64,000 bases of DNA, from assembly GCA_963745035.1 (NCBI GenBank), contig CAVUVW010000021.1, positions 192,001-256,000 of the forward strand, given 5' to 3'. A program made the position numbers and the translations under genes. The number at the start of each line of letters is the position of its first letter. Positions within the stretch are counted from its first letter, which is position 1. The stretch comes from an uncultured delta proteobacterium (GTDB lineage Bacteria > Desulfobacterota > Binatia > UBA9968). This document shows, piece by piece, positions 1 to 64,000 of the stretch. The notes beneath the pieces were generated by a model. That model was not told the DNA's origin. It did no database searches and saw only the letters and a program-made list of their open reading frames with translations.

Positions 1-33
1 ACGATTGAGCGCGGCGGCCGATTATCGCATCGC

Positions 34-1050
34 ATGAAAATCGATATCGAGTTCAATTCGGGCGCGCAGTTGCCGATGGACGCAATCCCGGAGCTCGCTC
101 AGCTGGCCGAGAGCCATGGCTTCGATTGCGCCTGGGGCGGCGAGGCTAACAACAAGGATCCCACGGTGATGCTTTCGGCGATCGCCGCGGTCACCACACG
201 ACTCAAAGTCGGTTCCGCCGTGTATCACATTCTCGGCCGGACGCCGGCGACGTTGGCGCTGCAAGCCGCGGGCTTGGACGAGCTCTCGTCGGGCCGGTTT
301 CTCCTCGGCATCGGTTCTTCCAATCCGACGATCGCCAAGTGGCACGGGCAAAGCATGGATCATCCGCTCGGCCGGGTCGAGGAGTACGTCGAGATCACGC
401 GTGCGGCGTTGCGCGGCGAGAAGCTGAGTTTTACCGGCAGATTCTTCGCCGCGCAAAATTTCAAAATGGCCTTCAAGCCCTCCGGCCGCGCGATTCCGAT
501 TTACCTCGCCGCCTTCGGACCGAAGATGACGCGGCTTGCCGGGCGCATTTCGGACGGTGTGTTGATCAACATGGCCAATCCGGCGGAGATTCGGCGCATC
601 GCCGCGGAAGTAAAGGCCGGCGCCGCGGAAGCGGGTAAAGATCCGGCCGCGATGGAAGTCATCTGCAAGATTCGCTGCTCCATCGCGAACAACTACGCAA
701 CGGCGCGCGACGCGCTCAGCCACGCGCTTGCCTATTATGCGCTGGCGGATTACTACCGCGAGCTGCTAGGTCGCATGGGCTTTGCCGGCGAAGTCGAAGC
801 GATGCGCGCCGCCTGGAAGGTGGAAGGATTTCACGCTGCGCGCCGCTTGATCACCGATCGCATGTTCGATTCCTTGCCGCTCGTCGCCGCGACTTCCGCG
901 CGCGAAGTCGTCGAGCAAATCCGGCCCTACGCGGAGGCCGGCGCGACGCGGATCATCTTGCCCTACGTCGCGGCATCCGAGGACCTGGTCAACGAGATGA
1001 AGAGCTTCATCCGATACTGGAGCCCGGCGACCACCGGCGGAGACTTCTAG
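34..1050 (+). CDS. LLM-class flavin/F420-dependent oxidoreductase (luciferase-like)
   Basis: AESHGFDCAW, TTRLKVGSAV, LDELSSGRFLLGIG, PIYLAAFGPKMTRLAGRISDG motifs typical of the LLM family. Confidence 0.9.
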   Translation: MKIDIEFNSGAQLPMDAIPELAQLAESHGFDCAWGGEANNKDPTVMLSAIAAVTTRLKVGSAVYHILGRTPATLALQAAGLDELSSGRFLLGIGSSNPTIAKWHGQSMDHPLGRVEEYVEITRAALRGEKLSFTGRFFAAQNFKMAFKPSGRAIPIYLAAFGPKMTRLAGRISDGVLINMANPAEIRRIAAEVKAGAAEAGKDPAAMEVICKIRCSIANNYATARDALSHALAYYALADYYRELLGRMGFAGEVEAMRAAWKVEGFHAARRLITDRMFDSLPLVAATSAREVVEQIRPYAEAGATRIILPYVAASEDLVNEMKSFIRYWSPATTGGDF

Positions 1051-1061
1051 GAGGACGCGGC

Positions 1062-1463
1062 ATGTCATTTGAGCTGATCGATCCCGCTGGGTTGGAGTCG
1101 CCGGTTGGCTATGCCCACGTGGCAAAGATTACTGGAGGCACGATCGTTCATATCGCCGGCCAGGCGCCGTTCAACGAAAAAGGCGAGGTCGTCGGCAAGG
1201 GAGATTTCGTCGCCCAGTTCACTCAGGTCATGCGCAATCTAAAAACCGCCGTGGGAGGCGCGGGAGGAACGCCGACGCAATATGCGGTGCTGACAATCTA
1301 CATCACCAATCTGGAAGCCTACTGGGACAACAAAAAGCCGTTGGGAAAAGCCTATCGAGAAGTGTTCGGTAAATATTTTCCGGCGATCACGTTGGTCGAA
1401 GTGAAGCGCCTTTACAATCCAGATTGTATGATCGAGATTTCCGGGATCGCGGTGCTGGACTAA
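1062..1463 (+). CDS. RidA/YjgF/UK114 family protein
   Basis: GYAHV, HIAGQ, FPAITLVEVKRL...MIEISGIAV; GGAGG RBS upstream. Confidence 0.9.
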   Translation: MSFELIDPAGLESPVGYAHVAKITGGTIVHIAGQAPFNEKGEVVGKGDFVAQFTQVMRNLKTAVGGAGGTPTQYAVLTIYITNLEAYWDNKKPLGKAYREVFGKYFPAITLVEVKRLYNPDCMIEISGIAVLD

Positions 1464-1604
1464 AGCTGCAATGACATCCTCGGCGGGATTTTCCTTCACG
1501 AACCGCCATTTTTTGCGTCGAATTCGACAATCTTTGCTCAACTTACCGACAGGCCATGTCGATCAAACCTGATGAAATTCAGAAAATTCAATAGATTAGC
1601 ATCG

Positions 1605-1620
1605 TGGCACTTCTCTTGCT
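1605..1620 (+). promoter_or_regulatory. sigma54 (RpoN) -24/-12 promoter
   Basis: TGGCAC-TTCTC-TTGCT is a perfect match to TGGCAC-N5-TTGCW, 42 bp upstream of ORF 1663; IHF-like ATTCAATAGATTA at 1586-1598. Confidence 0.75.
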
Positions 1621-1662
1621 TTTCTAAAGCGCATCAATCGAGAAGGCGGTTATCAACCGACG

Positions 1663-1872
1663 ATGATTCCAATGAACACGCTATCAGCCCTGGACAGAGA
1701 ACGAGATCAGGATCTTTTCGAAAGTGTCACTGAAGAAGAGATCATTCATCTATGGCGTTCGATTAAGGGTCGCGGCCTTTCCGAGGATGAGGCTTGGCAG
1801 GCGGTTGTCACCGGGATTGCTCTGGATATGGCCTTCGCCAAAAGCCGAAACTCCACTCAAATCGAGCACTAG
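1663..1872 (+). CDS. small hypothetical protein (69 aa)
   Basis: ORF directly downstream of a sigma54 promoter; no family recognised. Confidence 0.55.
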   Translation: MIPMNTLSALDRERDQDLFESVTEEEIIHLWRSIKGRGLSEDEAWQAVVTGIALDMAFAKSRNSTQIEH

Positions 1873-2038
1873 ACCGAAGCTCCCGGGCGCGCGGAGCATA
1901 TTCAATCCTTACCACGCGGCAAAGCTCAGTTTTTGAGTTTTGTCGGTTCTTTCGGCGGGGCGGCCAAGCTCCCGCTACATTGACTCCCACGAGAAAATTT
2001 GGTTGAATCGTCGCATATTTGCTTCTCTGGGGGCCTTC

Positions 2039-2233
2039 ATGTCACGGATCACGGTAGAAGATTGCCTGCAAAAGGTGAACAATCGATTCGAACTGGTCAT
2101 GCTGGCCTCGAAGCGGGCGCGGCAACTCTTCAAAGGAGCCAAGCCCTTGATCGACTCCGATAACCGCGAGGTTGTGGTGGCACTACGCGAAATCGCGGAC
2201 GGAAAAGTGCGAAAGGCTGACGGCCAGACTTGA
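2039..2233 (+). CDS. rpoZ: DNA-directed RNA polymerase subunit omega
   Basis: [30 protein letters not shown]...[10 protein letters not shown]; ATG at 2039. Confidence 0.97.
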
Positions 2234-2375
2234 TCCGCACCGCGCGATCGCAGTCGCGCGTGCTGTCCCTGATTGCCGACTATTGCTCCGCTGCACGTCA
2301 CGTTCGCTCGCTTATTCAACTGAAGCATCCGTTCCTCACATCTCGCTCTTTGGCGCGGGGTGACTGAAGCCGCTC

Positions 2376-3335
2376 ATGGCCGAAGAAGACAACAACGCCG
2401 AGCTCAACTTTTCCCTACCCGAAATCGCTCTGCCTCAGCTTGCCGGGGATGAGGACGGCGCCGACGGCAGCCGGCGTAAGGCGCTCGTCCCATTCGACCC
2501 GTTACAGCGCTATCTTTCGGAAATTCGCCGGTTCGCCTTGCTCAGCCGCGAGGAGGAGCATCGGCTGGCCGTGCAGTACAAAGAATACGGCGATGTCGAA
2601 GCCGCCTACAAGCTCGTCACGGCGAATCTCCGACTGGTAGTGATGATCGCCCGCGAGTACCAGAAGGCGTTCAAGAACCTGTTGGATCTGATCCAGGAAG
2701 GGAACATGGGGTTGATGGAGGCGGTGAAGAACTTCGATCCCTATCGCGGTGTTCGGTTTCCCTCTTACGCGGTGTGGTGGATCCGCGCCTACATGATTCG
2801 CTACATCATGAACGACTGGCGCATGGTAAAGATCGGCACCACGCAAGCGCAGCGCAAGCTTTTTTTCAATCTCCAGAAGGAGAAGGATAGGATCGAGGCG
2901 GAAGGGCTCACGCCCGGTCCCAAGCTGTTGGCGCAGCGTTTGAACGTAAAGGAGGATGAAGTCGTCGAAATGGAACAGCGGCTGGCAAGCCGCGATCTTT
3001 CAGTCGACGTACCAATCGGCGACGACGAAGAAGCGACCATGCTGAGCTTCCTGCACGACACCAAACAGACTCCGGAAGAAGAGATCGCCGAAACCCAATA
3101 TCGCGACCTGCTGCGCGACAAAATGGAGCAGTTCGCCAAGGGACTCAAGGACAAGGAGCTGGTGATTTACCGCGAAAGGCTGCTCAACGAGGATCCGCTG
3201 ACTTTGCGCGAGATCGGCGAAAAATACGGTATCAGCCGGGAGCGCGTCCGGCAAATCGAAGAACGGGTCAAGAAAAAACTCAAGAACTATCTGAAAGACT
3301 TTAAAGACGTCACCGACGTCTCGGATGCGAACTAA
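2376..3335 (+). CDS. rpoH: RNA polymerase sigma-32 (RpoH) family sigma factor
   Basis: Region 2 DLIQEGNMGLM, YAVWWIRA, RpoH box QRKLFFNL, region 4 TLREIGEKYGISRERVRQIE. Confidence 0.92.
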   Translation: MAEEDNNAELNFSLPEIALPQLAGDEDGADGSRRKALVPFDPLQRYLSEIRRFALLSREEEHRLAVQYKEYGDVEAAYKLVTANLRLVVMIAREYQKAFKNLLDLIQEGNMGLMEAVKNFDPYRGVRFPSYAVWWIRAYMIRYIMNDWRMVKIGTTQAQRKLFFNLQKEKDRIEAEGLTPGPKLLAQRLNVKEDEVVEMEQRLASRDLSVDVPIGDDEEATMLSFLHDTKQTPEEEIAETQYRDLLRDKMEQFAKGLKDKELVIYRERLLNEDPLTLREIGEKYGISRERVRQIEERVKKKLKNYLKDFKDVTDVSDAN

Positions 3336-3480
3336 TCTCGACCGGCAAACCGGCCGCTGCCTTCGTCTTCTCCTCATCGCACAGCTCGCTTAATCGTCCG
3401 GCGCGCATGACGTCGCGCTTTGCTTGCGCGCTCCGAACAGTTCTGATACCAAAAAAGGGACAGCGATTCGGAGGAAAATC

Positions 3481-3933
3481 TTGCAATTTCAAAAAGAAGT
3501 GGAAATTCTCGCGCCGCGAGAGAAGGTTTGGAATTTCATCTGGGACGTGGATCGATTCATCGCCTGCGTGCCGGGCTGCAAGGAGGCGAAGACGATCGAG
3601 GCGGGAAAGAAATACTCCGCGACGATGGTCGAAAAGGTGGGGCCATTCAAAGTCGAATTCCCGACCCAGATCGAGGTCCTCGAGCGCGAGGAATTATCGC
3701 ACATCAAGGCGCAGGCTTCCGGAGCGGACAACAAGATCGGCAGTCGCATGAAAGTGGATCTGGACGTCAACTTACGTGAGCAGGACGGCCGAACCGTGCT
3801 CGGCTTCGTGGCCGGCGTCGATATCCTGGGAAAACTCGCGGCTCTGGGTCACGGCATCATCAAGCGCAAAGCCGATCAAGTGCTCGATGAATTTGCCCAG
3901 GCGGTCAAGAAGCGGATGGAAGGAGACGCTTGA
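3481..3933 (+). CDS. coxG: CoxG/SRPBCC family protein
   Basis: VWNFIWD..FIACVPGC, KVGPFK, GKLAALG; TTG start at 3481 after GGAGG. Confidence 0.85.
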   Translation: MQFQKEVEILAPREKVWNFIWDVDRFIACVPGCKEAKTIEAGKKYSATMVEKVGPFKVEFPTQIEVLEREELSHIKAQASGADNKIGSRMKVDLDVNLREQDGRTVLGFVAGVDILGKLAALGHGIIKRKADQVLDEFAQAVKKRMEGDA

Positions 3934-4784
3934 TGCTGCGCCGATTTCGGCTGGAAGAACCGGAAACGGTCGGCGAGGCTTCCGAGCTCTTAGGCCGGTT
4001 CGGCGAAAGCGCGAAAGTTTACGCCGGCGGCACCGAGTTGCTCCTGGCGATGAAAGAGGGATTGGTACAGTACGAGCGCCTCATCAATGTGAAAAAACTC
4101 ACAGGACTCAGCGAGGTCGCCGCAGCGGATGGGGTGATCAAGATCGGCGCATTGTGCACGCACCATGAGCTTGAAAAATCGGAGCTGCTTCGAGACAAAC
4201 TGCCGGCCTTATACAAGCTCGAACAAAACGTCGCCAACGTTCGCGTGCGACAATCGGGGACCCTGGGAGGCAATCTCTGTTTCGCCGAGCCGCATGCCGA
4301 TCCCGGCACGCTCTTGATGGCGCTCGGCGCCAAGTTGGTTGCCGAAAAGTCTTCGGGCAAGCGCGAGATTGCCGCAGAGGACTTTTTTGTCGACGCCTAC
4401 GAAACTTCACTGCAAGCGGACGAAGTGCTCACCGAGATCCGCATACCCGCTCCGACCGAGCACTCGCGCAGCGCCTACTTGAAATTCGGCTATCTCGAAC
4501 GACCGAGTGTGGGCGTCGCCGTGGCGTTTCACAGGAACGGCGGCGGCCTGAGCGAAGTCAAAATCGCCGTAGGCTGCGCCGGACCCGCGCCGCGCCGGGT
4601 TCCGGAGGCGGAGGCGCTGCTCAACGGCAAGAGCAGGGAAGAGGCCGAGCGCAGCTTGGCGCAGGCGGGCGCGGTTGCCGGGCGTGAGTCCCAGGCGATC
4701 AGCGACCTGCACGGCTCGCAAGAATACAAGGAGCATATCGTCGGAGTGCTTTTGAAACGCGCTTTTCAAAGCGCGGCCGCTTAG
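3933..4784 (+). CDS. coxM: xanthine/CO dehydrogenase family FAD-binding (medium) subunit
   Basis: YAGGTELL, VRVRQSGTLGGNLCFAEPHAD, DLHGSQEYK; TGATG coupling to coxG. Confidence 0.9.
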   Translation: MLRRFRLEEPETVGEASELLGRFGESAKVYAGGTELLLAMKEGLVQYERLINVKKLTGLSEVAAADGVIKIGALCTHHELEKSELLRDKLPALYKLEQNVANVRVRQSGTLGGNLCFAEPHADPGTLLMALGAKLVAEKSSGKREIAAEDFFVDAYETSLQADEVLTEIRIPAPTEHSRSAYLKFGYLERPSVGVAVAFHRNGGGLSEVKIAVGCAGPAPRRVPEAEALLNGKSREEAERSLAQAGAVAGRESQAISDLHGSQEYKEHIVGVLLKRAFQSAAA

Positions 4785-4805
4785 CGCAGTGCGCGAGGAA
4801 ACTTC

Positions 4806-5315
4806 ATGGCCAGAGCGATGACCAGACATTCGGAATCTCAATTTATGCCGCTCTCGTTTACTTTAAACGGGCGCCCGCAGGAGCTCGAAGTGGAGCCGCA
4901 CGAGCTGCTCCTCGACGTCGTGCGCGAGCGCCTGGGTCTTACCGGGGTTAAGCGCTCGTGCGACGTGCAGGTTTGCGGCGCTTGCACTTTATTGGTCGAC
5001 GGCCGGCCGGTGAGCGCCTGCACGACGCTGGCTTTCGAGGTGCGCGGCCGTTCGGTGCTGACCATCGAAGGCTTGGCGGAAAACGGCAAGCTCCATCCGC
5101 TGCAGCAGGCGTTCATCGACCACGGCGGTTTCCAATGCGGTTTCTGCACGCCGGGAATGATTCTCGCCGCCAAGGCGCTCCTCGATGAAAATCCCCAGCC
5201 GAGCGAAGCGGAGCTCAAGCATTTTATGCACGGCAATATCTGCCGCTGCACGGGTTATAAAAAGATCATTGAGTCGATCATGGCGGCGGCGAAGGAAATG
5301 CGCGGGAACGCTTAA
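4806..5315 (+). CDS. coxS: xanthine/CO dehydrogenase family 2Fe-2S (small) subunit
   Basis: CDVQVCGACT...SAC, QCGFCTPG, GNICRCTGY; start may be 4845. Confidence 0.92.
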   Translation: MARAMTRHSESQFMPLSFTLNGRPQELEVEPHELLLDVVRERLGLTGVKRSCDVQVCGACTLLVDGRPVSACTTLAFEVRGRSVLTIEGLAENGKLHPLQQAFIDHGGFQCGFCTPGMILAAKALLDENPQPSEAELKHFMHGNICRCTGYKKIIESIMAAAKEMRGNA

Positions 5316-5319
5316 AGAA

Positions 5320-5488
5320 GTTCAAGTCGTTCAAATAGTTCGAGCCGTTCGAAGAAATCCGCTTTCTCGCCGGAATGACCAAGGAGTCGACCGATTCGTT
5401 CTCAAATTCGCGGAAGCTCGCAGATTGGAGCCGACGGTTGTTTAGCCTCAATCCGATAAACGTTTTGAACAGCTTGAACGATTTGAAC
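5320..5488. repeat. 9-bp-period GTTCRA tandem repeats in inverted arrangement
   Basis: GTTCAA/GTTCGA at 5320, 5329, 5338, 5347 and inverted TTGAAC at 5465, 5474, 5483, between convergent coxS and ubiD. Confidence 0.75.
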
Positions 5489-5496
5489 GTGCCAAG

Positions 5497-6917
5497 TCAG
5501 TCTTCGATCCCGTAATCCCTCCACCGGCTCGCGACTAAATCCAGATGCTCCTTCGGCGGCAGTGAAATCGCCGGGTAGGCGTGCTTGCGCGTGGCATCGA
5601 TCGCCACGCGCGAACCGACGTAACGGGTCGGGTGATGCTGCGGCACGTCTGCCGGCGCCTGGGATGGGTCGAGGCCGACCGCTTGGACGTCCCTTTCGAT
5701 GTAGATGTCCTTGTCCGGCCGGACGTGCCAGCTTAGCGCCCAATCGACGGCGAAGTCGTCCCAGATGTCGATATCGTCATCGACGACCACTGTAAATTTT
5801 CCAAAGCCGGTGCGCATCGACCACGCGCCGTACATGAGCTGGCGCACCTGGCCGTCGAACTGCTTTTTGAGCGAGATGACAAGATAAGCGCCGCTGCCGC
5901 CGGCTTCCTTGAGGCGCACGTCTTTGATCGGAATGCGCAGAATGTCTCGCACGTGCTTGATCAGCGGCCACTCGCGGCCGACGGCGCGGATGCAGCTCGA
6001 CTCCGACGGCGGCATCTGACTGATGAACGCCTGATACCATGGGTTGTTGCGAAAGGTCATGCACGTGATGTTGAAGAACGGCTCATTGCCCGCCGGACCC
6101 ATATAGCCGGTATATTCGCCGAAGGGTCCTTCCGGTTCGATGCTGTTGGCCGGGATCTCGCCTTCCAAAACGATTTCCGCGCTCGCGGGAACTTCCAGCG
6201 GCACGGTCTCGCACGGCACCAAGTCCACCGCCTCGCCGCGCAGCGCGCCGGCCACGGCGAACTCGTCCAACGTCTCCGACATCTTGGAAACCGACACGTA
6301 GCCGATGGTGGGATCGGCGCCGATCACGACGGCCATCGGCGTCGGCTGGTTCTTCGCGTTGTTTTTGAGAATATGCCAGGAGGCGTCCTGGCGCTTGCCG
6401 ATCAGCAGACCGGTTTTGTTCGGCCCTTTGACCTGCATTCGATACGTTCCGACGTTGCGCACGCCGGTCTCGGGATCTTTCGTGATCAAGTAGGGCGAGG
6501 TGAAAAACGGCCCCGGATCTTCGCCCACCGTCCAAATCGGCACCGGCAGCTTGGTGATGTCCACGTCCTTGCCGTGCAGGATGTTGTCTTTGCACGGCGC
6601 GTTTTTACCATGCGCGGCGCGATCGGATTGCCGAGCGCGTGGTCCCATTTGCGGTTGATGCCTTCGATCGAGTCGGTTTCCAGCCCGAGCGCGTAGATCT
6701 CCCGCGATGCGCCGAGCACGCCGGCGACCACCGGTATTTTGAAGCCCTTGACGTTTTCGAACATCAGCGCCGGCCGCTTGTGCGGCGCGATCTTTTTGAA
6801 CAACTGCCGGCAGACTGCGGCGATCTCCCAGTCCTTGTCGACTTCCTTGGTGACGCGCTTGAGTTTGCCTTTTTCTTCGAGGGTCGCGACGTAGTCGCGC
6901 AAATCGCGGTAAGCCAT
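5497..6917 (-). CDS. UbiD family (prFMN-dependent) decarboxylase, frameshifted near 6602-6606
   Basis: N-term MAYRDLRDYVATLEEKG (ORF 6486-6935) joins RNVGTYRMQV, EGPFGEYTGY, VVVDDDID, LDPS, IDAT (ORF 5497-6648); adding one base to a 5-nt homopolymer restores the frame. Confidence 0.9.
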
Positions 6918-7081
6918 GAATCCTCCGCCGATCACGAAAAAATTTTTCGTATACTAAGCAGAAATACTTTACATATCAACGATCGCGTTGTGAAAGTCTG
7001 CTGAGCAGCGAGTTGACCGCACGGACGCGATTGTCCGGTGAAGAGAAAAAACGCGAAAATCGCGCGCGACGGACGCGCGGT

Positions 7082-8005
7082 CTATGCCCTGATCTCGGCG
7101 CGCATGAAGATGATGTAGGAAATACCGAAGCAGACGGCCACCAGGCCAAAGATCGTCGTGATGTGCGGCCAGATGAGAATCAAACTCTGCTCGAGGGCCA
7201 GCGGCGTCGGCAAGATGCCTTCGGCTTGGCTCTGCAGCGCCATGCCGAAGACCCGCGCCGCGGGGTTGAGCAGCACTCCGACGCTCTCGTTGAAAAGAGT
7301 GCTGGGCGAGATCCGATCAATCACGTTCTCGACATCCGCCCGGCGCGAAAGCGCTTCAGGAGTCGTCGCCTCTGGCACGATCAAACCGGCGATTCCCGCG
7401 CTGATGAGGGAGATAAATAGCGATAGGAACAGCCACACCGCCATCGAGGCAAGAGCCGCGGTAACCGTTTTTTGGAAAAGCAACGAAAATAGCATGGCCA
7501 GCGCGAGCCAGAAACCGACGTAGAAGATCCCCACGGTAGTGAAAATCAGCATACGCCAAATTTCCTCGTTATTCGGCGGAAAGCCGAGAATCGTTGTCCC
7601 CAGGCCGATGACCAGAAGCAAGATAGATCCCCACAGCACGGCGACGGTGGTCAGACCCGCAAAGAACTTTCCGTTGATGAAACTATCGCGATAGATCGGT
7701 TGCGAGAGTACGCGGCTGAGTGTACCGCGGGCATATTCGCCGCTGATCGAATCGAATCCCAGCGTAATGCCAACCAGTGGCCCGAAAAAACCGAGAAAGG
7801 TCGCAAGCGAGAAAATGGATTCACCGCTCGATGTCAGCAGAAGCAAGAACGCGTACTGCGGAGGAACGGTGTCGGTGTTTTGCCGAATCGCTTGTCCGGT
7901 AGCGTAGGCGGCCCACAGGCCCGAGAAGACGATGAGGATCAGCAGGATCATGAAGCGGCGGCTGCTGAAATGGTCCGCCAATTCCTTCCAGAACACGACA
8001 CTCAT
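7082..8005 (-). CDS. ABC-2 type transporter permease
   Basis: WKELADHF, GFDSISGEYARGTLSRVLSQPIYR, multiple TM segments. Confidence 0.9.
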   Translation of the reverse strand: MSVVFWKELADHFSSRRFMILLILIVFSGLWAAYATGQAIRQNTDTVPPQYAFLLLLTSSGESIFSLATFLGFFGPLVGITLGFDSISGEYARGTLSRVLSQPIYRDSFINGKFFAGLTTVAVLWGSILLLVIGLGTTILGFPPNNEEIWRMLIFTTVGIFYVGFWLALAMLFSLLFQKTVTAALASMAVWLFLSLFISLISAGIAGLIVPEATTPEALSRRADVENVIDRISPSTLFNESVGVLLNPAARVFGMALQSQAEGILPTPLALEQSLILIWPHITTIFGLVAVCFGISYIIFMRAEIRA

Positions 8006-8007
8006 GT

Positions 8008-8940
8008 TTAGGCCTCGCGGAAATACTTCAGATAGATCTCTTCTAAGGTCGGGTCTTCCGAACGCAGCTGCAACAGTTGCAGCCCTTTGCGCGAAACCAC
8101 CGACACGACTTCGGGGCGGACATCACTGGTGCAGCGGAGAAACAGGCCGTGAGGACGCTTCTCGATCTCGTCGACGCCGGGAATGCTTTGGAGATCACGC
8201 TCAAGACCATTGGCGTCACCCCTTACTTCCAGCAGAAAATTCCACTGGCGGCCCTTTAAAATCGATTTGCCGAGCGTATCCATCTCGCCCTGAACGATCA
8301 TCTTGCCTTTGACGATGATACCGACCCGGCTACAGATTTCCTGGACCTGTTGGAGCTGATGCGAAGACAGCATGACGGTCAAACCATGCTCGCGATTCAA
8401 GCTCTTGATCATTTCGAGAATACGGATGGCGCCGTCGGGATCGATGCCGAGAGTGGGTTCGTCGAGAAACACCGCTATCGGCTTTTTAACCAGAACCTCG
8501 GCGATGCCGAGGCGCTGCTTCATGCCGCGGGAAAACTCCTTGACCAAGCGCCGCCCGTCGTCGGCAAGGCCGACTTGTTCCAACACATCAGCGGTCTTCT
8601 TGCGCGCCTCATCTTCGGGAATGCGATTGAGCCGCGCCATGTACAGCAGATTTTCTTTGGCGCTGATGTCGTCGTAGAAACCGGGATTTTCGGGCAAGTA
8701 GCCCACCCGGCGTTTCACTTCCAGCGATTCGAGCGTCGGATTGAATCCACACACGGAGACTTGACCCGCAGTCGGTTCGGTCAAACCCAGGAGCATCAGG
8801 ATCGTCGTGGTCTTGCCCGCGCCGTTCGGCCCGAGGAAGCCAAAAATCTCACCCTCCTCGATCGTCAGGTTGAGCGCGTTCACCGCGAGCTTTTCGCGAT
8901 AGCGCTTCGAGAGATCCTTGGTTTGAACGACGGTGCTCAT
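8008..8940 (-). CDS. ABC transporter ATP-binding protein
   Basis: Walker A GPNGAGKT, signature FSRGMKQRL, Walker B FLDEP; start MSTVVQ at 8940. Confidence 0.95.
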   Translation of the reverse strand: MSTVVQTKDLSKRYREKLAVNALNLTIEEGEIFGFLGPNGAGKTTTILMLLGLTEPTAGQVSVCGFNPTLESLEVKRRVGYLPENPGFYDDISAKENLLYMARLNRIPEDEARKKTADVLEQVGLADDGRRLVKEFSRGMKQRLGIAEVLVKKPIAVFLDEPTLGIDPDGAIRILEMIKSLNREHGLTVMLSSHQLQQVQEICSRVGIIVKGKMIVQGEMDTLGKSILKGRQWNFLLEVRGDANGLERDLQSIPGVDEIEKRPHGLFLRCTSDVRPEVVSVVSRKGLQLLQLRSEDPTLEEIYLKYFREA

Positions 8941-10191
8941 CGGCGACCCAAGCGGAAAAACACCACGGCCAAGCCGAGCACGACCAAGCCGACGATGGCA
9001 AAACCGATCCATCCCCAGATGGTCGGCGTCGACACGGTCACACGGAAATCCACCGACTTGTTGGCTTCGGGCGAATTGGACGTCAACGTCATCATATAGT
9101 CGCCCGCGATGGTGCGCTCCGGCGCGAGGATTTCCATCTTGATCTGGCGCACTTCGCCTGGGCCGAGCGAGTCGATCTTGTCGGGCCGAAATTCCACCGT
9201 CCATTTCTCGCTCGGCTTCTTGGTGACGAAGTTGAGGTTGCGCACCGGCGCCGTGCCGGCGTTGCCGACGACAAAGTCGATCGGCGTCTTCGTGCCGGCG
9301 ACGACCGTGGTATTGAGCGTGCCGGCCAACGAGCCCATCTTCAAATCTTGCGTGCCTTTTAGGGAGACTTTGACGCTTGTCGAAGCTTCGAAACCGCCGG
9401 CGCGGGCCTGGATTCCGACAGGATACTCTTTAGCTTCCGCGGTGGCCGGCGTGTCGACCTCCACGCTCAGCGTTTCCGAGCCGTTTTCCTTCAACTGAAT
9501 CGACGAGATCTGCTGGTCGCCGAATTGCGGTTTGAAACGAACCGTCCAGCCTTGAGGCGCTTGGGCGACGATCGAAGTCGGCAACGGCTTATTCGTTTCG
9601 TTTTTGAGATCTACGGTGAATTTGAGCGTCTGTCCCGAAGCCGTGGTCAACACCGGATATTGGCTGGTGAGCTTGATGCCGCCGGTCTCGATCTTTTTGG
9701 AAGTAACCCGGTAATTGATGGTCTCAGCGTACTGCGTAACTCCCTTGGTATCTTTGGCGGTTACTTTGATCGGATAAGTTCCCGGTTTGGTGTTCTCGGG
9801 AATTTTTGTTTTGAACTCAAGAGTCGTGGATTTGTTGGAGTTCTGATCGCCGCCCTGCACCGTTACAGAGCGCACCGGAAAGCTGGGATATCTGGAGTTG
9901 AAATTCACGTCCCATCCTTTCGGGATGGAATCAATGCTCAAAATAACTTCCACCGGGTCTTTGGTTCGGTTCACTACCTCGGCGTCCATCGTCGCTTCCT
10001 GCCCCTGACCCACAGTAAGATCCTTGAACGGCAGGATCAAATTGAATGATTCTTTGGACGGCGGACCGCTATCGGCCTTTTGTCGTTTCCGCGGCAAAGG
10101 CGTTGGCAGCCAAGCCCGTAGAGGAAAGCATGCTTACTGTGACGAGCAGTAAGAAACCTCTCAGGCACCGTCCCGTTGGACCGACCCTCAT
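8937..10191 (-). CDS. exported NEW3/COG1470-type Ig-like repeat protein with C-terminal membrane anchor (ABC-associated), frameshifted near 10078
   Basis: Signal peptide MRVGPTGRCLRGFLLLV...AFA in ORF 10069-10260 joins repeated beta-rich domains and C-terminal WGWIGFAIV...RLGRR. Confidence 0.8.
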
Positions 10192-10273
10192 ATTCAACCC
10201 CCTTTTTAAAATGGCGAAAATTGGTTGCAGATAGATAATCATAAACTGTTCGACGGTCAAGGCCTTTTGCTAT

Positions 10274-10726
10274 TTATGCTTTTCCAAGCTGGCGCAATCC
10301 TTCGTAGAGCACGATGGAGACGGCATTGGAAAGATTCAAGCTGCGCACGCCCGAGCCCATCATCGGAATGCGCAGCGCGCGCTCCGCGTTGGCATCGAGA
10401 ATTTCCTGCGGCAACCCACGCGTCTCCCCACCAAAAACGAGAAAGTGGGTATCGTCGTAGCGCACAGCGGTATAGGACTTGGTCGCCCGTTTGGAAAAAA
10501 ACCACAGCGTTTTCGGTCCAGCCGTTTCGATAAAGTGACTCCACGATTTATGGACGCGCAAATCGACAAACTCCCAGTAATCCAAACCGGCGCGTTTGAG
10601 ATGCTTGTCGTCGATCTTGAAGCCCAGCGGCTCGATCAAGTGCAGCGGCGTCAAGGTGGCGGCGCACAGGCGCGCCACGCTGCCGGTGTTGGGCGGAATC
10701 TCCGGTTCGAACAAGACGATCTGCAC
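10274..10726 (-). CDS. trmL: tRNA (cytidine/uridine-2'-O)-methyltransferase TrmL
   Basis: IVLFEPEIPPNTG, KRAGLDYW, FGGETRGLP, RSLNLSNAV. Confidence 0.95.
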   Translation of the reverse strand: MQIVLFEPEIPPNTGSVARLCAATLTPLHLIEPLGFKIDDKHLKRAGLDYWEFVDLRVHKSWSHFIETAGPKTLWFFSKRATKSYTAVRYDDTHFLVFGGETRGLPQEILDANAERALRIPMMGSGVRSLNLSNAVSIVLYEGLRQLGKA

Positions 10727-10825
10727 GACGATTTTCGGGTCTGATACTTTGTTAGAGACTTTTTGTCGCGAAAGGTTCGCGTTCGCGCTGCCGCCGTTGA
10801 GACTCTCCGCTTCGATTGCGGCAGC

Positions 10826-11267
10826 TCAAGCGTTATCCAAAATCAAAGTCACGGGACCGTCATTGACGAGGGCTACTTTCATGCGCGCCTGGAAGCGGCC
10901 GGTGGCGACCTTCAAGCCCGCGTCGCGCAGTCGTTCGATGAAATATCGATACAGCCGATCGGCCTGATCGGCCGGCGCGGCGCCGGTGAACGACGGGCGA
11001 TTGCCCCTGCGGCAGTCGCCGTACAACGTGAACTGGGAAATCACCAGGACTTCGCCGCCGCGATCGATGATCGAAGCGGTTCATCTTGCCTTGGTCGTCT
11101 TCGAAGACGCGAAGATTTCTGAGCTTGTCGGCGAGTGCTTCGGCGTTTTTGTCGCCATCGTCGCTGCCGACGCCGATGAAAACGCATAGCCCGGCGCCGA
11201 TCTCGCCGACGATCTCTTCACCCACAGCGACGCGGGCTTCGGCGACTCTCTGCACGACGGCTCGCAC
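10826..11267 (-). CDS. dtd: D-aminoacyl-tRNA deacylase, frameshifted near 11075
   Basis: MRAVVQRV...[12 protein letters not shown] joined to SQFTL...GNRPSF...NDGPVT; removing one extra T restores the frame. Confidence 0.92.
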
Positions 11268-11437
11268 GGCAATTCAACGGGTTCGCAAGCGGGGTGGGTG
11301 ACATTTTGTCATTGGCGAAATACACTCGGCTGTGTTCCATCGTCTAAAGCGTCTTTGCTTACGTGGTTAACAGAGAATGGCGACGCGCTCAACACGTCCG
11401 CGCTGAGGAACCTAGTCTATAGATTTGGATTACGCCG

Positions 11438-12186
11438 ATGCTCAACGCCACTCGTGTTCTGGTTGTGGTGACGCCGATCTTGTTAGCGGCGGGTTCGTCC
11501 GCGCTATGTGCGGCCGAACCGCGGAGCCGTGTCGCCGGCGGCGTGCCGGTTGCCGAAGTGCTGGCCAGCGTCAGCGGCACCGTGAGCGTCGCAGGGAATC
11601 ATCAACGCGCGAAGCCGCTGCCGGTTTTCAAAAACCGGTCATTCTGCGGCGCGCAAGTGCCGAACGAAACTTTGCTGGTCGGACGACACGGCGGTTTGCG
11701 AAACGCTGTTCTTACGTTCCATCCTCTCCATAGGAAGGCTGCCGCGCAGCCCATGAAGCTGGTCCTAGACAATAAACAATGCGCATTCGCGCCGCACGTG
11801 CAGGTCGCCGCCTTGGGTAGTGATTTGCTGCTCAAGAATAGCGATCCGATTCTTCACACCGTGCACGCGCGCCTGGGCAAAGAGACTTTGTTCAATGTCG
11901 GCTTGCCGAGATGGCGCCAAGTTACAAAACGGCTGGACCGGGTCGGCGTCATCAGAATCGACTGCGATGTCCTCCATACATGGATGAGCGCTGTCATCAT
12001 CGTTACCCGGACTCCATACTTTGCGATTAGCGACGAAGATGGAAAATTCATCGATCGATCAGTTGCCTGCCGGCCCATACCAAGTGGAAATCTGGCATGA
12101 AAAGCTCGGTATGAAGTCGATGAGGATGGCGGTGGATGGTGACACTATCACTCGACGTCGTCTACGCTCTGAACGGAAAATCTTAA
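11438..12186 (+). CDS. exported cupredoxin-like/carboxypeptidase-regulatory-like domain protein, frameshifted near 12050 and 12150
   Basis: Signal peptide; LDNKQCAFAPHV, NSDPILHTVH, CDVLHTWM, then PAGPYQVEIWHEKLG in a shifted frame. Confidence 0.7.
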
Positions 12187-12259
12187 CAGGTCGCCGTAGT
12201 GCCAGGGCCAGGGCGTCAGCACGATCTAGCCAACATCTTATCTAGATCTCATAAACGTA

Positions 12260-12272
12260 AATCAATAACTTA
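12260..12272 (+). promoter_or_regulatory. IHF binding site consensus
   Basis: AATCAATAACTTA is a perfect match to WATCAANNNNTTR in an AT-rich region. Confidence 0.6.
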
Positions 12273-12296
12273 TAGCCTGCCGTATCTCAATATCTT

Positions 12297-12433
12297 ACAG
12301 CTCTCGATTTTTATTGAACAGCTGTCTTCGAAATTCTCGTAAGCTGTACAAAATTAATAATCAGCTGTTTATCTATTGAATAAGAGCTGATTGGTTGATA
12401 GAAAACAGCTCGTGCATTGATGTTGAGAGCTGT
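12297..12433. repeat. phased array of seven ACAGCTGT-like palindromes (21-22 bp period)
   Basis: AGCT cores at 12299, 12320, 12342, 12363, 12385, 12407, 12428. Confidence 0.9.
12376..12404 (+). promoter_or_regulatory. candidate sigma70 promoter of dndB
   Basis: TTGAAT-N17-TAGAAA lying inside the palindrome array. Confidence 0.4.
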
Positions 12434-12442
12434 GAATAGAGT

Positions 12443-13552
12443 ATGAAACTTACTTTTCCTGTCATAAAGGGAAACATGGGCGGGCGACAGTACTATTCGC
12501 TCCTGGTTCCGCTCTCAGAGATTCCTCATTTATTCAAATTCAACGACTGGACAGGCTGTACTCCCGAATTGCAGGCGCAAAGGGTTCTGAATAAGGCGAG
12601 GGTTCCAGACATCTCAGAATACATACTCGATAATGAGAACGGATACTTGTTCTCGTCGATCACTGCTTCGTATTCGTGTCCGGTAAAGTTCGTTCCATCA
12701 GCAGATAACGCCGAAGTTGGAACTTTAGAGATGGAGCTCGAAAACCTGGAGTTTATCATCAACGATGGCCAGCATCGGTGCGCGGCGATTGCTGCGGCAC
12801 TCAAGGAGAATCCCGCGCTTGGGAAGGAAAAAATCTCGGTGCTTCTCTTTGAGACGGAAAGTTTGGAACGGCTTCAGCAGATGTTCTCGGATTTAAATCG
12901 ATTCGTGCAGCAAACATCAAAATCGTTAGGCATGCTCTATGATCGTCGAGATAATCTTTCTGCGCTCACAATGGAGCTGGCCGACCAGGTCGACGTATTC
13001 CGAGACATGGTGGACAAAGAGAAGGTGACGATTCCGCGGAGGTCCCCCAAACTTTTTACCATCTCCGCTTTATATGAAGCGAACGAAGAATTGCTGGGTA
13101 AAAAAATCGCTGAACAGGGATCATCGGTCTACGCAGAAATTCTCAGCAGGGCTGTCGACTACTGGACGGAGCTTTCGAAGGTCATTGGCGACTGGCAGAA
13201 AGTCAAGAATGGAGAACTTGGCGCTTCCGACCTCCGGCAAGAGAAGATCAATACTCATGCGGTGGTTTTGCGCGCGCTGGGAGGCGTCGGAAGGATTTTG
13301 TTCGAAAAATATCCCGGCAACTGGCGGGAGAAACTCAAGCTCCTAGAACGGCTTGATTGGCGGAAATCCGTGGATGGTAGCGCGAATCCTCTCTGGGATG
13401 CCGTATGCATCACAGCAGGCTCAGTTGTCTCCAATAGGCAGGCGCGAGCAGCTACGTTGGCAGTCTTGTTGAGAGAAATAGGCGAATCGCCAAATGGAAA
13501 AATGGCACACAAGGAATTTGCGGAGGTGACTAGTGCGCAAGCGGCTCAGTAA
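12443..13552 (+). CDS. dndB: DNA sulfur modification protein DndB (DGQHR domain)
   Basis: FPVIKGNMGGRQYY, QAQRVLNKARVPDISEYI, FSSITAS, INDGQHR, QQMFSDLNR, LYDRRD. Confidence 0.92.
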   Translation: MKLTFPVIKGNMGGRQYYSLLVPLSEIPHLFKFNDWTGCTPELQAQRVLNKARVPDISEYILDNENGYLFSSITASYSCPVKFVPSADNAEVGTLEMELENLEFIINDGQHRCAAIAAALKENPALGKEKISVLLFETESLERLQQMFSDLNRFVQQTSKSLGMLYDRRDNLSALTMELADQVDVFRDMVDKEKVTIPRRSPKLFTISALYEANEELLGKKIAEQGSSVYAEILSRAVDYWTELSKVIGDWQKVKNGELGASDLRQEKINTHAVVLRALGGVGRILFEKYPGNWREKLKLLERLDWRKSVDGSANPLWDAVCITAGSVVSNRQARAATLAVLLREIGESPNGKMAHKEFAEVTSAQAAQ

Positions 13553-15467
13553 CGGAAAGCAGCGAAAAAATTCTGCCGTTGCCGATCAGCAGAAGCCTGC
13601 AGGCAGCGTTCAAAGTTCGACCGATGGCGAAATCGCGAGTCCGAGCCCAACCGAAGATTCAACCACAACTCGCCTGCGGCAATTGCTCCCTACTGCATGG
13701 AACATGATTCGACCCTACTGGTCCTCGGAGGATCGATGGGCGGCTTGGGGGCTGGTCGTCGTCGTTATAGGACTCACTCTAGCGATGGTCCACATGAGTG
13801 TTCTGTTTAATCACTGGAACAACGCCTTTTACACCGCTCTGCAGGAGAAGAACCATACAGTTTTTTCCCAGCAGCTGATCGGTCTTTCCTGGCTTGTGGG
13901 TCTGACAATTGTCTTCGCTGTTTATCAGCTTTATCTGAACCAGATGCTCGAGATCCGCTGGCGGCGCTGGCTTACGGAGCGATATCTCCGGGCCTGGCTG
14001 AGCGACGGCGCCTATTATCGGATGCAACTCGTGGCGCATGAAACGGACAATCCCGACCAGCGCATCGCTGAAGACGTTCACCTGCTCATTTCTCATACCC
14101 TGACGCTTGTCATCGGAGGCCTGCGCGCGCTGGTAACTTTGGTTGCCTTTGTGGCGATCCTCTGGGGGCTGTCCGGAACGCTCACCGTTCCGCTTCGCGG
14201 GTGGTTCTCCATTATGCTGCCCGGCTACATGGTATGGGCGGCGATCTTGTACGCGATCGGCGGCACTTGGCTCACCCACTGGATTGGCCGTCCGCTGGTG
14301 CGGCTGAATTATGACAAGCAGCGTTGTGAAGCCGACTTCCGGTTCGGCCTGGTACGCTTCCGGGAGAATACCGAAGGAGTGGCGCTCTACCGGGGCGAAG
14401 CAGATGAACTTCGCGGTTTTCGGCAACGGTTCGAGGCGGTGGCGATGAACTGGTGGGACATCATGCGTCGCCAGAAGCGGCTGACCTACTTCACTTCGGG
14501 CTACCAACAAGCGGCTTGGATTTTTCCATCGCTTGTCGCGGCGCCACGTTACTTCAGCGGCGTTCTTACTCTGGGTGGGCTCATACAAACCATCGGCGCT
14601 TTCAGTGCGGTACAGGCTTCGCTTAGCTTTTTTATCGACTCGTATAAGGTGATCGCTGAATGGTGCGCGGTGGTTGAGCGGCTCTCCGGTTTCGAGCTGG
14701 CGCTTGACCGCGTGCGCATCCAGGCGGAGACTGGCGATGGTGTCCGGCGCATCGACGGAGACGCCACCCATCTGACAGTTGAGGGTGTGGATCTCTATCT
14801 ACCCGATGGTCAGCCGCTTATCGCGGATGTGAATCTCTCGCTCTTGCGTGGAGACACAGTCCTCTTGGGGGGAGCTTCCGGTTCGGGAAAGAGTACGCTG
14901 TTCCGCGCGGTCGCCGGCATCTGGCCGTTTGGGCGTGGCGAGATTCGCGGACCCAGCGGCGCCCAAGTCCTCTTTCTGCCGCAGAAGCCCTACCTGCCGA
15001 TTGACACCCTTCGGCAAGTGGTGAGTTATCCGATGCCGGCGGGTGGGGTGGATGACGTGACAGTGCGCGAGGCTTTGGAGGCCGTGGGACTCCGTGACTT
15101 AGTCGTTCGACTCGACGAAGTTGGCCATTGGGCGCTCCAACTCTCTCCAGGTGAGCAGCAGCGCATCGCCTTCGCGCGAGCGCTGGTTCAGAAACCCGAA
15201 TGGCTCTTTCTCGACGAGGCGACATCGGCGGTTGACGAGACTACAGAGGCACGGCTTTATCGACTGGTGCGCGAACGGCTCGCGGGAACGACGGTATTCA
15301 GTGTGGGCCATCGCGCGACGCTGCGTCCGTTCCATGCTCGCCAGCTTCTGGTGCGGACCAATGGCAACGGGCCCGCCTCCATCGTGGAAGTGACGGCTGT
15401 GCCAGAGTTGGTTCGACGTGGGCCTGGCGTTTCTACGCAGGACGAAACGGTTGCGATGGCTGGATAA
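13533..15467 (+). CDS. ABCD/YddA (BacA-like) fused ABC transporter permease/ATPase
   Basis: WRRWLTERYL, DNPDQRIAED, EADFRFGLVR, GASGSGKST, LSPGEQQR, FLDEATSA; true start uncertain, may lie downstream. Confidence 0.9.
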   Translation: MRKRLSNGKQRKNSAVADQQKPAGSVQSSTDGEIASPSPTEDSTTTRLRQLLPTAWNMIRPYWSSEDRWAAWGLVVVVIGLTLAMVHMSVLFNHWNNAFYTALQEKNHTVFSQQLIGLSWLVGLTIVFAVYQLYLNQMLEIRWRRWLTERYLRAWLSDGAYYRMQLVAHETDNPDQRIAEDVHLLISHTLTLVIGGLRALVTLVAFVAILWGLSGTLTVPLRGWFSIMLPGYMVWAAILYAIGGTWLTHWIGRPLVRLNYDKQRCEADFRFGLVRFRENTEGVALYRGEADELRGFRQRFEAVAMNWWDIMRRQKRLTYFTSGYQQAAWIFPSLVAAPRYFSGVLTLGGLIQTIGAFSAVQASLSFFIDSYKVIAEWCAVVERLSGFELALDRVRIQAETGDGVRRIDGDATHLTVEGVDLYLPDGQPLIADVNLSLLRGDTVLLGGASGSGKSTLFRAVAGIWPFGRGEIRGPSGAQVLFLPQKPYLPIDTLRQVVSYPMPAGGVDDVTVREALEAVGLRDLVVRLDEVGHWALQLSPGEQQRIAFARALVQKPEWLFLDEATSAVDETTEARLYRLVRERLAGTTVFSVGHRATLRPFHARQLLVRTNGNGPASIVEVTAVPELVRRGPGVSTQDETVAMAG

Positions 15468-15800
15468 TCTTACTAATATTGCGACTCTTACGATCCTGGG
15501 TCCAGTGCTGAATTCCTCGCTAGTGGGGAGTTTGCAATTCCTAAATGCACCTTTTCTGAGTGCCACTTAACGCTTCGATCGCTCTCCATAGATCCTCTGT
15601 TTTAAATTCTGGTACGTTTCGGGAGCCTGGGATACAATTTTCTAGCGGCCTGAGCTTGGAATCCAGCCGATCAGACGCATCAGAATCTTTTATGGAACAT
15701 CTATTGCCATTTCTGCTCGATTGCCGATTATGGTATAGGCAGCTATTAATCACGAGGTCGACAGTCTAGAGATTATTGGATCGAGAGGCGAAATCAACGA

Positions 15801-16790
15801 ATGAGAAGTCGGTGGTCGAGTTCATTGCGAAGATATCTACAAGGCTTCCTTGTCTGTGCGCTGTTTCCAGTTCCTTACACGTACGGAGCGGACGCACCTC
15901 AGCGTCTTGAGCCATTTCTATCTAAGAACACCCGACTGATGGTCTTTTCCCCGCATCCAGACGATGAGAGTCTGGCAGCTGCAGGTCTTATCCAGCGGGT
16001 GCTCCGCCTCGGGGGGGCGGTGAAGGTTGTGTTTATGACCTCCGGCGACGGTTTTCCTGAAGGGGTGGAAAAAGAAACCCGCATAGCCCGCCCCACTGCA
16101 CAGGATTATCGCAACTATGGAAAGCTGCGCAAAAGGGAAGCACGTCAGGCGCTTCGCACTCTGGGAATGAAGAAGGAGGATGTAGTTTTTTTGAACTTTC
16201 CTGATGGCGGCCTGCGCAATCTTCTGCAGAAGCATTGGATTGACAGGCGCCCTTATTTTCGATCTCCTTTTACACTGGAGGATCGACCTCAACTTGAGGA
16301 TACCTTGCTACCGAACATCGAATTCAACGGCGAGGACGTGAAGCGAGAAGTGGAAAAATTGCTGCTGGACTTTTATCCGTCGCTTATCGCGGTCGCTGAC
16401 GCAAGAGATCAACACCCCGATCATTGTTCAACGTACTTTTTTGTTAGCAAGGCTCTAAAGACATATAGGAAGAACTATCCCACATTTGATCCCAAGATCC
16501 TCAATTTTTTAGTTCACTTTCGTCAGTGGCCGCTTGCCAGTGGGGCAGGCAAGGGAGCCCGGCTAAATCCTCCCGAGGGCTTTCCCCAGGAGGCATCCGA
16601 ATGGGCCTCCTTGGCACTATCTGATGAGGAATTGGCCAACAAGCGAAGATGCCTCATGGAATACAATACGCAGATGCTTGTCATGGGACGCTATCTCATG
16701 AGCTTCGCTCGAGCCAACGAACTTTTTCTCATCGATCAGGAAAACGCGAACGCAGGGCCGGCGAAGATGCAATGCTTAGGTTTAAGGTAG
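15801..16790 (+). CDS. PIG-L/LmbE family deacetylase, probably exported
   Basis: FSPHPDDE, MTSGD, FPDGGL, DQHPDH; hydrophobic N-terminus. Confidence 0.9.
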   Translation: MRSRWSSSLRRYLQGFLVCALFPVPYTYGADAPQRLEPFLSKNTRLMVFSPHPDDESLAAAGLIQRVLRLGGAVKVVFMTSGDGFPEGVEKETRIARPTAQDYRNYGKLRKREARQALRTLGMKKEDVVFLNFPDGGLRNLLQKHWIDRRPYFRSPFTLEDRPQLEDTLLPNIEFNGEDVKREVEKLLLDFYPSLIAVADARDQHPDHCSTYFFVSKALKTYRKNYPTFDPKILNFLVHFRQWPLASGAGKGARLNPPEGFPQEASEWASLALSDEELANKRRCLMEYNTQMLVMGRYLMSFARANELFLIDQENANAGPAKMQCLGLR

Positions 16791-16885
16791 ATTACGACAG
16801 TACTCGCAATTTAATTAGTCATGAGAAAGACACAAAGTGAGTAGCGGGTGTCGCAATCCAGAAATGTTATCTTCTTTCGGCCGCA

Positions 16886-17632
16886 ATGAAATTCACAAAA
16901 GCAAATTGTTTCTGGTGGTTTTTGTTGGCCATCATTGCATGTGTTGGCTTGTTGGCCATAAGCGATGTTCGGAACATAGCGAGCGATTCTTATCGGCATT
17001 GGATCAGGGACCCGAGAGTCATTCGCGATTATCTCGAATCACATTCGGTTCGCAAATTGCACCTTGGAGCCGGTGGTAACGACCCGCGGGGATGGTTGAA
17101 TACCGATATTTTCCCCACACGTGAAGAGGTCTATCTCAATGCTAGCAAACCATATCCATTCTCAGATGGATCCTTCCAGTATGTTTTCGGCGAGCATATG
17201 ATCCAGGCGCTTCCCTGGGAAAGCGGCGTAGCAATGCTAAAGGAGTGCTATCGCGTACTTGCACCAGGTGGAAAATTGCGCGTCGTAACGCCAAACCTGG
17301 CGAAATTTTTTCAGTTGTTAATAGGGAACCCGGATGCCGACGCAAAGCAGTTCATGGAGGCGAAGATGCGATTCCATGGCTGGCCGGAGAATCCCGTGAC
17401 CGGTGCATATATCGTTAACCGACAAGTCCGTGATTGGGGTCCGTTCCTCTACGACCCGGCAACGCTACGGAAGAGTTTCGAACTGGCGGGATTCAAGCAG
17501 ATCACCGAACACCGGGTTGACGAGAAGACCGATCCTGTTTTTCGCGAGGTAGAAATTCGTACACGTAACGAAGGCTCGGATCTTTGGCTGATCAACCGTT
17601 GGGAATCGATGGCCTTCGAGGCGGTGCGTTAA
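16886..17632 (+). CDS. class I SAM-dependent methyltransferase with N-terminal membrane anchor
   Basis: KLHLGAG, GWLNTD, ECYRVLAPGGKLRVVTPN. Confidence 0.85.
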   Translation: MKFTKANCFWWFLLAIIACVGLLAISDVRNIASDSYRHWIRDPRVIRDYLESHSVRKLHLGAGGNDPRGWLNTDIFPTREEVYLNASKPYPFSDGSFQYVFGEHMIQALPWESGVAMLKECYRVLAPGGKLRVVTPNLAKFFQLLIGNPDADAKQFMEAKMRFHGWPENPVTGAYIVNRQVRDWGPFLYDPATLRKSFELAGFKQITEHRVDEKTDPVFREVEIRTRNEGSDLWLINRWESMAFEAVR

Positions 17633-17846
17633 ACTCTCACGCCACCCCAAATCGCCGACCAGACGCCAAAGGGCTGTTTCCTATTAACCGAGTTCTCGGT
17701 TGTCGCCTAGAAGGAGGTTGAATCTGAAAATAGTACATAGTGTTTCAAAGCTCGGTACGGCGGCGGAGTTCAGTGCTTACTTTGCTGACGCGCGCGGTCG
17801 GTGTCGGCTCATGCGCTTTCAAAATCGGCAGCCCGGAGTTATGGCG

Positions 17847-19623
17847 CTAGAGTGATGCTCGTTTAATGTAGGTTTCCTCCAGTTTAATTAAACCTTCTTG
17901 ATCATTGGTCAGATCGTAGACAAAAATCGAGTAGCCGATCTTTGCTATCGGTCGGCGCGTCCAAAGCCACCGAAACAGCGGATCGTCGGCGTTCGAAACA
18001 TCCTGCAAATTGTAAGCGCTGATCGCAAGGATCTTGCGGGGTGCATCGGCCGGAACCTTCTCAGGCGGGGGCGGTCCCAGGATACCTTTACTAGCGACAT
18101 CCTGGTAGCGAATGCCGTAATAAGACGGCGGAGCCGTTCCGAAATAGGACAAATAGATAATCGGCAGCTTTTCCTTTTCGATGTATGCCTTCAGTCCTTT
18201 GAGGTCTTGCCCCCAGTCCAGATTCGAATCGCTTAAGTAACGGTAACCCCGCTCCGGGCCTCCGACCGATTCATTGAAGTACGCAAGCTGATGCGGCGCA
18301 ACTGCGCAAAGAAGAGATAGCCGTCCAGACAAGTGACGATCCCAAGCAGAGACGGCGCGAGCAAAGTAGCGGCTGAAAGCGAAACGTTGCCATACGCGAA
18401 GCCAGAACGAAAAGAAACGGATAAACGGGAAGAATATGGCGGAGGCCGATATTGATCTTCGCCTGCGATATGGCAAGAAAGATCAGGATAACCGGCAGCA
18501 GAAGAAATAATGCTTCGCGCCAACGCGAGTGGACTGCCCGGCGCGGTAAAAAACCAGCGAGGCAGCGATCAGCATCAGGCTGCCCGAGCGGGTGTCTTGA
18601 TAAGAAAGACTATACAGGAAATAGCCCCACCAGCCGTGCCCAGAATACTCGCCTAACAAAAATGCCGGCACGGCCTTCTTCCGACTAAAGTCAAAAATTG
18701 CTGAAAGCCGGAAAGCCATGGCCGGAATCCTTGAAATAAATAGGCTGGCGGAATCGTCAGGCAGTGCGAAAACAAGATATTAGCGAAAGAGCCGCCGCCG
18801 CCTGGAGAAGTTTGTGCTGGGGTTTATTTGGATTCCGTGTTTCGCGGCAAGAACAGCAGGCTCACTGTTAATCAAAAGAGAAATGGTCGCGATCAGAACA
18901 ATGAGTTGGGATAACAAGAGCGCGCTGAAAATTTGGAACAAGGGCCATACCTGTAGCAGATGCCAGTGCCGACCAAAAGCTTCCAGGTGGGTGATTCATG
19001 ATACTCCCAGAAAAGATAGAGAGTAAGAAAGATAAACAGCGTGACTCCCATATCGGTTGTAACGAGGGAGGAATGGGCAACGAGATTCGGGTTCAAAAGC
19101 ACGCCATGGCCATGGCCAGTAAGCCTGCCCGACTGCCCCAAAGCCGATAAGCCCACCATCCGGTGAGCGCGATCAGAACACTCCGAGAAACAAATTAGGC
19201 AAGCGAGCACAAAGCGAGTATTTGATCGGCAGGGGGCCTCGATTTGTACAGTAAGTCCTGTCCGATCGAGTAACCGTCTGCGTCGCGCCAGTATTGGGGA
19301 TCTGGATCGGAAAGGCAGCCCGTAGGCGAGGACACCGGAAGGGCTAGAAGCTCTTTGATGAGCGGCGGGTTTCGGGCTCGATGCGAAAGTCTTTTGTTGC
19401 AAGATAGGAATAGCCTGCTGCTATATGCATCGCTTCGTCAATGGTTTGAGAGTTGGCGCGAATGAAAAACAATACCCTGCGCGAGAAAAAGGAGTAAAAA
19501 ACAAATTGCTCCGAGCAGCGCAACTTTGGCTGTGGGCATCAAGCCGCTCTTAGATGCAGAGCGCGGGAAGCCGGGCTTGTGAGGGGTGGGCTGGCTGACA
19601 TCGTGACATCGTGGTCCGGTCAA
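17847..19623 (-). pseudogene. GT-C (ArnT/PMT-like, GT39/83) glycosyltransferase, multiply frameshifted
   Basis: Fragments in several frames: NPNLVAHSSLVTTD, AFLLGEYSGHGWWGYF, LAYFNESVGGPERGYRYLSDSNLDWGQDL, KIGYSIFVY. Confidence 0.75.
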
Positions 19624-21294
19624 TCAATCAGGCGCCCGCTTTAATACGTATACACTGTAGTCTAATGCTCTTAATGGAATAGACCAGGTATACCTGTGAA
19701 GTACTTCATAACCTGAAATAGGTGAAGTCGCGATCACATAGGGTTTCTTCTCGTTGGTTGTCACGAAAGGAACGTCTCTATCGGGCATGTTTCCAGGTGC
19801 TAGATTTTCCGGATGAGCATACAGGTACCAGCCATTGAGGGCGTACCCTGCGTCGATTTCTGAAAAATTGATGCCTCGATGGCGAAGCCAGCTTAGCCCA
19901 GCAGCCGCTGCGCGATTGTTTTGAGTTTCACTCCAGGTCACGAGCATGGAAATGAGAGAGAGAAGCACGATAGCAACAATCGTTGTCTTCGACGTAAGTT
20001 GGCTATTCGCGAGTATCACGATGAGCGGCGGCAATAACACGATGAAGTATCGATCAGAGCCCCAAGCATCAAAGAGCCAAACAGCCATGATCAGTACAAA
20101 TTGACCGAACGCGTACCAAACAAAGAGGCGCAATGGTTTTTCGATAGCGACTGCGTCAATCAATTTCATGATAATTCCTGTTGAGGAAAAGAGAGAAAAC
20201 GCCAACAGGGGATAGTTTAGCCAGGAAGCGAGGAAATCGGGATCTGGAAGCCCGCGTAAAAGGCGTCGCTCTTTGCCAAGCGAGATCAGATTCCACATCC
20301 CGTCTAATGGTTTCGGGATTTCAGGCGTCAACAAAACCGAGCAGGCTGTCAAAAGCAGCAACACGGCGATCACGATCCAAAACCGAATTCGCCGGTAAAA
20401 TAAGGGAATAAGAGGCAGGCTCATAGGGAAGAGCGCAAGACCAGCGTGCATAATGACGCGCAGTAAACCAGGGATGCTTAGTTCGTATTGATGGATCCAT
20501 TTGGCAAATACCCACTCCCTGGTAGTATACTGACTGGTCAAGCCAGCGGTTTGAGCAATGAAAAGGGGGACGAGACAGATAAACAGTGAAGCAGTGATCG
20601 GAGGTAAGAGATATCTTCGGGTCCTAAAAGATGGCGTGAAGATGGCGTAAACGAGCACGGCCCCGGGTATGGCAATGGCAATCTGTCGTATGAAAAAGCC
20701 AACTATTCCAAAGGCACAGCCTAACCATAGGTCCAATGGCTTCCTTTTCGAGAATGCGCGCACAATGAAAAAAAATGCGATGTTGGAAACGCTGACGAAC
20801 GGAACATCCGTCATGAAGGAAAAGCTGAGAAGAAAGAATACGGGATTGGCAATAAGGACGAGAGTTGCGATAAGACTCTCGGTGCGCGCGCGTCCCAGCT
20901 CGCGTAGCGTGCTGTAGAGCGCTAGGGCCCCAAGCCAAGCGAGCATTACGGTGGAGACTCTTAGCGCCGAAAATGAAAGCCCGAAAGGTAAACAAAACAG
21001 AGCGCCCCAGAGAATTTGGGCAAAAGGATAGTGAATGGACCAGTCAAGAACTGCTAATTTGCCGGTTTTTAGAAAGTGTTCAACGCTCCAGGCGTAAGTC
21101 CAATCGTCATGTAGGGGCACATCGGCAAACAGGTGCAGGGAGATGGCGATCAAGAAGTAGACGAGAAGTAGGATCGCACCAGGAGACGCTCTCTCCAACG
21201 CGGATACTAATAAGGTGCTCCAAGATCGAATAGCACGTTGGCCGTAAGCGGCGTCAAATAGTTCGTCAGGCTTGTTAGGGTCAGTATTATCCAT
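19624..21294 (-). CDS. GT-C (ArnT/PMT-like) multi-TM glycosyltransferase
   Basis: PLHDDWTY acidic pair after first TM, SFSFMTDVPF, IRQ, DRY; about 12 TM segments. Confidence 0.8.
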   Translation of the reverse strand: MDNTDPNKPDELFDAAYGQRAIRSWSTLLVSALERASPGAILLLVYFLIAISLHLFADVPLHDDWTYAWSVEHFLKTGKLAVLDWSIHYPFAQILWGALFCLPFGLSFSALRVSTVMLAWLGALALYSTLRELGRARTESLIATLVLIANPVFFLLSFSFMTDVPFVSVSNIAFFFIVRAFSKRKPLDLWLGCAFGIVGFFIRQIAIAIPGAVLVYAIFTPSFRTRRYLLPPITASLFICLVPLFIAQTAGLTSQYTTREWVFAKWIHQYELSIPGLLRVIMHAGLALFPMSLPLIPLFYRRIRFWIVIAVLLLLTACSVLLTPEIPKPLDGMWNLISLGKERRLLRGLPDPDFLASWLNYPLLAFSLFSSTGIIMKLIDAVAIEKPLRLFVWYAFGQFVLIMAVWLFDAWGSDRYFIVLLPPLIVILANSQLTSKTTIVAIVLLSLISMLVTWSETQNNRAAAAGLSWLRHRGINFSEIDAGYALNGWYLYAHPENLAPGNMPDRDVPFVTTNEKKPYVIATSPISGYEVLHRYTWSIPLRALDYSVYVLKRAPD

Positions 21295-21332
21295 CGAGAT
21301 CCGGCATTGCCTCGCAGTACTCTGCTTGCGAC

Positions 21333-21863
21333 CTATAGGTACACAGTCTGGGTCTGGGTCCGTTGCTCCTCGTGCAGTACATATGGCCCGCCGCAAGCAA
21401 AACGATTCTTTAGAGAGTTGATTGGGTTTTCAAGTAATTGCCATGAGAGCGCGGCTATTACTACTGTGGTTCCAACAAGCAGGCCGAACTGCAGCAGTAG
21501 CGACAGACGGGAAAAATCGACGTCTATCGCATAGAAAAGAATAGGGAGAAGAAGATATACGACCGGGTGGTAGACATAAATTCCGTAACTTATCTTGCCT
21601 GTGTACCGCACAGGTGAACTCGAGCATTTTGGCTCCAACACCGATAAATCACAATGAGGCACGATCGATCGCCCAAACAAACATCAGCGCCCAACGCACG
21701 GGTTCAATAAACCACGCATTTACCCTCACATTACCGACTTGGTCATAGTATTCTAGTGTTTGCAGGCCAAGAAGCGCGATTAAGCGATCCTCGGCGGCTG
21801 AAAAAAATCGTGAACTATTACGGCGCTAACGGCGAATGCTCGCAGTCCATCAAGCTGGGGCAT
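21333..21863 (-). pseudogene. acyltransferase-3 (OafA-like) remnant with internal deletion
   Basis: N-terminal MPQLDGLRAFAVSAVIVH then a stop; C-terminal GKISYGIYVYH...SWQLLENPI; only about 530 bp in total. Confidence 0.75.
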
Positions 21864-21986
21864 ATTATAATCAGCTCGATCATGTCGAGTCTCGATCTGC
21901 ATCGTCAATGGATTAATCCGGAGCCTACGTAGGGCAGTCTAGCTTCCAATTCCACATTTCATTCTGTGGGGCTTTGTCGATTTCCT

Positions 21987-22675
21987 TCACCTCAACTTTG
22001 CTAAAGTACCTTTCTTGGTCGGCCGAATCACTTCGTAAATGACGTTTTGGCGGTCTGCCCAAGGCATTCTGGGACTCTTTCCCTGTTGAAGATGGATTCG
22101 GATCTCGCTAGGCACGGGCGACAGCTCGGTTGAAAGATGATTAATGAATTTTCCCAGGTCGTAGGTATGATTATAGAAATCACGCTCAAACTTCCCGTCC
22201 CGCTTGCGACCAGAAGAAAGAGGCTGAGGAGGTAGAAAAAATACAAGAATCAGTTTTTTTCTAGTGCAGGAATAAAGGTACTGAACTGCGGGGACGTAAT
22301 CCGGTAAATGCTCAAGCACGTGACGGCACACGACCGCGTCAAACTTGCGCCGCAATTTCTTTAAGTCATACAGTGACATTCCGCCGGAACCGATGAGCGT
22401 CAGCGGGAAACAGCTGGCGCGCTACCTGCAAAAGGTTTTCGGTTACATCAATTCCGAGATAGTCCAGATCGAGCCTTCTTTCGCGGATCATTTCAAACAT
22501 GACGCCATTACCACAGCCAACGTCGAGCACGGATGATAGACCTTCGAGCAAGCTCAGGACTCGCGCGCGGGATGGATGACTCTTTCCTTCCGGACCCGAC
22601 CGCAAGAAAATCTTGGCTGAGCTCGGGCGTCCAATGGCGCCAGTTTTCTTTCACTTTCAGGTTTTGCTTAGGCAT
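21987..22675 (-). CDS. class I SAM-dependent methyltransferase, two frameshifts
   Basis: SVLDVGCGNG, YLGID, FDAVVCRHVLEHL across ORFs 22366-22605 and 21987-22379; ATG at 22675. Confidence 0.75.
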
Positions 22676-22804
22676 TTTTCCTACCCTCTAGGGTTCAATA
22701 GAAAACGAGCGGCCGTTCCGTGGCGAAGGATACGGAGCACTTCAGTCGCGCGAGGTTTAAGCGGACAGCGGAGTCGCCTGATCAGAAAACGCTACGCGCG
22801 TTTC

Positions 22805-23672
22805 TCAAGTCGGTGAACCGCACTTTTGGAACAGTATATGCCCCCACAATGCCCGATCACGCCATTTCTCCATAAAACCGAGCTGTTCCATTCTGGCAAA
22901 GGTTGGGCCGAAGTCCTCCACAACGTGTTGCGGATGGCTCGGGTCTACCGCTGCGTGAATTCGCGCAAACAATAGTCCTCCCGGTTTCATGGCACGCCAA
23001 AGTCGCTGGACTACTTCTACTGGGTCGACCAGATGCTCGAACACGTCCATAGCCAGAATCATGTCGAAGCTAGACTCTGGCAGCAGGGGCGTATCTTTCA
23101 AATCCACAAAGCGCGCCGGAAGACGCCGTCGGTCAAAGCGCCAGCGTGCGAAATCAAGCAGCGTAGTGGAGATGTCCGCCAGCGTCGTGTCGATATCGGC
23201 GTGGGAGAATAACAGCCCTCCGGATCCCACACCGGAACCGAAGTCCAGGCAGCTGCGGACTCTGTGGGCGCGGGCGATCTGCAGGGCGACGACGTAGGCC
23301 AAGGGTCCGCTGTCGTCTCTCAGCGTATGCCAATTCATCAGGTCGTAGATGTGAGTCTTGGTTTCGTAGAAACTCTCGATGCTAGAGCGCTGCCGAGAGT
23401 CGACTGTTTCCTCCCACTCAGACTTCAATGTATCCACGGCCAAATCGCACGACTCGATCAATATCGGCGAGGTCCGAAACTTGATAATAGGCTGCTACTT
23501 CTTTTAGCAAGCTGGCGCGGAGGTCCGTCTCCTCGTTCCACAATAACGCTTTTGTCCATTCGGCGCGGTAAGGCTCCAACAACAATTCTTGCTGGCGTAC
23601 GCAATCTTCAGGACTCATTTGTCCTGCTTCTACACGTTGCCACAATTGGGCCATGCGGTCCGGTACCAGCAT
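22805..23672 (-). CDS. class I SAM-dependent methyltransferase, frameshifted near 23460
   Basis: CLDFGSGVG, TLADIS, AMDVFEHL, MKPGGLL; start MLVPDR at 23672 after GGAGG. Confidence 0.8.
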
Positions 23673-23730
23673 AAAGCCTCCGAATATTTCGCGTACCCTT
23701 GCACCCGCCGGCAAGAACGCGCGTTTATCA

Positions 23731-24945
23731 CTATCCCTTGTCGCCCATAGCAATCTCCAAAAGGCGATTTAACACCTTATCTGAGTCGAAATACGCTTCG
23801 GCGATATCTTGCGCGGCTTTCGCGTGCCGTTGATAGTTTGCTTCGACCTCGCGAATGCCAGCTTCAGCTTCATCAGATGTGCAGAAACCAATTACGCCTT
23901 CGCCGACCGGTAACACTTTGCTGAAGCCGGTATCTTGGACAACCACGGGACGACCGGCAGCGAGATAGCAGGCTGATCGACAACTGAACCAGCCCGATTT
24001 CCCAACGACATAGCCACCTTTGGCCACACTCCATTCCGCTTTCGACTGGTGAATATATCGACGATAAGTATAGAAGTCGGGACAAACTTCCGAAGCATCA
24101 ACAATCTTCCAACCTGATGATTCCAAGAGATCAAGAGGCGTTGAAACGGCAAAATCGCGTGAACTCTTCACTCTAGGTTTATAGAGGGCGACTTCAAGCG
24201 GGGTGGGGAAGACTTTCTGCGGCAATTCTATGAACTTCATGAATTCAGCATCTTTTTGCCCATAGCGCTTATTACGGTAAGTAAGCGAATCATAGCTTGT
24301 CCAATTCATGATGGTTGTAAATCGATTTCCGGTCACCGAGTCGTCGCGCCACTGATCGAGAACAATAGGATATTTTGTAGTATTCCACTTGTATTCTAGG
24401 TTTGGAATTTCATCGTTAGTACTCAAGCATTCACCAAGTGTAAAAAATACATCGTGCGCGTTTAAACGTTGCCTCATTATCTTTGAATCGGTGCCAGATT
24501 CCGCGCCTATTTGGCAGAATACAGGATCCGTGTCTACGTAAACTAATTTCTTTACCGTTCGATAATCCCACGGCTTTTCGAGAGTTCCGGATACATTGAT
24601 AAGCAGATCCGCCGTTTCGATGATCTCCTTTCGCTCTACGCTCGCAAGCCCAAACCATTCAGACTTCGGCGGAAACTGATAGGCCCATTTATGATCGAGG
24701 CCGAAAGCTGACAGAAGCTTACTGAGGTGCTCGACAGTTGGTCGCGGGTTCCAATCTGTCCAGTCACCTCCGGACGGACCATCCACGTCGTTGTAGGGCC
24801 AGCATCCCGAATCTTCTATGTAATAGACATCGTGTCCAAGTCGCTTCATGCCCAGTACGAAATTCAGGTAATCCCATGCGACGCCTCCTAGCAAACGCTG
24901 ATGGCCGATGAAACCCGTAACGATCACACGCAACGAAGAACTCAT
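23731..24945 (-). CDS. uncharacterised GT-B-like glycosyltransferase (paralog 3)
   Basis: LGMKRLGHDVYYIED, YVDTDP, GWFSCRSACYLAAGRPVVVQDTGF, YFDSDKVL. Confidence 0.7.
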   Translation of the reverse strand: MSSSLRVIVTGFIGHQRLLGGVAWDYLNFVLGMKRLGHDVYYIEDSGCWPYNDVDGPSGGDWTDWNPRPTVEHLSKLLSAFGLDHKWAYQFPPKSEWFGLASVERKEIIETADLLINVSGTLEKPWDYRTVKKLVYVDTDPVFCQIGAESGTDSKIMRQRLNAHDVFFTLGECLSTNDEIPNLEYKWNTTKYPIVLDQWRDDSVTGNRFTTIMNWTSYDSLTYRNKRYGQKDAEFMKFIELPQKVFPTPLEVALYKPRVKSSRDFAVSTPLDLLESSGWKIVDASEVCPDFYTYRRYIHQSKAEWSVAKGGYVVGKSGWFSCRSACYLAAGRPVVVQDTGFSKVLPVGEGVIGFCTSDEAEAGIREVEANYQRHAKAAQDIAEAYFDSDKVLNRLLEIAMGDKG

Positions 24946-25020
24946 TGTTCAAAATCGAGCCGCGGTGTCTTAGCGGCGCATGTGGCAAACTTCTATGGCG
25001 CTATACGTCTATGTTTGATT

Positions 25021-26232
25021 TTACAGACCGACAGTTTCAGTCAGACTGCCGAGAACCTTCTCCGCGGCGAAATACTCCTCGGCAATTTCACGGGCCGCGC
25101 GGCAATGTCGTTTATAATCACTCTGAATGAGGTCCATTGCGCTTAGAATGTCCTCCATACTCTGAAAAGCAAAAAGCCCGCGGTCCATTGGTAGGATGTT
25201 ACCGAAGGCGGTATCCTGGGTTACGACCGGCTTTCCCGCAGCTAGATAGCAAGCGCTTCGGTCACTGAACCATCCGCTCCGAAGACGAATGTTTTGGTCC
25301 TTCGCGACCGTAAACTCACCCCGTGAGCCGAGGATATATTCGCGATAAGGGCCGATGTCGAGTGATAACGAGATGCCATCGACGACTCTCCAGCCATAGG
25401 ACGTTAACTGCGGAATTACCTCTTCGTCGGTTTCATCTTCCCATGCCAAGGCCAGCTCGAACTCTTCTTTACTCCGTCGCGGCAGGTCGATGAATTTCAG
25501 AAACTCCACATGCTTACTCCAGGAGTACGTCTCGCCGTTCCATTCGATATCTTTGCCCGGTTGCCGCCACTTCGCTATCGTTGTGAAACAGGCCCGAACG
25601 TTAGCCTGATCGTTTAGCTCTGACGCTAAACGTGCTTCGGGTGTCCACCAATCAAGAACAATGGGCTGGCGCGTTGGGTGATAATGGAACCCAGTCAAGG
25701 GCACACTACAATCCGGCGCTCCGATGTTTTCGCCGTAGGTGAAATAATGCGTGTGAGCTTCGAGCAGGTCGATTGCTTTGCGATCACCGTGAGCGACCTC
25801 AATCTGGCGCGTGACGGGATCAGTCTCCAGATAAATACGCACAGGGACACGAGTATGCTCTTCGAGGAGCTGCGTAGAGCCGGTCAAATTAATTAACGCA
25901 TCGGCGCTTTCAAGCAAGCCCGACACCTGCGTCTTGGAGAGCCCAAAGACTCGTCCGTCAACCCGGGACTGGTAAGCCCACCGATCCTGCAGGCCGAACG
26001 AAGACATCAGCTTGGCTATGTAACTGACGGCGTACTGGCAGTTCCTGGCATAACTACATTCTGACTCATGGTCGTGCTTTTTTTGCAGGGGGTTATACGC
26101 CCAGCCTCCAGTATCCTCGATATAGTAAACGTCGTGCCCCAGCCGTCGAAAGCCTTCAAGAAAATGCAAGACCTGCCACGACACTCCTGCTAACGGCGTT
26201 CGTCCAAGTATGCCCATAACAACGAGTCGCAT
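25021..26232 (-). CDS. uncharacterised GT-B-like glycosyltransferase (paralog 2)
   Basis: GFRRLGHDVYYIED, YLETDP, GWFSDRSACYLAAGKPVVTQDTAF, YFAAEKVL. Confidence 0.7.
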   Translation of the reverse strand: MRLVVMGILGRTPLAGVSWQVLHFLEGFRRLGHDVYYIEDTGGWAYNPLQKKHDHESECSYARNCQYAVSYIAKLMSSFGLQDRWAYQSRVDGRVFGLSKTQVSGLLESADALINLTGSTQLLEEHTRVPVRIYLETDPVTRQIEVAHGDRKAIDLLEAHTHYFTYGENIGAPDCSVPLTGFHYHPTRQPIVLDWWTPEARLASELNDQANVRACFTTIAKWRQPGKDIEWNGETYSWSKHVEFLKFIDLPRRSKEEFELALAWEDETDEEVIPQLTSYGWRVVDGISLSLDIGPYREYILGSRGEFTVAKDQNIRLRSGWFSDRSACYLAAGKPVVTQDTAFGNILPMDRGLFAFQSMEDILSAMDLIQSDYKRHCRAAREIAEEYFAAEKVLGSLTETVGL

Positions 26233-26321
26233 ATTGCTGTTATTATCGACCTATGGATCTGTCCTTCAGCCGGTAGTGTGAGCTCTATCAACTACGCCCA
26301 GAGACGATTCCATGATTCAAC

Positions 26322-27461
26322 TTACGACAACGCCCGTTCTAGGAGAGCTCCGACAACTTTCCTTGCATCGAAGTACTCTTCCGCTAGAGCCCGGGCGAGC
26401 TTGCTCTGATTCTCGTAATCGACCACGACGTTCTCAACAAACTGAGCCGCTTGCTTTAGATCGCGGAACCGAAACAGTCCGGCGGAATCCGGCAGAAATC
26501 GACTCGAACCTGTATGTTGGACGACGGCTGGCTTACCGCTGGCCAAGTAGCAAAGTGTTCGGTTGCTGACCCAGGCATTTTCGAGTTTCAAACAAGCGGG
26601 TTTCGCGCAACTAAACTCACCGAAAGAGTCTTGAATGTAGCGCTGATAGTCCCATGGAGTCGCCGCAACTTCATGAGAGTCAACTACATGCCAGCCGCGG
26701 TCTTCGAGCATACACCGCTGCTCGTTTTCTGGCTTGAGGTCGAGAGCCAACTCTAGCGGATGACCTGTGAGACTTGGCATCTCCACGAAGGGTAGAAAGC
26801 CGCTCCGTTTGTCGTCCAAGTGTGCGTGTGCATCGTCCTCTAACCATCCGCCAGCATACCAGTGAGCCACGGTGGTAAACGGCGCTTTAGTTTTTGCCTC
26901 ATGCCGCGGCCACCAGTCGAGAGCCACGCATGGAGGCGTATAAATCCAATTCAATCCCAGATCAGGAATCCGTGTTCCCGACTGACCAACGGTCTCCCCG
27001 GTCGTAAAGTACACATCGTGCGGAGTCAGCCTTTTTCGTCCTTTGCTGATCCAGGCCTGCGATAAACCCGGGTCAATGTCTAACAAGGCTGACCTTGCGG
27101 AAGCGGTTTACGATATGCGGCGGAGTGTCATAGGGAAACTCTAATAAGAGATCCGCCTCTGCGGCGGCATCCAGGTCCAGACATCCCATGGCGGCTAAAT
27201 CCGGAGGCGGTGACGCCGTCAGTCGAGGAATAGAGGGCCAAGGAATTCACAAAACCATAGCGCTCTAAACGAAGTTTCAGGGCGGAAACATTGGCTCGCA
27301 GTTCGGCAGGTGAGAGAATTAGGGACTATAGCTTCGAGCCAGATTACTTTACAGCCGAATGCACGTAGCCCGAGGGCCCAATTCAAATACTCCCATAGAT
27401 GACCACCGCCCTCAGGGTACTCCAGCGTTCTTACCGGAGCGATACAGACCGTAATACCCAT
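26322..27461 (-). CDS. uncharacterised GT-B-like glycosyltransferase (paralog 1), frameshifted around 27090-27300
   Basis: GGHLWEYLNWALGLRAFGCKVIWLE (27219-27461) and LDIDPG...WVSNRTLCYLASGKPAVVQHTG...YFDARKV (26322-27086). Confidence 0.7.
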
Positions 27462-27520
27462 GTGAGCTGCTTAACCCGAAGATGAGTCGCGCGTGATAGC
27501 ACCGAGGTGTCAGTGTTAGG

Positions 27521-29341
27521 TTACCCTCCAAATTTCTCTTCTCGAGACAAGGGGTACGTGTGAGGTGCCACGAAAACGGAGGGATCTCCTATGGCCTTTG
27601 AAACGTCGGACCGGATAAAGGCGATTTGGCCATGTTCAATGCCAAGGAGTAGATCGCAGTGTTTCAAGGTAGACAAGCGATGGGCGATGATAAAGACGGT
27701 GCGTCCAATGCTAAGATGCTCCATCACCTCGATAATTTCTCTTTCTGTTTTTATGTCGATGGAACTCGTCGGCTCATCCAGGATGAGAATGGGAGCATCC
27801 TTCAGAAAAGCCCGTGCGAGCGCAATCCGCTGACGCTGTCCGCCGGATAGCTGCATTCCACGTTCACCCACCATCGTACTATAGCCGTGCGGAAGCCGAG
27901 CTATAAACTCATGCGCTTTAGCGGCTTTTGCAGCCTCGACGATTTCATCTTGCGAGGCGCCCGGACGTGCATAGGCGATGTTTTCGCCGATGCTGGTCGA
28001 AAAAAGTATGGATTCTTGAAGGACAATGCCGAACTGATTGCGAAGCTCCGCTAGTTTGTAATCCCGGAGATTAACACTGTCGAGCAGGATTTGGCCTTGA
28101 GTCGGGTCATGGAACCTGGTCAACAAACTAACAAGCGTTGACTTCCCCCCGCCGGTCATACCCATGATACCGACTCGAGTGCCAGGCTTGATTGCGAACG
28201 AGATGTCACTCAACACCGGGCTCTCGCCGTTATAGGCAAAGCAAACGTTCTGGAAGGTTATCGCTCCGCTCGCATGAGATATCGGCACTCCATTTTTATT
28301 TTCAACGACGTCATGGGCTTCATCCAAAAGCGCGAATGCGCGCTCCGCACTGGCAAGTGAGCGTTGCGCACGTGCCGTCATCTCGCTCAGTGACGCCAAG
28401 GGTCCGAATAGCTGCGCCAAGTAGGACATGACCATCATCAATTCGCCCAGTGTTAAGCTCCCTGACTGCACATGTCGTATGCCCAAAAATAAGACTGCAG
28501 CTGTTCCGGCTGCCGTCGTAGTGCCAATCAGAAGATCGAAAGCCCCTTCTGACCATGCAGCCCGGACTCGTGCAGAAAAGCCCTCGTTAGAGTGACGAAC
28601 GAAACGCGCTTGTTCTCGCTCCTCTTGACCGAAGGCTTTAACCACGCGCAAGGCACTTAGGGCTTCCTGCACCACTGAAATAGCGGAACTTTCCACGTGC
28701 ATAATATCGGTCCACTGGTTGCGAAGCCGCGAATTAAACGTGCGCGCGCCAAGGTATAAAACTGGTGTAACTGCGATCGCAATCAGCGCCAACTGCGAGT
28801 CGAGCAGGGCGACAATGTAAATCATCCCGGCGACAGTCAATGCTGAAGCGACAAAAGGTATCAAACCATCGACAGCGATCCACTGAATCGCAGGAGCATC
28901 ATACTGGATGCGATAGGTGGAATCAGTTGTACCTCTCGTATCGTGATATGAGACCGAAAGCCGCTGGACGTGGCGAAACAGTTTGTTTCGAAACGCCAAT
29001 GTTAACTTTTCACCCGTATAGGTGCGCAACAAGTTACTTGCGACGCGTTGAAGCCCACTGAGAAGGGCGACGAGTATCGTTAGAGTCACGACGAACATCA
29101 CCATGCCATTAGGGGAGCCGGTGACAGCCTCGGGTACCAACTGGTGTAGAAACGCTGGTATCGGCTGCGAGCCAAGGACGCTATCGACCGCAATTTTCAA
29201 AGGCAATGGGATCAGCAGAGCGAGGGGGGGCGATAACAGGGTTATCAGCAGAATCCCGCCTATATGCGTGTAATAAGGCCTTACTTCAAGTAAGAGCCGA
29301 CGGTAAAGCTCAAAACTACTGTATCTCTTTTTGCTTATCAT
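27521..29341 (-). CDS. ABC exporter, fused permease/ATPase (MsbA/NdvA-like)
   Basis: Six TM region, GMTGGGKST, LSGGQRQR, LILDEPTS, IAHRLST; start overlaps end of upstream gene. Confidence 0.93.
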   Translation of the reverse strand: MISKKRYSSFELYRRLLLEVRPYYTHIGGILLITLLSPPLALLIPLPLKIAVDSVLGSQPIPAFLHQLVPEAVTGSPNGMVMFVVTLTILVALLSGLQRVASNLLRTYTGEKLTLAFRNKLFRHVQRLSVSYHDTRGTTDSTYRIQYDAPAIQWIAVDGLIPFVASALTVAGMIYIVALLDSQLALIAIAVTPVLYLGARTFNSRLRNQWTDIMHVESSAISVVQEALSALRVVKAFGQEEREQARFVRHSNEGFSARVRAAWSEGAFDLLIGTTTAAGTAAVLFLGIRHVQSGSLTLGELMMVMSYLAQLFGPLASLSEMTARAQRSLASAERAFALLDEAHDVVENKNGVPISHASGAITFQNVCFAYNGESPVLSDISFAIKPGTRVGIMGMTGGGKSTLVSLLTRFHDPTQGQILLDSVNLRDYKLAELRNQFGIVLQESILFSTSIGENIAYARPGASQDEIVEAAKAAKAHEFIARLPHGYSTMVGERGMQLSGGQRQRIALARAFLKDAPILILDEPTSSIDIKTEREIIEVMEHLSIGRTVFIIAHRLSTLKHCDLLLGIEHGQIAFIRSDVSKAIGDPSVFVAPHTYPLSREEKFGG

Positions 29342-31985
29342 GAATGCCATCCGAGTTCTGGAAGGTGTGAAGGACTGCGGCAAGAGCGCTCCCGCAGCCA
29401 CGCAAACTGTGGATCGTCAGAAAAAGGCTCAGCAGGGCCAAGATAGCGGAAGCCACCCACGCGTTATCCAACGCTGCCGCAGCCGAAAGCGAAATTAATA
29501 AGATGGGAAGCAGGAGTTCTAACGGCGAACACTTAGGCCAGAGCCGAAGGCGCACAAATTGGTTACCAGCACCATGATCCTCCACTGCCATGAGCAAGCG
29601 CGCGAAGCCGAGCAGCCCCGCGCGTACTTCCAAGTCCCAGCGATCGTAATCTCCTCCCCGCCGAACGTAGACGCCCGCCTTGCGCAAATCCGCTTCGAAA
29701 GCTTTCAATCTTTCATTGGGATCGCGCCAATGTTCGGTCCAAACCGCGAATTTCCGCGGCCAGGGCATCACAAAGCCGGACCCCTTGTATCTCCAGAAAG
29801 TGAGTCCGGAACGCAAGCGTCCGCTAAGGCGCGCAAGAGGTTGGAGTAAATGAAGCAAGGCTGTCACGGTGCGCAGTTTAACCCATTCAAGAGGGGACCT
29901 TCGCGAGGTTGAAAAGCAGACTCGTGCGGAGCTAATCACGGCTTGGAAAATGGGTGCGTAAAGTACGAACCCTAGGAACGGCAGAGCATAGAACAAAGGA
30001 AACCAAAGGAAGCCGAGCGCAACAATCGGCAGAAGCGCGGCGACAGCCAGGTACCATTCCGGCATGGACAACCAAGATTCTAAGGCCCCGGCGGGTGATT
30101 GGTAAATGGATTGGAAGGGCGCGCTGCCCCACACGCCATGATAAATCCGTCCTTGGCTCCATGCCTTATATTGGTGGCCATTCCCGTAGACTCGGCCCGC
30201 CCAAGTGACATGGCCGGCGAGATTATATTTCTCCGGCCATTTTTTCTCAAGGAAAGATTCCGCTTTGCCGTAATTATGCTGCTGCTTCCAATAGGCTCGA
30301 ATCGAATTCCGGCGGTGGTGCCAAACCATTGCGCCAGGGCTATATCCTAGAGTCCATCCTTTTTGCTGAAGGCGCCAGCAAACATCCACATCGTCTCCGG
30401 CGATGCGAAATTGCGGATCGAATCCGCCGATGGCTTCCAGTGCGGTTTTGCGAAAGGCCATATTGCAGCCGGGAATATGTTCAGCCTCCGTATCTGAGAG
30501 CAATATGTGAACCGGGTTTCCCGGGGAATGGGCGACGCATTCTGCAATAGGTCCATCGTCAGCGGGTGCGATATTCGGCCCGCCGACCCCAACATGCGTC
30601 GTAGTCATGAATGCGCTGGCAAGATATCTCAACCAATGCGAGTCGGGGTACGCATCATCGTCAATATACGCGACGATTTCTCCTGTGGCTGCGTTCAATC
30701 CTGTATTGCGAGCGGAGGAGAGTCCCCGATTTTCAGTGGTTATCACACGAAAACCGTAGCTAGAGGCGATCTTTGCCGTGTTGTCGGTAGAACCGTCGTT
30801 CACCACGATCACCTCGTAGTTAGGATAGTCCAGCCTCAACAAACTCTCGAGACATGCCGAAAGAGTGTGGCCGCCATTGAAGGTACATACGACGACTGAA
30901 ATTTTGGGCCACGACAATTCTTTTGAGACAGGAACTTTCGTGAACGCTTCTCGAACTACTTTGAGAGCAGGTTTGGGACGACGCTCACGCGTGGTAATGC
31001 CAAATGCCCAGTCTTCGACCTCGGCCCCCGCTCGATGCCACTCATCAGTCCAAGAAAAAATGAAAGCTCCCGCGCAACCTGCGTCGAACGTAGCCCGCAG
31101 TTGCCAATCTAGCGCCTGCGCCTGGGTTGCTTCTCCGTTGCGCAGACTATCGAGGCCGATCTCACTCATAAGCAAAGGTCGGTCTCCCGCAATATTGTGA
31201 AGTCTCCCCAAATAGGACTCGAGACGCTCTTCGGATTCTAGATAAACATTGAAAGTGACGAGATCCAGGAAAGGAAGATGAAGATATTCGGTGGTGGGAT
31301 AATTTACGTAAGTGACGAGGCCGTCCGGGTCTTCTGCTTTCACCGCCCTATACAGGCGCTCGAGATAACTCTCAACTCGCCCGCGACCCAGCCACCGCAC
31401 AACCGGTGCTGCGATCTCATTTCCCAGGGCATAACAAAGAAGTGCGGGGTGTCCAGCGCAAGAACGCACTTTTGAGCATATCAATTCTTCAACGTCAGGA
31501 GCACCTTTTCTGTCAATCAAAAAGCCCGCATACTGTTCTGCGGATAGCCCGACCATGACACGGAGGCCATGTTTTTGAGCGATGTCGAGAAGCTCCCGCG
31601 GCGGCATCGTATGTGGAATGCGGACGGCATTGAGTCCGTTCGCGGCCATCAGAGAAAAGTCTCTCTCCAGGACCATTGGGTCATGATACTCTTGACCGTC
31701 TGGACCTGGTCTGAATGCTCCATAGGTAACGCCACGGACCCAAAATTTATCGTTGCCAACAAACAAAAACTTACCACCCACGCGTGGTCGTTCAATTTTC
31801 CCATCGGTGAACTCGGCGAGCTGAACTCCATTGCGCAGTGGCCGATAGGGGACGCGAAATCCTTCCTTTAAAGAAAAGGTTTCATCGTCTAGAAAGAAAG
31901 ATCTTCTATCTGGCGAAACGCTTTCCTCCAGTTTGATCGACGGCACATGACGTGGCTCGACGAATGAGGCCAGCGGTTTATTCAC
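29316..31985 (-). CDS. GH-A clan (GH2/GH5-like) TIM barrel fused to GT2 glycosyltransferase with C-terminal TM segments
   Basis: RGVTYG, ALGNEI (acid/base), LLMSEIG (nucleophile); GT2 ISVVVCTFN, VNDGSTD, YIDDDA, GDDVDVCWR; GTG at 31985 preceded by AAGGAG. Confidence 0.85.
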   Translation of the reverse strand: MNKPLASFVEPRHVPSIKLEESVSPDRRSFFLDDETFSLKEGFRVPYRPLRNGVQLAEFTDGKIERPRVGGKFLFVGNDKFWVRGVTYGAFRPGPDGQEYHDPMVLERDFSLMAANGLNAVRIPHTMPPRELLDIAQKHGLRVMVGLSAEQYAGFLIDRKGAPDVEELICSKVRSCAGHPALLCYALGNEIAAPVVRWLGRGRVESYLERLYRAVKAEDPDGLVTYVNYPTTEYLHLPFLDLVTFNVYLESEERLESYLGRLHNIAGDRPLLMSEIGLDSLRNGEATQAQALDWQLRATFDAGCAGAFIFSWTDEWHRAGAEVEDWAFGITTRERRPKPALKVVREAFTKVPVSKELSWPKISVVVCTFNGGHTLSACLESLLRLDYPNYEVIVVNDGSTDNTAKIASSYGFRVITTENRGLSSARNTGLNAATGEIVAYIDDDAYPDSHWLRYLASAFMTTTHVGVGGPNIAPADDGPIAECVAHSPGNPVHILLSDTEAEHIPGCNMAFRKTALEAIGGFDPQFRIAGDDVDVCWRLQQKGWTLGYSPGAMVWHHRRNSIRAYWKQQHNYGKAESFLEKKWPEKYNLAGHVTWAGRVYGNGHQYKAWSQGRIYHGVWGSAPFQSIYQSPAGALESWLSMPEWYLAVAALLPIVALGFLWFPLFYALPFLGFVLYAPIFQAVISSARVCFSTSRRSPLEWVKLRTVTALLHLLQPLARLSGRLRSGLTFWRYKGSGFVMPWPRKFAVWTEHWRDPNERLKAFEADLRKAGVYVRRGGDYDRWDLEVRAGLLGFARLLMAVEDHGAGNQFVRLRLWPKCSPLELLLPILLISLSAAAALDNAWVASAILALLSLFLTIHSLRGCGSALAAVLHTFQNSDGIHDKQKEIQ

Positions 31986-32087
31986 GAAGTATCGCTCCTT
32001 GTTCGAAAATAGATGCTCGGACTGAGTGCTCACGGCACGGATCGGTGAAGGAGAAAAACCTTCTTCTTGTCCGCTCTTCCGTGATAG

Positions 32088-32103
32088 CGCAACATCGATG
32101 CCA
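32088..32103 (-). promoter_or_regulatory. sigma54 -24/-12 promoter of glycan operon
   Basis: Minus strand TGGCAT-CGATG-TTGCG, about 100 bp upstream of the GTG at 31985. Confidence 0.65.
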
Positions 32104-32379
32104 CGCGATGCCAAAACCGAAAATTAGACGATTTTATAAATAATTTGGCGCGCCGCATATTAGATTGGCGCAATGAGGTTGCATGCTTTCCCCTGCAATC
32201 CATGATAAAGTCCGCTCAGTTTTGCCCGACAAATTTTTGATCGGGAAAACCTTCGTTGAATCGGCCATTTCTGGCGCAGCGCATATTCTATGTGCCGTCG
32301 ACGCAGCAACTCATCGGCGGTTAGAACTTATTTTTGCTTGTGCTAGACTTGGTCAACCCTTCCCACACGACTGAAGACG

Positions 32380-33180
32380 ATGTATCCGATCCTGTTTCAG
32401 CTCGGTCCGATCACGATCTACAGCTTCGGCGCGTTCATGGCGCTGGCGGCGTTGGCGGCGGCGTGGGCGGTCCACGCCGAGCTCAAGCGGCGCGGCGCCG
32501 ATCCCGAGTTGGCGTCGTCGTTCGTGTTCGCCGCGGCGCTCGGCGGGCTGCTCGGCGCGCGGCTGCTATTCATCGTCGGAGAGTGGAACAACTTTCTGGC
32601 AGCGCCGATGAACTACATCCTCACCGGCGCGGGCTTTACCTGGTACGGCGGGCTGCTCGGCGGCACACTGGCGGTTTCCTGGGTGGCGCGGCGCAACAAG
32701 ATTCCCTGGCTCGTGGCCGCCGACATCGCGGCGCCCGCGCTGGCCATCGGCTACGGCGTCGGCCGCATCGGCTGCCATGTCGCCGGCGACGGCGATTGGG
32801 GGACGGTCACCGACGTGCCCTGGGGCGTTGCGTACACCAACGCGATCATCGGCTGGGTCGACCCGATGACCGGCATTCCGTATCCTCCCGGCACCCGCGT
32901 TCATCCGACGCCGATCTATGAGTTTCTCGAATCGCTGATCATCTTCGCGGTTCTCTGGTCGCTGCGCGGCAAGGGCTACGCGGCCGGAACCATCGCCTGG
33001 CTTTACATGATCCTCGCCGGTCTGGCGCGTTTTCTCGTGGAGTTCTGGCGCATCAATCCGCCGCTCGCGCTCGGCTTGAGCGAGGCGCAGTGGTTCAGTT
33101 TGGCGTTGACGGCGCTCGGCTTGGCGATGTTGCTGCGCCGGCCGGCACGCGCCGTGAGCGCGCGCACGGCGCCGGGTTAG
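32380..33180 (+). CDS. lgt: prolipoprotein diacylglyceryl transferase
   Basis: MYPILF, GLLGARL, WYGGLLGG, GRIGC, HPTPIYE, RFLVEFWR. Confidence 0.93.
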   Translation: MYPILFQLGPITIYSFGAFMALAALAAAWAVHAELKRRGADPELASSFVFAAALGGLLGARLLFIVGEWNNFLAAPMNYILTGAGFTWYGGLLGGTLAVSWVARRNKIPWLVAADIAAPALAIGYGVGRIGCHVAGDGDWGTVTDVPWGVAYTNAIIGWVDPMTGIPYPPGTRVHPTPIYEFLESLIIFAVLWSLRGKGYAAGTIAWLYMILAGLARFLVEFWRINPPLALGLSEAQWFSLALTALGLAMLLRRPARAVSARTAPG

Positions 33181-34338
33181 CGCCCGGGTAGATCACGCGC
33201 CCGCGATTTTTTCCCATCGAGCAGGCGAATCACCGCCAGGATAAAGACGCCGGTGAGCGCGAGGTTCAGCGCCAGGCTGAGCGCGCTGATGGTCATGCTT
33301 TGCTGCACCGCCGGCATGCCGAGCAGATTCTGCTGGCGAAAGATCTCCAGCGACACGAGCAGCACGCCGATGCCGACCTCGCCGCGGGGAAACATGCCGA
33401 CACTGAGCGCCAGCCGCTCGCGCGCCGTCGCTTCATCGGAGTAAGCGAGCAGCGGCACGCACTTGCCGATGTTGCTCACGACGGTGATCATAACAACATG
33501 CGCGAGCGACGACGGCGACGCTCATTTCTCCGAGCGCGATCGGCGGCAGCGCCATGCCCGCGAGCAACATGAACCCGCCCTTGATGCTCCAGTCGAGGAT
33601 GGTTTGCCCGTCAAGCTGTCGACTCACGGCAGCGCGGGGCGCAGCCGCATACTCCGCCGAGCCGTGCAGATGATCGGATTTGATCACGCAGCCGAGCGCA
33701 AATGCCGGCACCAAAACTTCCAGGTGCAGGTCGGTGGCGCGGTCGAAGGCGTAGGTTGCCAGCCAGACGAAGAGCGCGTAGAGCGCGATCCAGCCGTTGC
33801 TCGTCGGCGCCGCCAGCCAGTGGATGTAAAAATAGGCCGCCGCGAGGAACGCGAACACGGCGACGATCAGAATCAGCAGCTTGGGCTCGAACCCGATGAG
33901 CATCATCTTCAGCGGGATCATCAGCAGCACGGTGTCGAGATCGTCGAAGATCGCCAGCACTCGGGCCTTTTTGTAGAGCCATGACGCCGCCAGTCCCGCG
34001 GCGGCGAGCATGGTAAAAAGAATTCCCGCCGACGTCGGTGAGGCGAAACGGCCGACCAGCAGCGACTCTTTGAAGCCGAGACCGAACCACCACCAGAAAT
34101 AAAGCGCGGCGCAGAGCCACGGCACCGCCGCCGCGGCCATGGCGATGCCGTAGTCAACGCCGTAGGAGCCCAGCCGCGACTTGTCGATGTCGAACTCCAT
34201 GCCCACTTCGATCATGATGTAGGCGAGAAAAATCATCGTGAGCGCCGAGATCGCGGTGCTCAGCTCCTGGAAGAAAGCCAACTGGGACAATCCCATGCCG
34301 GCGACCAGCAGCAAACTGTAGAGCATTACTCTGCGCAT
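33177..34338 (-). CDS. cation:proton antiporter (CPA-like), frameshifted near 33495
   Basis: VGMEFDID, PTSAGILF, LAIFDDLD, then SNIGK...GMFPRGEVG in the second frame. Confidence 0.82.
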
Positions 34339-34482
34339 GACGCAGCTCCTGGAGCCGAAAACCGACCGCGCGACGACGCGGCGGCTTATCGGCTTCGTAA
34401 GAGTCTCCGAGCGCGCGCCGGGCCGAAGGCCCGGAGTTACGCAGGCGGATGACTCAAGGTAGCAAATTCGATGGAAGGAGTA

Positions 34483-34818
34483 TTAGAGCGCCGCGAAGAA
34501 AGGCGGCGAGCGGCTGATGTCGCCGGCGAGCACCGGCCAGCGGCGAAGATTCTGCTTGAAATCGAATAGGAGAAACGACGCATGCACGAACGGCGCGACA
34601 TCCGCGAGGACACCGAGAAAAACCAGGGCGGGCTGTTCGTAGCTATCTGTCTCGACGATCCGCCCAGACTTGCTGGCGACCATCGACACCGCGTCGAAGG
34701 CGGGACCCGAAGACGAATTCTCCACGGAACTCGTGAACGTCAGTGTCAAAACGCCGAGCGCGACCGCCCAAACAAACCCGCGCACGGAGTGTATTTTCCG
34801 ATCGGTGAACACGAGCAT
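34483..34818 (-). CDS. putative leader/arrest peptide: N-terminal hydrophobic segment, C-terminal RSPP
   Basis: FVWAVALGVLTLTF near the N-terminus; ends ...GDISRSPPFFAAL*; same strand, upstream of the antiporter. Confidence 0.5.
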   Translation of the reverse strand: MLVFTDRKIHSVRGFVWAVALGVLTLTFTSSVENSSSGPAFDAVSMVASKSGRIVETDSYEQPALVFLGVLADVAPFVHASFLLFDFKQNLRRWPVLAGDISRSPPFFAAL

Positions 34819-35100
34819 TCAGAGCTAACGCAGTTTCGGGCGGAAAGCAATTTAGCTGAGACCAGACATGCACCAGGCCGATCACACGGCCGAGTTCTGG
34901 AACGAAGCGTACAAAATCCTGCCGGACTACGAGGAGCGGAAAGAATGGCTAAGAAAGAACGGGGCGGGGCTGGACGTTTGATTACGTCAAATTCCACCAG
35001 AGCGCCCGGAAGGCGGTCGAATGCCGCCTTCCAGGCGTTCTCTCCTCTGAGATCGATAGCGGACTGCTGAACTGGAACGCAACACTCGGAAATTTTTTCG

Positions 35101-35535
35101 TTATCGCGGCGACTGCTTGTCGGCTGGAGCGGACCGGTCGCCGGTTCCGCCGCGGTCGGCGGGACTCTTGGCGTAGCGAAAGCCTAGCCGGTTGGCGGTA
35201 AGTTCATCGATTGTTCCAGTTGTCGGAATGCCTTCATCCTGCTGAAATTTTCTTATGGCGGAGCGCGTCGTGTCATCGGCGGTTCCATCGAGGTTTCCCG
35301 GCTTATATCCTTTTTCTTCCAAGCGCTGTTGAATCAATCTCATATCGTTTTGGGACAATTCCTGAGTGCCGGCGCGTGAGCCAGGAACGCTCTCGGCTGC
35401 GCCGGATCTTGGCTGTTCCGGATTTGACGGACGAGCTCCTCCCGGCGTTCCTTGCGCCCACGAGGGCAACGCTGACAGCCCGAGGCTTCCAGCGATCATG
35501 ACGGCTGGTAATAATAATATTTTTTTTCCGCGCAT
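35101..35535 (-). CDS. exported peptidoglycan-binding domain (PG_binding_1) protein
   Basis: Signal peptide; IQQRLEEKGYKPGNLDG...TRSAIRKFQQDEGIPTTGTID. Confidence 0.88.
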   Translation of the reverse strand: MRGKKILLLPAVMIAGSLGLSALPSWAQGTPGGARPSNPEQPRSGAAESVPGSRAGTQELSQNDMRLIQQRLEEKGYKPGNLDGTADDTTRSAIRKFQQDEGIPTTGTIDELTANRLGFRYAKSPADRGGTGDRSAPADKQSPR

Positions 35536-35583
35536 GTGTTTCCTTTCTTTGGTTTTTGGAGAGTTGCGTCCGCTTTACTGAGG

Positions 35584-35599
35584 CGCAATGGTCATGCCA
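35584..35599 (-). promoter_or_regulatory. sigma54 -24/-12 promoter
   Basis: Minus strand TGGCAT-GACCA-TTGCG, 49 bp upstream of the PG-binding gene start. Confidence 0.65.
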
Positions 35600-35756
35600 C
35601 CAACCACGCTCAGAAAAACGTCCATGAAATCAGTCTGCTCGGCAGTCGTACCGGCTTGAGAGGAGATAGCGAATATTCATTGGCCGCTATTCCCTTCAGG
35701 AAGGTGAACCGGAATCACTGCACGTCGCGTTTTCTGCCGTCTTGGCAGGAAGAGAA

Positions 35757-36242
35757 TTATCGCTTGCGCGTCAGCAGGTCGATGGGATTCGCGACGCGGG
35801 CGCGGTGTTTGTACATGCGCACGGAGGCATCGCGGATGAAGGTCATCGGGAGGTCTTCCGTCTGCAGTTCTCCGTTTCTGGTTGAATACTCGATCGTCAG
35901 CGCCGGAATATCGGAACCGAAAGAGTCGCTATTTTCGAGGCGTCGCAGGTGGACGTGTTTGCTGTCCATGTATTCCCCGATCGCGCGCAGCATTTCCGCC
36001 AGGCTGTCGAATCTCACTTCGGGTGCGGACCGGCCGCGGCGCGCCTGGCCTTCGCGGTCGAGAACTTCGATTCCTTGAGGCGAGAAGGTCAGTTCGATCA
36101 GGGCGGTGTATGGCGGATGCGGGTCTCCGGCCGTCAGGCGAAAATCACCGGCGTAGGTTTTGAGCTCGAAGGCTTCAATCTCGAGATTCTGCAGAGCTTG
36201 GCCGATACAGCGAAGCGCCCGGGCATAGTTCGGAAAATTCAT
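35757..36242 (-). CDS. hypothetical protein
   Basis: Clean 161-aa ORF with internal duplication (YARALRCIGQAL / LAEMLRAIGEYM). Confidence 0.7.
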   Translation of the reverse strand: MNFPNYARALRCIGQALQNLEIEAFELKTYAGDFRLTAGDPHPPYTALIELTFSPQGIEVLDREGQARRGRSAPEVRFDSLAEMLRAIGEYMDSKHVHLRRLENSDSFGSDIPALTIEYSTRNGELQTEDLPMTFIRDASVRMYKHRARVANPIDLLTRKR

Positions 36243-36475
36243 ACGACCCTTTCAAAAGCAACTTCAAAGGGTGCGCCCGTCGAGCAGACATCGTTCAGAA
36301 TACCCGGCGGACACGGCCGTCTCAAGTATGCAAGGCTCAAAAACTGCGCGCTGGGCAAATTTTATGTTTTTAACTTTGCCTTTGTATTCGATCCCTGACC
36401 ACACTTTGGCCCGGTAGATCGTTTCACGGCGCGGACAGGCGACAAATGCGCGGCTATGGGGTAAATAAAAGGGTT

Positions 36476-37030
36476 ATGGAAAAAACCGAATCACAGAAAC
36501 CGCGCGTCGGCCGGGCCGATTTGTTTCTGGCGTTTTCCCGGATCAGTCTGTCGAGCTTTGGCGGCGCGATTTTCTGGGCGCGGCGCGAATTGGTCGAGCG
36601 ACGGCGCTGGCTCGGCGATCGCGAGTTTGTCGACGTGTTCACCTTGGGGCAACTCCTGCCCGGACCAAACGTGCTGAACCTCACGGTGATCGTCGGACAT
36701 CGCTTCTGCGGGTGGACCGGCGCCGCCGCGGCGGTTGCCGGTTTTTTGGGGTGGCCGTGCCTCGTGGTGGTCGGCATGGGGATGCTGTACCAGCAGTACG
36801 GCGCTCTGCCGCACGTGCAGCAGGCGCTCGCGGGCATGTCGAGCGTGGCGGCCGGGCTGTTGCTCGCCACCGTGATCAAGTTGGCGATGGTGCTGCCGCG
36901 GCGCTGGTGGCTTTGGTTGTTCGGCGCGCTGGCGTTTATCGGCGTAGGCGTTTTGCGCTGGCCGCTATTCTGGGTCATGGGCGCTCTCGCGCCTTGGGCT
37001 GTCTTCGCGGCCTGGAAAGAACAAGAGTGA
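36476..37030 (+). CDS. short-chain chromate transporter (CHR), N-half
   Basis: ISLSSFGG, ELVERRRWL, GQLLPGPN. Confidence 0.9.
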   Translation: MEKTESQKPRVGRADLFLAFSRISLSSFGGAIFWARRELVERRRWLGDREFVDVFTLGQLLPGPNVLNLTVIVGHRFCGWTGAAAAVAGFLGWPCLVVVGMGMLYQQYGALPHVQQALAGMSSVAAGLLLATVIKLAMVLPRRWWLWLFGALAFIGVGVLRWPLFWVMGALAPWAVFAAWKEQE

Positions 37031-37557
37031 TGGAACGTCTCGATCTCGGCGGGCTGTTCCTGCATTTTTTGATGCTGTGGTTTTTGGCCATCGGCGGTCC
37101 CTCGACGATATTTCCCGACATTCACCGCTACGTCGTGGAGGTGCACCAGCTATTGACGAGCGCGGAATTTGCCGAGCTTTACACGTTGGCGCAGGTGGCG
37201 CCCGGCCCGAATGCCATGTACGTTACCTTGATCGGATGGCACCTGGCGGGATGGCGAGGCGTGGCCGCAACGACGATCCCGTTGCTGGTGCCCGCGACCA
37301 CGTTAACACTGCTCGTCGGCCATCTGAATGAACGGTATCCCGACGCGCGGATCGCCCGCGCGATCCGCCGCGGCCTGATGCCGATCACGATCGGTCTCGT
37401 GTTCGCCAGCGCGACGATCCTGATGCGTACGGTGAACCATGACTGGCGCGGTTACGTGATCACGTTCGCGACCGTCGCGGTGGTGTTGCGCAAAACCTGG
37501 AACCCGCTGTGGCTGTTTGCCGCCGCCGCCCTGGCGGGAGTCGCGGGGCTCGTCTGA
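37030..37557 (+). CDS. short-chain chromate transporter (CHR), C-half
   Basis: AIGG, LAQVAPGPN; TGATG-coupled to the upstream half. Confidence 0.9.
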   Translation: MERLDLGGLFLHFLMLWFLAIGGPSTIFPDIHRYVVEVHQLLTSAEFAELYTLAQVAPGPNAMYVTLIGWHLAGWRGVAATTIPLLVPATTLTLLVGHLNERYPDARIARAIRRGLMPITIGLVFASATILMRTVNHDWRGYVITFATVAVVLRKTWNPLWLFAAAALAGVAGLV

Positions 37558-37570
37558 AGGGCAACATGGC

Positions 37571-37621
37571 GTTCAATCGCTTTGCTCGGTTCAAAGCGTT
37601 CAAGCCGTTCAAGTCGTTCGA
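37571..37621 (+). repeat. 9-bp-period GTTCRA tandem repeat
   Basis: GTTCAA at 37571, 37589, 37598, 37607 and GTTCGA at 37616; same family as 5320-5488. Confidence 0.75.
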
Positions 37622-37700
37622 ACGGCGCCGGTAAGCTATGGGCGGGTTTGCTTCCACAATTTTCTTTTATCCGGGACAACGCGATTTTAGGAGAACCATC

Positions 37701-38840
37701 ATGAAGAATAGCTCCATTCGAAGTTCCGAAATGCCGGCTTCATTCCTACGGCAGAGGAGCGCGCAGAGCAGGAAGTCTCGCGGCCAAAAAATTTCGCTGA
37801 TGCTACTGCTGATGGTGCTCGTGACGCGCTTCGCCGGTTGGCCAGCCCCGGCTCTAGCGCAAGCGCCGTTCTATGAGGGAAAGACCATCAAAATCATCGT
37901 CGCTGCCACGCCGGGCGGCACCGGGGATTTTCGCGTGCGCGCGCTGGTGCCGTACCTGCGCAAGTACATTCCGGGAAATCCGACGATCATCCTCGAATTC
38001 ATGGACGGCAGCGGCGGGCGCAAAGCCGCCAACTACATGTACTCGAACGCGCGCCCGGACGGTCTGACGATCGGTTCACTGAGTGGTGGCGTGATCGCGC
38101 TGAGCATCCTCAAAGAAATCGGCGTCATGTACGACGCCGACAAGTTCACCTATCTGGGCTCTGCGGAGAGCGTAAGTCATCAAGTGATTTATACACGGCG
38201 AGAGCTCGGCCTGGATAGTTTGGACAAGCTGCGCGCCGCGGCCGGCATTCGGATCGGCTCGCAGTCGGTGGGACACGTCGCTTATGTCGCTTCCCGACTG
38301 TTCGCTTATTTCCTGAACATGAAGGACCCCAAGTTCGTCGCCGGCTACACCGCTCCGGAAGTGGACGCCGCGCTCTTGCGCGGCGAGCTGGACGGGCGCT
38401 CGAACAATCCCACTTCGGTCTTGCGGCGCAACCCCGACTGGCTCGACAAAGGCGTGATGAATTTCCATTCGATTATGGAGGCGCCGAAGGGCGCCACACA
38501 TCCGCGCTTTGCCCATCTGCCCGAGATCGAGACTTTCGCGAAATCGGAGAAGGAAGTGAAGCTGCTGTCGATGTGGCGGGCCTTCCGGCTACTCGGCTCG
38601 CCATACGTTTTGCCGCCGGGCACGCCGAAGGACCGCATCAAAATCCTTCAGGAAGGCATCGGCAAGGCGTTCAAAGATCGCGAGTTTTACAAGGAGTACG
38701 AGAAGATCGTCGGGGACGACGCCGACCCGATCTTCCCCGAGGCGATGGCGAAAGTCGTCAAGGAGACGCCCCGCGACCTCGAAGTGATCGACATGCTCAA
38801 AAAGCTTTCCGGGGCCGGGCCGATGCCGCCGCGCTCATAA
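37701..38840 (+). CDS. Bug/TctC-family tripartite tricarboxylate transporter substrate-binding protein
   Basis: AQAPFYEGKTIKIIV, PGGTGD, KYIPGNPTII, PDGLTIG, PPGTPKDR. Confidence 0.85.
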   Translation: MKNSSIRSSEMPASFLRQRSAQSRKSRGQKISLMLLLMVLVTRFAGWPAPALAQAPFYEGKTIKIIVAATPGGTGDFRVRALVPYLRKYIPGNPTIILEFMDGSGGRKAANYMYSNARPDGLTIGSLSGGVIALSILKEIGVMYDADKFTYLGSAESVSHQVIYTRRELGLDSLDKLRAAAGIRIGSQSVGHVAYVASRLFAYFLNMKDPKFVAGYTAPEVDAALLRGELDGRSNNPTSVLRRNPDWLDKGVMNFHSIMEAPKGATHPRFAHLPEIETFAKSEKEVKLLSMWRAFRLLGSPYVLPPGTPKDRIKILQEGIGKAFKDREFYKEYEKIVGDDADPIFPEAMAKVVKETPRDLEVIDMLKKLSGAGPMPPRS

Positions 38841-38866
38841 GCGGGTTCCACCTTCGAGGCGGGCGC

Positions 38867-40066
38867 ATGACCGAATCTCATTCCGGCACAGGAGAAGCGG
38901 AATACGTTTACGTGGGCGAACGCGGCGCGCTGAAAAACCTCGTCGAGCGCCTGAGCGGCGCCGAAAAGATCGCCCTCGACACCGAGGCCGATAGTCTTCA
39001 TAACTACTTCGAAAAAGTCTGCTTGATCCAGCTATCGCTCTGCGGCGCGCACTATCTCGTCGATCCGCTTGCCGGCTTGGACCTGGCCGATTTTCTTGCC
39101 GCGCTAGCGGAGAAGCCGTTGATCGTGCACGGCGGCGATTACGACTTGCGCATGCTGCGGGCATCGACCGGTTTCCGGCCCGGTCGAGAAGTGTTCGATA
39201 CCATGATTGCGGCGCAGCTACTTGGCATCGATCAGGTCGGACTCGCCGCTCTGATCGAGCGATTCTTCGGCGCCGCGATCGGCAAAGAGGGGCAGAAATC
39301 GGACTGGTCGCGCCGGCCGCTGAGCGACCGGCAATTGCGCTACGCGGTCAACGATACGCGCTACCTGGAGGCGCTCGCGGAGCGGCTGGGCGGCGCGCTC
39401 AGCGAAAAAGGGCGGATCGCTTGGCACCAGGAAAGCTGCCGGGCGATGGTGGAGTCTACGGGGCGGGAACGCTCACGCGATCCCGATGAGGCATGGCGCA
39501 TCAAGGGATCTGGACGACTGACGCGCCGCCAATTGGCGTATTTGCGGGAGATGTGGCGCTGGCGCGACGAGCACGCCCGGCGCGTCAATGTGCCGGCGTT
39601 CAAGATATTGGGCAATCAGGAAATGATGGCGCTCTTGCAGTGGGCCGAGTCCCACCCTCGAGAGCCCCTCGATCGAGGGCCGAAGCTGCCGCGCAACATC
39701 GCCGGCGCGCTCCTGATCACGCTCCAGGCCGCGCTCTCCCGCAGCGCCGCCATGCAGCCGGCGGAATGGCCGGAGATAAAGAAGGGAGAGCGCCACGAAG
39801 CACCGCGCAACGACAGCAAGGAAGAGATCGCCGCGCTGCGCGGCGAATGCGCGCGGATGGCCGGAGCGCTCGAGATCGCCCCTTCCACGCTGGCGCCGCG
39901 GGCGGCGCTCGAGACGATCGCGCGCACCCGGCCGCGCACCGTGGAAGAGATCATGGCCAGCGGCGGCCTGCTGCGCTGGCAGGCGGAAACCGTGCGCGCC
40001 GCCGTCGAAAAAATTCTCCATCGCACCGACCTGACCGGGCACGCCAACGCGCGTTCCGGCGTATGA
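38867..40066 (+). CDS. rnd: ribonuclease D (DEDD exonuclease + HRDC)
   Basis: IALDTEADS, CLIQL, YDLRML, FDTMIAAQLLG, DWSRRPL...YAVND. Confidence 0.9.
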   Translation: MTESHSGTGEAEYVYVGERGALKNLVERLSGAEKIALDTEADSLHNYFEKVCLIQLSLCGAHYLVDPLAGLDLADFLAALAEKPLIVHGGDYDLRMLRASTGFRPGREVFDTMIAAQLLGIDQVGLAALIERFFGAAIGKEGQKSDWSRRPLSDRQLRYAVNDTRYLEALAERLGGALSEKGRIAWHQESCRAMVESTGRERSRDPDEAWRIKGSGRLTRRQLAYLREMWRWRDEHARRVNVPAFKILGNQEMMALLQWAESHPREPLDRGPKLPRNIAGALLITLQAALSRSAAMQPAEWPEIKKGERHEAPRNDSKEEIAALRGECARMAGALEIAPSTLAPRAALETIARTRPRTVEEIMASGGLLRWQAETVRAAVEKILHRTDLTGHANARSGV

Positions 40067-40115
40067 TGGCGCCCGCTGTGCGCACTCCCAAGATGAAAGG
40101 CTCGCGACTCTGAAT

Positions 40116-41540
40116 TTGCTCGACTCGTCTCAGGCGCATGCGCGGGTGCGCAGGCTTACCCTGATCAACTCCGTCATCGGCGTGGCGATCGCGGGGATTT
40201 CCACGCGCGTGTTCATGATCTCAGCGCCGACCCTGGCGACGGCCCTGGAGACGGACATGCTCGGGATTTCCTGGGCGCTTATCGTTTACCAGATGGCGGG
40301 CATCGCCCTGGGCGTGATCTGCGGCCGTCTCGGCGACATCTACGGCCATCACAAGAGCTACGGCTTCGGCATGGCGATCATGGCCGCCGGCTCGCTGCTC
40401 TGCGGGCTTGCGCAGGATGTTTTGCAGTTGATTCTATTTCGCTTCGTGCAAGGTGTGGGCGGCGCGATGATTCAATCGTCCGGCCGCGCCCTGGCGTTTC
40501 GCGCGATGCCGCAGGGCTCCGAGGGCAAGGCCCAAGGCCTGATGGCGATGTCGCATCAGTTCGGCTTTTTTGTCGGGCCGCCGATCGGCGGTTTGATCAT
40601 CGACTGGATTCACTGGCGCGGTATTTTTTTCTTTTTGTTCGTGCCGAGCCTGGTCGGCGCCGCGCTGTGCTTTGCCGTCGGCCGCGCCGCCGGGCCGCCG
40701 GAGACGCGCCGGCAAGCGATCGATTACCGCGGCGCGTTGATTTTTTTCGCCCTCACCATTGTCGCTACCTTGCTGCTCGATCAAAAGGTCGCGGAGTTTT
40801 TAGGCGGAGGTAGCCAGACGCTGCTCGCGCTGGCTTTCGCGGCGGGCATCTGGGGCTTCATCGCGGAGGAAAAGAAGGCGCCGAGTCCGATGATTCGCAT
40901 GTCGTTTTTTTCCGTTCCGGTTTTCGGCTATGGCTCGCTCGGCCTGCTGCTCTGCTGCATCACCCAGGGTCTGGTCATGTTCATCGCGCCTTTCTATCTG
41001 CAGGACGTGCTCAAGCTGTCGCCGACGTTCATGGGAGCGCTCTTTCTCGTGCCGTCGGTGCTGAGCATGGGGTTGTCGCCGGTGAGCGGCGCCTTGACCG
41101 ATCGCATCGGCGCGCGCTTTATGCTGATCCTTGGCACGCTCGTCTTGATGGCCGCCTTCGTGATCGGCGCCAATCTGGGCGCTGACACGCATTGGCTCTG
41201 GCCGGCATTGCTGCTCGCGCTCACGGGCGTCGGCGCGGCGCTCTTCAACACGCCGTCCCAGGCGGTGATGATCGGCTCGCTGCCCAAAGAAAACTGGGGC
41301 ACGGCGATCGGCATCATCAACGGCATCTTTGGACTGGGCCACATGCTGGGCATTTCTCTCAGCGGCATTCTGTTGACTCTCGCGTTTCGCTACTATTCGG
41401 GTATTCCCGGGACCACGCCCAATCTCGCCGACACGCAAGTTTTCGTCGCTTCGATGAACGCCACCTACTGGTTTGCCCTCGCCGTAAGCGTAGTGCCGCT
41501 GCTGACCTCGTTGAAGATGAGAAAAAGCAGTGGAAGCTAA
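40116..41540 (+). CDS. MFS transporter (14-TM DHA2-like)
   Basis: GRLGDIYG, FRFVQGVGGA, GPPIGG, WRGIFF. Confidence 0.9.
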   Translation: MLDSSQAHARVRRLTLINSVIGVAIAGISTRVFMISAPTLATALETDMLGISWALIVYQMAGIALGVICGRLGDIYGHHKSYGFGMAIMAAGSLLCGLAQDVLQLILFRFVQGVGGAMIQSSGRALAFRAMPQGSEGKAQGLMAMSHQFGFFVGPPIGGLIIDWIHWRGIFFFLFVPSLVGAALCFAVGRAAGPPETRRQAIDYRGALIFFALTIVATLLLDQKVAEFLGGGSQTLLALAFAAGIWGFIAEEKKAPSPMIRMSFFSVPVFGYGSLGLLLCCITQGLVMFIAPFYLQDVLKLSPTFMGALFLVPSVLSMGLSPVSGALTDRIGARFMLILGTLVLMAAFVIGANLGADTHWLWPALLLALTGVGAALFNTPSQAVMIGSLPKENWGTAIGIINGIFGLGHMLGISLSGILLTLAFRYYSGIPGTTPNLADTQVFVASMNATYWFALAVSVVPLLTSLKMRKSSGS

Positions 41541-41577
41541 ACACTCAAGATTAAAATCCGCTCGGCGCGGACGCGCT

Positions 41578-42636
41578 TCAATAGCCGCGCTCCCAGTCGA
41601 TAAGATTCTCCAGCGGCCGGCCCTCCAGATAACGCGCCAGGTTTTCGCAAAATAGATTCAACCCGCCGTGCTCGGAGACGTCGGTGGCCGCCGACACGTG
41701 GGGCGTAATGACGACCCGCTCGTGACGCCAAAGGCGCGCATCCGGCGCCCGCTCGAATTCTCCGTCATACACGTCCAGGGCCACGCCGCGAAGTTTTCCC
41801 GCCGCCAGAGCCTGAAGCAGCGCTTCTTCGTCGATGATCTCGCCGCGCGCGATGTTGACGAGAGTGGTTCCGGTTTTCATCGCGGCGAAAGCCGCCGGGC
41901 CGATCAGTCGATCGGTTTCCTTGGTCCAGGGGCAGCAAACGGCGACGAACTCGCTTTCGCCGAGCAGATCATGCAGACGGTCGGCGCCTTCGATGCGCGC
42001 GAAGCCCGGCGGCAGCGCCGCGCCGGACGTACCCCGTCGGCTGGTGCCGACCACGCGCATGCCCGCGGCGGCGCAGAGCATGCCCACTTCGCGGCCGATG
42101 CCGCCGGCGCCGATAACACATGCGGTCTTGTCGCGCAGGATGACCGGATCGTAAGCGCGGTGGTCGAAACGTCCATGGTGCTTTTCCCGGTAGCTCAGAT
42201 GGAAGCCGCGGGCGAAATGCAGAAAGCTCGCCAGCACGTACTCGGCCATGGGACGGCGATTGGTGAGGCCGCGCGAAGTGGTGACGCGGACATCGGCGCC
42301 CCAGAGATCGGTGCCGAAAAAATTACTCGCGCCGGCGGGCAGCTCGTGCACCCATTTCAACCGCGGCGCGCGCGCCCGCAGATCTTTGAGCGGCGGCCAG
42401 CCGGTGAGCACGACCTCCGCCTCGGCGAGGGCGCGATTGCGCTGATCGACGGTGGTGACCGGCGATTCTCTGCCTGCGATGTAGCGATCGACGGTCCAGC
42501 GCGGCCAGGCGGCGCGCAGTTCGACGTCGAACCAGCCGCCCGCGTCGATGAGCTGGACTTGCCGGCCGACGCTCTGAATGCGCTTCAAAACCGGTTCGGC
42601 CAGCTTCGGCATGGTCAAGACGTTCACGGTTTCCAT
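41578..42636 (-). CDS. D-isomer-specific 2-hydroxyacid dehydrogenase
   Basis: GAGGIG, LVNIARG, ALDV, ITPHVS. Confidence 0.92.
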   Translation of the reverse strand: METVNVLTMPKLAEPVLKRIQSVGRQVQLIDAGGWFDVELRAAWPRWTVDRYIAGRESPVTTVDQRNRALAEAEVVLTGWPPLKDLRARAPRLKWVHELPAGASNFFGTDLWGADVRVTTSRGLTNRRPMAEYVLASFLHFARGFHLSYREKHHGRFDHRAYDPVILRDKTACVIGAGGIGREVGMLCAAAGMRVVGTSRRGTSGAALPPGFARIEGADRLHDLLGESEFVAVCCPWTKETDRLIGPAAFAAMKTGTTLVNIARGEIIDEEALLQALAAGKLRGVALDVYDGEFERAPDARLWRHERVVITPHVSAATDVSEHGGLNLFCENLARYLEGRPLENLIDWERGY

Positions 42637-42669
42637 AAAGCGAACAGTACCGGATGCCGAGAAGATCTC

Positions 42670-42824
42670 CTAGCAGGCCGCTGAAAAAGACCCATAGGCT
42701 TCGTTGCGCTCAATCGCCTCGCGTCAATGTACTACCGGTGTACGCCTCCGCTCGGCGATTTATCGCGCGCCTCGCCTCTGGATCTTTTTGAGCCGCCCGC
42801 AAGAGGTTTTTGGCAGTCTCCTAG
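42670..42824. mobile_element. MITE-like non-coding element bounded by CTAG
   Basis: CTAG at 42670 and 42821; imperfect 20-bp inverted repeats 42674-42693 and 42780-42799 (16/20). Confidence 0.55.
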
Positions 42825-42987
42825 CGGCGGTTGCGGCCAGAGCAAGCGCCGGCATGCAGGCCCTCGCCGCCAAGGACGTATTTTCTCATTTCCATACGGC
42901 AAGAAAACATTTTCTCGGCGGCCCGGATTTTGGTCGGCGGCCGTGGTACTTTTTACTGAAAGGGGTCTGCGGGCGAAGATAAGGATC

Positions 42988-44310
42988 ATGACCAAGAGTT
43001 TTTACACCGCCGTGGCGGAGTTTCTCAAAGTCTGGGGTGTGCTCGCGTTGATCATCGCCGCCGGCTTCGTGTTCACCTACCAATATGTGGGCGCGCCGCC
43101 GCCGAAAACGGTGCGCATCGCCACTGGCGCGAAAGAGGGCGCCTACTACACCTTCGCCGAGCAGTACGCGCGCCTCTTGGCGGAAGATGGCATCGTTCTC
43201 GAAGTGGTGCAGACGGCGGGTTCGGTGGAAAATCTCGCGTTGCTGCGAAAAGGCGACGTTACGCTCGCGTTGGTGCAGGGCGGCAGCGCGACCAAGGAAG
43301 ACAAGGAAGGCCTGCAATCGTTGGGCAGCCTGTTTCTCGAGCCCCTTTGGATTCTTACTCGGGAACAAAAGCCGGTGAAGGAATTTTCGGCCTTGAAAGG
43401 CCACCGACTCGCGGTCGGAAGCGAGGGAAGCGGCACCTATTTTCTGGCCAGACAGCTACTGGCTGCGGGCGGCATCGACGAATCGAATACAACGTTGGTG
43501 ACGGCCGACTCGGCGACGGCTCTCGCAGGGCTGACTCAGGGATCATTCGACGCCGCGTTCTTTGTCGCCTCATTCCGGGCGCCGCTGATTCGCGGGATTT
43601 TGGACCGACCGAATCTCCGACTCGTCGATTTCGACCGGGCCGCAGCCTATGCCCGGTGGTTTCCGTTCTTGACTCCGGTGACTCTGAGCGAGGGCGTGTT
43701 GGACCTGCAAAAAAACCTGCCGCGGCGCGACATCACTCTGGTCGCGGTAACGGCCAACTTGGCGGCGCGCCGGGATCTCAATGCGAGTCTGATTCCGGTG
43801 CTCCTCAACGCGCTTTCACAAGTCCACCAGACCGGAGGCCTGCTGGAGCGCAGGCGGCAGTTTCCATCCATCGATTTCGTCGACCTGCCGCTCAATCAGG
43901 ACGCCGCCCGCTACATCGTCAACGGGCCGTCGTTTCTCTATCGCTGGCTGCCCTATGGCTGGGCCGTGCTCCTCGATCGCTTGAAAATTCTGATCGTCCC
44001 TTTCCTGGCCTTGTTGATTCCGCTGTTTCGCATCGCACCGCCGCTCTACAATTGGCGTATTCGCTCGAAAATCTATCGCTGGTACGCGTCCGTGCGGGAA
44101 ATCGACTCGACCGTACAGAAACATGAAAGCGTCGACGCCAATTCGCTGCTGCGGCGCCTCGCGGATCTCGAACGCGAAGTCGCTTCGGTATCGGTGCCGC
44201 TATCGTACACCGGTGAACTCTACAATCTGCGGCTCCATATCGACCTCTTGCAACAGGAGCTTGAGAAGAGGAAAGTCGCCAAGCAAACGGAGCGAAGGGA
44301 AGCGTCATGA
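42988..44310 (+). CDS. TAXI-family TRAP solute receptor with C-terminal membrane extension
   Basis: RIATGAKEGAY, TAGSVENL, LVQGG, GSEGSGT, IRSKIYRWY. Confidence 0.85.
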   Translation: MTKSFYTAVAEFLKVWGVLALIIAAGFVFTYQYVGAPPPKTVRIATGAKEGAYYTFAEQYARLLAEDGIVLEVVQTAGSVENLALLRKGDVTLALVQGGSATKEDKEGLQSLGSLFLEPLWILTREQKPVKEFSALKGHRLAVGSEGSGTYFLARQLLAAGGIDESNTTLVTADSATALAGLTQGSFDAAFFVASFRAPLIRGILDRPNLRLVDFDRAAAYARWFPFLTPVTLSEGVLDLQKNLPRRDITLVAVTANLAARRDLNASLIPVLLNALSQVHQTGGLLERRRQFPSIDFVDLPLNQDAARYIVNGPSFLYRWLPYGWAVLLDRLKILIVPFLALLIPLFRIAPPLYNWRIRSKIYRWYASVREIDSTVQKHESVDANSLLRRLADLEREVASVSVPLSYTGELYNLRLHIDLLQQELEKRKVAKQTERREAS

Positions 44311-45146
44311 CTTTGTCGACCCACAACGGCGTTTCCGTGCCGTCTTTCATGTACGGCACGGCGTGGAAAAAAGGCGCCACCGCCGCTTTGGTGCGGGCGG
44401 CCGTCGGCGCCGGATTCAAGGCCATCGATACCGCGAATCAACTGATTCATTATGAGGAAGCGCTGGTCGGCGAGGGGCTGCGCGCGCTTGAAAAAGAAGG
44501 TGTCACGCGCGAGACCCTGTTTCTGCAAACCAAATTCACTTCGACCGCCGGGCAAGATCATCGAACTCCCTACGACCCTGCGGCGCCGCTGACCGTGCAG
44601 GTGCGACAGTCCTTCGAAAGCTCGCTGCAACATCTCGGCACCGACTATCTCGATTCCTATGTTCTGCATGCGCCGTTTCAGCGGCGCGGCTTGGGCGAGG
44701 CGGATTGGGAAGTTTGGGCGGCGATGGAGGAGCTTTGCCGATCGGGCAAGACGAAAACCATCGGCGTCAGCAACATTACCGCGGCACAGCTCGCGCAGCT
44801 CTGCGGCGAGGCGCGCCTCAAGCCGATGTTCGTGCAGAACCGCTGCTTCGCTGCGCTCGGATGGGACAGGGAAGTGCGCGACATGTGCCGCAATCACGGC
44901 ATCATCTACCAGGGCTTTTCGCTTCTGACGGCAAACGGCAAAGTTCTCGCGGACCGGGAAGTTCACGATATCGCGAGCCGGCACGGCGCCGGAGTCGCGC
45001 AAGTTATTTTCCGGTTCGCCATGCAAATCGGCATGCTGCCATTGACCGGAACGACGAGCCTAGAGCATATGCAAGAAGATCTGGCGGCGGAGACGATTTC
45101 TCTGACGGATGAGGAGCTGCGGCGGATCGAAAGCGTAGGCTTGTAA
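44307..45146 (+). CDS. aldo/keto reductase
   Basis: YGTAWK, IDTAN, FLQTKFT, DYLDSYVLH, IGVSN. Confidence 0.92.
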   Translation: MTLSTHNGVSVPSFMYGTAWKKGATAALVRAAVGAGFKAIDTANQLIHYEEALVGEGLRALEKEGVTRETLFLQTKFTSTAGQDHRTPYDPAAPLTVQVRQSFESSLQHLGTDYLDSYVLHAPFQRRGLGEADWEVWAAMEELCRSGKTKTIGVSNITAAQLAQLCGEARLKPMFVQNRCFAALGWDREVRDMCRNHGIIYQGFSLLTANGKVLADREVHDIASRHGAGVAQVIFRFAMQIGMLPLTGTTSLEHMQEDLAAETISLTDEELRRIESVGL

Positions 45147-45276
45147 AGTCCCGGCAATTTCATAGACCGGCGCGTGAGAGATCGGACAATCATCGGCAGT
45201 GGTTGGCTGATTGTTTTGACCTTTGCTTCGCGCTGAATTATTTCCTGACCCACATCCAGCAGCGAGGCCGGACCCA

Positions 45277-45564
45277 ATGGCCGATCCTCTCATAGCTGTG
45301 CGCGATGTCCGTGTGCGACACGGCGCGGCTACGGTTCTCGACCTTCCATCCTTCGAGGTTCATGACGGCGAGATCGTCGCGATCATCGGCCCCAACGACG
45401 CGGGTAAATCCACTCTTCTGCGCGTGATCGGATTGCTCCAACGGCCCACCTGCGGGAGCGTTTGTTTCCGCGGCGCGAGGGCCACCCCGCAAAATTCTCT
45501 CGCGCTGCGCCGGCGCATGCGGCGCGCCGTATTGGAGATCGCGCGCCGCCGCTTTATACTCTAA
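45277..45564 (+). pseudogene. truncated ABC ATPase remnant
   Basis: Degenerate Walker A GPNDAGKST; ORF ends before signature and Walker B motifs. Confidence 0.6.
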
Positions 45565-45597
45565 ACGAGCGAACGAAAGGACATCGAGGAGAGCGAG

Positions 45598-45918
45598 ATG
45601 GCGCTACCACTGCTGCAAATCGCCAAGCTGCTAGCCCAACTGGCGACGATTGGTCCGGTCGTCAACGAGGGCGCCGACAGGATCCGCAAGCTCGTCGAAA
45701 CCGTGCGGAAAGGCGACGGGAACACGGCAAAACAACTGGAAGCGCTCCGACAGGCGGTCGAATTGCAGAGCGCGGTGAACAAGAAAGTGGACGATCAACT
45801 GCAAATTATCGAGTCGGTGCTGATGAACGTGCAAAAGTCGCTGAAAATTTTGACTTTCACGAGCGCGATTATCGGCATTTTGGCGGTCGCGGCATTGGCC
45901 ACGGCCGTCCTGAAATGA
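45598..45918 (+). CDS. hypothetical coiled-coil protein with C-terminal TM
   Basis: GAGGAG RBS; heptad-rich middle, hydrophobic C-terminus. Confidence 0.7.
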   Translation: MALPLLQIAKLLAQLATIGPVVNEGADRIRKLVETVRKGDGNTAKQLEALRQAVELQSAVNKKVDDQLQIIESVLMNVQKSLKILTFTSAIIGILAVAALATAVLK

Positions 45919-45943
45919 CAATCCAACGATTGGCGGAGGAGCG

Positions 45944-46162
45944 ATGGCGATCTTTCAATCCTTGGCGAATGCCTTGAAAGTCCTGGCGGTGGGCGATCGG
46001 GTCAAGGTGACTCTACGTCCCGAGACCGGAGCCTTTCCCAATCCGATGGACGGACGGATTGCCGAAAAGGACGAAGCGGGAAATCTGTCGCTGAACTCGG
46101 AACGCGGCGTTGTGGGCATTCGCGCCGAAGACATCATCTCGATCACCAAGCTGCCGGGCTAG
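45944..46162 (+). CDS. small hypothetical protein, possible Sm/SH3-like beta barrel
   Basis: GGAGG RBS; VGDRVKVTL...GRI...IRAEDIISI pattern. Confidence 0.6.
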   Translation: MAIFQSLANALKVLAVGDRVKVTLRPETGAFPNPMDGRIAEKDEAGNLSLNSERGVVGIRAEDIISITKLPG

Positions 46163-46183
46163 CTTCGGCTTCCACGCTTCCTC

Positions 46184-46417
46184 ATGGCAGAGTGCAACCA
46201 CGTCAACCTCGAGCTTCTGCCGTCGCGAAAGCGCGCGCTGCGCTGCCGGCAGTGCCATTTGACTCTCGATCCCGAAGAGGCAGCCGACGGCCACTGTCCA
46301 GAGTGTTTCGAACGCTCCGGACAGCGCTACCGCGACTTCGACGAGCTGGAATCCGCCGGCGACGACGCGGCGACGTACCGCTGCGAAGCATGTGGCGTGA
46401 TCGTCAAGTGGCCGTAG
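46184..46417 (+). CDS. small zinc-finger-like protein
   Basis: CNH, CRQCH, CPEC, CEAC motifs in 77 aa. Confidence 0.7.
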   Translation: MAECNHVNLELLPSRKRALRCRQCHLTLDPEEAADGHCPECFERSGQRYRDFDELESAGDDAATYRCEACGVIVKWP

Positions 46418-46507
46418 CAGGCAGAGGCTCTTTTCAAGCCTGTTTGGCGCTTTGCCGCGCGCTCTAACGCGGCGGGCGGCGAGGGCCTTTTTGTAGTCGC
46501 GTTCAGC

Positions 46508-46960
46508 CTACGAGGGCGGTTGGCGCTGCTTCATGTGTTCGTCGCCGCGGCGCTTGAGCTCTTCGGGAGAAACGTCTTCTTTGTGGGTGGCGATCCACCA
46601 GCTGTTGCCGGAAGGATCTTTGACCCCGCCCTGCCGGTCGCCGTAGAATTGATCCGCCGGCTCCATAATCGAAGTCGCGCCGGCTTGGAGCGCGCGTTTG
46701 TAGACCGCGTCCGAATCCTGGACATAGAGAACCAAGGCGCAGGGCATCGGCTTCCATTGCTCCGAGGCTTCGCCCAGCATCATCATGGAGTCGCCGATCT
46801 TGATCTCCGCGTGCATGATGCTGCCGTCGGGAGCGGGCATGCGGAAGGTTTCCTGGGCATCAAACGCCTGCTTCAGGAAATCGACCAACTTGCTTGCGCC
46901 TGTGGCGACGAGGTAGGGCGTGATTGCATGGTATCCGTCGGGAATCGGTTTGACTGCCAT
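46508..46960 (-). CDS. VOC/PhnB-like glyoxalase family protein
   Basis: MAVKPIPDGYHAITPYL, HAEIKIGDS, DQFYGDRQGGVKDPSGNSW. Confidence 0.92.
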   Translation of the reverse strand: MAVKPIPDGYHAITPYLVATGASKLVDFLKQAFDAQETFRMPAPDGSIMHAEIKIGDSMMMLGEASEQWKPMPCALVLYVQDSDAVYKRALQAGATSIMEPADQFYGDRQGGVKDPSGNSWWIATHKEDVSPEELKRRGDEHMKQRQPPS

Positions 46961-47087
46961 CGCGGGTCCCTCCGTTCGATTTTCTCGTTTCACTCCCAGC
47001 CTAGCGCGTATAGACGGGCAAGCAATGGCTTCGCAAGAAATTCATCTGCGACGCGACGCCGGCTGCGGCAACGCCTCGCGAAGCGCG

Positions 47088-48203
47088 CTACCAGGCCTCA
47101 TCCATAGTTCGCAGGATTTGCGCGTGAGTCGCGGGCGTGTCGAGCTTTCGTTCGCGGAGCTCGGCCCGGCAGATGCGCCGGTGAAAGGCGAGCGCTGCCT
47201 GGTGGACGATCATCGGCTTGCCGTTCATGACCGGATGTCCGGTGGATTGCCCGTGGCGCAGGAAAACGGTTTCCTCCGGATGATAGATGAGATCGTAAAA
47301 AGCGGTATGCGGCGGAATCGCGGCGGCGAGCTTTAGCGAGGCCTGGTGATTCGCGTGGATGTCCCTGCCGGCGGATTCGAGCCATTTTCTCTCGAACTCC
47401 GGAAGGTCGAATTCCGCTGCCGCGAACGACGGCGGATGCGCCGGCGCCAAAGCGGAATAGGGCTCGAGCAGGGTCGCTTTACCGTCCGGCAACTTGCGCA
47501 GGCCACCCTGGCCCTTGGTAGTGCAGTTGACAATCAGTCCGACTCGGGGCGCCCACGAAGATAATTCCTCCTCGCCGATCGCCATGGCGTCGCCGCCGGC
47601 CTTTCTTATTTCTTCGGCGAGCGACACGGCTTGTTCCCCGGTGCGGTTGCAAATCAACAGTTTGCCGCCCGCCAGTTGATCGGCGACGTGAAATCCGACC
47701 GCGCGGGCCGAGCCGCCGGCGCCGAGCAGCAACACATTCATTTCGCGCAGCGACGGCAGAAAAATTCCCGCATCGCCGGGCCGGCGAGCTTGTAGGCTGT
47801 CGATGAAGCCTTCGCCGTCGGTGTTGTAGCCGACGAGCCTGCCGCCGGCTTCGCGCACGATCGTGTTGACCGCCTGAATTCGCCGCGCGCCGGGATCGAT
47901 GGCGTCGAGAAAGTTCATCACTCGGACTTTGTGCGGCACGGTGACGTTGGCGCCGAGAAAATTCGCGCAGCGTTTGAGCGCGCCGATGAGATCGCCGAGG
48001 CGGGTGCCGTCGACGTCGAAGGGCAGATAGAGGGCGTCGATGCCCAGGCGGCGAAACGCGGCGTTCCATAAGCGCGGGCTTTTGGAATACTGCGACGGCG
48101 CATCGCCGATCACGCCGGCGAAAGATTGGCCGGCGGCAAACGTAGCGTCGAGCCGGTTGGACAGGCACCGGCCGATCGCGGCGAGATCTTCCGAGGAAAT
48201 CAT
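47088..48203 (-). CDS. shikimate dehydrogenase family protein
   Basis: SKSP, GANVTVPHK, AVNT, NTDGEG, GAGGSAR, YDLIY. Confidence 0.88.
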   Translation of the reverse strand: MISSEDLAAIGRCLSNRLDATFAAGQSFAGVIGDAPSQYSKSPRLWNAAFRRLGIDALYLPFDVDGTRLGDLIGALKRCANFLGANVTVPHKVRVMNFLDAIDPGARRIQAVNTIVREAGGRLVGYNTDGEGFIDSLQARRPGDAGIFLPSLREMNVLLLGAGGSARAVGFHVADQLAGGKLLICNRTGEQAVSLAEEIRKAGGDAMAIGEEELSSWAPRVGLIVNCTTKGQGGLRKLPDGKATLLEPYSALAPAHPPSFAAAEFDLPEFERKWLESAGRDIHANHQASLKLAAAIPPHTAFYDLIYHPEETVFLRHGQSTGHPVMNGKPMIVHQAALAFHRRICRAELRERKLDTPATHAQILRTMDEAW

Positions 48204-48277
48204 GAGCGCGTTCCGCCAGCGCTCCAGTCGTTACACGGCGACAAAACGTTCGCAAGCACGATAAAAACGTCGGCGCG

Positions 48278-49711
48278 TCAGGCGGCTTTCTTGATGATGA
48301 ATTTGCCGTCGGAGAAAGTGAGCAGGGTGTTGCGGCCGTCGATGACGGTTTCCATCACGACGTCGTGGTCCCAGAGCTGCTGCACGTACTTGAGGGTTTT
48401 CTCGGCGTACTCGAGCTGCAGGTCGCGCCCGTCGTGGTGGTGCTTGAGCAGCAGGGTGCGATTGTTCAGATAGTCGGAGTCTTCGACTTTGATCACCGGA
48501 ATGGTGGCGGTGCCGACGTTCTGGATCAACGTCTCCCTGATCTGGCGCCAGTTGTCGTCGTCCGCGACGCGGCTCACCACCTGCTCGTTGCCGCGGCTCT
48601 TGTATTCGAAAAGCTTGAGCTCGCGAATCAACTCTTCGGTGAGATAGCGTCGCAAGAACGACGCGTCGCGCTCCACTTCGCGGACTTCGAACAGCTTCTC
48701 CATGCCGGTCTTGCGGCGCGGGCCGAACTCCTCGATCTCTTCGGCCGTCGGATGGTCCCAGCGCTTTTCGATATCTTCCCAAATTTTCATGCCGACGTGA
48801 TACGGATTGAGGCCGCCAGGGGAGGGGCGCAGCACCTGCGTGTGGCGGATGATGAATTCCAGATGGAGGCCCTGGGGCAGATCGAGCGCCTCGACGATGC
48901 GCTTGTGCCAGAAGCTCGCCCAGCCTTCGTTCATGATCTTGGTCTCGATCTGCGGGACAAAATACTGCGCCTGCTTGTGCACGATGGTCAGCAGGTCGCG
49001 CTCCCATTCGGCGAGCTGCGGATTGTGATCGCGGATGAAGGTCAACAGGTCTTCGTCGGGATAAAGCGGCACCTTCCTCAGGTCGGGCGTCGGCGTTTCC
49101 GCCGGGCGGTGGATCGCGCGAAACGGGTCGGCGGGCGGCTCGAACTCATCGAGTTTCATTTGCCGCTCCTCGCTCGCCGTCGGTTTTTTGATGGCGAGGT
49201 TGCGGCGGCATTGCAGCGACAGCGCGTGGGCGGCGTCGAGCACGGCCTCCACCTTTTCCAAGCCGATGCTCGGATCTTCGACGTAACGGCGCACGCGATT
49301 GGCGTGGCTCTTGAAGGTTTCGATGGTGAATTCGGCGCGGGTGGACCGAAAAGTAAAATTGTTCTTGAAGAAATCGTTGTGCCCGTAGACGTGCGCCATC
49401 GTGAGAATCTGCAGCGCGAGGCTGTTGTCGCGCATGAGATAGGCGATCGACGGGTTGGAGTTGATGACCATTTCATAGGGCAGGCCGCTGACGCCGTATT
49501 CGTAGAGGGTCTTGGTCTTCTCAAAGTTCTTGCCGTAGGACCAGTGGGGATAATGCGACGGCATGCCGGAGTAGACCATATAGGAGAGCATGTCTTCGTG
49601 GTCGCAGATCTCGAATTCCTGGCCGTAGGGATCGAGCCCGAAGCGCTCGACCAGGGCCACGATCTTGTCGTTCCACTGCTCGAGATCTTGCAAGCTATAG
49701 TCGGAAGCCAT
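48278..49711 (-). CDS. SpoVR/YcgB family protein
   Basis: GMPSHYPHWSYGK, YEMVINSNP, AHVYGHNDFFKNN, TKIMNEGWASFWH, NPY. Confidence 0.95.
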   Translation of the reverse strand: MASDYSLQDLEQWNDKIVALVERFGLDPYGQEFEICDHEDMLSYMVYSGMPSHYPHWSYGKNFEKTKTLYEYGVSGLPYEMVINSNPSIAYLMRDNSLALQILTMAHVYGHNDFFKNNFTFRSTRAEFTIETFKSHANRVRRYVEDPSIGLEKVEAVLDAAHALSLQCRRNLAIKKPTASEERQMKLDEFEPPADPFRAIHRPAETPTPDLRKVPLYPDEDLLTFIRDHNPQLAEWERDLLTIVHKQAQYFVPQIETKIMNEGWASFWHKRIVEALDLPQGLHLEFIIRHTQVLRPSPGGLNPYHVGMKIWEDIEKRWDHPTAEEIEEFGPRRKTGMEKLFEVREVERDASFLRRYLTEELIRELKLFEYKSRGNEQVVSRVADDDNWRQIRETLIQNVGTATIPVIKVEDSDYLNNRTLLLKHHHDGRDLQLEYAEKTLKYVQQLWDHDVVMETVIDGRNTLLTFSDGKFIIKKAA

Positions 49712-49716
49712 GGAAA

Positions 49717-50898
49717 CTAGGCCGCGTCTTCCCGGGCGCGGTCCTTGCTTAGAAAGGCGCGGAAGGAAGCCCAGATGTCTTCCTTCTTCTGAATCTGCAC
49801 GGTCTGAAAGTTCGCTTCCTGGATCTGTGAAAAAAACGTGATCATGCTGCTGCCGTAATAGCCGGCCCCGAGCGGCTTGATCTCGCCGTAGCCGAACAGA
49901 TTGGCCGTGCGAGCGAGCTCCTGGGCGGCCTTGAGCGCAGCCTCGTTGTCGGACTCGAAGTTGTCGCCGTCGGAGCAGTGAAACACGTACACGTTCCACA
50001 GCGCCGGGTGGTAGCGCTCTTCGATGATCTCCAGCGCCTTATTGTAGCCCGAGGAAATGAACGTGCCGCCCGATTCGCCTTTGTGAAAAAACTCCTCCTC
50101 GCTCACCTCCCGCGCTTCGGTGTGGTGGGCGATGAACACGATCTCGACGTTCTGATAGCGCGTGCAGAGAAACTGATAGAGCAGAAAAAAGAAGCTGCGC
50201 GCCAGATATTTCTTCATCGTGTCCATGGAGCCGGACGTATCCATGATGCAGAGCACCACGGCGTTGGATTCGTTGCGCGTGTCGGTGACCGTGTGATGAT
50301 AGCGCAGATCGTCCTGGTGAAAAGGGAAGCGGCGCGATGGCGGGAGGCCGGGCTGCTGCTTCATCGCCGCCTTTTTGCGCTTGACCCGCGAGCGCGCGGT
50401 GCGCTTCTTGTCCAGCCGCACGCGAATGCCTTTGCGGCGAAATCCCTTCTGGCGGAACAGCCGCTCGATTTCGATCTGGCGCAAGCGCTTACGCTCGATA
50501 TCGGGCAGCTCGAGGTCTTCGAACATCAAATCAACCAGCTCGTCGAGGCTCACGTCGGTCTCGTAGTAATCGATGCCCGGACGGTCGCCCGCCTGCTGGC
50601 CGCCTTTACCGTCCTTGCCCTGTCCGACGACATCGCCCGGCTTGGGGTCGCCGTCGCCGCCTTCGCCGACGCCGGGAGCGTTCTCGCCGTAGATGAACCG
50701 GTATTCCTTCACCCCGCGGATCGGCACTTTGATGATGCGGTTGCGATCTTTGCCGATGATGGATTCCTCGGCGATGATGTCGGCGATGTTGTTGCGAATC
50801 GCTTCGCGGACTTTTTGCCGGTGGCGCAGGCGATCTCCGGCGCTGCGGTCGCTGCGCTGTCCCGACGACGAATTATACGGACGAAAGATGGTCGACAA
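49717..50898 (-). CDS. YeaH/YhbH (DUF444, vWA-like) family protein
   Basis: DRLRHRQKV, IMDTSGSM, FIAHHTEA, GESGGT, SDGDN. Confidence 0.93.
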   Translation of the reverse strand: MSTIFRPYNSSSGQRSDRSAGDRLRHRQKVREAIRNNIADIIAEESIIGKDRNRIIKVPIRGVKEYRFIYGENAPGVGEGGDGDPKPGDVVGQGKDGKGGQQAGDRPGIDYYETDVSLDELVDLMFEDLELPDIERKRLRQIEIERLFRQKGFRRKGIRVRLDKKRTARSRVKRKKAAMKQQPGLPPSRRFPFHQDDLRYHHTVTDTRNESNAVVLCIMDTSGSMDTMKKYLARSFFFLLYQFLCTRYQNVEIVFIAHHTEAREVSEEEFFHKGESGGTFISSGYNKALEIIEERYHPALWNVYVFHCSDGDNFESDNEAALKAAQELARTANLFGYGEIKPLGAGYYGSSMITFFSQIQEANFQTVQIQKKEDIWASFRAFLSKDRAREDAA

Positions 50899-50943
50899 GC
50901 TGCACCCCGGCGCGGTTACACGACCTTCGCTGAAAAACCGCCG

Positions 50944-52878
50944 TTAGTCCTTCCACAGGTTGTTGGCCGCGTACTTGAGCACCACATCGACGCAGCTCGG
51001 GCAGTAGCCGTGCTCGAGGAGATTTTTCACCATGGCGTCGTACTTTTCCGACTGATCTTCGTCGCGCATTCGCGATTTGGTGATCACGCGGCTCAAGTCG
51101 CGCACCGAAGTGATCAGCTTCTTTTCGATCGCCTCTTTGAGCGGCTCGTAGCTGCGAAAATCGATCTTCTCGCTGCGCCGGTTGGCGGCCCACAGGTAGG
51201 CGATCACCTCCTGACGAAAGCCGTCGGCGGCGGATCCGATGATCGCGATCTGCTCTTCGATCGACTTCATGAAGCCTTCGTCCGGTGCCAGCTCCTCCTT
51301 GGTGTTGCGGTCCTTGACCTTGCTCTTGTTGACGTAGGCCTCGGCATGGTCGAGATAGTTCTGGAACAGCGCTTCAGCCTGCTCCTGATAGGAGTACACG
51401 AAGGCGCGGGTGATTTCCTTTTCGAGGATCTCCAGATACTCCTTGTGCAAGGTGTCCTGCAAAAATTCCAGGTGCTGCTTGCGGGTGTCGTCGGACAAGT
51501 CGGCTTCCTTCACCATGTTGATCAGCGCTTCGCGCACGTTGATCGCGTTGATGCAGTTGCCGGCGGCGTTGTCCGACAGCGCGTTGTCCAGCGCTTTCAT
51601 GATAAAGCGGGTGGAGATTCCGGACATGCCTTCGCGCTTGCTGCTGTCGCGCAGCTCCTGAATGTCGACTTTCTTGGTCCGGCCTTTTTCGACCACTTCT
51701 TCGCCGTTGTAGAGCTTGAGCTTGGTCATGAGATCGCACTTGTTGGTCGGCTCCAGCCGCGACAGAATCGCGAACATGGACGCTACCTCCAACGTGTGCG
51801 GCGCGACGTGGGCGCGGAAATCCGAGTTGCGGATGATCTTTTGGTAGATCTTCACTTCCTCGGACAATCGCAGATTGTAGGGCACCCGCACCACGACGAT
51901 GCGGTCGAGAATGGCTTCATTGGTATGGTCCGCCTTGAACTTCTGCCACTCCGCTTCGTTGGAATGGGCGACGATCACGGTATCGACGTACACCAATCCG
52001 TGCCGCCCTGGCGCGGGCACGACCTTTTCCTGAGTCGCGGTGATCATGCAGTGGAGATATTCGATCTCGTTCTTGAAGACCTCGATGAACTCGACCACGC
52101 CGCGATTGCCGATGTTGAGCGCGCCATTGAGCTCGAGCACGCGCGGGTCGCCTTCGGAGTAAAGGTCCAACTTGGAAATATCCTCGCTGCCGATCAGCAC
52201 CGAGGTGTCCTGGTTGTTGGGATCCACGGGCGGCACTACGCCGATGCCGACGCGCGCGCGCTTGGAAAATTCCACGGTGGCGACCGGAAACTCTTCATAT
52301 TTGCCGGCGTATTCCTGGATGAGCTTGTAGCGGCAGACCGGACAGAGGTCTCCCTCGATGTGCACGCCCAGCATCTTCTCGAATTCCTTGCGCAGGTGGC
52401 GCGGAATCAAGTGCAGCGGCTCCTCGAACATCGGACAGCCTTCGATGGCGTAAAACGGCTCGCTTTCCTCGAGACCGCGATGCAGCTTTTCCACCAGCGA
52501 ACTCTTGCCCGAGCCGACCGGCCCCATCAGGTAGAGCACCTGGCGGCTCTCTTCGCCTTTGAGTGAAGCGGCATGAAAGAAGCGGACGATCTGCGATACG
52601 GTTTTCTCGATGCCGAAGAACTCTTCGGAGAAAAAATCGTAAAGTCTGATGGATTCGTCTTTGTAGAGTCGTTTTACGCGAGGGTCGTGCTTTTCGTGGA
52701 TGTCGCGGACGCCGGGCTTAATGACCACGTCGTACATGCGCGCGTGCGCGAGCTTGGTGACTGCGGGATCGGCCTTTACTTTTTCGAGATAGCCGAGCAG
52801 GTTGCCGCGCCAGGAGCGCGACTGGTGCATGTCGCGGTCCTTCTTGATGAGCTGTTCGAATTCCGTGTTATGGTCCAT
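50944..52878 (-). CDS. prkA: PrkA/YeaG AAA+ serine kinase family protein
   Basis: LMGPVGSGKS, CPMFEEPLHLIP, GNRGVVEFIE, HSNEAE, EGMSGISTR. Confidence 0.95.
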   Translation of the reverse strand: MDHNTEFEQLIKKDRDMHQSRSWRGNLLGYLEKVKADPAVTKLAHARMYDVVIKPGVRDIHEKHDPRVKRLYKDESIRLYDFFSEEFFGIEKTVSQIVRFFHAASLKGEESRQVLYLMGPVGSGKSSLVEKLHRGLEESEPFYAIEGCPMFEEPLHLIPRHLRKEFEKMLGVHIEGDLCPVCRYKLIQEYAGKYEEFPVATVEFSKRARVGIGVVPPVDPNNQDTSVLIGSEDISKLDLYSEGDPRVLELNGALNIGNRGVVEFIEVFKNEIEYLHCMITATQEKVVPAPGRHGLVYVDTVIVAHSNEAEWQKFKADHTNEAILDRIVVVRVPYNLRLSEEVKIYQKIIRNSDFRAHVAPHTLEVASMFAILSRLEPTNKCDLMTKLKLYNGEEVVEKGRTKKVDIQELRDSSKREGMSGISTRFIMKALDNALSDNAAGNCINAINVREALINMVKEADLSDDTRKQHLEFLQDTLHKEYLEILEKEITRAFVYSYQEQAEALFQNYLDHAEAYVNKSKVKDRNTKEELAPDEGFMKSIEEQIAIIGSAADGFRQEVIAYLWAANRRSEKIDFRSYEPLKEAIEKKLITSVRDLSRVITKSRMRDEDQSEKYDAMVKNLLEHGYCPSCVDVVLKYAANNLWKD

Positions 52879-53369
52879 TCCAGCAGCCTCCCTTGTTCAT
52901 GTTCCTACCGTCGATACTGGGCGTGCTTGCGCGCGCACAAAGACAATGCAAATGTCCGGAGAGCGACGAAGACAACGGATGAAAGTGCAGCGAATCGTGC
53001 AAGGCCGGCGAGAACGCTATTTTGAGAGCGTGCATCACCTTGGATAATGAGACGGACGAAAGCAGAAGGGCGCGAGGAGACGGGACTCGGCGGAAATCCG
53101 GAAGTGTTGTAAGGCTTGCATGCGACCTCCTGTCATTGTGCTGGTCGGGCAGCCAAGCGCCTCGTCGTCGATCGTTTAGGCGTCGATCGGACAAACATCC
53201 TCTTCACTTCACAACCACTGCTACATTGCACCGCAAAACACCCCTGATGTCAAGATAATTCAACCCCGCGAAAAAAGAGCAACCCATCAACCGCGCGCGG
53301 ATTCGCATCCGCGCCGATGTCTGATAGAATTGATTCCGCGCGCGCTTTCACCGACGGACAAAATTTTCG

Positions 53370-53894
53370 ATGCGTCAGGAATCCTTGCAGATCGAACCCG
53401 GTCTGAGATGGTACGCGATCCAGACCAAGGCGAACCGGGAAAAAGAAGTCGAGAAGCGGCTTTGTGATCTCGACTTGGAAGTGTTTCTGCCGTGGATGCG
53501 CGCGCGGCGGCGCATCGGCAGCCGCTTTCATTGGGTGCTGGCGCCGTTGTTTCCGGGATATGTTTTTTGCCGTCTCGACATGGTGCTCTCGGGCAAGGCG
53601 GTGCGCTACTCCCCGGGTGTGAAGGATTTTCTCACGTTCGGCAGCCGCATTGCCGAAGTGGGTGAAAATATTCTGCAGGCTTTGCGCGAGCGCTGCCCCG
53701 GCGGCATTGCGGAAATCGATCCGATGAACGCCAAACCGGGCGATCGCGTGCGCATCAACGAGGGACCGTTTTCGGGTCTGGAAGCGATCTTCGAGCAGAA
53801 GCTTCGCGGCAGCGAAAGGATCGCCGTTCTGCTGGATATTCTCGGCCGCGAGACGCGCATCGTGCTGCCACGCGAGATTATCGGCCGATTGTAA
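53370..53894 (+). CDS. specialised NusG paralog (RfaH/UpxY-like antiterminator)
   Basis: WYAIQTK, PLFPGYVF, KOW GDRVRINEGPFSGLEAIF. Confidence 0.88.
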   Translation: MRQESLQIEPGLRWYAIQTKANREKEVEKRLCDLDLEVFLPWMRARRRIGSRFHWVLAPLFPGYVFCRLDMVLSGKAVRYSPGVKDFLTFGSRIAEVGENILQALRERCPGGIAEIDPMNAKPGDRVRINEGPFSGLEAIFEQKLRGSERIAVLLDILGRETRIVLPREIIGRL

Positions 53895-54074
53895 GTTGAC
53901 GCGCGCTTAAGCAGCGTTGCTTCTACGGCGCCGCTCGCGCCAGTCAGATATTTTACCGGCTTGTTGACCCCACCTCCCGAATGGCCGCCCGCCCCCCGGT
54001 GGGTCGTTTGACAGGCCTCGATCTCCCTTGATAAAGGGCCTTCCCTGGCGACGTCAATCTTGCGGGGAGTACTT

Positions 54075-56651
54075 ATGAGCGAGCGAACTTGGTGGGGCCG
54101 ACTACTACTCTTGGTTTCGGGGCTTTGCGTTCTCTTTCTCGTGGGTCAGTCCATCGTATCCACCGGCCGCTGGTTGAACGAGCCCTTTCCAGGTTTCTTT
54201 GTCTATGAAAATTTGACCGTCGGTCCGTATCACGCCCCGGGTTGGACCGGTGCCGCCGCGGGATTGCGCTCGCTCGACCGCATCATCAGCATCGACGGCC
54301 GCGAACTGCGGCGGCGCGTCGAGTTTTACGATATCGTGGGCGGTTCGCCGCCCGGCTCGGTGTTTCACTACCGTGTAGCGCGCGACTCCCGCACCCTCGA
54401 CCTTTATATCTCATCCCTGAATTTTTCCCTCCGCGACTGGCTGCTCAGCTTCGGCCTATACATTTTGATCGGCCTCGCGTTTCTGATCATCGGCGTCGCT
54501 CCCTACTTCTATCGAGCGTCCTCGATCGTCGCACTGCCGCTTTGCTTCATGGTCTTGATGGTATTCGTCTGGTTTCAAACCACCTTCGACTTCATGACCG
54601 ATGGCGCACTGCCAAAGGAAATCCGCATCCTCGCGCTCGGCTTGACGCCGAGTGCCGCGATTCATCTGGCGCTGCTGCTGCGCAACGTGACCCTCGGCAC
54701 CACGCTGTCGAACGTCTATCCGGCCATCATCTACGGCGCGGGCGCGCTGCTCGGCGCGCTCAACATCGCGACTTTCTTCGCGCCGCGTTGGCTGTGGAAT
54801 CCCGTCCATCATGCGTCCTATATTTTCGTCTGCTTCGGCGCGCTCGCCTTTCTGCTGATCGTTGCGGACGCGCTGCGCCGCTGTTCTTCGGACCTGGATC
54901 GCTCGCGGCTGCGCGTGATGCTGGTCGGCTCGCTGGTCGGGTTTCTGCTTCCCGCGTTCAGCACGTTGGCGGCCAATTCGCTGGGCTGGTGGGTGCCGTA
55001 CAACGTGGCTTTGGTTCCGACGATCTTCTTTCCGATCTCGGTCGCTTACGCGCTGCTGAAATACAGCCTTTTCGATCTCGGCAACGCCTTGAAAGTCGCG
55101 TTGAGCCGCATCGGATTGCTCGCCGCGCTGGTGGCGATCTATGCGGTGGTGGCGATGCTGGTGGCGCCGTGGGCGGGCCAGTACGCCAAGGATCCGCTCG
55201 TGCCGATTTTCTTTTCGATCCTGGTCGTCGCGGTGTTCAATCCGCTGCTGCGCTGGCTCGAGCGCGTGGTGGACCGCTACGTCTATCGTCAGGAGTACGA
55301 TCCGGCGCTGGCCCAGGCGGAAATCAGCTTGTTTCTGCGCACCCTCGACGACGCGCCGGCGCTCGCCCATGGTTTTGTTGAGCGTATCGCCGGCCGCTTG
55401 GGACTGCTGCACGCGTGCGTGTTGTACCGCCCGAAGTACTCCGGTGAATTCTTGACGGCGGCAAGCCCTGCGGCGCCGGACATCGCGGCGGCGCTCGCCG
55501 CCGAGTTCCGGACGATCACCGCATTGTTCGACGACGGCGCGTATCGCGGCATCAGCCGCGACGAGGTGACCACCGACCCGCGCTACCGCGCTAAAAGCGC
55601 AATCTTGCTCGGCGTTTTCGAACGGTGCGGCGCGGAGATCTTCTTGCCGCTGGTGTACGAGCGCGAGGTGCGCGGCGTGGTTGCGGTCGGAGCCAAACGC
55701 TCGCGCGGCGAATACAGCGCCGAGGATTTGCGGCTATTGATAACGCTGACCGAGCAGTTGGCGCTGTCTTTGGAGAACGGCCGGCTTTATCAGGAGTCGG
55801 TGGCGGCGTGCCAAAAGGCTGAGGATAGCAATAAACGATTGCTGGAAATGGATCGCATGAAAAAAGACTTCGTGGCGAACATCTGTCACGAGCTGCGCAC
55901 GCCGGTCAGCACCATCATCGGCTTCAGCGAAGTCCTGCGGGATCCCAACTTCAAAGGCAACGCGACGGAGCTGCTGAACCGCCTGGTCAACAACGGTCAG
56001 GAACTGTCGAGCCTGATGGACAATCTGATGAATTTTACGCGCATGGAGGCTGACGCAGCCACGGCGCAGTTCGAGATCGTCAAGCTCAAAGAGATTCTCG
56101 CGGCTTTGGAGATGATGACCCAGCGGTTGATTCGCGCGCGGCCGATCGAATTCGGCATTCTTTTGGATTCGGCAGTCGACACCATCGAAAGCGACGGCCA
56201 AAAGCTGCAGCAGATTCTGGTGCAGCTTTTGACCAACGCCCTCAAGTTTACCGAGAAGGGACGCATCGAGCTGTCGATCCGCCCGCGCCGTGAGGCGGAT
56301 CAGGGTTTCTTGGAGATCGCGGTCGCCGACACCGGCATCGGCATCAAGCGCGAAGATCAGGACATCATCTTCGACGACTTCCGCCAGCTCGAGGGTTCGT
56401 CTACCCGCCACTACGGCGGGACCGGCGTGGGGTTGGGGCTGTCCAAAAAACTCGCGGCGGCGCTGGGCGGCGAGTTGCGGGTGGCGAGCGAACTCGGCGT
56501 CGGCAGCGTTTTCAGTCTGCTCTTGCCGCTGCGCGTTTTGGGGCTGTCGCAGGCGTCCTTTTCCGGCGCAAACGGCGGATCCGCTGCCGGTGTAAAATTC
56601 CCGCAGAGCCTGTGTTACAGTGACGCATCGCCGCGAGGAAAGGATTCCTAA
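54075..56651 (+). CDS. membrane sensor histidine kinase (PDZ-like, multi-TM, GAF, HisKA, HATPase)
   Basis: GLRSLDRIISIDG; many TM; YSAEDLRLL...ENGRLY; CHELRTP, NALKFT, DTGIGI, GTGVGL. Confidence 0.92.
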   Translation: MSERTWWGRLLLLVSGLCVLFLVGQSIVSTGRWLNEPFPGFFVYENLTVGPYHAPGWTGAAAGLRSLDRIISIDGRELRRRVEFYDIVGGSPPGSVFHYRVARDSRTLDLYISSLNFSLRDWLLSFGLYILIGLAFLIIGVAPYFYRASSIVALPLCFMVLMVFVWFQTTFDFMTDGALPKEIRILALGLTPSAAIHLALLLRNVTLGTTLSNVYPAIIYGAGALLGALNIATFFAPRWLWNPVHHASYIFVCFGALAFLLIVADALRRCSSDLDRSRLRVMLVGSLVGFLLPAFSTLAANSLGWWVPYNVALVPTIFFPISVAYALLKYSLFDLGNALKVALSRIGLLAALVAIYAVVAMLVAPWAGQYAKDPLVPIFFSILVVAVFNPLLRWLERVVDRYVYRQEYDPALAQAEISLFLRTLDDAPALAHGFVERIAGRLGLLHACVLYRPKYSGEFLTAASPAAPDIAAALAAEFRTITALFDDGAYRGISRDEVTTDPRYRAKSAILLGVFERCGAEIFLPLVYEREVRGVVAVGAKRSRGEYSAEDLRLLITLTEQLALSLENGRLYQESVAACQKAEDSNKRLLEMDRMKKDFVANICHELRTPVSTIIGFSEVLRDPNFKGNATELLNRLVNNGQELSSLMDNLMNFTRMEADAATAQFEIVKLKEILAALEMMTQRLIRARPIEFGILLDSAVDTIESDGQKLQQILVQLLTNALKFTEKGRIELSIRPRREADQGFLEIAVADTGIGIKREDQDIIFDDFRQLEGSSTRHYGGTGVGLGLSKKLAAALGGELRVASELGVGSVFSLLLPLRVLGLSQASFSGANGGSAAGVKFPQSLCYSDASPRGKDS

Positions 56652-56653
56652 CC

Positions 56654-57367
56654 ATGCCGCAACTTCGCCAGTTGGTGATCGCCGCCGAGGATCCGAGGAG
56701 GCTCTCGGCTTTTTACCGGGAAGTTTTCGACCTCGATCAGATCGATGAAGCAGGGGACGCGGTGTTTCTTTCCGACGGAGTTTTCAATTTGGCGCTGGTG
56801 TGCGAGCCGGAGGCGCGCAAACAGGGACTGCGCAATCTCAGCTTCGATACGGTCAGAGTCGAGTCGTTGGGAAAGAAGCTGGCGCACGTCGATGGGGCGC
56901 AGTCCGCACTCGCTCCCGTGCAGTCAGTCACGGGCGTGGAGTTCGAGGTAAGCGACCCGGACGGCAATCCCGTCGGCATCTGCCGCCGCGCCTTCGATGT
57001 GGCGTACGAGCAGCTTCCGGCGCCGCTCCGCCACATCGCGCTCTACACACCCAATCCGCAACGCATGGCGGATTTCTACTGCAAAGTTTTCGATATGAAA
57101 GAGGTGGAGAAAACCGATCGCTCTTCGATCTTCGTCTCCGACGGCTATTTCAATCTCGCGCTGCTGTATCAACGCAAGGAAGAGCCCATCGGCCTCAATC
57201 ATTTTGGTTTCCACGTGAAGAGCACGGAAGAGATGCAGGAGCGGGCGGAGAAGGCGGGCGTGCGGCGCGGCGCGGCGCGTCCGGAACGAATTCCCTTCGC
57301 CGAGTATCGAGTTCACGATCCCGAGGGAAACGGCATCGACATTTCGCAGAAGGGCTGGCGAGTGTAA
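56654..57367 (+). CDS. tandem VOC family protein
   Basis: Two repeats: LRQLVI/LRHIAL...FY..VF, SDG.FNLAL, DPDGN/DPEGN. Confidence 0.88.
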   Translation: MPQLRQLVIAAEDPRRLSAFYREVFDLDQIDEAGDAVFLSDGVFNLALVCEPEARKQGLRNLSFDTVRVESLGKKLAHVDGAQSALAPVQSVTGVEFEVSDPDGNPVGICRRAFDVAYEQLPAPLRHIALYTPNPQRMADFYCKVFDMKEVEKTDRSSIFVSDGYFNLALLYQRKEEPIGLNHFGFHVKSTEEMQERAEKAGVRRGAARPERIPFAEYRVHDPEGNGIDISQKGWRV

Positions 57368-57375
57368 TGCTCGGG

Positions 57376-57448
57376 TCGAGGATGGAGGATCGAGGATTGC
57401 GAGTCGGACGTATTTGCGATCCTCCATCCTCTATTCTCCATCTTCGAC
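57376..57448. repeat. 7-bp-period GAGGAT inverted repeat (REP-like hairpin)
   Basis: GAGGAT at 57378, 57385, 57392; inverse ATCCTC-type units at 57419, 57426, 57433, 57440. Confidence 0.75.
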
Positions 57449-57464
57449 CTTGATTTTATGAGAG

Positions 57465-58118
57465 ATGGCTATGAGCGACGATGAGTTCTTGCAAGAGCTG
57501 CTGACGCCGGTGCATGAATTCTGCCGCGCGCTCGACGCGCAGCCACCGGCTTACAGCTACATTCCGCTGCGTTCGGACGAAGAGCGCATTCGCGTCATGC
57601 AGAGCCGGCTGTTCAATGAAATGCGCGCGGCGGATCTGTTCGGCGCCTGGCTCAAGACCACGCCGGAGCTCGACGTCAAGGCGACCATGGCGGAATCGGC
57701 GCACGAAGAGATGGTGCATGCCGAGCTGCTGGCCAAACGCATTCGCGATCTCGGCGCCGAGCCGTTCGCCTACAAACCGCTGCCCGCGCAGACGGCGATG
57801 TTCAACGCGATGGAAGGTTTGAATGAGACCTGCGAGCGCATCGCGGCGCTGTCGCTTGCCGGCGAAACGGTCGCCAACTATCTCATTCAAATGTGTCTCA
57901 ACTCGCCGGCTGTGCCGGAATGGATCAAGCAGCCCTACCGCCGCATCACCCAGGACGAGGAAGGTCATGGCAACGCGCCGCGGGAGTTCCTCAAGCGCTA
58001 CGCGACTACCGAGGAGCGCCGGGACCGCGCGCGCCGCGCGGTCGCCATGCGCATGGTGCTGTTCCGCGAATATCTCGCGAGCCTGGATCGCTGGTCGATG
58101 GGCAAAGATCGCTGGTAA
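57465..58118 (+). CDS. ferritin-like di-iron protein
   Basis: E...EEMVH...E...DEEGH four-helix di-iron ligand pattern. Confidence 0.75.
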   Translation: MAMSDDEFLQELLTPVHEFCRALDAQPPAYSYIPLRSDEERIRVMQSRLFNEMRAADLFGAWLKTTPELDVKATMAESAHEEMVHAELLAKRIRDLGAEPFAYKPLPAQTAMFNAMEGLNETCERIAALSLAGETVANYLIQMCLNSPAVPEWIKQPYRRITQDEEGHGNAPREFLKRYATTEERRDRARRAVAMRMVLFREYLASLDRWSMGKDRW

Positions 58119-58248
58119 AGATCGCGAGCCACGAGTCCCGCATTCAGCCATTCGCAAGCTCACCGTTTTGGCGAGGCCCTTCCTTTCCGTCCTTGAAGTC
58201 CGGCGCCGCAAATCCGCTATATGCGAATGAATTCCGCAGGAGGTGCGC

Positions 58249-59185
58249 ATGAAAATTCTGTTCTTCGATGATTTCAAGCTCGGCGTGCTGAAGGGCGATA
58301 GCGTGGTCGATGTTTCCGCGGCCGTGCGGGAGATTCCGCACACCGGGCCGCACGATCTGATCAGCGGGCTGATCGAGCGTTTCGCCGATTATCGCGCGGC
58401 GCTGGAGCGCGCTGCCGCGGGCGGCCAAGGCGTGCCGCTCGCCGGCGTGCGTATCCGCCCGCCGCTGCCCAGACCGGTGAACATCGACTGCATGGCCGTG
58501 AATTATATGGAAGACGGCACGCGCAAGGAGCCGGCGCCGATCAACGCGTTTCACAAATCCCCGGGATCGGTGATCGGCGATCATGACACGATGGTGCTGC
58601 CGGACGTGCCGGCGGCCATTTTCGAAGGGGAAGCGGAGATCGCGGTGGTCATCGGCAAGCGCGCCGCCACCGTGCCGGCCAGCCAGGCCATGGCGCATAT
58701 TTTCGGCTACATGAATTTCATCGACGGCTCGGCGCGCGGGCTGCCGCCGGCGGGAAACACGTTCTATCAGATGAAATCGCGCGCCACCTTCGCGCCACTG
58801 GGCCCATATATCGTGACCGCGGACGAAATCGCCGACCCGCACAATCTGCAGGTGCGTCTCTGGGTGAACGGCGCACTGATGCAGAATTACCACACGAGCG
58901 ACATGGCGCATAAAATCCCGCGCTGCATCGAATGGGTGAGCTCGATTCATGCGCTGGAGCCCGGCGACGTGCTCGCCTGCGGCACCAATCATCGGGGCCT
59001 GAACCCGTTTCAAGACGGCGATCTGGTCGAGCTCGAAACCGAGCCGTTGGGGCGGCTGCACGTGAAGATTCGCGACGATCTCAAGCGCACTTGGGCGCGG
59101 GAGACGCGGCTGCAAACGACAGGAAAAGGGTCTCGAAGGCTTCACACCGCAGCTTACCGGCAAATACGCCAAGCCGGGCGCATGA
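58249..59185 (+). CDS. fumarylacetoacetate hydrolase family protein, frameshift near 59114
   Basis: AVNY, FEGEAEIAVVIG, KSRATFAPLGP, LEPGDVLACGT; removing one A gives ...RQEKGLEGFTPQLTGKYAKPGA*. Confidence 0.88.
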
Positions 59186-59246
59186 GCTGCGCCGTTACTT
59201 TTGACTCATTGGAACGATGAGCGTTGCGCGGAACCGGAGGTTGACG

Positions 59247-60514
59247 ATGCTGTTTCGATTTTCGATAGGACGATGGAACGCCTTGTTTGTTCTCCCGGCC
59301 TTGCTGTTTGCGCCGATCATTACCAACGCCCAGGTGACCGTGCTCAGCCGCGCCACCTTGATCGACGGCGCGGGCGGCGCGCCGCAAAAAGAAGTCTCGA
59401 TCGTCATCGAAGGCGGACGCATCCGCGATCTCGGCCCTCGTCCAAGATCGCCGCGCCGCCGGGCGCGAGCGTAGTGAATGTTGCCGGGAAATTCGTCGTC
59501 CCCGGCATCATCAACGCCCATGGTCACGTGGGCGCTAAAACCGCCCCGCAGCTACGCCAGTATGCGCTTTATGGAGTGACCACGACGACGAGCATGCAGA
59601 CCGATCCGGACGAGGTGATTCAAGTGCGCGACGCGCAGAAGCGCGGCGAGCTCCGCGGCGCGCGCGTGTCGACCATCAAATATCGCTTCGCTCCCGATCC
59701 GGAGGTGACGACGCCCGAGCAGGCGCGCGCCAAAGTCGATGAGACCGTCGCCGCGGGCGCCGATTACATCAAATTGTGGGTGGACGGCGGCTTTGGCACC
59801 CGGGCCAAGCTCAGCCCGGAGTTTTGCGCCGCAGTTCTCGAACAGGCGCGCAAGCACGGCAAGCTTACCTTCGGCCATGCCTACGAGCTTGCCGACGCCA
59901 AGATGCTCGTGGAGCAGGGGTTGAACGTCTTGGCTCATAACATTCGCGACCGGGAAGTCGACGCCGAATTCATCGCGCTCGCAAAGCAAAAAAACGTCAC
60001 GTTGATCCCGACCCTGGTGCGCGACGAAGGATTGTTTATCTACGGCGAGACGCCGGCTTGGATCGACGATCCGTTTTTTCTCAAGTTCGTGCCGCCGGAG
60101 CGTCTCGCCGTCTTGAAGACCAAGATCCGCGACGAGCAGGCGAAGCACCCGCAGCGCGCGTTGTTCAAGGCCGGTTTCGAGATGAACAAGGTAAACCTAA
60201 AAAAATTATCCGATGCCGGCGTGCGCATCGCTTTCGGCACCGACAGCGGCGGCGCCGCCGACCGCTTTTTTATTCAGGGACACTCCGAGCACCGCGAGAT
60301 GGAGCTCATGATCCAGGCCGGCTTGACGCCGATGCAGGTCATTCAATCGTTTTCCAAAGGCGCCTCGGAGGCGCTGGGGATCAACAAGGAATTCGGCACC
60401 CTCGCCAAGGGCAAGGCCGCCGATCTGCTCGTGCTGGAGAAAAATCCGTTGGAGAACGTCGCCCACATGCGGTCGATTCAGACGATCTATCTCGGCGGAA
60501 AAAAGTTTGAATAG
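59247..60514 (+). CDS. exported amidohydrolase family protein, frameshifted near 59440
   Basis: Signal peptide + ATLIDGAG in one frame; PGIINAHGH, FGTDSG, GKAADLLVL in the next. Confidence 0.85.
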
Positions 60515-60655
60515 CGATACGTGAGTGGAGTGAATCCCCTCGACTGCGCTCAGGAATAAACTCCGTGAAGGTCTGCTTTCAAATTGAGTCATTACCCGAT
60601 GTCGTATCTCGAAGATGTTGCTCGACGATATACCGGCTCAGCTTCCGAAATACCC

Positions 60656-61786
60656 ATGTCTAATTTCTCAGGCCGCTGGTTTACTACGTTCGGCCCCATG
60701 GAGCTGATCGAGGAAGGCGCGCGCGTGCGCGGCTCTTATTCGATGCAGCAGAATAGCTGCTCGATCGAAGGAGCGATCCGCGACGGTAAATTTCATTTTA
60801 CCTACCGAGAGCCGAGAGCCGAAGGAGAGGGTTGGTTCGAGCTCGTGCGCCATGGACGATTCGCCGGGCAGTGGCGGCAAAAAGATTCGTCCACTTGGTC
60901 CTCGTGGCGCGGCGAGCGTGAATTCGAAGGAATTTGGGAGACCTCGTTCGGATTGCTGCGATTGGTGCAGGAGTCCGAGCGCGTCCTGGGATTTTACGAG
61001 GGCGCCGGGCCGTGCGCTCTCGAAGGGCGGCTGGAGCACAATCGACTTCAGTTTCGTTATCGTGAAGCGCGGGCGCAAGGAGAAGGCCGTTTCGAGCTCG
61101 CCCCCGACGCGACCCGCTTCGAAGGCGAGTGGCGCGCCGACGGCGCGGCACAATGGGCGCCGTGGCACGGCCGGCGTCTGGTCGGGCTGCCGGGCGCTGT
61201 TTGGCTCGTGGTGATCGAGGCCCATTGGCAGCGTTCCTATCTTGCCAAGGAATATGCTTTTGGCCACATGCTGCGCGAGTTTTTCAGCCGCTTGCCGCAT
61301 GTGAGCGTGCGGCAGCGATTTTTCGAGGACGAAACCGGACTGGAGCGCTGGTGCCGGGAGCTGATGTACATCCCTGAGCCAGTGGCGGTGGTGTTCGCGA
61401 GCCATGGCACGGCGGACGGTCTGACGGTTCACGGCAAGCCGTTTCCCACCGGCGCATTGGTGGAGAGCCTGCGCTACGCCGACAATGTTATCCTGCTGCA
61501 TTTTTCCTGCTGTCTGATGATGCAAGACGGCAAAGCCGGCGAGCTCGGGCGTGCGCTGCAAGAGACCGCGCGCTTTCCGATTTCCGGCTATGATCGAAGC
61601 GTCGATTGGGCGGCCAGCGCGCTGATCGAGTTTCACTATCTGGATATGATCTTGGGCCGCGGCCTTTTACCAGCGGACGCCGCCGACAACGTGCTCCGTC
61701 TCATCAGCTACGCCGGCGACAAAGACGTGCCGGGGTCGCCGTATCCCGCCGCCGGATTCCGCATCCTCTTGCCGAAGGCAAAATAA
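60656..61786 (+). CDS. hypothetical protein: two tandem beta-rich repeats + CHAT/caspase-like C-terminal domain
   Basis: FSGRWFTTFG / FEGIWETSFG repeats; VVFASHG and LLHFSCC motifs. Confidence 0.6.
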   Translation: MSNFSGRWFTTFGPMELIEEGARVRGSYSMQQNSCSIEGAIRDGKFHFTYREPRAEGEGWFELVRHGRFAGQWRQKDSSTWSSWRGEREFEGIWETSFGLLRLVQESERVLGFYEGAGPCALEGRLEHNRLQFRYREARAQGEGRFELAPDATRFEGEWRADGAAQWAPWHGRRLVGLPGAVWLVVIEAHWQRSYLAKEYAFGHMLREFFSRLPHVSVRQRFFEDETGLERWCRELMYIPEPVAVVFASHGTADGLTVHGKPFPTGALVESLRYADNVILLHFSCCLMMQDGKAGELGRALQETARFPISGYDRSVDWAASALIEFHYLDMILGRGLLPADAADNVLRLISYAGDKDVPGSPYPAAGFRILLPKAK

Positions 61787-61807
61787 AGCTCGTCTCGGAG
61801 CGATGCT

Positions 61808-63095
61808 ATGAAATCATTCCAGCTTTCGATCTTTTTTGTCGCCGGAGTGCTGCTTTGCAGCCCGGTTCTTGGCTTTGCCCAGCCGGCGGAGCCGGCATTG
61901 TCGCTGGCGAAGAAAGAAAAGCCGGCGCTGCTCGAAACGCTGCGGGAGCTGGTCTCGATCGAAAGTGGGAGCCGTGACTATGAAGGACTGAATAAACTGG
62001 CCGCACTGATCGCCGGACGTTTGCAAGCACTCGGCGGCAAGGTGGAGCTGATCGAGCCGCGCGACGTCTACAAAATGGAGGACACGCCGGAGAAGATCGG
62101 TAAGATGGTGCGCGCGACCTTCACCGGCGAGGGTTCCAGAAAAATTCTTCTGATCGCGCACATGGACACGGTGTATCCGCGCGGCATGCTCGCCAAGCAG
62201 CCGTTTCGGGTCGAAGGCGATCGCGCCTACGGCCTGGCTATCGCCGACGACAAGCAAGGAATCGCGGTGATCCTCCACACCTTGGCAATCCTGCAGGCGA
62301 TGAAGTACCGGGATTACGGCGCCGTGACGGTTCTCGTCAACGCCGACGAGGAGATCAGCTCGCCCGGCTCGCGCAGCCTGCTGGCGAAACTGGGCGCGGA
62401 ACATGACGCGACGTTTTCCCTGGAAGCGTCGCGCGCGGAGTCCGACAAAATTTCTCTGGCAACCAGCGGCATCGCCGCGATCACCCTCACGGTTAAAGGC
62501 CGCGCAGCGCACTCGGGCCAGGCGCCGGAGAAGGGAGTCAATGCGCTTTACGAGCTGGCGCATCAGGTGTTGCAGACCCGGGAGTTTTCCAATCCCGCGG
62601 TCGGCTTGAAGATGAACTGGACGCTCGCGAACGCGGGCACGACGCGCAACATGATTCCGCCCAGCGCGCAAGCGATCGCCGACGTGCGCGTGCTGCGCAG
62701 CGCCGACTACGACGAGATCGAAAAGAAAGTGCGCGAGGCGGTCAAGAAGCAACTGCTGCCCGACGCCAAGGTCGAGATGACCTTCGAGCGCCGGCGGCCG
62801 CCGCTGGAAGCGACCGCGGCGTCGCGCGCGCTCGCAAAGCATGCGCAGTCGATCTACCGCGAGCTTGGCAAGGAGTTGGTCGTGGACGATATTCCCGAAG
62901 GCGGCGGCACCGACGCCGCGTTCGCCGCGCTACACAGCAAAGCTCCCGTGATCGAGCGACTCGGCCTGCAGGGATATGGCGCCCATTCCGGCGATGCGGA
63001 GTATGTGCTGCTCGACTCTATCGAGCCGCGTCCTCTACCTGCTCGCTCGCCTGATTATGGATGTTGCTCAAGGCAAAGTCGCGCCCGCGCGCTGA
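61808..63095 (+). CDS. glutamate carboxypeptidase (CPG2-like M20 peptidase), frameshift near 63032
   Basis: Signal peptide; AHMDTVY, IADDK, ADEEISS, GGGTD, AHS; restored end PRLYLLARLIMDVAQGKVAPAR*. Confidence 0.9.
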
Positions 63096-63158
63096 ATCGG
63101 CAGTCGCCGGGAACGCGCGGCTCTTTTCTTGGTCCGGGAATTTGGCTAAGGCTAACCG

Positions 63159-63827
63159 ATGAAAAAATTCAGCGCGCAACTCAGGCGCGGCAGCGGGCGC
63201 ATCTGGCGCGCGATCGAAAATCATCCATTTCTCCGCGAGCTTCATGCCGGCAGCCTGCCGATGAATCGCTTCACGTACTTCATCCTGCAGGATTACGTTT
63301 ACCTCCTCGATTTCGCCCAGGTGCTTTGCCAGGGCGGAGCCAAGGCGCCGGATCTGAAGACGTTGGAAATGTTCGCGCGCCACGCCATCGGCGCGGTCGA
63401 GGTGGAACGGAGCTTTCACGCGAGCTTCGGAAAGACTCTCGGCTTATCGCAAAGAGCATTGGACGCAGTGCCGAAGGGGCCGGCGACCGAGGCTTACATC
63501 GGCCATCTCCAATCCGTCGCGCGCGGCGGCAGCCTCGGCGAATTGGTGGCGGCGGTTTTGCCCTGTTACTGGATCTACGGCGAGGCGGGGCGGCGTTTGT
63601 ACAAAGGACGGCCGCGCACGCCGAAGATTTACCGCAAGTGGATCGAGACCTACGCCGGCGAGGCATTCTGGCGACTCGTGCGCGAACAGATTCGCTTGAT
63701 GGACAGCCTTGGCGCGGCGGCGAGCGGGCGCGAGAGAAAACTCATGGCCGCGCATTTCATGCTCAGCAGCCGCTATGAGCTCATGTTCTGGGAGCAGGCG
63801 TACCGGTTACAGAGTTGGCCTGTGTAG
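63159..63827 (+). CDS. tenA: thiaminase II / TenA
   Basis: HPFL, YFILQDYVYL, LPCYWIY, YRKWIETY, YELMFWEQAY. Confidence 0.93.
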   Translation: MKKFSAQLRRGSGRIWRAIENHPFLRELHAGSLPMNRFTYFILQDYVYLLDFAQVLCQGGAKAPDLKTLEMFARHAIGAVEVERSFHASFGKTLGLSQRALDAVPKGPATEAYIGHLQSVARGGSLGELVAAVLPCYWIYGEAGRRLYKGRPRTPKIYRKWIETYAGEAFWRLVREQIRLMDSLGAAASGRERKLMAAHFMLSSRYELMFWEQAYRLQSWPV

Positions 63828-63838
63828 CTGCAAGCAGG

Positions 63839-63895
63839 TCGAGGATGGAGAATCGAGGATCGATTCGATCTTTCATCCTCTATCCTCGATCCTCG
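63839..63895. repeat. 7-bp-period GAGGAT inverted repeat (REP-like hairpin)
   Basis: GAGGAT/GAGAAT at 63841, 63848, 63855; inverse units at 63868, 63875, 63882, 63889. Confidence 0.75.
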
Positions 63896-64000
63896 GCTCG
63901 TCCGAGCGATCCCGTCTTGCGGAGCCGCGCGGCGGCCATGTGGCCTAAGCCGATCGTTGCAACGCCTAGCGCCAGATGCGCGACCTCAACGATCCAATGA

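What the first reader, a model, noticed from the sequence alone, without database searches (positions are those of the whole stretch)
12260..12442. Helically phased array of seven ACAGCTGT palindromes plus an IHF site directly upstream of dndB
Seen: AGCT cores at 12299, 12320, 12342, 12363, 12385, 12407 and 12428 (spacings 21, 22, 21, 22, 22, 21 bp). The 8-mers are ACAGCTCT, ACAGCTGT, TAAGCTGT, TCAGCTGT, AGAGCTGA, ACAGCTCG and AGAGCTGT, giving the palindromic consensus ACAGCTGT. Spacers are unrelated and AT-rich (hand count about 34% GC over 12241-12420). Roughly 0.5 AGCT would be expected by chance in this length. The array ends about 10 bp before the dndB ATG, overlaps a candidate TTGAAT-N17-TAGAAA promoter, and follows a perfect IHF consensus (12260-12272). 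Known: DndB is a DNA-binding, nucleotide-responsive repressor of dnd operons, and its DGQHR domain is classed with the ParB/Srx-like fold; a two-turn period places all sites on one helix face, as in iteron and centromere arrays. Inference: this is a cooperative polymerisation platform for DndB dimers, either a multi-site autoregulatory operator or a centromere/loading-site-like element.
Basis: partly seen in the sequence, partly recalled or inferred. Interest (0 to 1): 0.88.

Follow-up and report, generated by a model that had tools for sequence, protein, structure and literature searches.

The report
Conserved phased operator array before DndB-like gene
Seven short palindromic DNA sites, spaced every two helical turns, sit on the promoter of a stand-alone DndB-like gene, and because this layout travels with the gene across many bacterial phyla it is most likely the protein's own multi-site repressor platform.

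Summary
Seven AGCT cores at 21-22 bp spacing end 12 bp before the ATG. This is the only such non-coding chain in the 7.4-Mb genome.

The array is not a local oddity. All five same-genus orthologues keep seven cores while the spacers diverge. An unbiased phased 5-mer test finds arrays of 4 or more sites upstream of 46 of 78 genome relatives (14 named phyla) and 41 of 71 metagenome relatives. Flank controls give 2 of 2671 and 1 of 1428 windows.

The real core is S-AGCT-S with a period of about 22.1 bp, and the arrays straddle the -35/-10. Some lineages keep the phasing but use other cores (GACTC, GATGTC, GTAAACA).

The gene is a solo DndB-family gene. No dndC, dndD or dndE was found, and the downstream genes vary; here it is an SbmA/BacA-type ABC transporter. 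Twelve more distant relatives, including three canonical dndBCDE loci, have no array of 4 or more sites.

Best reading (0.65): a cooperative autoregulatory operator for dimers of the DndB-like protein. Binding has not been shown. The IHF-like site is real but limited to part of the clade.

Earlier scan notes recorded a phased array with a different core, and a methylase-ATPase-DndB cassette, on other DNA.

The parts
12297..12304 (.). core 1, ACAGCTCT (AGCT at 12299)
   Evidence: conserved column in the alignment of 20 Binatia-clade upstreams
12318..12325 (.). core 2, ACAGCTGT (AGCT at 12320)
12340..12347 (.). core 3, TAAGCTGT (AGCT at 12342); A instead of S at -1, a variant shared by part of the clade
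12361..12368 (.). core 4, TCAGCTGT (AGCT at 12363), upstream of the -35-like hexamer
12376..12381 (+). -35-like hexamer TTGAAT (TATTGACAA in most close relatives)
   Evidence: TATTGacAa is conserved; not accepted by the strict consensus scan
12383..12390 (.). core 5, AGAGCTGA (AGCT at 12385), inside the 17-nt promoter spacer
12399..12404 (+). -10-like hexamer TAGAAA
   Evidence: TAga.A conserved; inferred, no mapped transcript start
12405..12412 (.). core 6, ACAGCTCG (AGCT at 12407), at the expected transcription start
   Evidence: position relative to the start is inferred
12426..12433 (.). core 7, AGAGCTGT (AGCT at 12428), in the expected 5' leader, 12 bp before the ATG
12256..12276 (+). upstream block holding the IHF-consensus match (12260-12272); 81% direct repeat of 12281-12301, so possibly a degenerate eighth unit
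12443..13552 (+). solo DndB-family gene (369 aa; DGQHR at 108-112; R265-x6-H272; SVVSNRQAR at 327-335)
   Evidence: Pfam PF14072 2e-102; TIGR03233 331.9 bits against a cut-off of 328; PADLOC DndB
13533..15467 (+). downstream gene in this lineage: fused SbmA/BacA-like membrane domain plus ABC ATPase; its start overlaps the dndB-like stop by 20 nt
   Evidence: conserved downstream of the gene in Binatia-clade loci only

Best explanation
The array is a multi-site operator for the DndB-like protein encoded immediately downstream.

Proposed mechanism:
- Dimers of this ParB/Srx-fold protein, joined through their N-terminal domains, recognise the 6-bp S-AGCT-S cores.
- The cores sit every 22 bp, about two helical turns. 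They therefore lie on roughly one face of the DNA over about 135 bp, from about -110 to +20 relative to the inferred transcription start.
- Neighbouring dimers can then bind cooperatively and cover the -35, the spacer, the -10 and the start site.
- This shuts off the protein's own gene and the translationally coupled downstream gene, here an SbmA/BacA-type ABC transporter.
- By analogy with Salmonella DndB/DptB, nucleotide binding to the ParB/Srx domain is expected to release the repressor.

Gene plus array form a portable self-regulating module. It has moved between phyla and sits in front of different downstream genes.

Shown here: the array, its conservation, its position on the promoter, its absence from canonical dnd operons, and the protein's fold and predicted dimer.
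Inferred: that this protein is the binder, cooperativity, repression and nucleotide control.
For: (1) Uniqueness. This is the only 7-chain of AGCT among 29,494 AGCT in 7.43 Mb.

(2) Conservation of cores only.
- The window plus 5 same-genus orthologues (87-90% aa identity): 6 of 6 keep seven cores at 21-23 bp with diverged spacers.
- In 20 Binatia-clade upstreams the conserved columns are the cores, TATTGACAA and TAGAAA.

(3) Linkage to the gene.
- AGCT chains of 4 or more occur in 47 of 80 genome loci. 46 of the 47 lie within 190 bp upstream of the gene start, and none elsewhere in the loci.
- Unbiased strand-symmetric 5-mer test: 46 of 78 upstreams have a chain of 4 or more, against 2 of 2671 flank windows.
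- Replication set: 41 of 71 against 1 of 1428.
- The 45 positive genome loci carry 14 phylum names, and the protein tree cuts across phyla.

(4) Neighbouring genes change, so the only locus-encoded constant partner is the DndB-like protein.

(5) Per-locus core variants keep the same phasing: GACTC/GAGTC in 6 loci, GATGTC in 2, GTAAACA in 2. S330 and N331 are invariant in 75 of 75 AGCT-array loci. They read TH in the GATGTC loci and NR in the GTAAACA loci.

(6) Promoter overlap.
- 46 of 119 non-Binatia loci have AGCT[CG]TTGAC, with 1-3 cores upstream in 44 of the 45 chains anchored on that core and 0-4 downstream.
- The next core abuts a -10-like element (listing).

(7) Protein.
- DndB family.
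- Foldseek's best matches are ParB, Noc, KorB and Srx, with probability up to 0.99 and E 2.4e-3.
- Homodimer model: score 0.77 against 0.00 for the best of 3 controls. That mark was reached by 20 of 30 proteins solved as pairs of one chain and by 1 of 23 solved as single chains. The runs agree in at least 47% of contacts and pLDDT is at least 76. The interface lies in residues 6-153.

(8) Precedent. Salmonella DndB represses its own promoter through two TACG-N10-CGTA boxes (PMC4507180, passages read).
Against: - No binding data exist for this clade.
- The footprinted Salmonella operator has a different motif and only two boxes.
- Three canonical dndBCDE loci show no array of 4 or more sites, so the analogy crosses a deep split in the family.
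- About a quarter of relatives show no phased chain of 3 or more: 23 of 78 and 16 of 71. This includes whole Verrucomicrobiota and Planctomycetota subclades.
- GACTC-array loci keep the SNRQAR motif, and L047 and L077 also keep AGCT-type cores downstream of the GACTC run. Co-variation between protein and core is therefore incomplete, and it rests on only two independent lineages for residues 330/331.
- The period is 22.1 bp, not 21, so strict one-face alignment needs some DNA untwisting or a helical protein path.
- The window's own promoter hexamers are weak, and no transcript start is mapped.
- The dimer pass may reflect likeness to solved ParB dimers.
- Related loci are kin, and MAG and metagenome sets may overlap, so the counts overstate independence.
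Confidence: 0.65

Rival explanations
1. The cores are methylation targets, not primarily protein-binding sites. A DNA methyltransferase marks S-AGCT-S, and the array acts as an epigenetic switch on the promoter. This could work alone, or by modulating binding of the DndB-like repressor.
For: In 20 of 80 genome loci an N6_N4-type methyltransferase lies beside the gene, and other loci carry N6 methylases. A 4-6 bp palindrome is typical of restriction-modification targets. From recall, CAGCTG is the PvuII site, its methylase belongs to this Pfam family, and GAGCTC is the SacI site.
Against: The arrays persist where no methylase is adjacent, as in the Binatia-clade loci including this window. The S positions are degenerate and mixed within one array. 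Methylation does not need strict 22-bp phasing or placement on -35/-10. The methylase specificity is unknown.
Confidence: 0.12
2. A host factor encoded elsewhere (a global regulator or nucleoid protein, possibly with IHF) binds the array. The DndB-like gene is merely its target.
For: The window holds a perfect IHF consensus at 12260-12272, repeated in 8 of 20 close relatives. The genome encodes three HU/IHF-family proteins. No binding data assign the cores to DndB.
Against: The array travels with the gene through at least 14 phyla and into different neighbourhoods, which a host-specific factor would not follow. It is the only such array in this genome, so the binder would have a one-site regulon. 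Cores switch concertedly per locus. The IHF match is found in only 2 of 64 loci outside the clade.
Confidence: 0.1
3. The array is a centromere-like or clamp-loading site. The ParB-fold protein loads at the repeated sites and spreads or slides, as ParB does at parS or KorB at OB, for partition or long-range silencing rather than simple operator occlusion.
For: ParB, Noc and KorB are the nearest solved folds. An N-domain dimer is predicted. Arrays of phased repeats are typical of plasmid centromeres (recalled). One relative lies on a 15-kb plasmid.
Against: No partition ATPase was seen among the 10 ORFs scanned around the gene. The window lies on a large chromosomal contig (C21; position 433,473 is reached). 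Every array lies on the gene's own promoter, within 190 bp of the start. The cores are 6 bp, not 16-bp parS-type palindromes. On the plasmid the ParA-like AAA ATPase gene is a separate, oppositely oriented gene pair.
Confidence: 0.08
4. The palindromic cores matter as nucleic-acid structure: a cruciform in DNA, or hairpins in the 5' leader RNA that control translation or stability.
For: 12290-12460 folds at -51.1 kcal/mol, z = -4.89 against shuffles. Many non-Binatia loci carry a conserved inverted repeat GAGCGA-N4-TCGCTC in the leader.
Against: Any set of identical palindromes pairs with itself, so the z-score is expected without selection for structure. Spacers show no conservation or pairing pattern. 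Four to five of the seven cores lie upstream of the inferred transcript start. There is no Rfam match below E = 0.79.
Confidence: 0.05

Closest known systems
DndB/DptB autoregulation of dndBCDE in Salmonella enterica Cerro 87 (PMC4507180, passages read)
   Same: Same Pfam/NCBIfam family. The repressor gene is first in its operon and the operator lies on its own promoter. The cores are short 4-bp palindrome-type motifs. The protein is reported to respond to nucleotides (ATP; cited in PMC10853773, passages read; the primary paper, Xia 2019, was not seen).
   Different: The Salmonella operator has two TACG-N10-CGTA boxes rather than 4-8 single cores at 22-bp phase, and a different motif. That protein controls phosphorothioation genes, which are absent here. 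The three canonical dndBCDE loci examined lack arrays of 4 or more sites and form the outgroup on the tree.
ParB-parS, Noc-NBS and KorB-OB (ParB-fold CTP-dependent DNA clamps)
   Same: Nearest solved folds, with a predicted N-terminal-domain homodimer. They recognise palindromic DNA. KorB is also a transcriptional repressor (8qa9 title).
   Different: The structural matches are weak (no E at or below 1e-3; TM 0.2-0.4). Sites here are 6-bp cores in a phased array on one promoter, not 13-16-bp palindromes. No ParA/KorA-type partner was seen. CTP binding was not tested; a DndB-like protein bound ATP and GTP in bioRxiv 10.1101/2025.10.10.680097 (passages read).
Iteron and type Ib/II centromere arrays (R6K or pSC101 iterons, ParR-parC, omega heptads; recalled, not tested)
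   Same: Several sites repeated at one- or two-turn spacing, about 22 bp in many iteron arrays. They support cooperative protein assemblies and often autoregulate the adjacent gene.
   Different: In those arrays the whole 17-22-bp unit is conserved. Here only 6 bp of 22 are, and Tandem Repeats Finder sees no repeat. There is no replication initiator or partition ATPase, and the setting is chromosomal.
C-protein/C-box control of type II restriction-modification systems (recalled; also named in earlier scan note e1-1120012)
   Same: A small portable regulator-plus-operator module sits at the head of a defence cassette. In 20-22 loci the DndB-like gene precedes a large unannotated protein and lies beside a DNA methylase.
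   Different: C proteins are small HTH dimers with two adjacent palindromic boxes. This protein is a 369-aa ParB/Srx-fold protein with 4-8 phased cores. In this window the downstream gene is a transporter, not a restriction system.

Membership tests
DndB (PF14072 / TIGR03233) | Sequence match over the family's curated cut-off | tested here: met
   PF14072 343.2 bits (cut-off 29.1). TIGR03233 331.9 bits (cut-off 328, so only just over). PADLOC DndB 3.2e-105.
DndB (PF14072 / TIGR03233) | DGQHR motif in the ParB/Srx-like domain | tested here: met
   D108-G-Q-H-R112 in the translation, invariant in 43 of 43 aligned relatives.
DndB (PF14072 / TIGR03233) | Genomic linkage to dndC, dndD and dndE (phosphorothioation operon) | tested here: not met
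   The next genes are an ABC transporter, a PIG-L deacetylase and a methyltransferase. There are no TIGR03183, TIGR03185 or PF08870 matches in the 92.6%-complete genome. The PF08870 search rang in no control genome, so that one is weak.
DndB (PF14072 / TIGR03233) | Binds and represses its own promoter; released by ATP | not testable with these tools
   Needs EMSA, footprinting and reporter assays. Only the position of the array on the promoter is shown.
ParB-fold NTP-gated DNA clamps (ParB/Noc/KorB) | ParB/Srx N-terminal fold that dimerises | tested here: inconclusive
   Foldseek top matches are ParB, Noc, KorB and Srx: probability 0.99, but E 2.4e-3 and TM 0.21/0.39. The dimer model scores 0.77 against 0.00 for controls, with the interface in residues 6-153; this may reflect likeness to solved ParB dimers.
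ParB-fold NTP-gated DNA clamps (ParB/Noc/KorB) | Long (13-16 bp) palindromic loading site and a ParA- or KorA-type partner | tested here: not met
   The cores are 6 bp. No such partner was found among the 10 ORFs scanned around the gene; the rest of the window was not scanned.
Iteron / centromere repeat arrays | Whole repeat unit conserved between copies; linked initiator or partition genes | tested here: not met
   Tandem Repeats Finder gives 0 rows. The spacers are unrelated. No linked initiator or partition gene was seen.
IHF binding site | Match to WATCAANNNNTTR, conserved in relatives | tested here: inconclusive
   Perfect match at 12260-12272. The consensus is present in 8 of 20 Binatia-clade upstreams and 2 of 64 others, against a genome background of 152 hits in 7.43 Mb. 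The block is also an 81% direct repeat of the sequence leading into core 1. Binding is not testable here.

The most novel reading that the evidence does not exclude
A distinct clade of solo DndB-like proteins forms a nucleotide-gated nucleoprotein filament or wrapped complex on 4-8 six-bp cores set 22 bp apart. This would be a new kind of ParB-fold transcriptional switch. Its recognition code would be short and re-programmable, with residues 330/331 of the SVVSNRQAR motif tracking the core. It would serve as a horizontally mobile controller placed in front of interchangeable downstream genes: methylase plus GHKL-type ATPase cassettes in many phyla, and a peptide-type ABC transporter in Binatia.
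Probability: 0.35. Interest if true: 0.78.

Novelty: new variant of a known kind. Interest (0 to 1): 0.62.

Why it matters
DndB is the least understood protein of the phosphorothioation system. It has been called a repressor, an NTPase and a possible nuclease (PMC10853773, passages read). Only one operator has been footprinted, and phmmer found no significant match (E at or below 0.001) to any PDB chain sequence.

This work gives a large natural set of cognate protein-DNA pairs: more than 85 arrays of 4 or more sites, with several alternative cores. From these, the DNA target, the geometry (two-turn phasing across the promoter) and candidate specificity residues can be tested directly.

It also shows that a DndB-type gene with its operator circulates independently of dnd genes, as a self-regulated module in front of varied downstream genes. 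That bears on how defence cassettes and other horizontally acquired genes are kept silent until needed.

Tried and rejected
- Tandem Repeats Finder found no repeat; only the cores recur.
- The strict sigma-70 and terminator scan of 12100-12500 found nothing.
- Rfam gave only a miRNA family at E = 0.79.
- The RNA fold has z = -4.89. I rejected it as evidence of structure, because identical palindromes pair trivially.
- The second AGCT chain in the genome (C13:138816) is a coding heptad repeat.
- A second, distant DGQHR paralogue (C14) has no phased array.
- Viral contigs yielded only relatives at or below 40% identity, with no chain of 4 or more.
- The PDB sequence search found no relative.
- Pfam on the C-terminal 200 residues gave only DndB, so the HEPN assignment of Makarova 2013 (PMC3632139) could not be checked beyond the R-x6-H motif.
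- Metatranscriptome contigs of relatives (X16, X17, X18) cover the coding region, and one carries 165 nt upstream of the ATG. Contigs cannot show a transcript start, and X15 covers only the gene's 3' end.
- Columns that discriminate core classes: residues 330/331 looked promising, but GACTC loci do not change them.
- Four literature searches found no description of phased arrays at DndB-type genes. Xia et al. 2019 (Mol Microbiol) is not in the library, and supplements were closed, so an unpublished-looking feature could be described there.

Full report
**Observation.**
- The last core ends 12 bp before the ATG at 12443.
- The stretch 12241-12420 is 33.9% GC, against 57.6% for the window.
- Genome-wide (7.43 Mb, 29,494 AGCT), chains with 20-23 bp spacing number 492 of length 2, 8 of length 3, one of 5 and one of 7, which is this array.
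- The length-2 count matches a random model. Under that model about 5e-7 seven-chains are expected.
- The 5-chain lies in a coiled-coil coding repeat.
- Tandem Repeats Finder sees nothing, because only the cores repeat.

**The gene.** ORF 12443-13552 (369 aa) matches Pfam DndB (2e-102), PADLOC DndB and NCBIfam TIGR03233. The TIGR03233 score of 331.9 bits is barely over the cut-off of 328.
- It carries DGQHR at residues 108-112.
- It is not part of a dnd operon. An SbmA/BacA-plus-ABC transporter gene overlaps its stop by 20 nt, and a PIG-L deacetylase and a methyltransferase follow.
- No DndC, DndD or DndE family match exists in the 92.6%-complete genome. The DndE search had no positive control.
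- Record titles of close relatives name the organism Candidatus Binatia.

**Conservation in close relatives.** Five same-genus genomes hold orthologues at 87-90% identity. One of them, G003, appears as two pieces.
- All six loci have seven cores at 21-23 bp spacing, while the spacers differ.
- In an alignment of 20 Binatia-clade upstream regions, the columns conserved at 90% or more are the cores, TATTGACAA and parts of TAGAAA.
- This places core 5 in the promoter spacer, core 6 at the expected start, core 7 in the leader and cores 1-4 upstream.
- The window's own hexamers (TTGAAT, TAGAAA) fail a strict consensus scan.

**Conservation across phyla.** A scan of one genome per species found 286 relatives. 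The best 80 were kept, at 47-91% identity.
- AGCT chains of 4 or more occur in 47 of the 80 loci. In 46 of them the chain lies within 190 bp upstream of the gene start. One (L082) lies at -531 to -465. None lie elsewhere in the loci.
- I then ran an unbiased test: any strand-symmetric 5-mer, spacing 21-23 bp, in 253-nt windows. Before the count I dropped 3 loci without upstream DNA and 5 loci that duplicate the same genomes.
- Result: 55 of 78 upstreams have a chain of 3 or more and 46 of 78 have 4 or more. Flank windows give 37 and 2 of 2671.
- A metagenome set of 80 loci, with 9 dropped for having under 200 bp upstream, replicates this: 55 and 41 of 71, against 15 and 1 of 1428.
- The 45 positive genome loci carry 14 phylum names, and the protein tree cuts across phyla.
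- Caveats: the loci are kin, MAGs and metagenomes may overlap, and gene starts are taken from tblastn alignments.

**Anatomy of the array.** From 128 sites in 22 non-Binatia loci:
- Position -1 is G in 92 sites, C in 35, T in 1 and A in 0. Position +4 is C in 93 and G in 35. The core is therefore S-AGCT-S.
- Spacings are 22 bp (65 intervals), 23 (26), 21 (10), 20 (4) and 24 (1), with a mean of 22.1.
- In 46 of 119 non-Binatia loci a core directly abuts a -35 hexamer (AGCT[CG]TTGAC). In 44 of the 45 chains anchored on that core, 1-3 further cores lie upstream, and 0-4 lie downstream.
- The next core abuts a -10-like element (listing).
- Some loci keep the phasing and the promoter arrangement but use other cores: GACTC/GAGTC (L047, L077, L161, L168, L170, L171), GATGTC (L032, L139), GTAAACA (L078, L084) and AGGTC (L033, L149).

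**Limits of the clade.**
- Three canonical dndBCDE plasmid loci (37-42% identity) and nine viral-contig relatives (40% or less) show no chain of 4 or more.
- A 48%-identical solo gene on a Neorhizobium plasmid, followed by CopG and N6 methylases, does have the array.
- On the tree, the 76 array-clade proteins separate from canonical DndB by a fully supported long branch.
- Verrucomicrobiota and Planctomycetota subclades show no array. They do share a leader inverted repeat.

**Downstream genes.** The transporter follows the gene only in Binatia-clade loci.
- In 22 loci a protein of about 790 aa without a Pfam family follows the gene. In 20 loci an N6_N4 methylase lies alongside.
- Atlas neighbours of that large protein partly carry HATPase_c_3, in 26-30% of members. 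This is a lead only.
- Other loci have a 104-117-aa ORF, an Eco57I-like methylase or a Schlafen AlbA_2 protein.

**The protein.**
- The AlphaFold2 model has a mean pLDDT of 79.3.
- Foldseek's best PDB matches are ParB, Noc, KorB, Srx and PadC, with probability up to 0.99. No match has E at or below 1e-3.
- There is no PDB relative by sequence.
- A homodimer is predicted with score 0.77, against 0.00 for the best of 3 controls. That mark was reached by 20 of 30 proteins solved as pairs of one chain and 1 of 23 solved as single chains. The runs agree in at least 47% of contacts, and pLDDT is at least 76. The interface lies in residues 6-153. Likeness to solved ParB dimers may explain the pass.
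- S330 and N331 (motif SVVSNRQAR) are invariant in 75 of 75 AGCT-array loci. They read TH in the two GATGTC loci and NR in the two GTAAACA loci. GACTC loci keep SN.
- R265-x6-H272 fits the HEPN motif that Makarova et al. assign to DndB (PMC3632139 passage).

**Interpretation.** The array is under selection, is tied to this gene whatever its host or neighbours, sits on the promoter, and is the only one in the genome.
- The simplest binder is the protein encoded in the locus. That protein belongs to a family whose Salmonella member represses its own promoter through short palindromic boxes (PMC4507180).
- I therefore read the array as a cooperative, two-turn-phased autoregulatory operator for DndB-like dimers, with confidence 0.65.
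- Rivals are methylation targets (0.12), an unlinked host factor with IHF (0.10), a centromere or clamp-loading site (0.08) and nucleic-acid structure (0.05).

**The IHF-like site.**
- The consensus match is real and recurs in 8 of 20 close relatives, but in only 2 of 64 others.
- Three HU/IHF-family genes exist in the genome.
- The block is also an 81% direct repeat of the sequence running into core 1.

**Novelty.** Four full-text searches, and passages of PMC4507180, PMC6186775, PMC10853773, PMC11662687, PMC12345140, PMC8569181, PMC3632139 and bioRxiv 10.1101/2025.10.10.680097, describe no phased array at DndB-type genes.
- Xia 2019 and all supplements were not seen.
- Two earlier scan notes bear on this. 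e1-2252649 records a solo DndB-like gene with a phased GTACGTAC array on other DNA. e1-1120012 records a methylase-GHKL ATPase-DndB cassette.
- I class this finding as a new variant of a known kind.

Noticed in passing
L058, L062, L073, L070, L083, L087, L088, L090 (leader regions 20-90 bp upstream of the dndB-like ATG): A conserved inverted repeat, GAGCGA-N4-TCGCTC (often GTGAGCGATGTTCGCTCTGAAGCGG), sits in the 5' leader of many non-Binatia relatives. This includes the Verrucomicrobiota and Planctomycetota subclades that show no phased array. In some loci one AGCT core forms its loop.
   Followed up: partly
L022-L038, L041-L043, L055, L080 (downstream of the dndB-like gene): A recurrent three-gene cassette: the DndB-like gene, a protein of about 790 aa with no Pfam family (Atlas neighbours partly HATPase_c_3), and an N6_N4 DNA methyltransferase of about 390 aa. 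It looks like an unnamed restriction-modification-like system and matches earlier scan note e1-1120012.
   Followed up: partly
window 13533-13552: The GTG start of the SbmA/BacA-ABC transporter ORF overlaps the end of the dndB-like ORF by 20 nt, which suggests translational coupling. The pairing is limited to Binatia-clade loci.
   Followed up: partly
window 12256-12276 and 12281-12301: A direct repeat of 21 nt (81% identical, 25 bp apart). The first copy holds the IHF-consensus match and the second runs into core 1, so the 'IHF site' may be a decayed eighth repeat unit.
   Followed up: partly
G000:C13:138816-138903: Five AGCTC at an exact 21-bp spacing inside a coding region. They come from a heptad-repeat coiled coil (QL/KL/EL every 7 codons) and are a false positive for phased-motif scans.
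   Followed up: yes
G000:C14:498229-498615 (minus strand): A second, distant DGQHR/DndB-family paralogue (PF14072, 38.8 bits; 376-aa open frame) with no phased array upstream.
   Followed up: partly
L006/L009 (G003:C2:117704-118806) and L051: The orthologue in one same-genus genome matches in two overlapping pieces (residues 1-212 and 200-368). It is probably frameshifted or mis-assembled, yet its upstream array is intact.
   Followed up: no
window 12443-13552, residues 265-272 and 327-335: R265-x6-H272 fits the HEPN RNase motif. The near-invariant SVVSNRQAR motif changes only in lineages whose array cores differ, which makes it a candidate DNA-reading element.
   Followed up: partly
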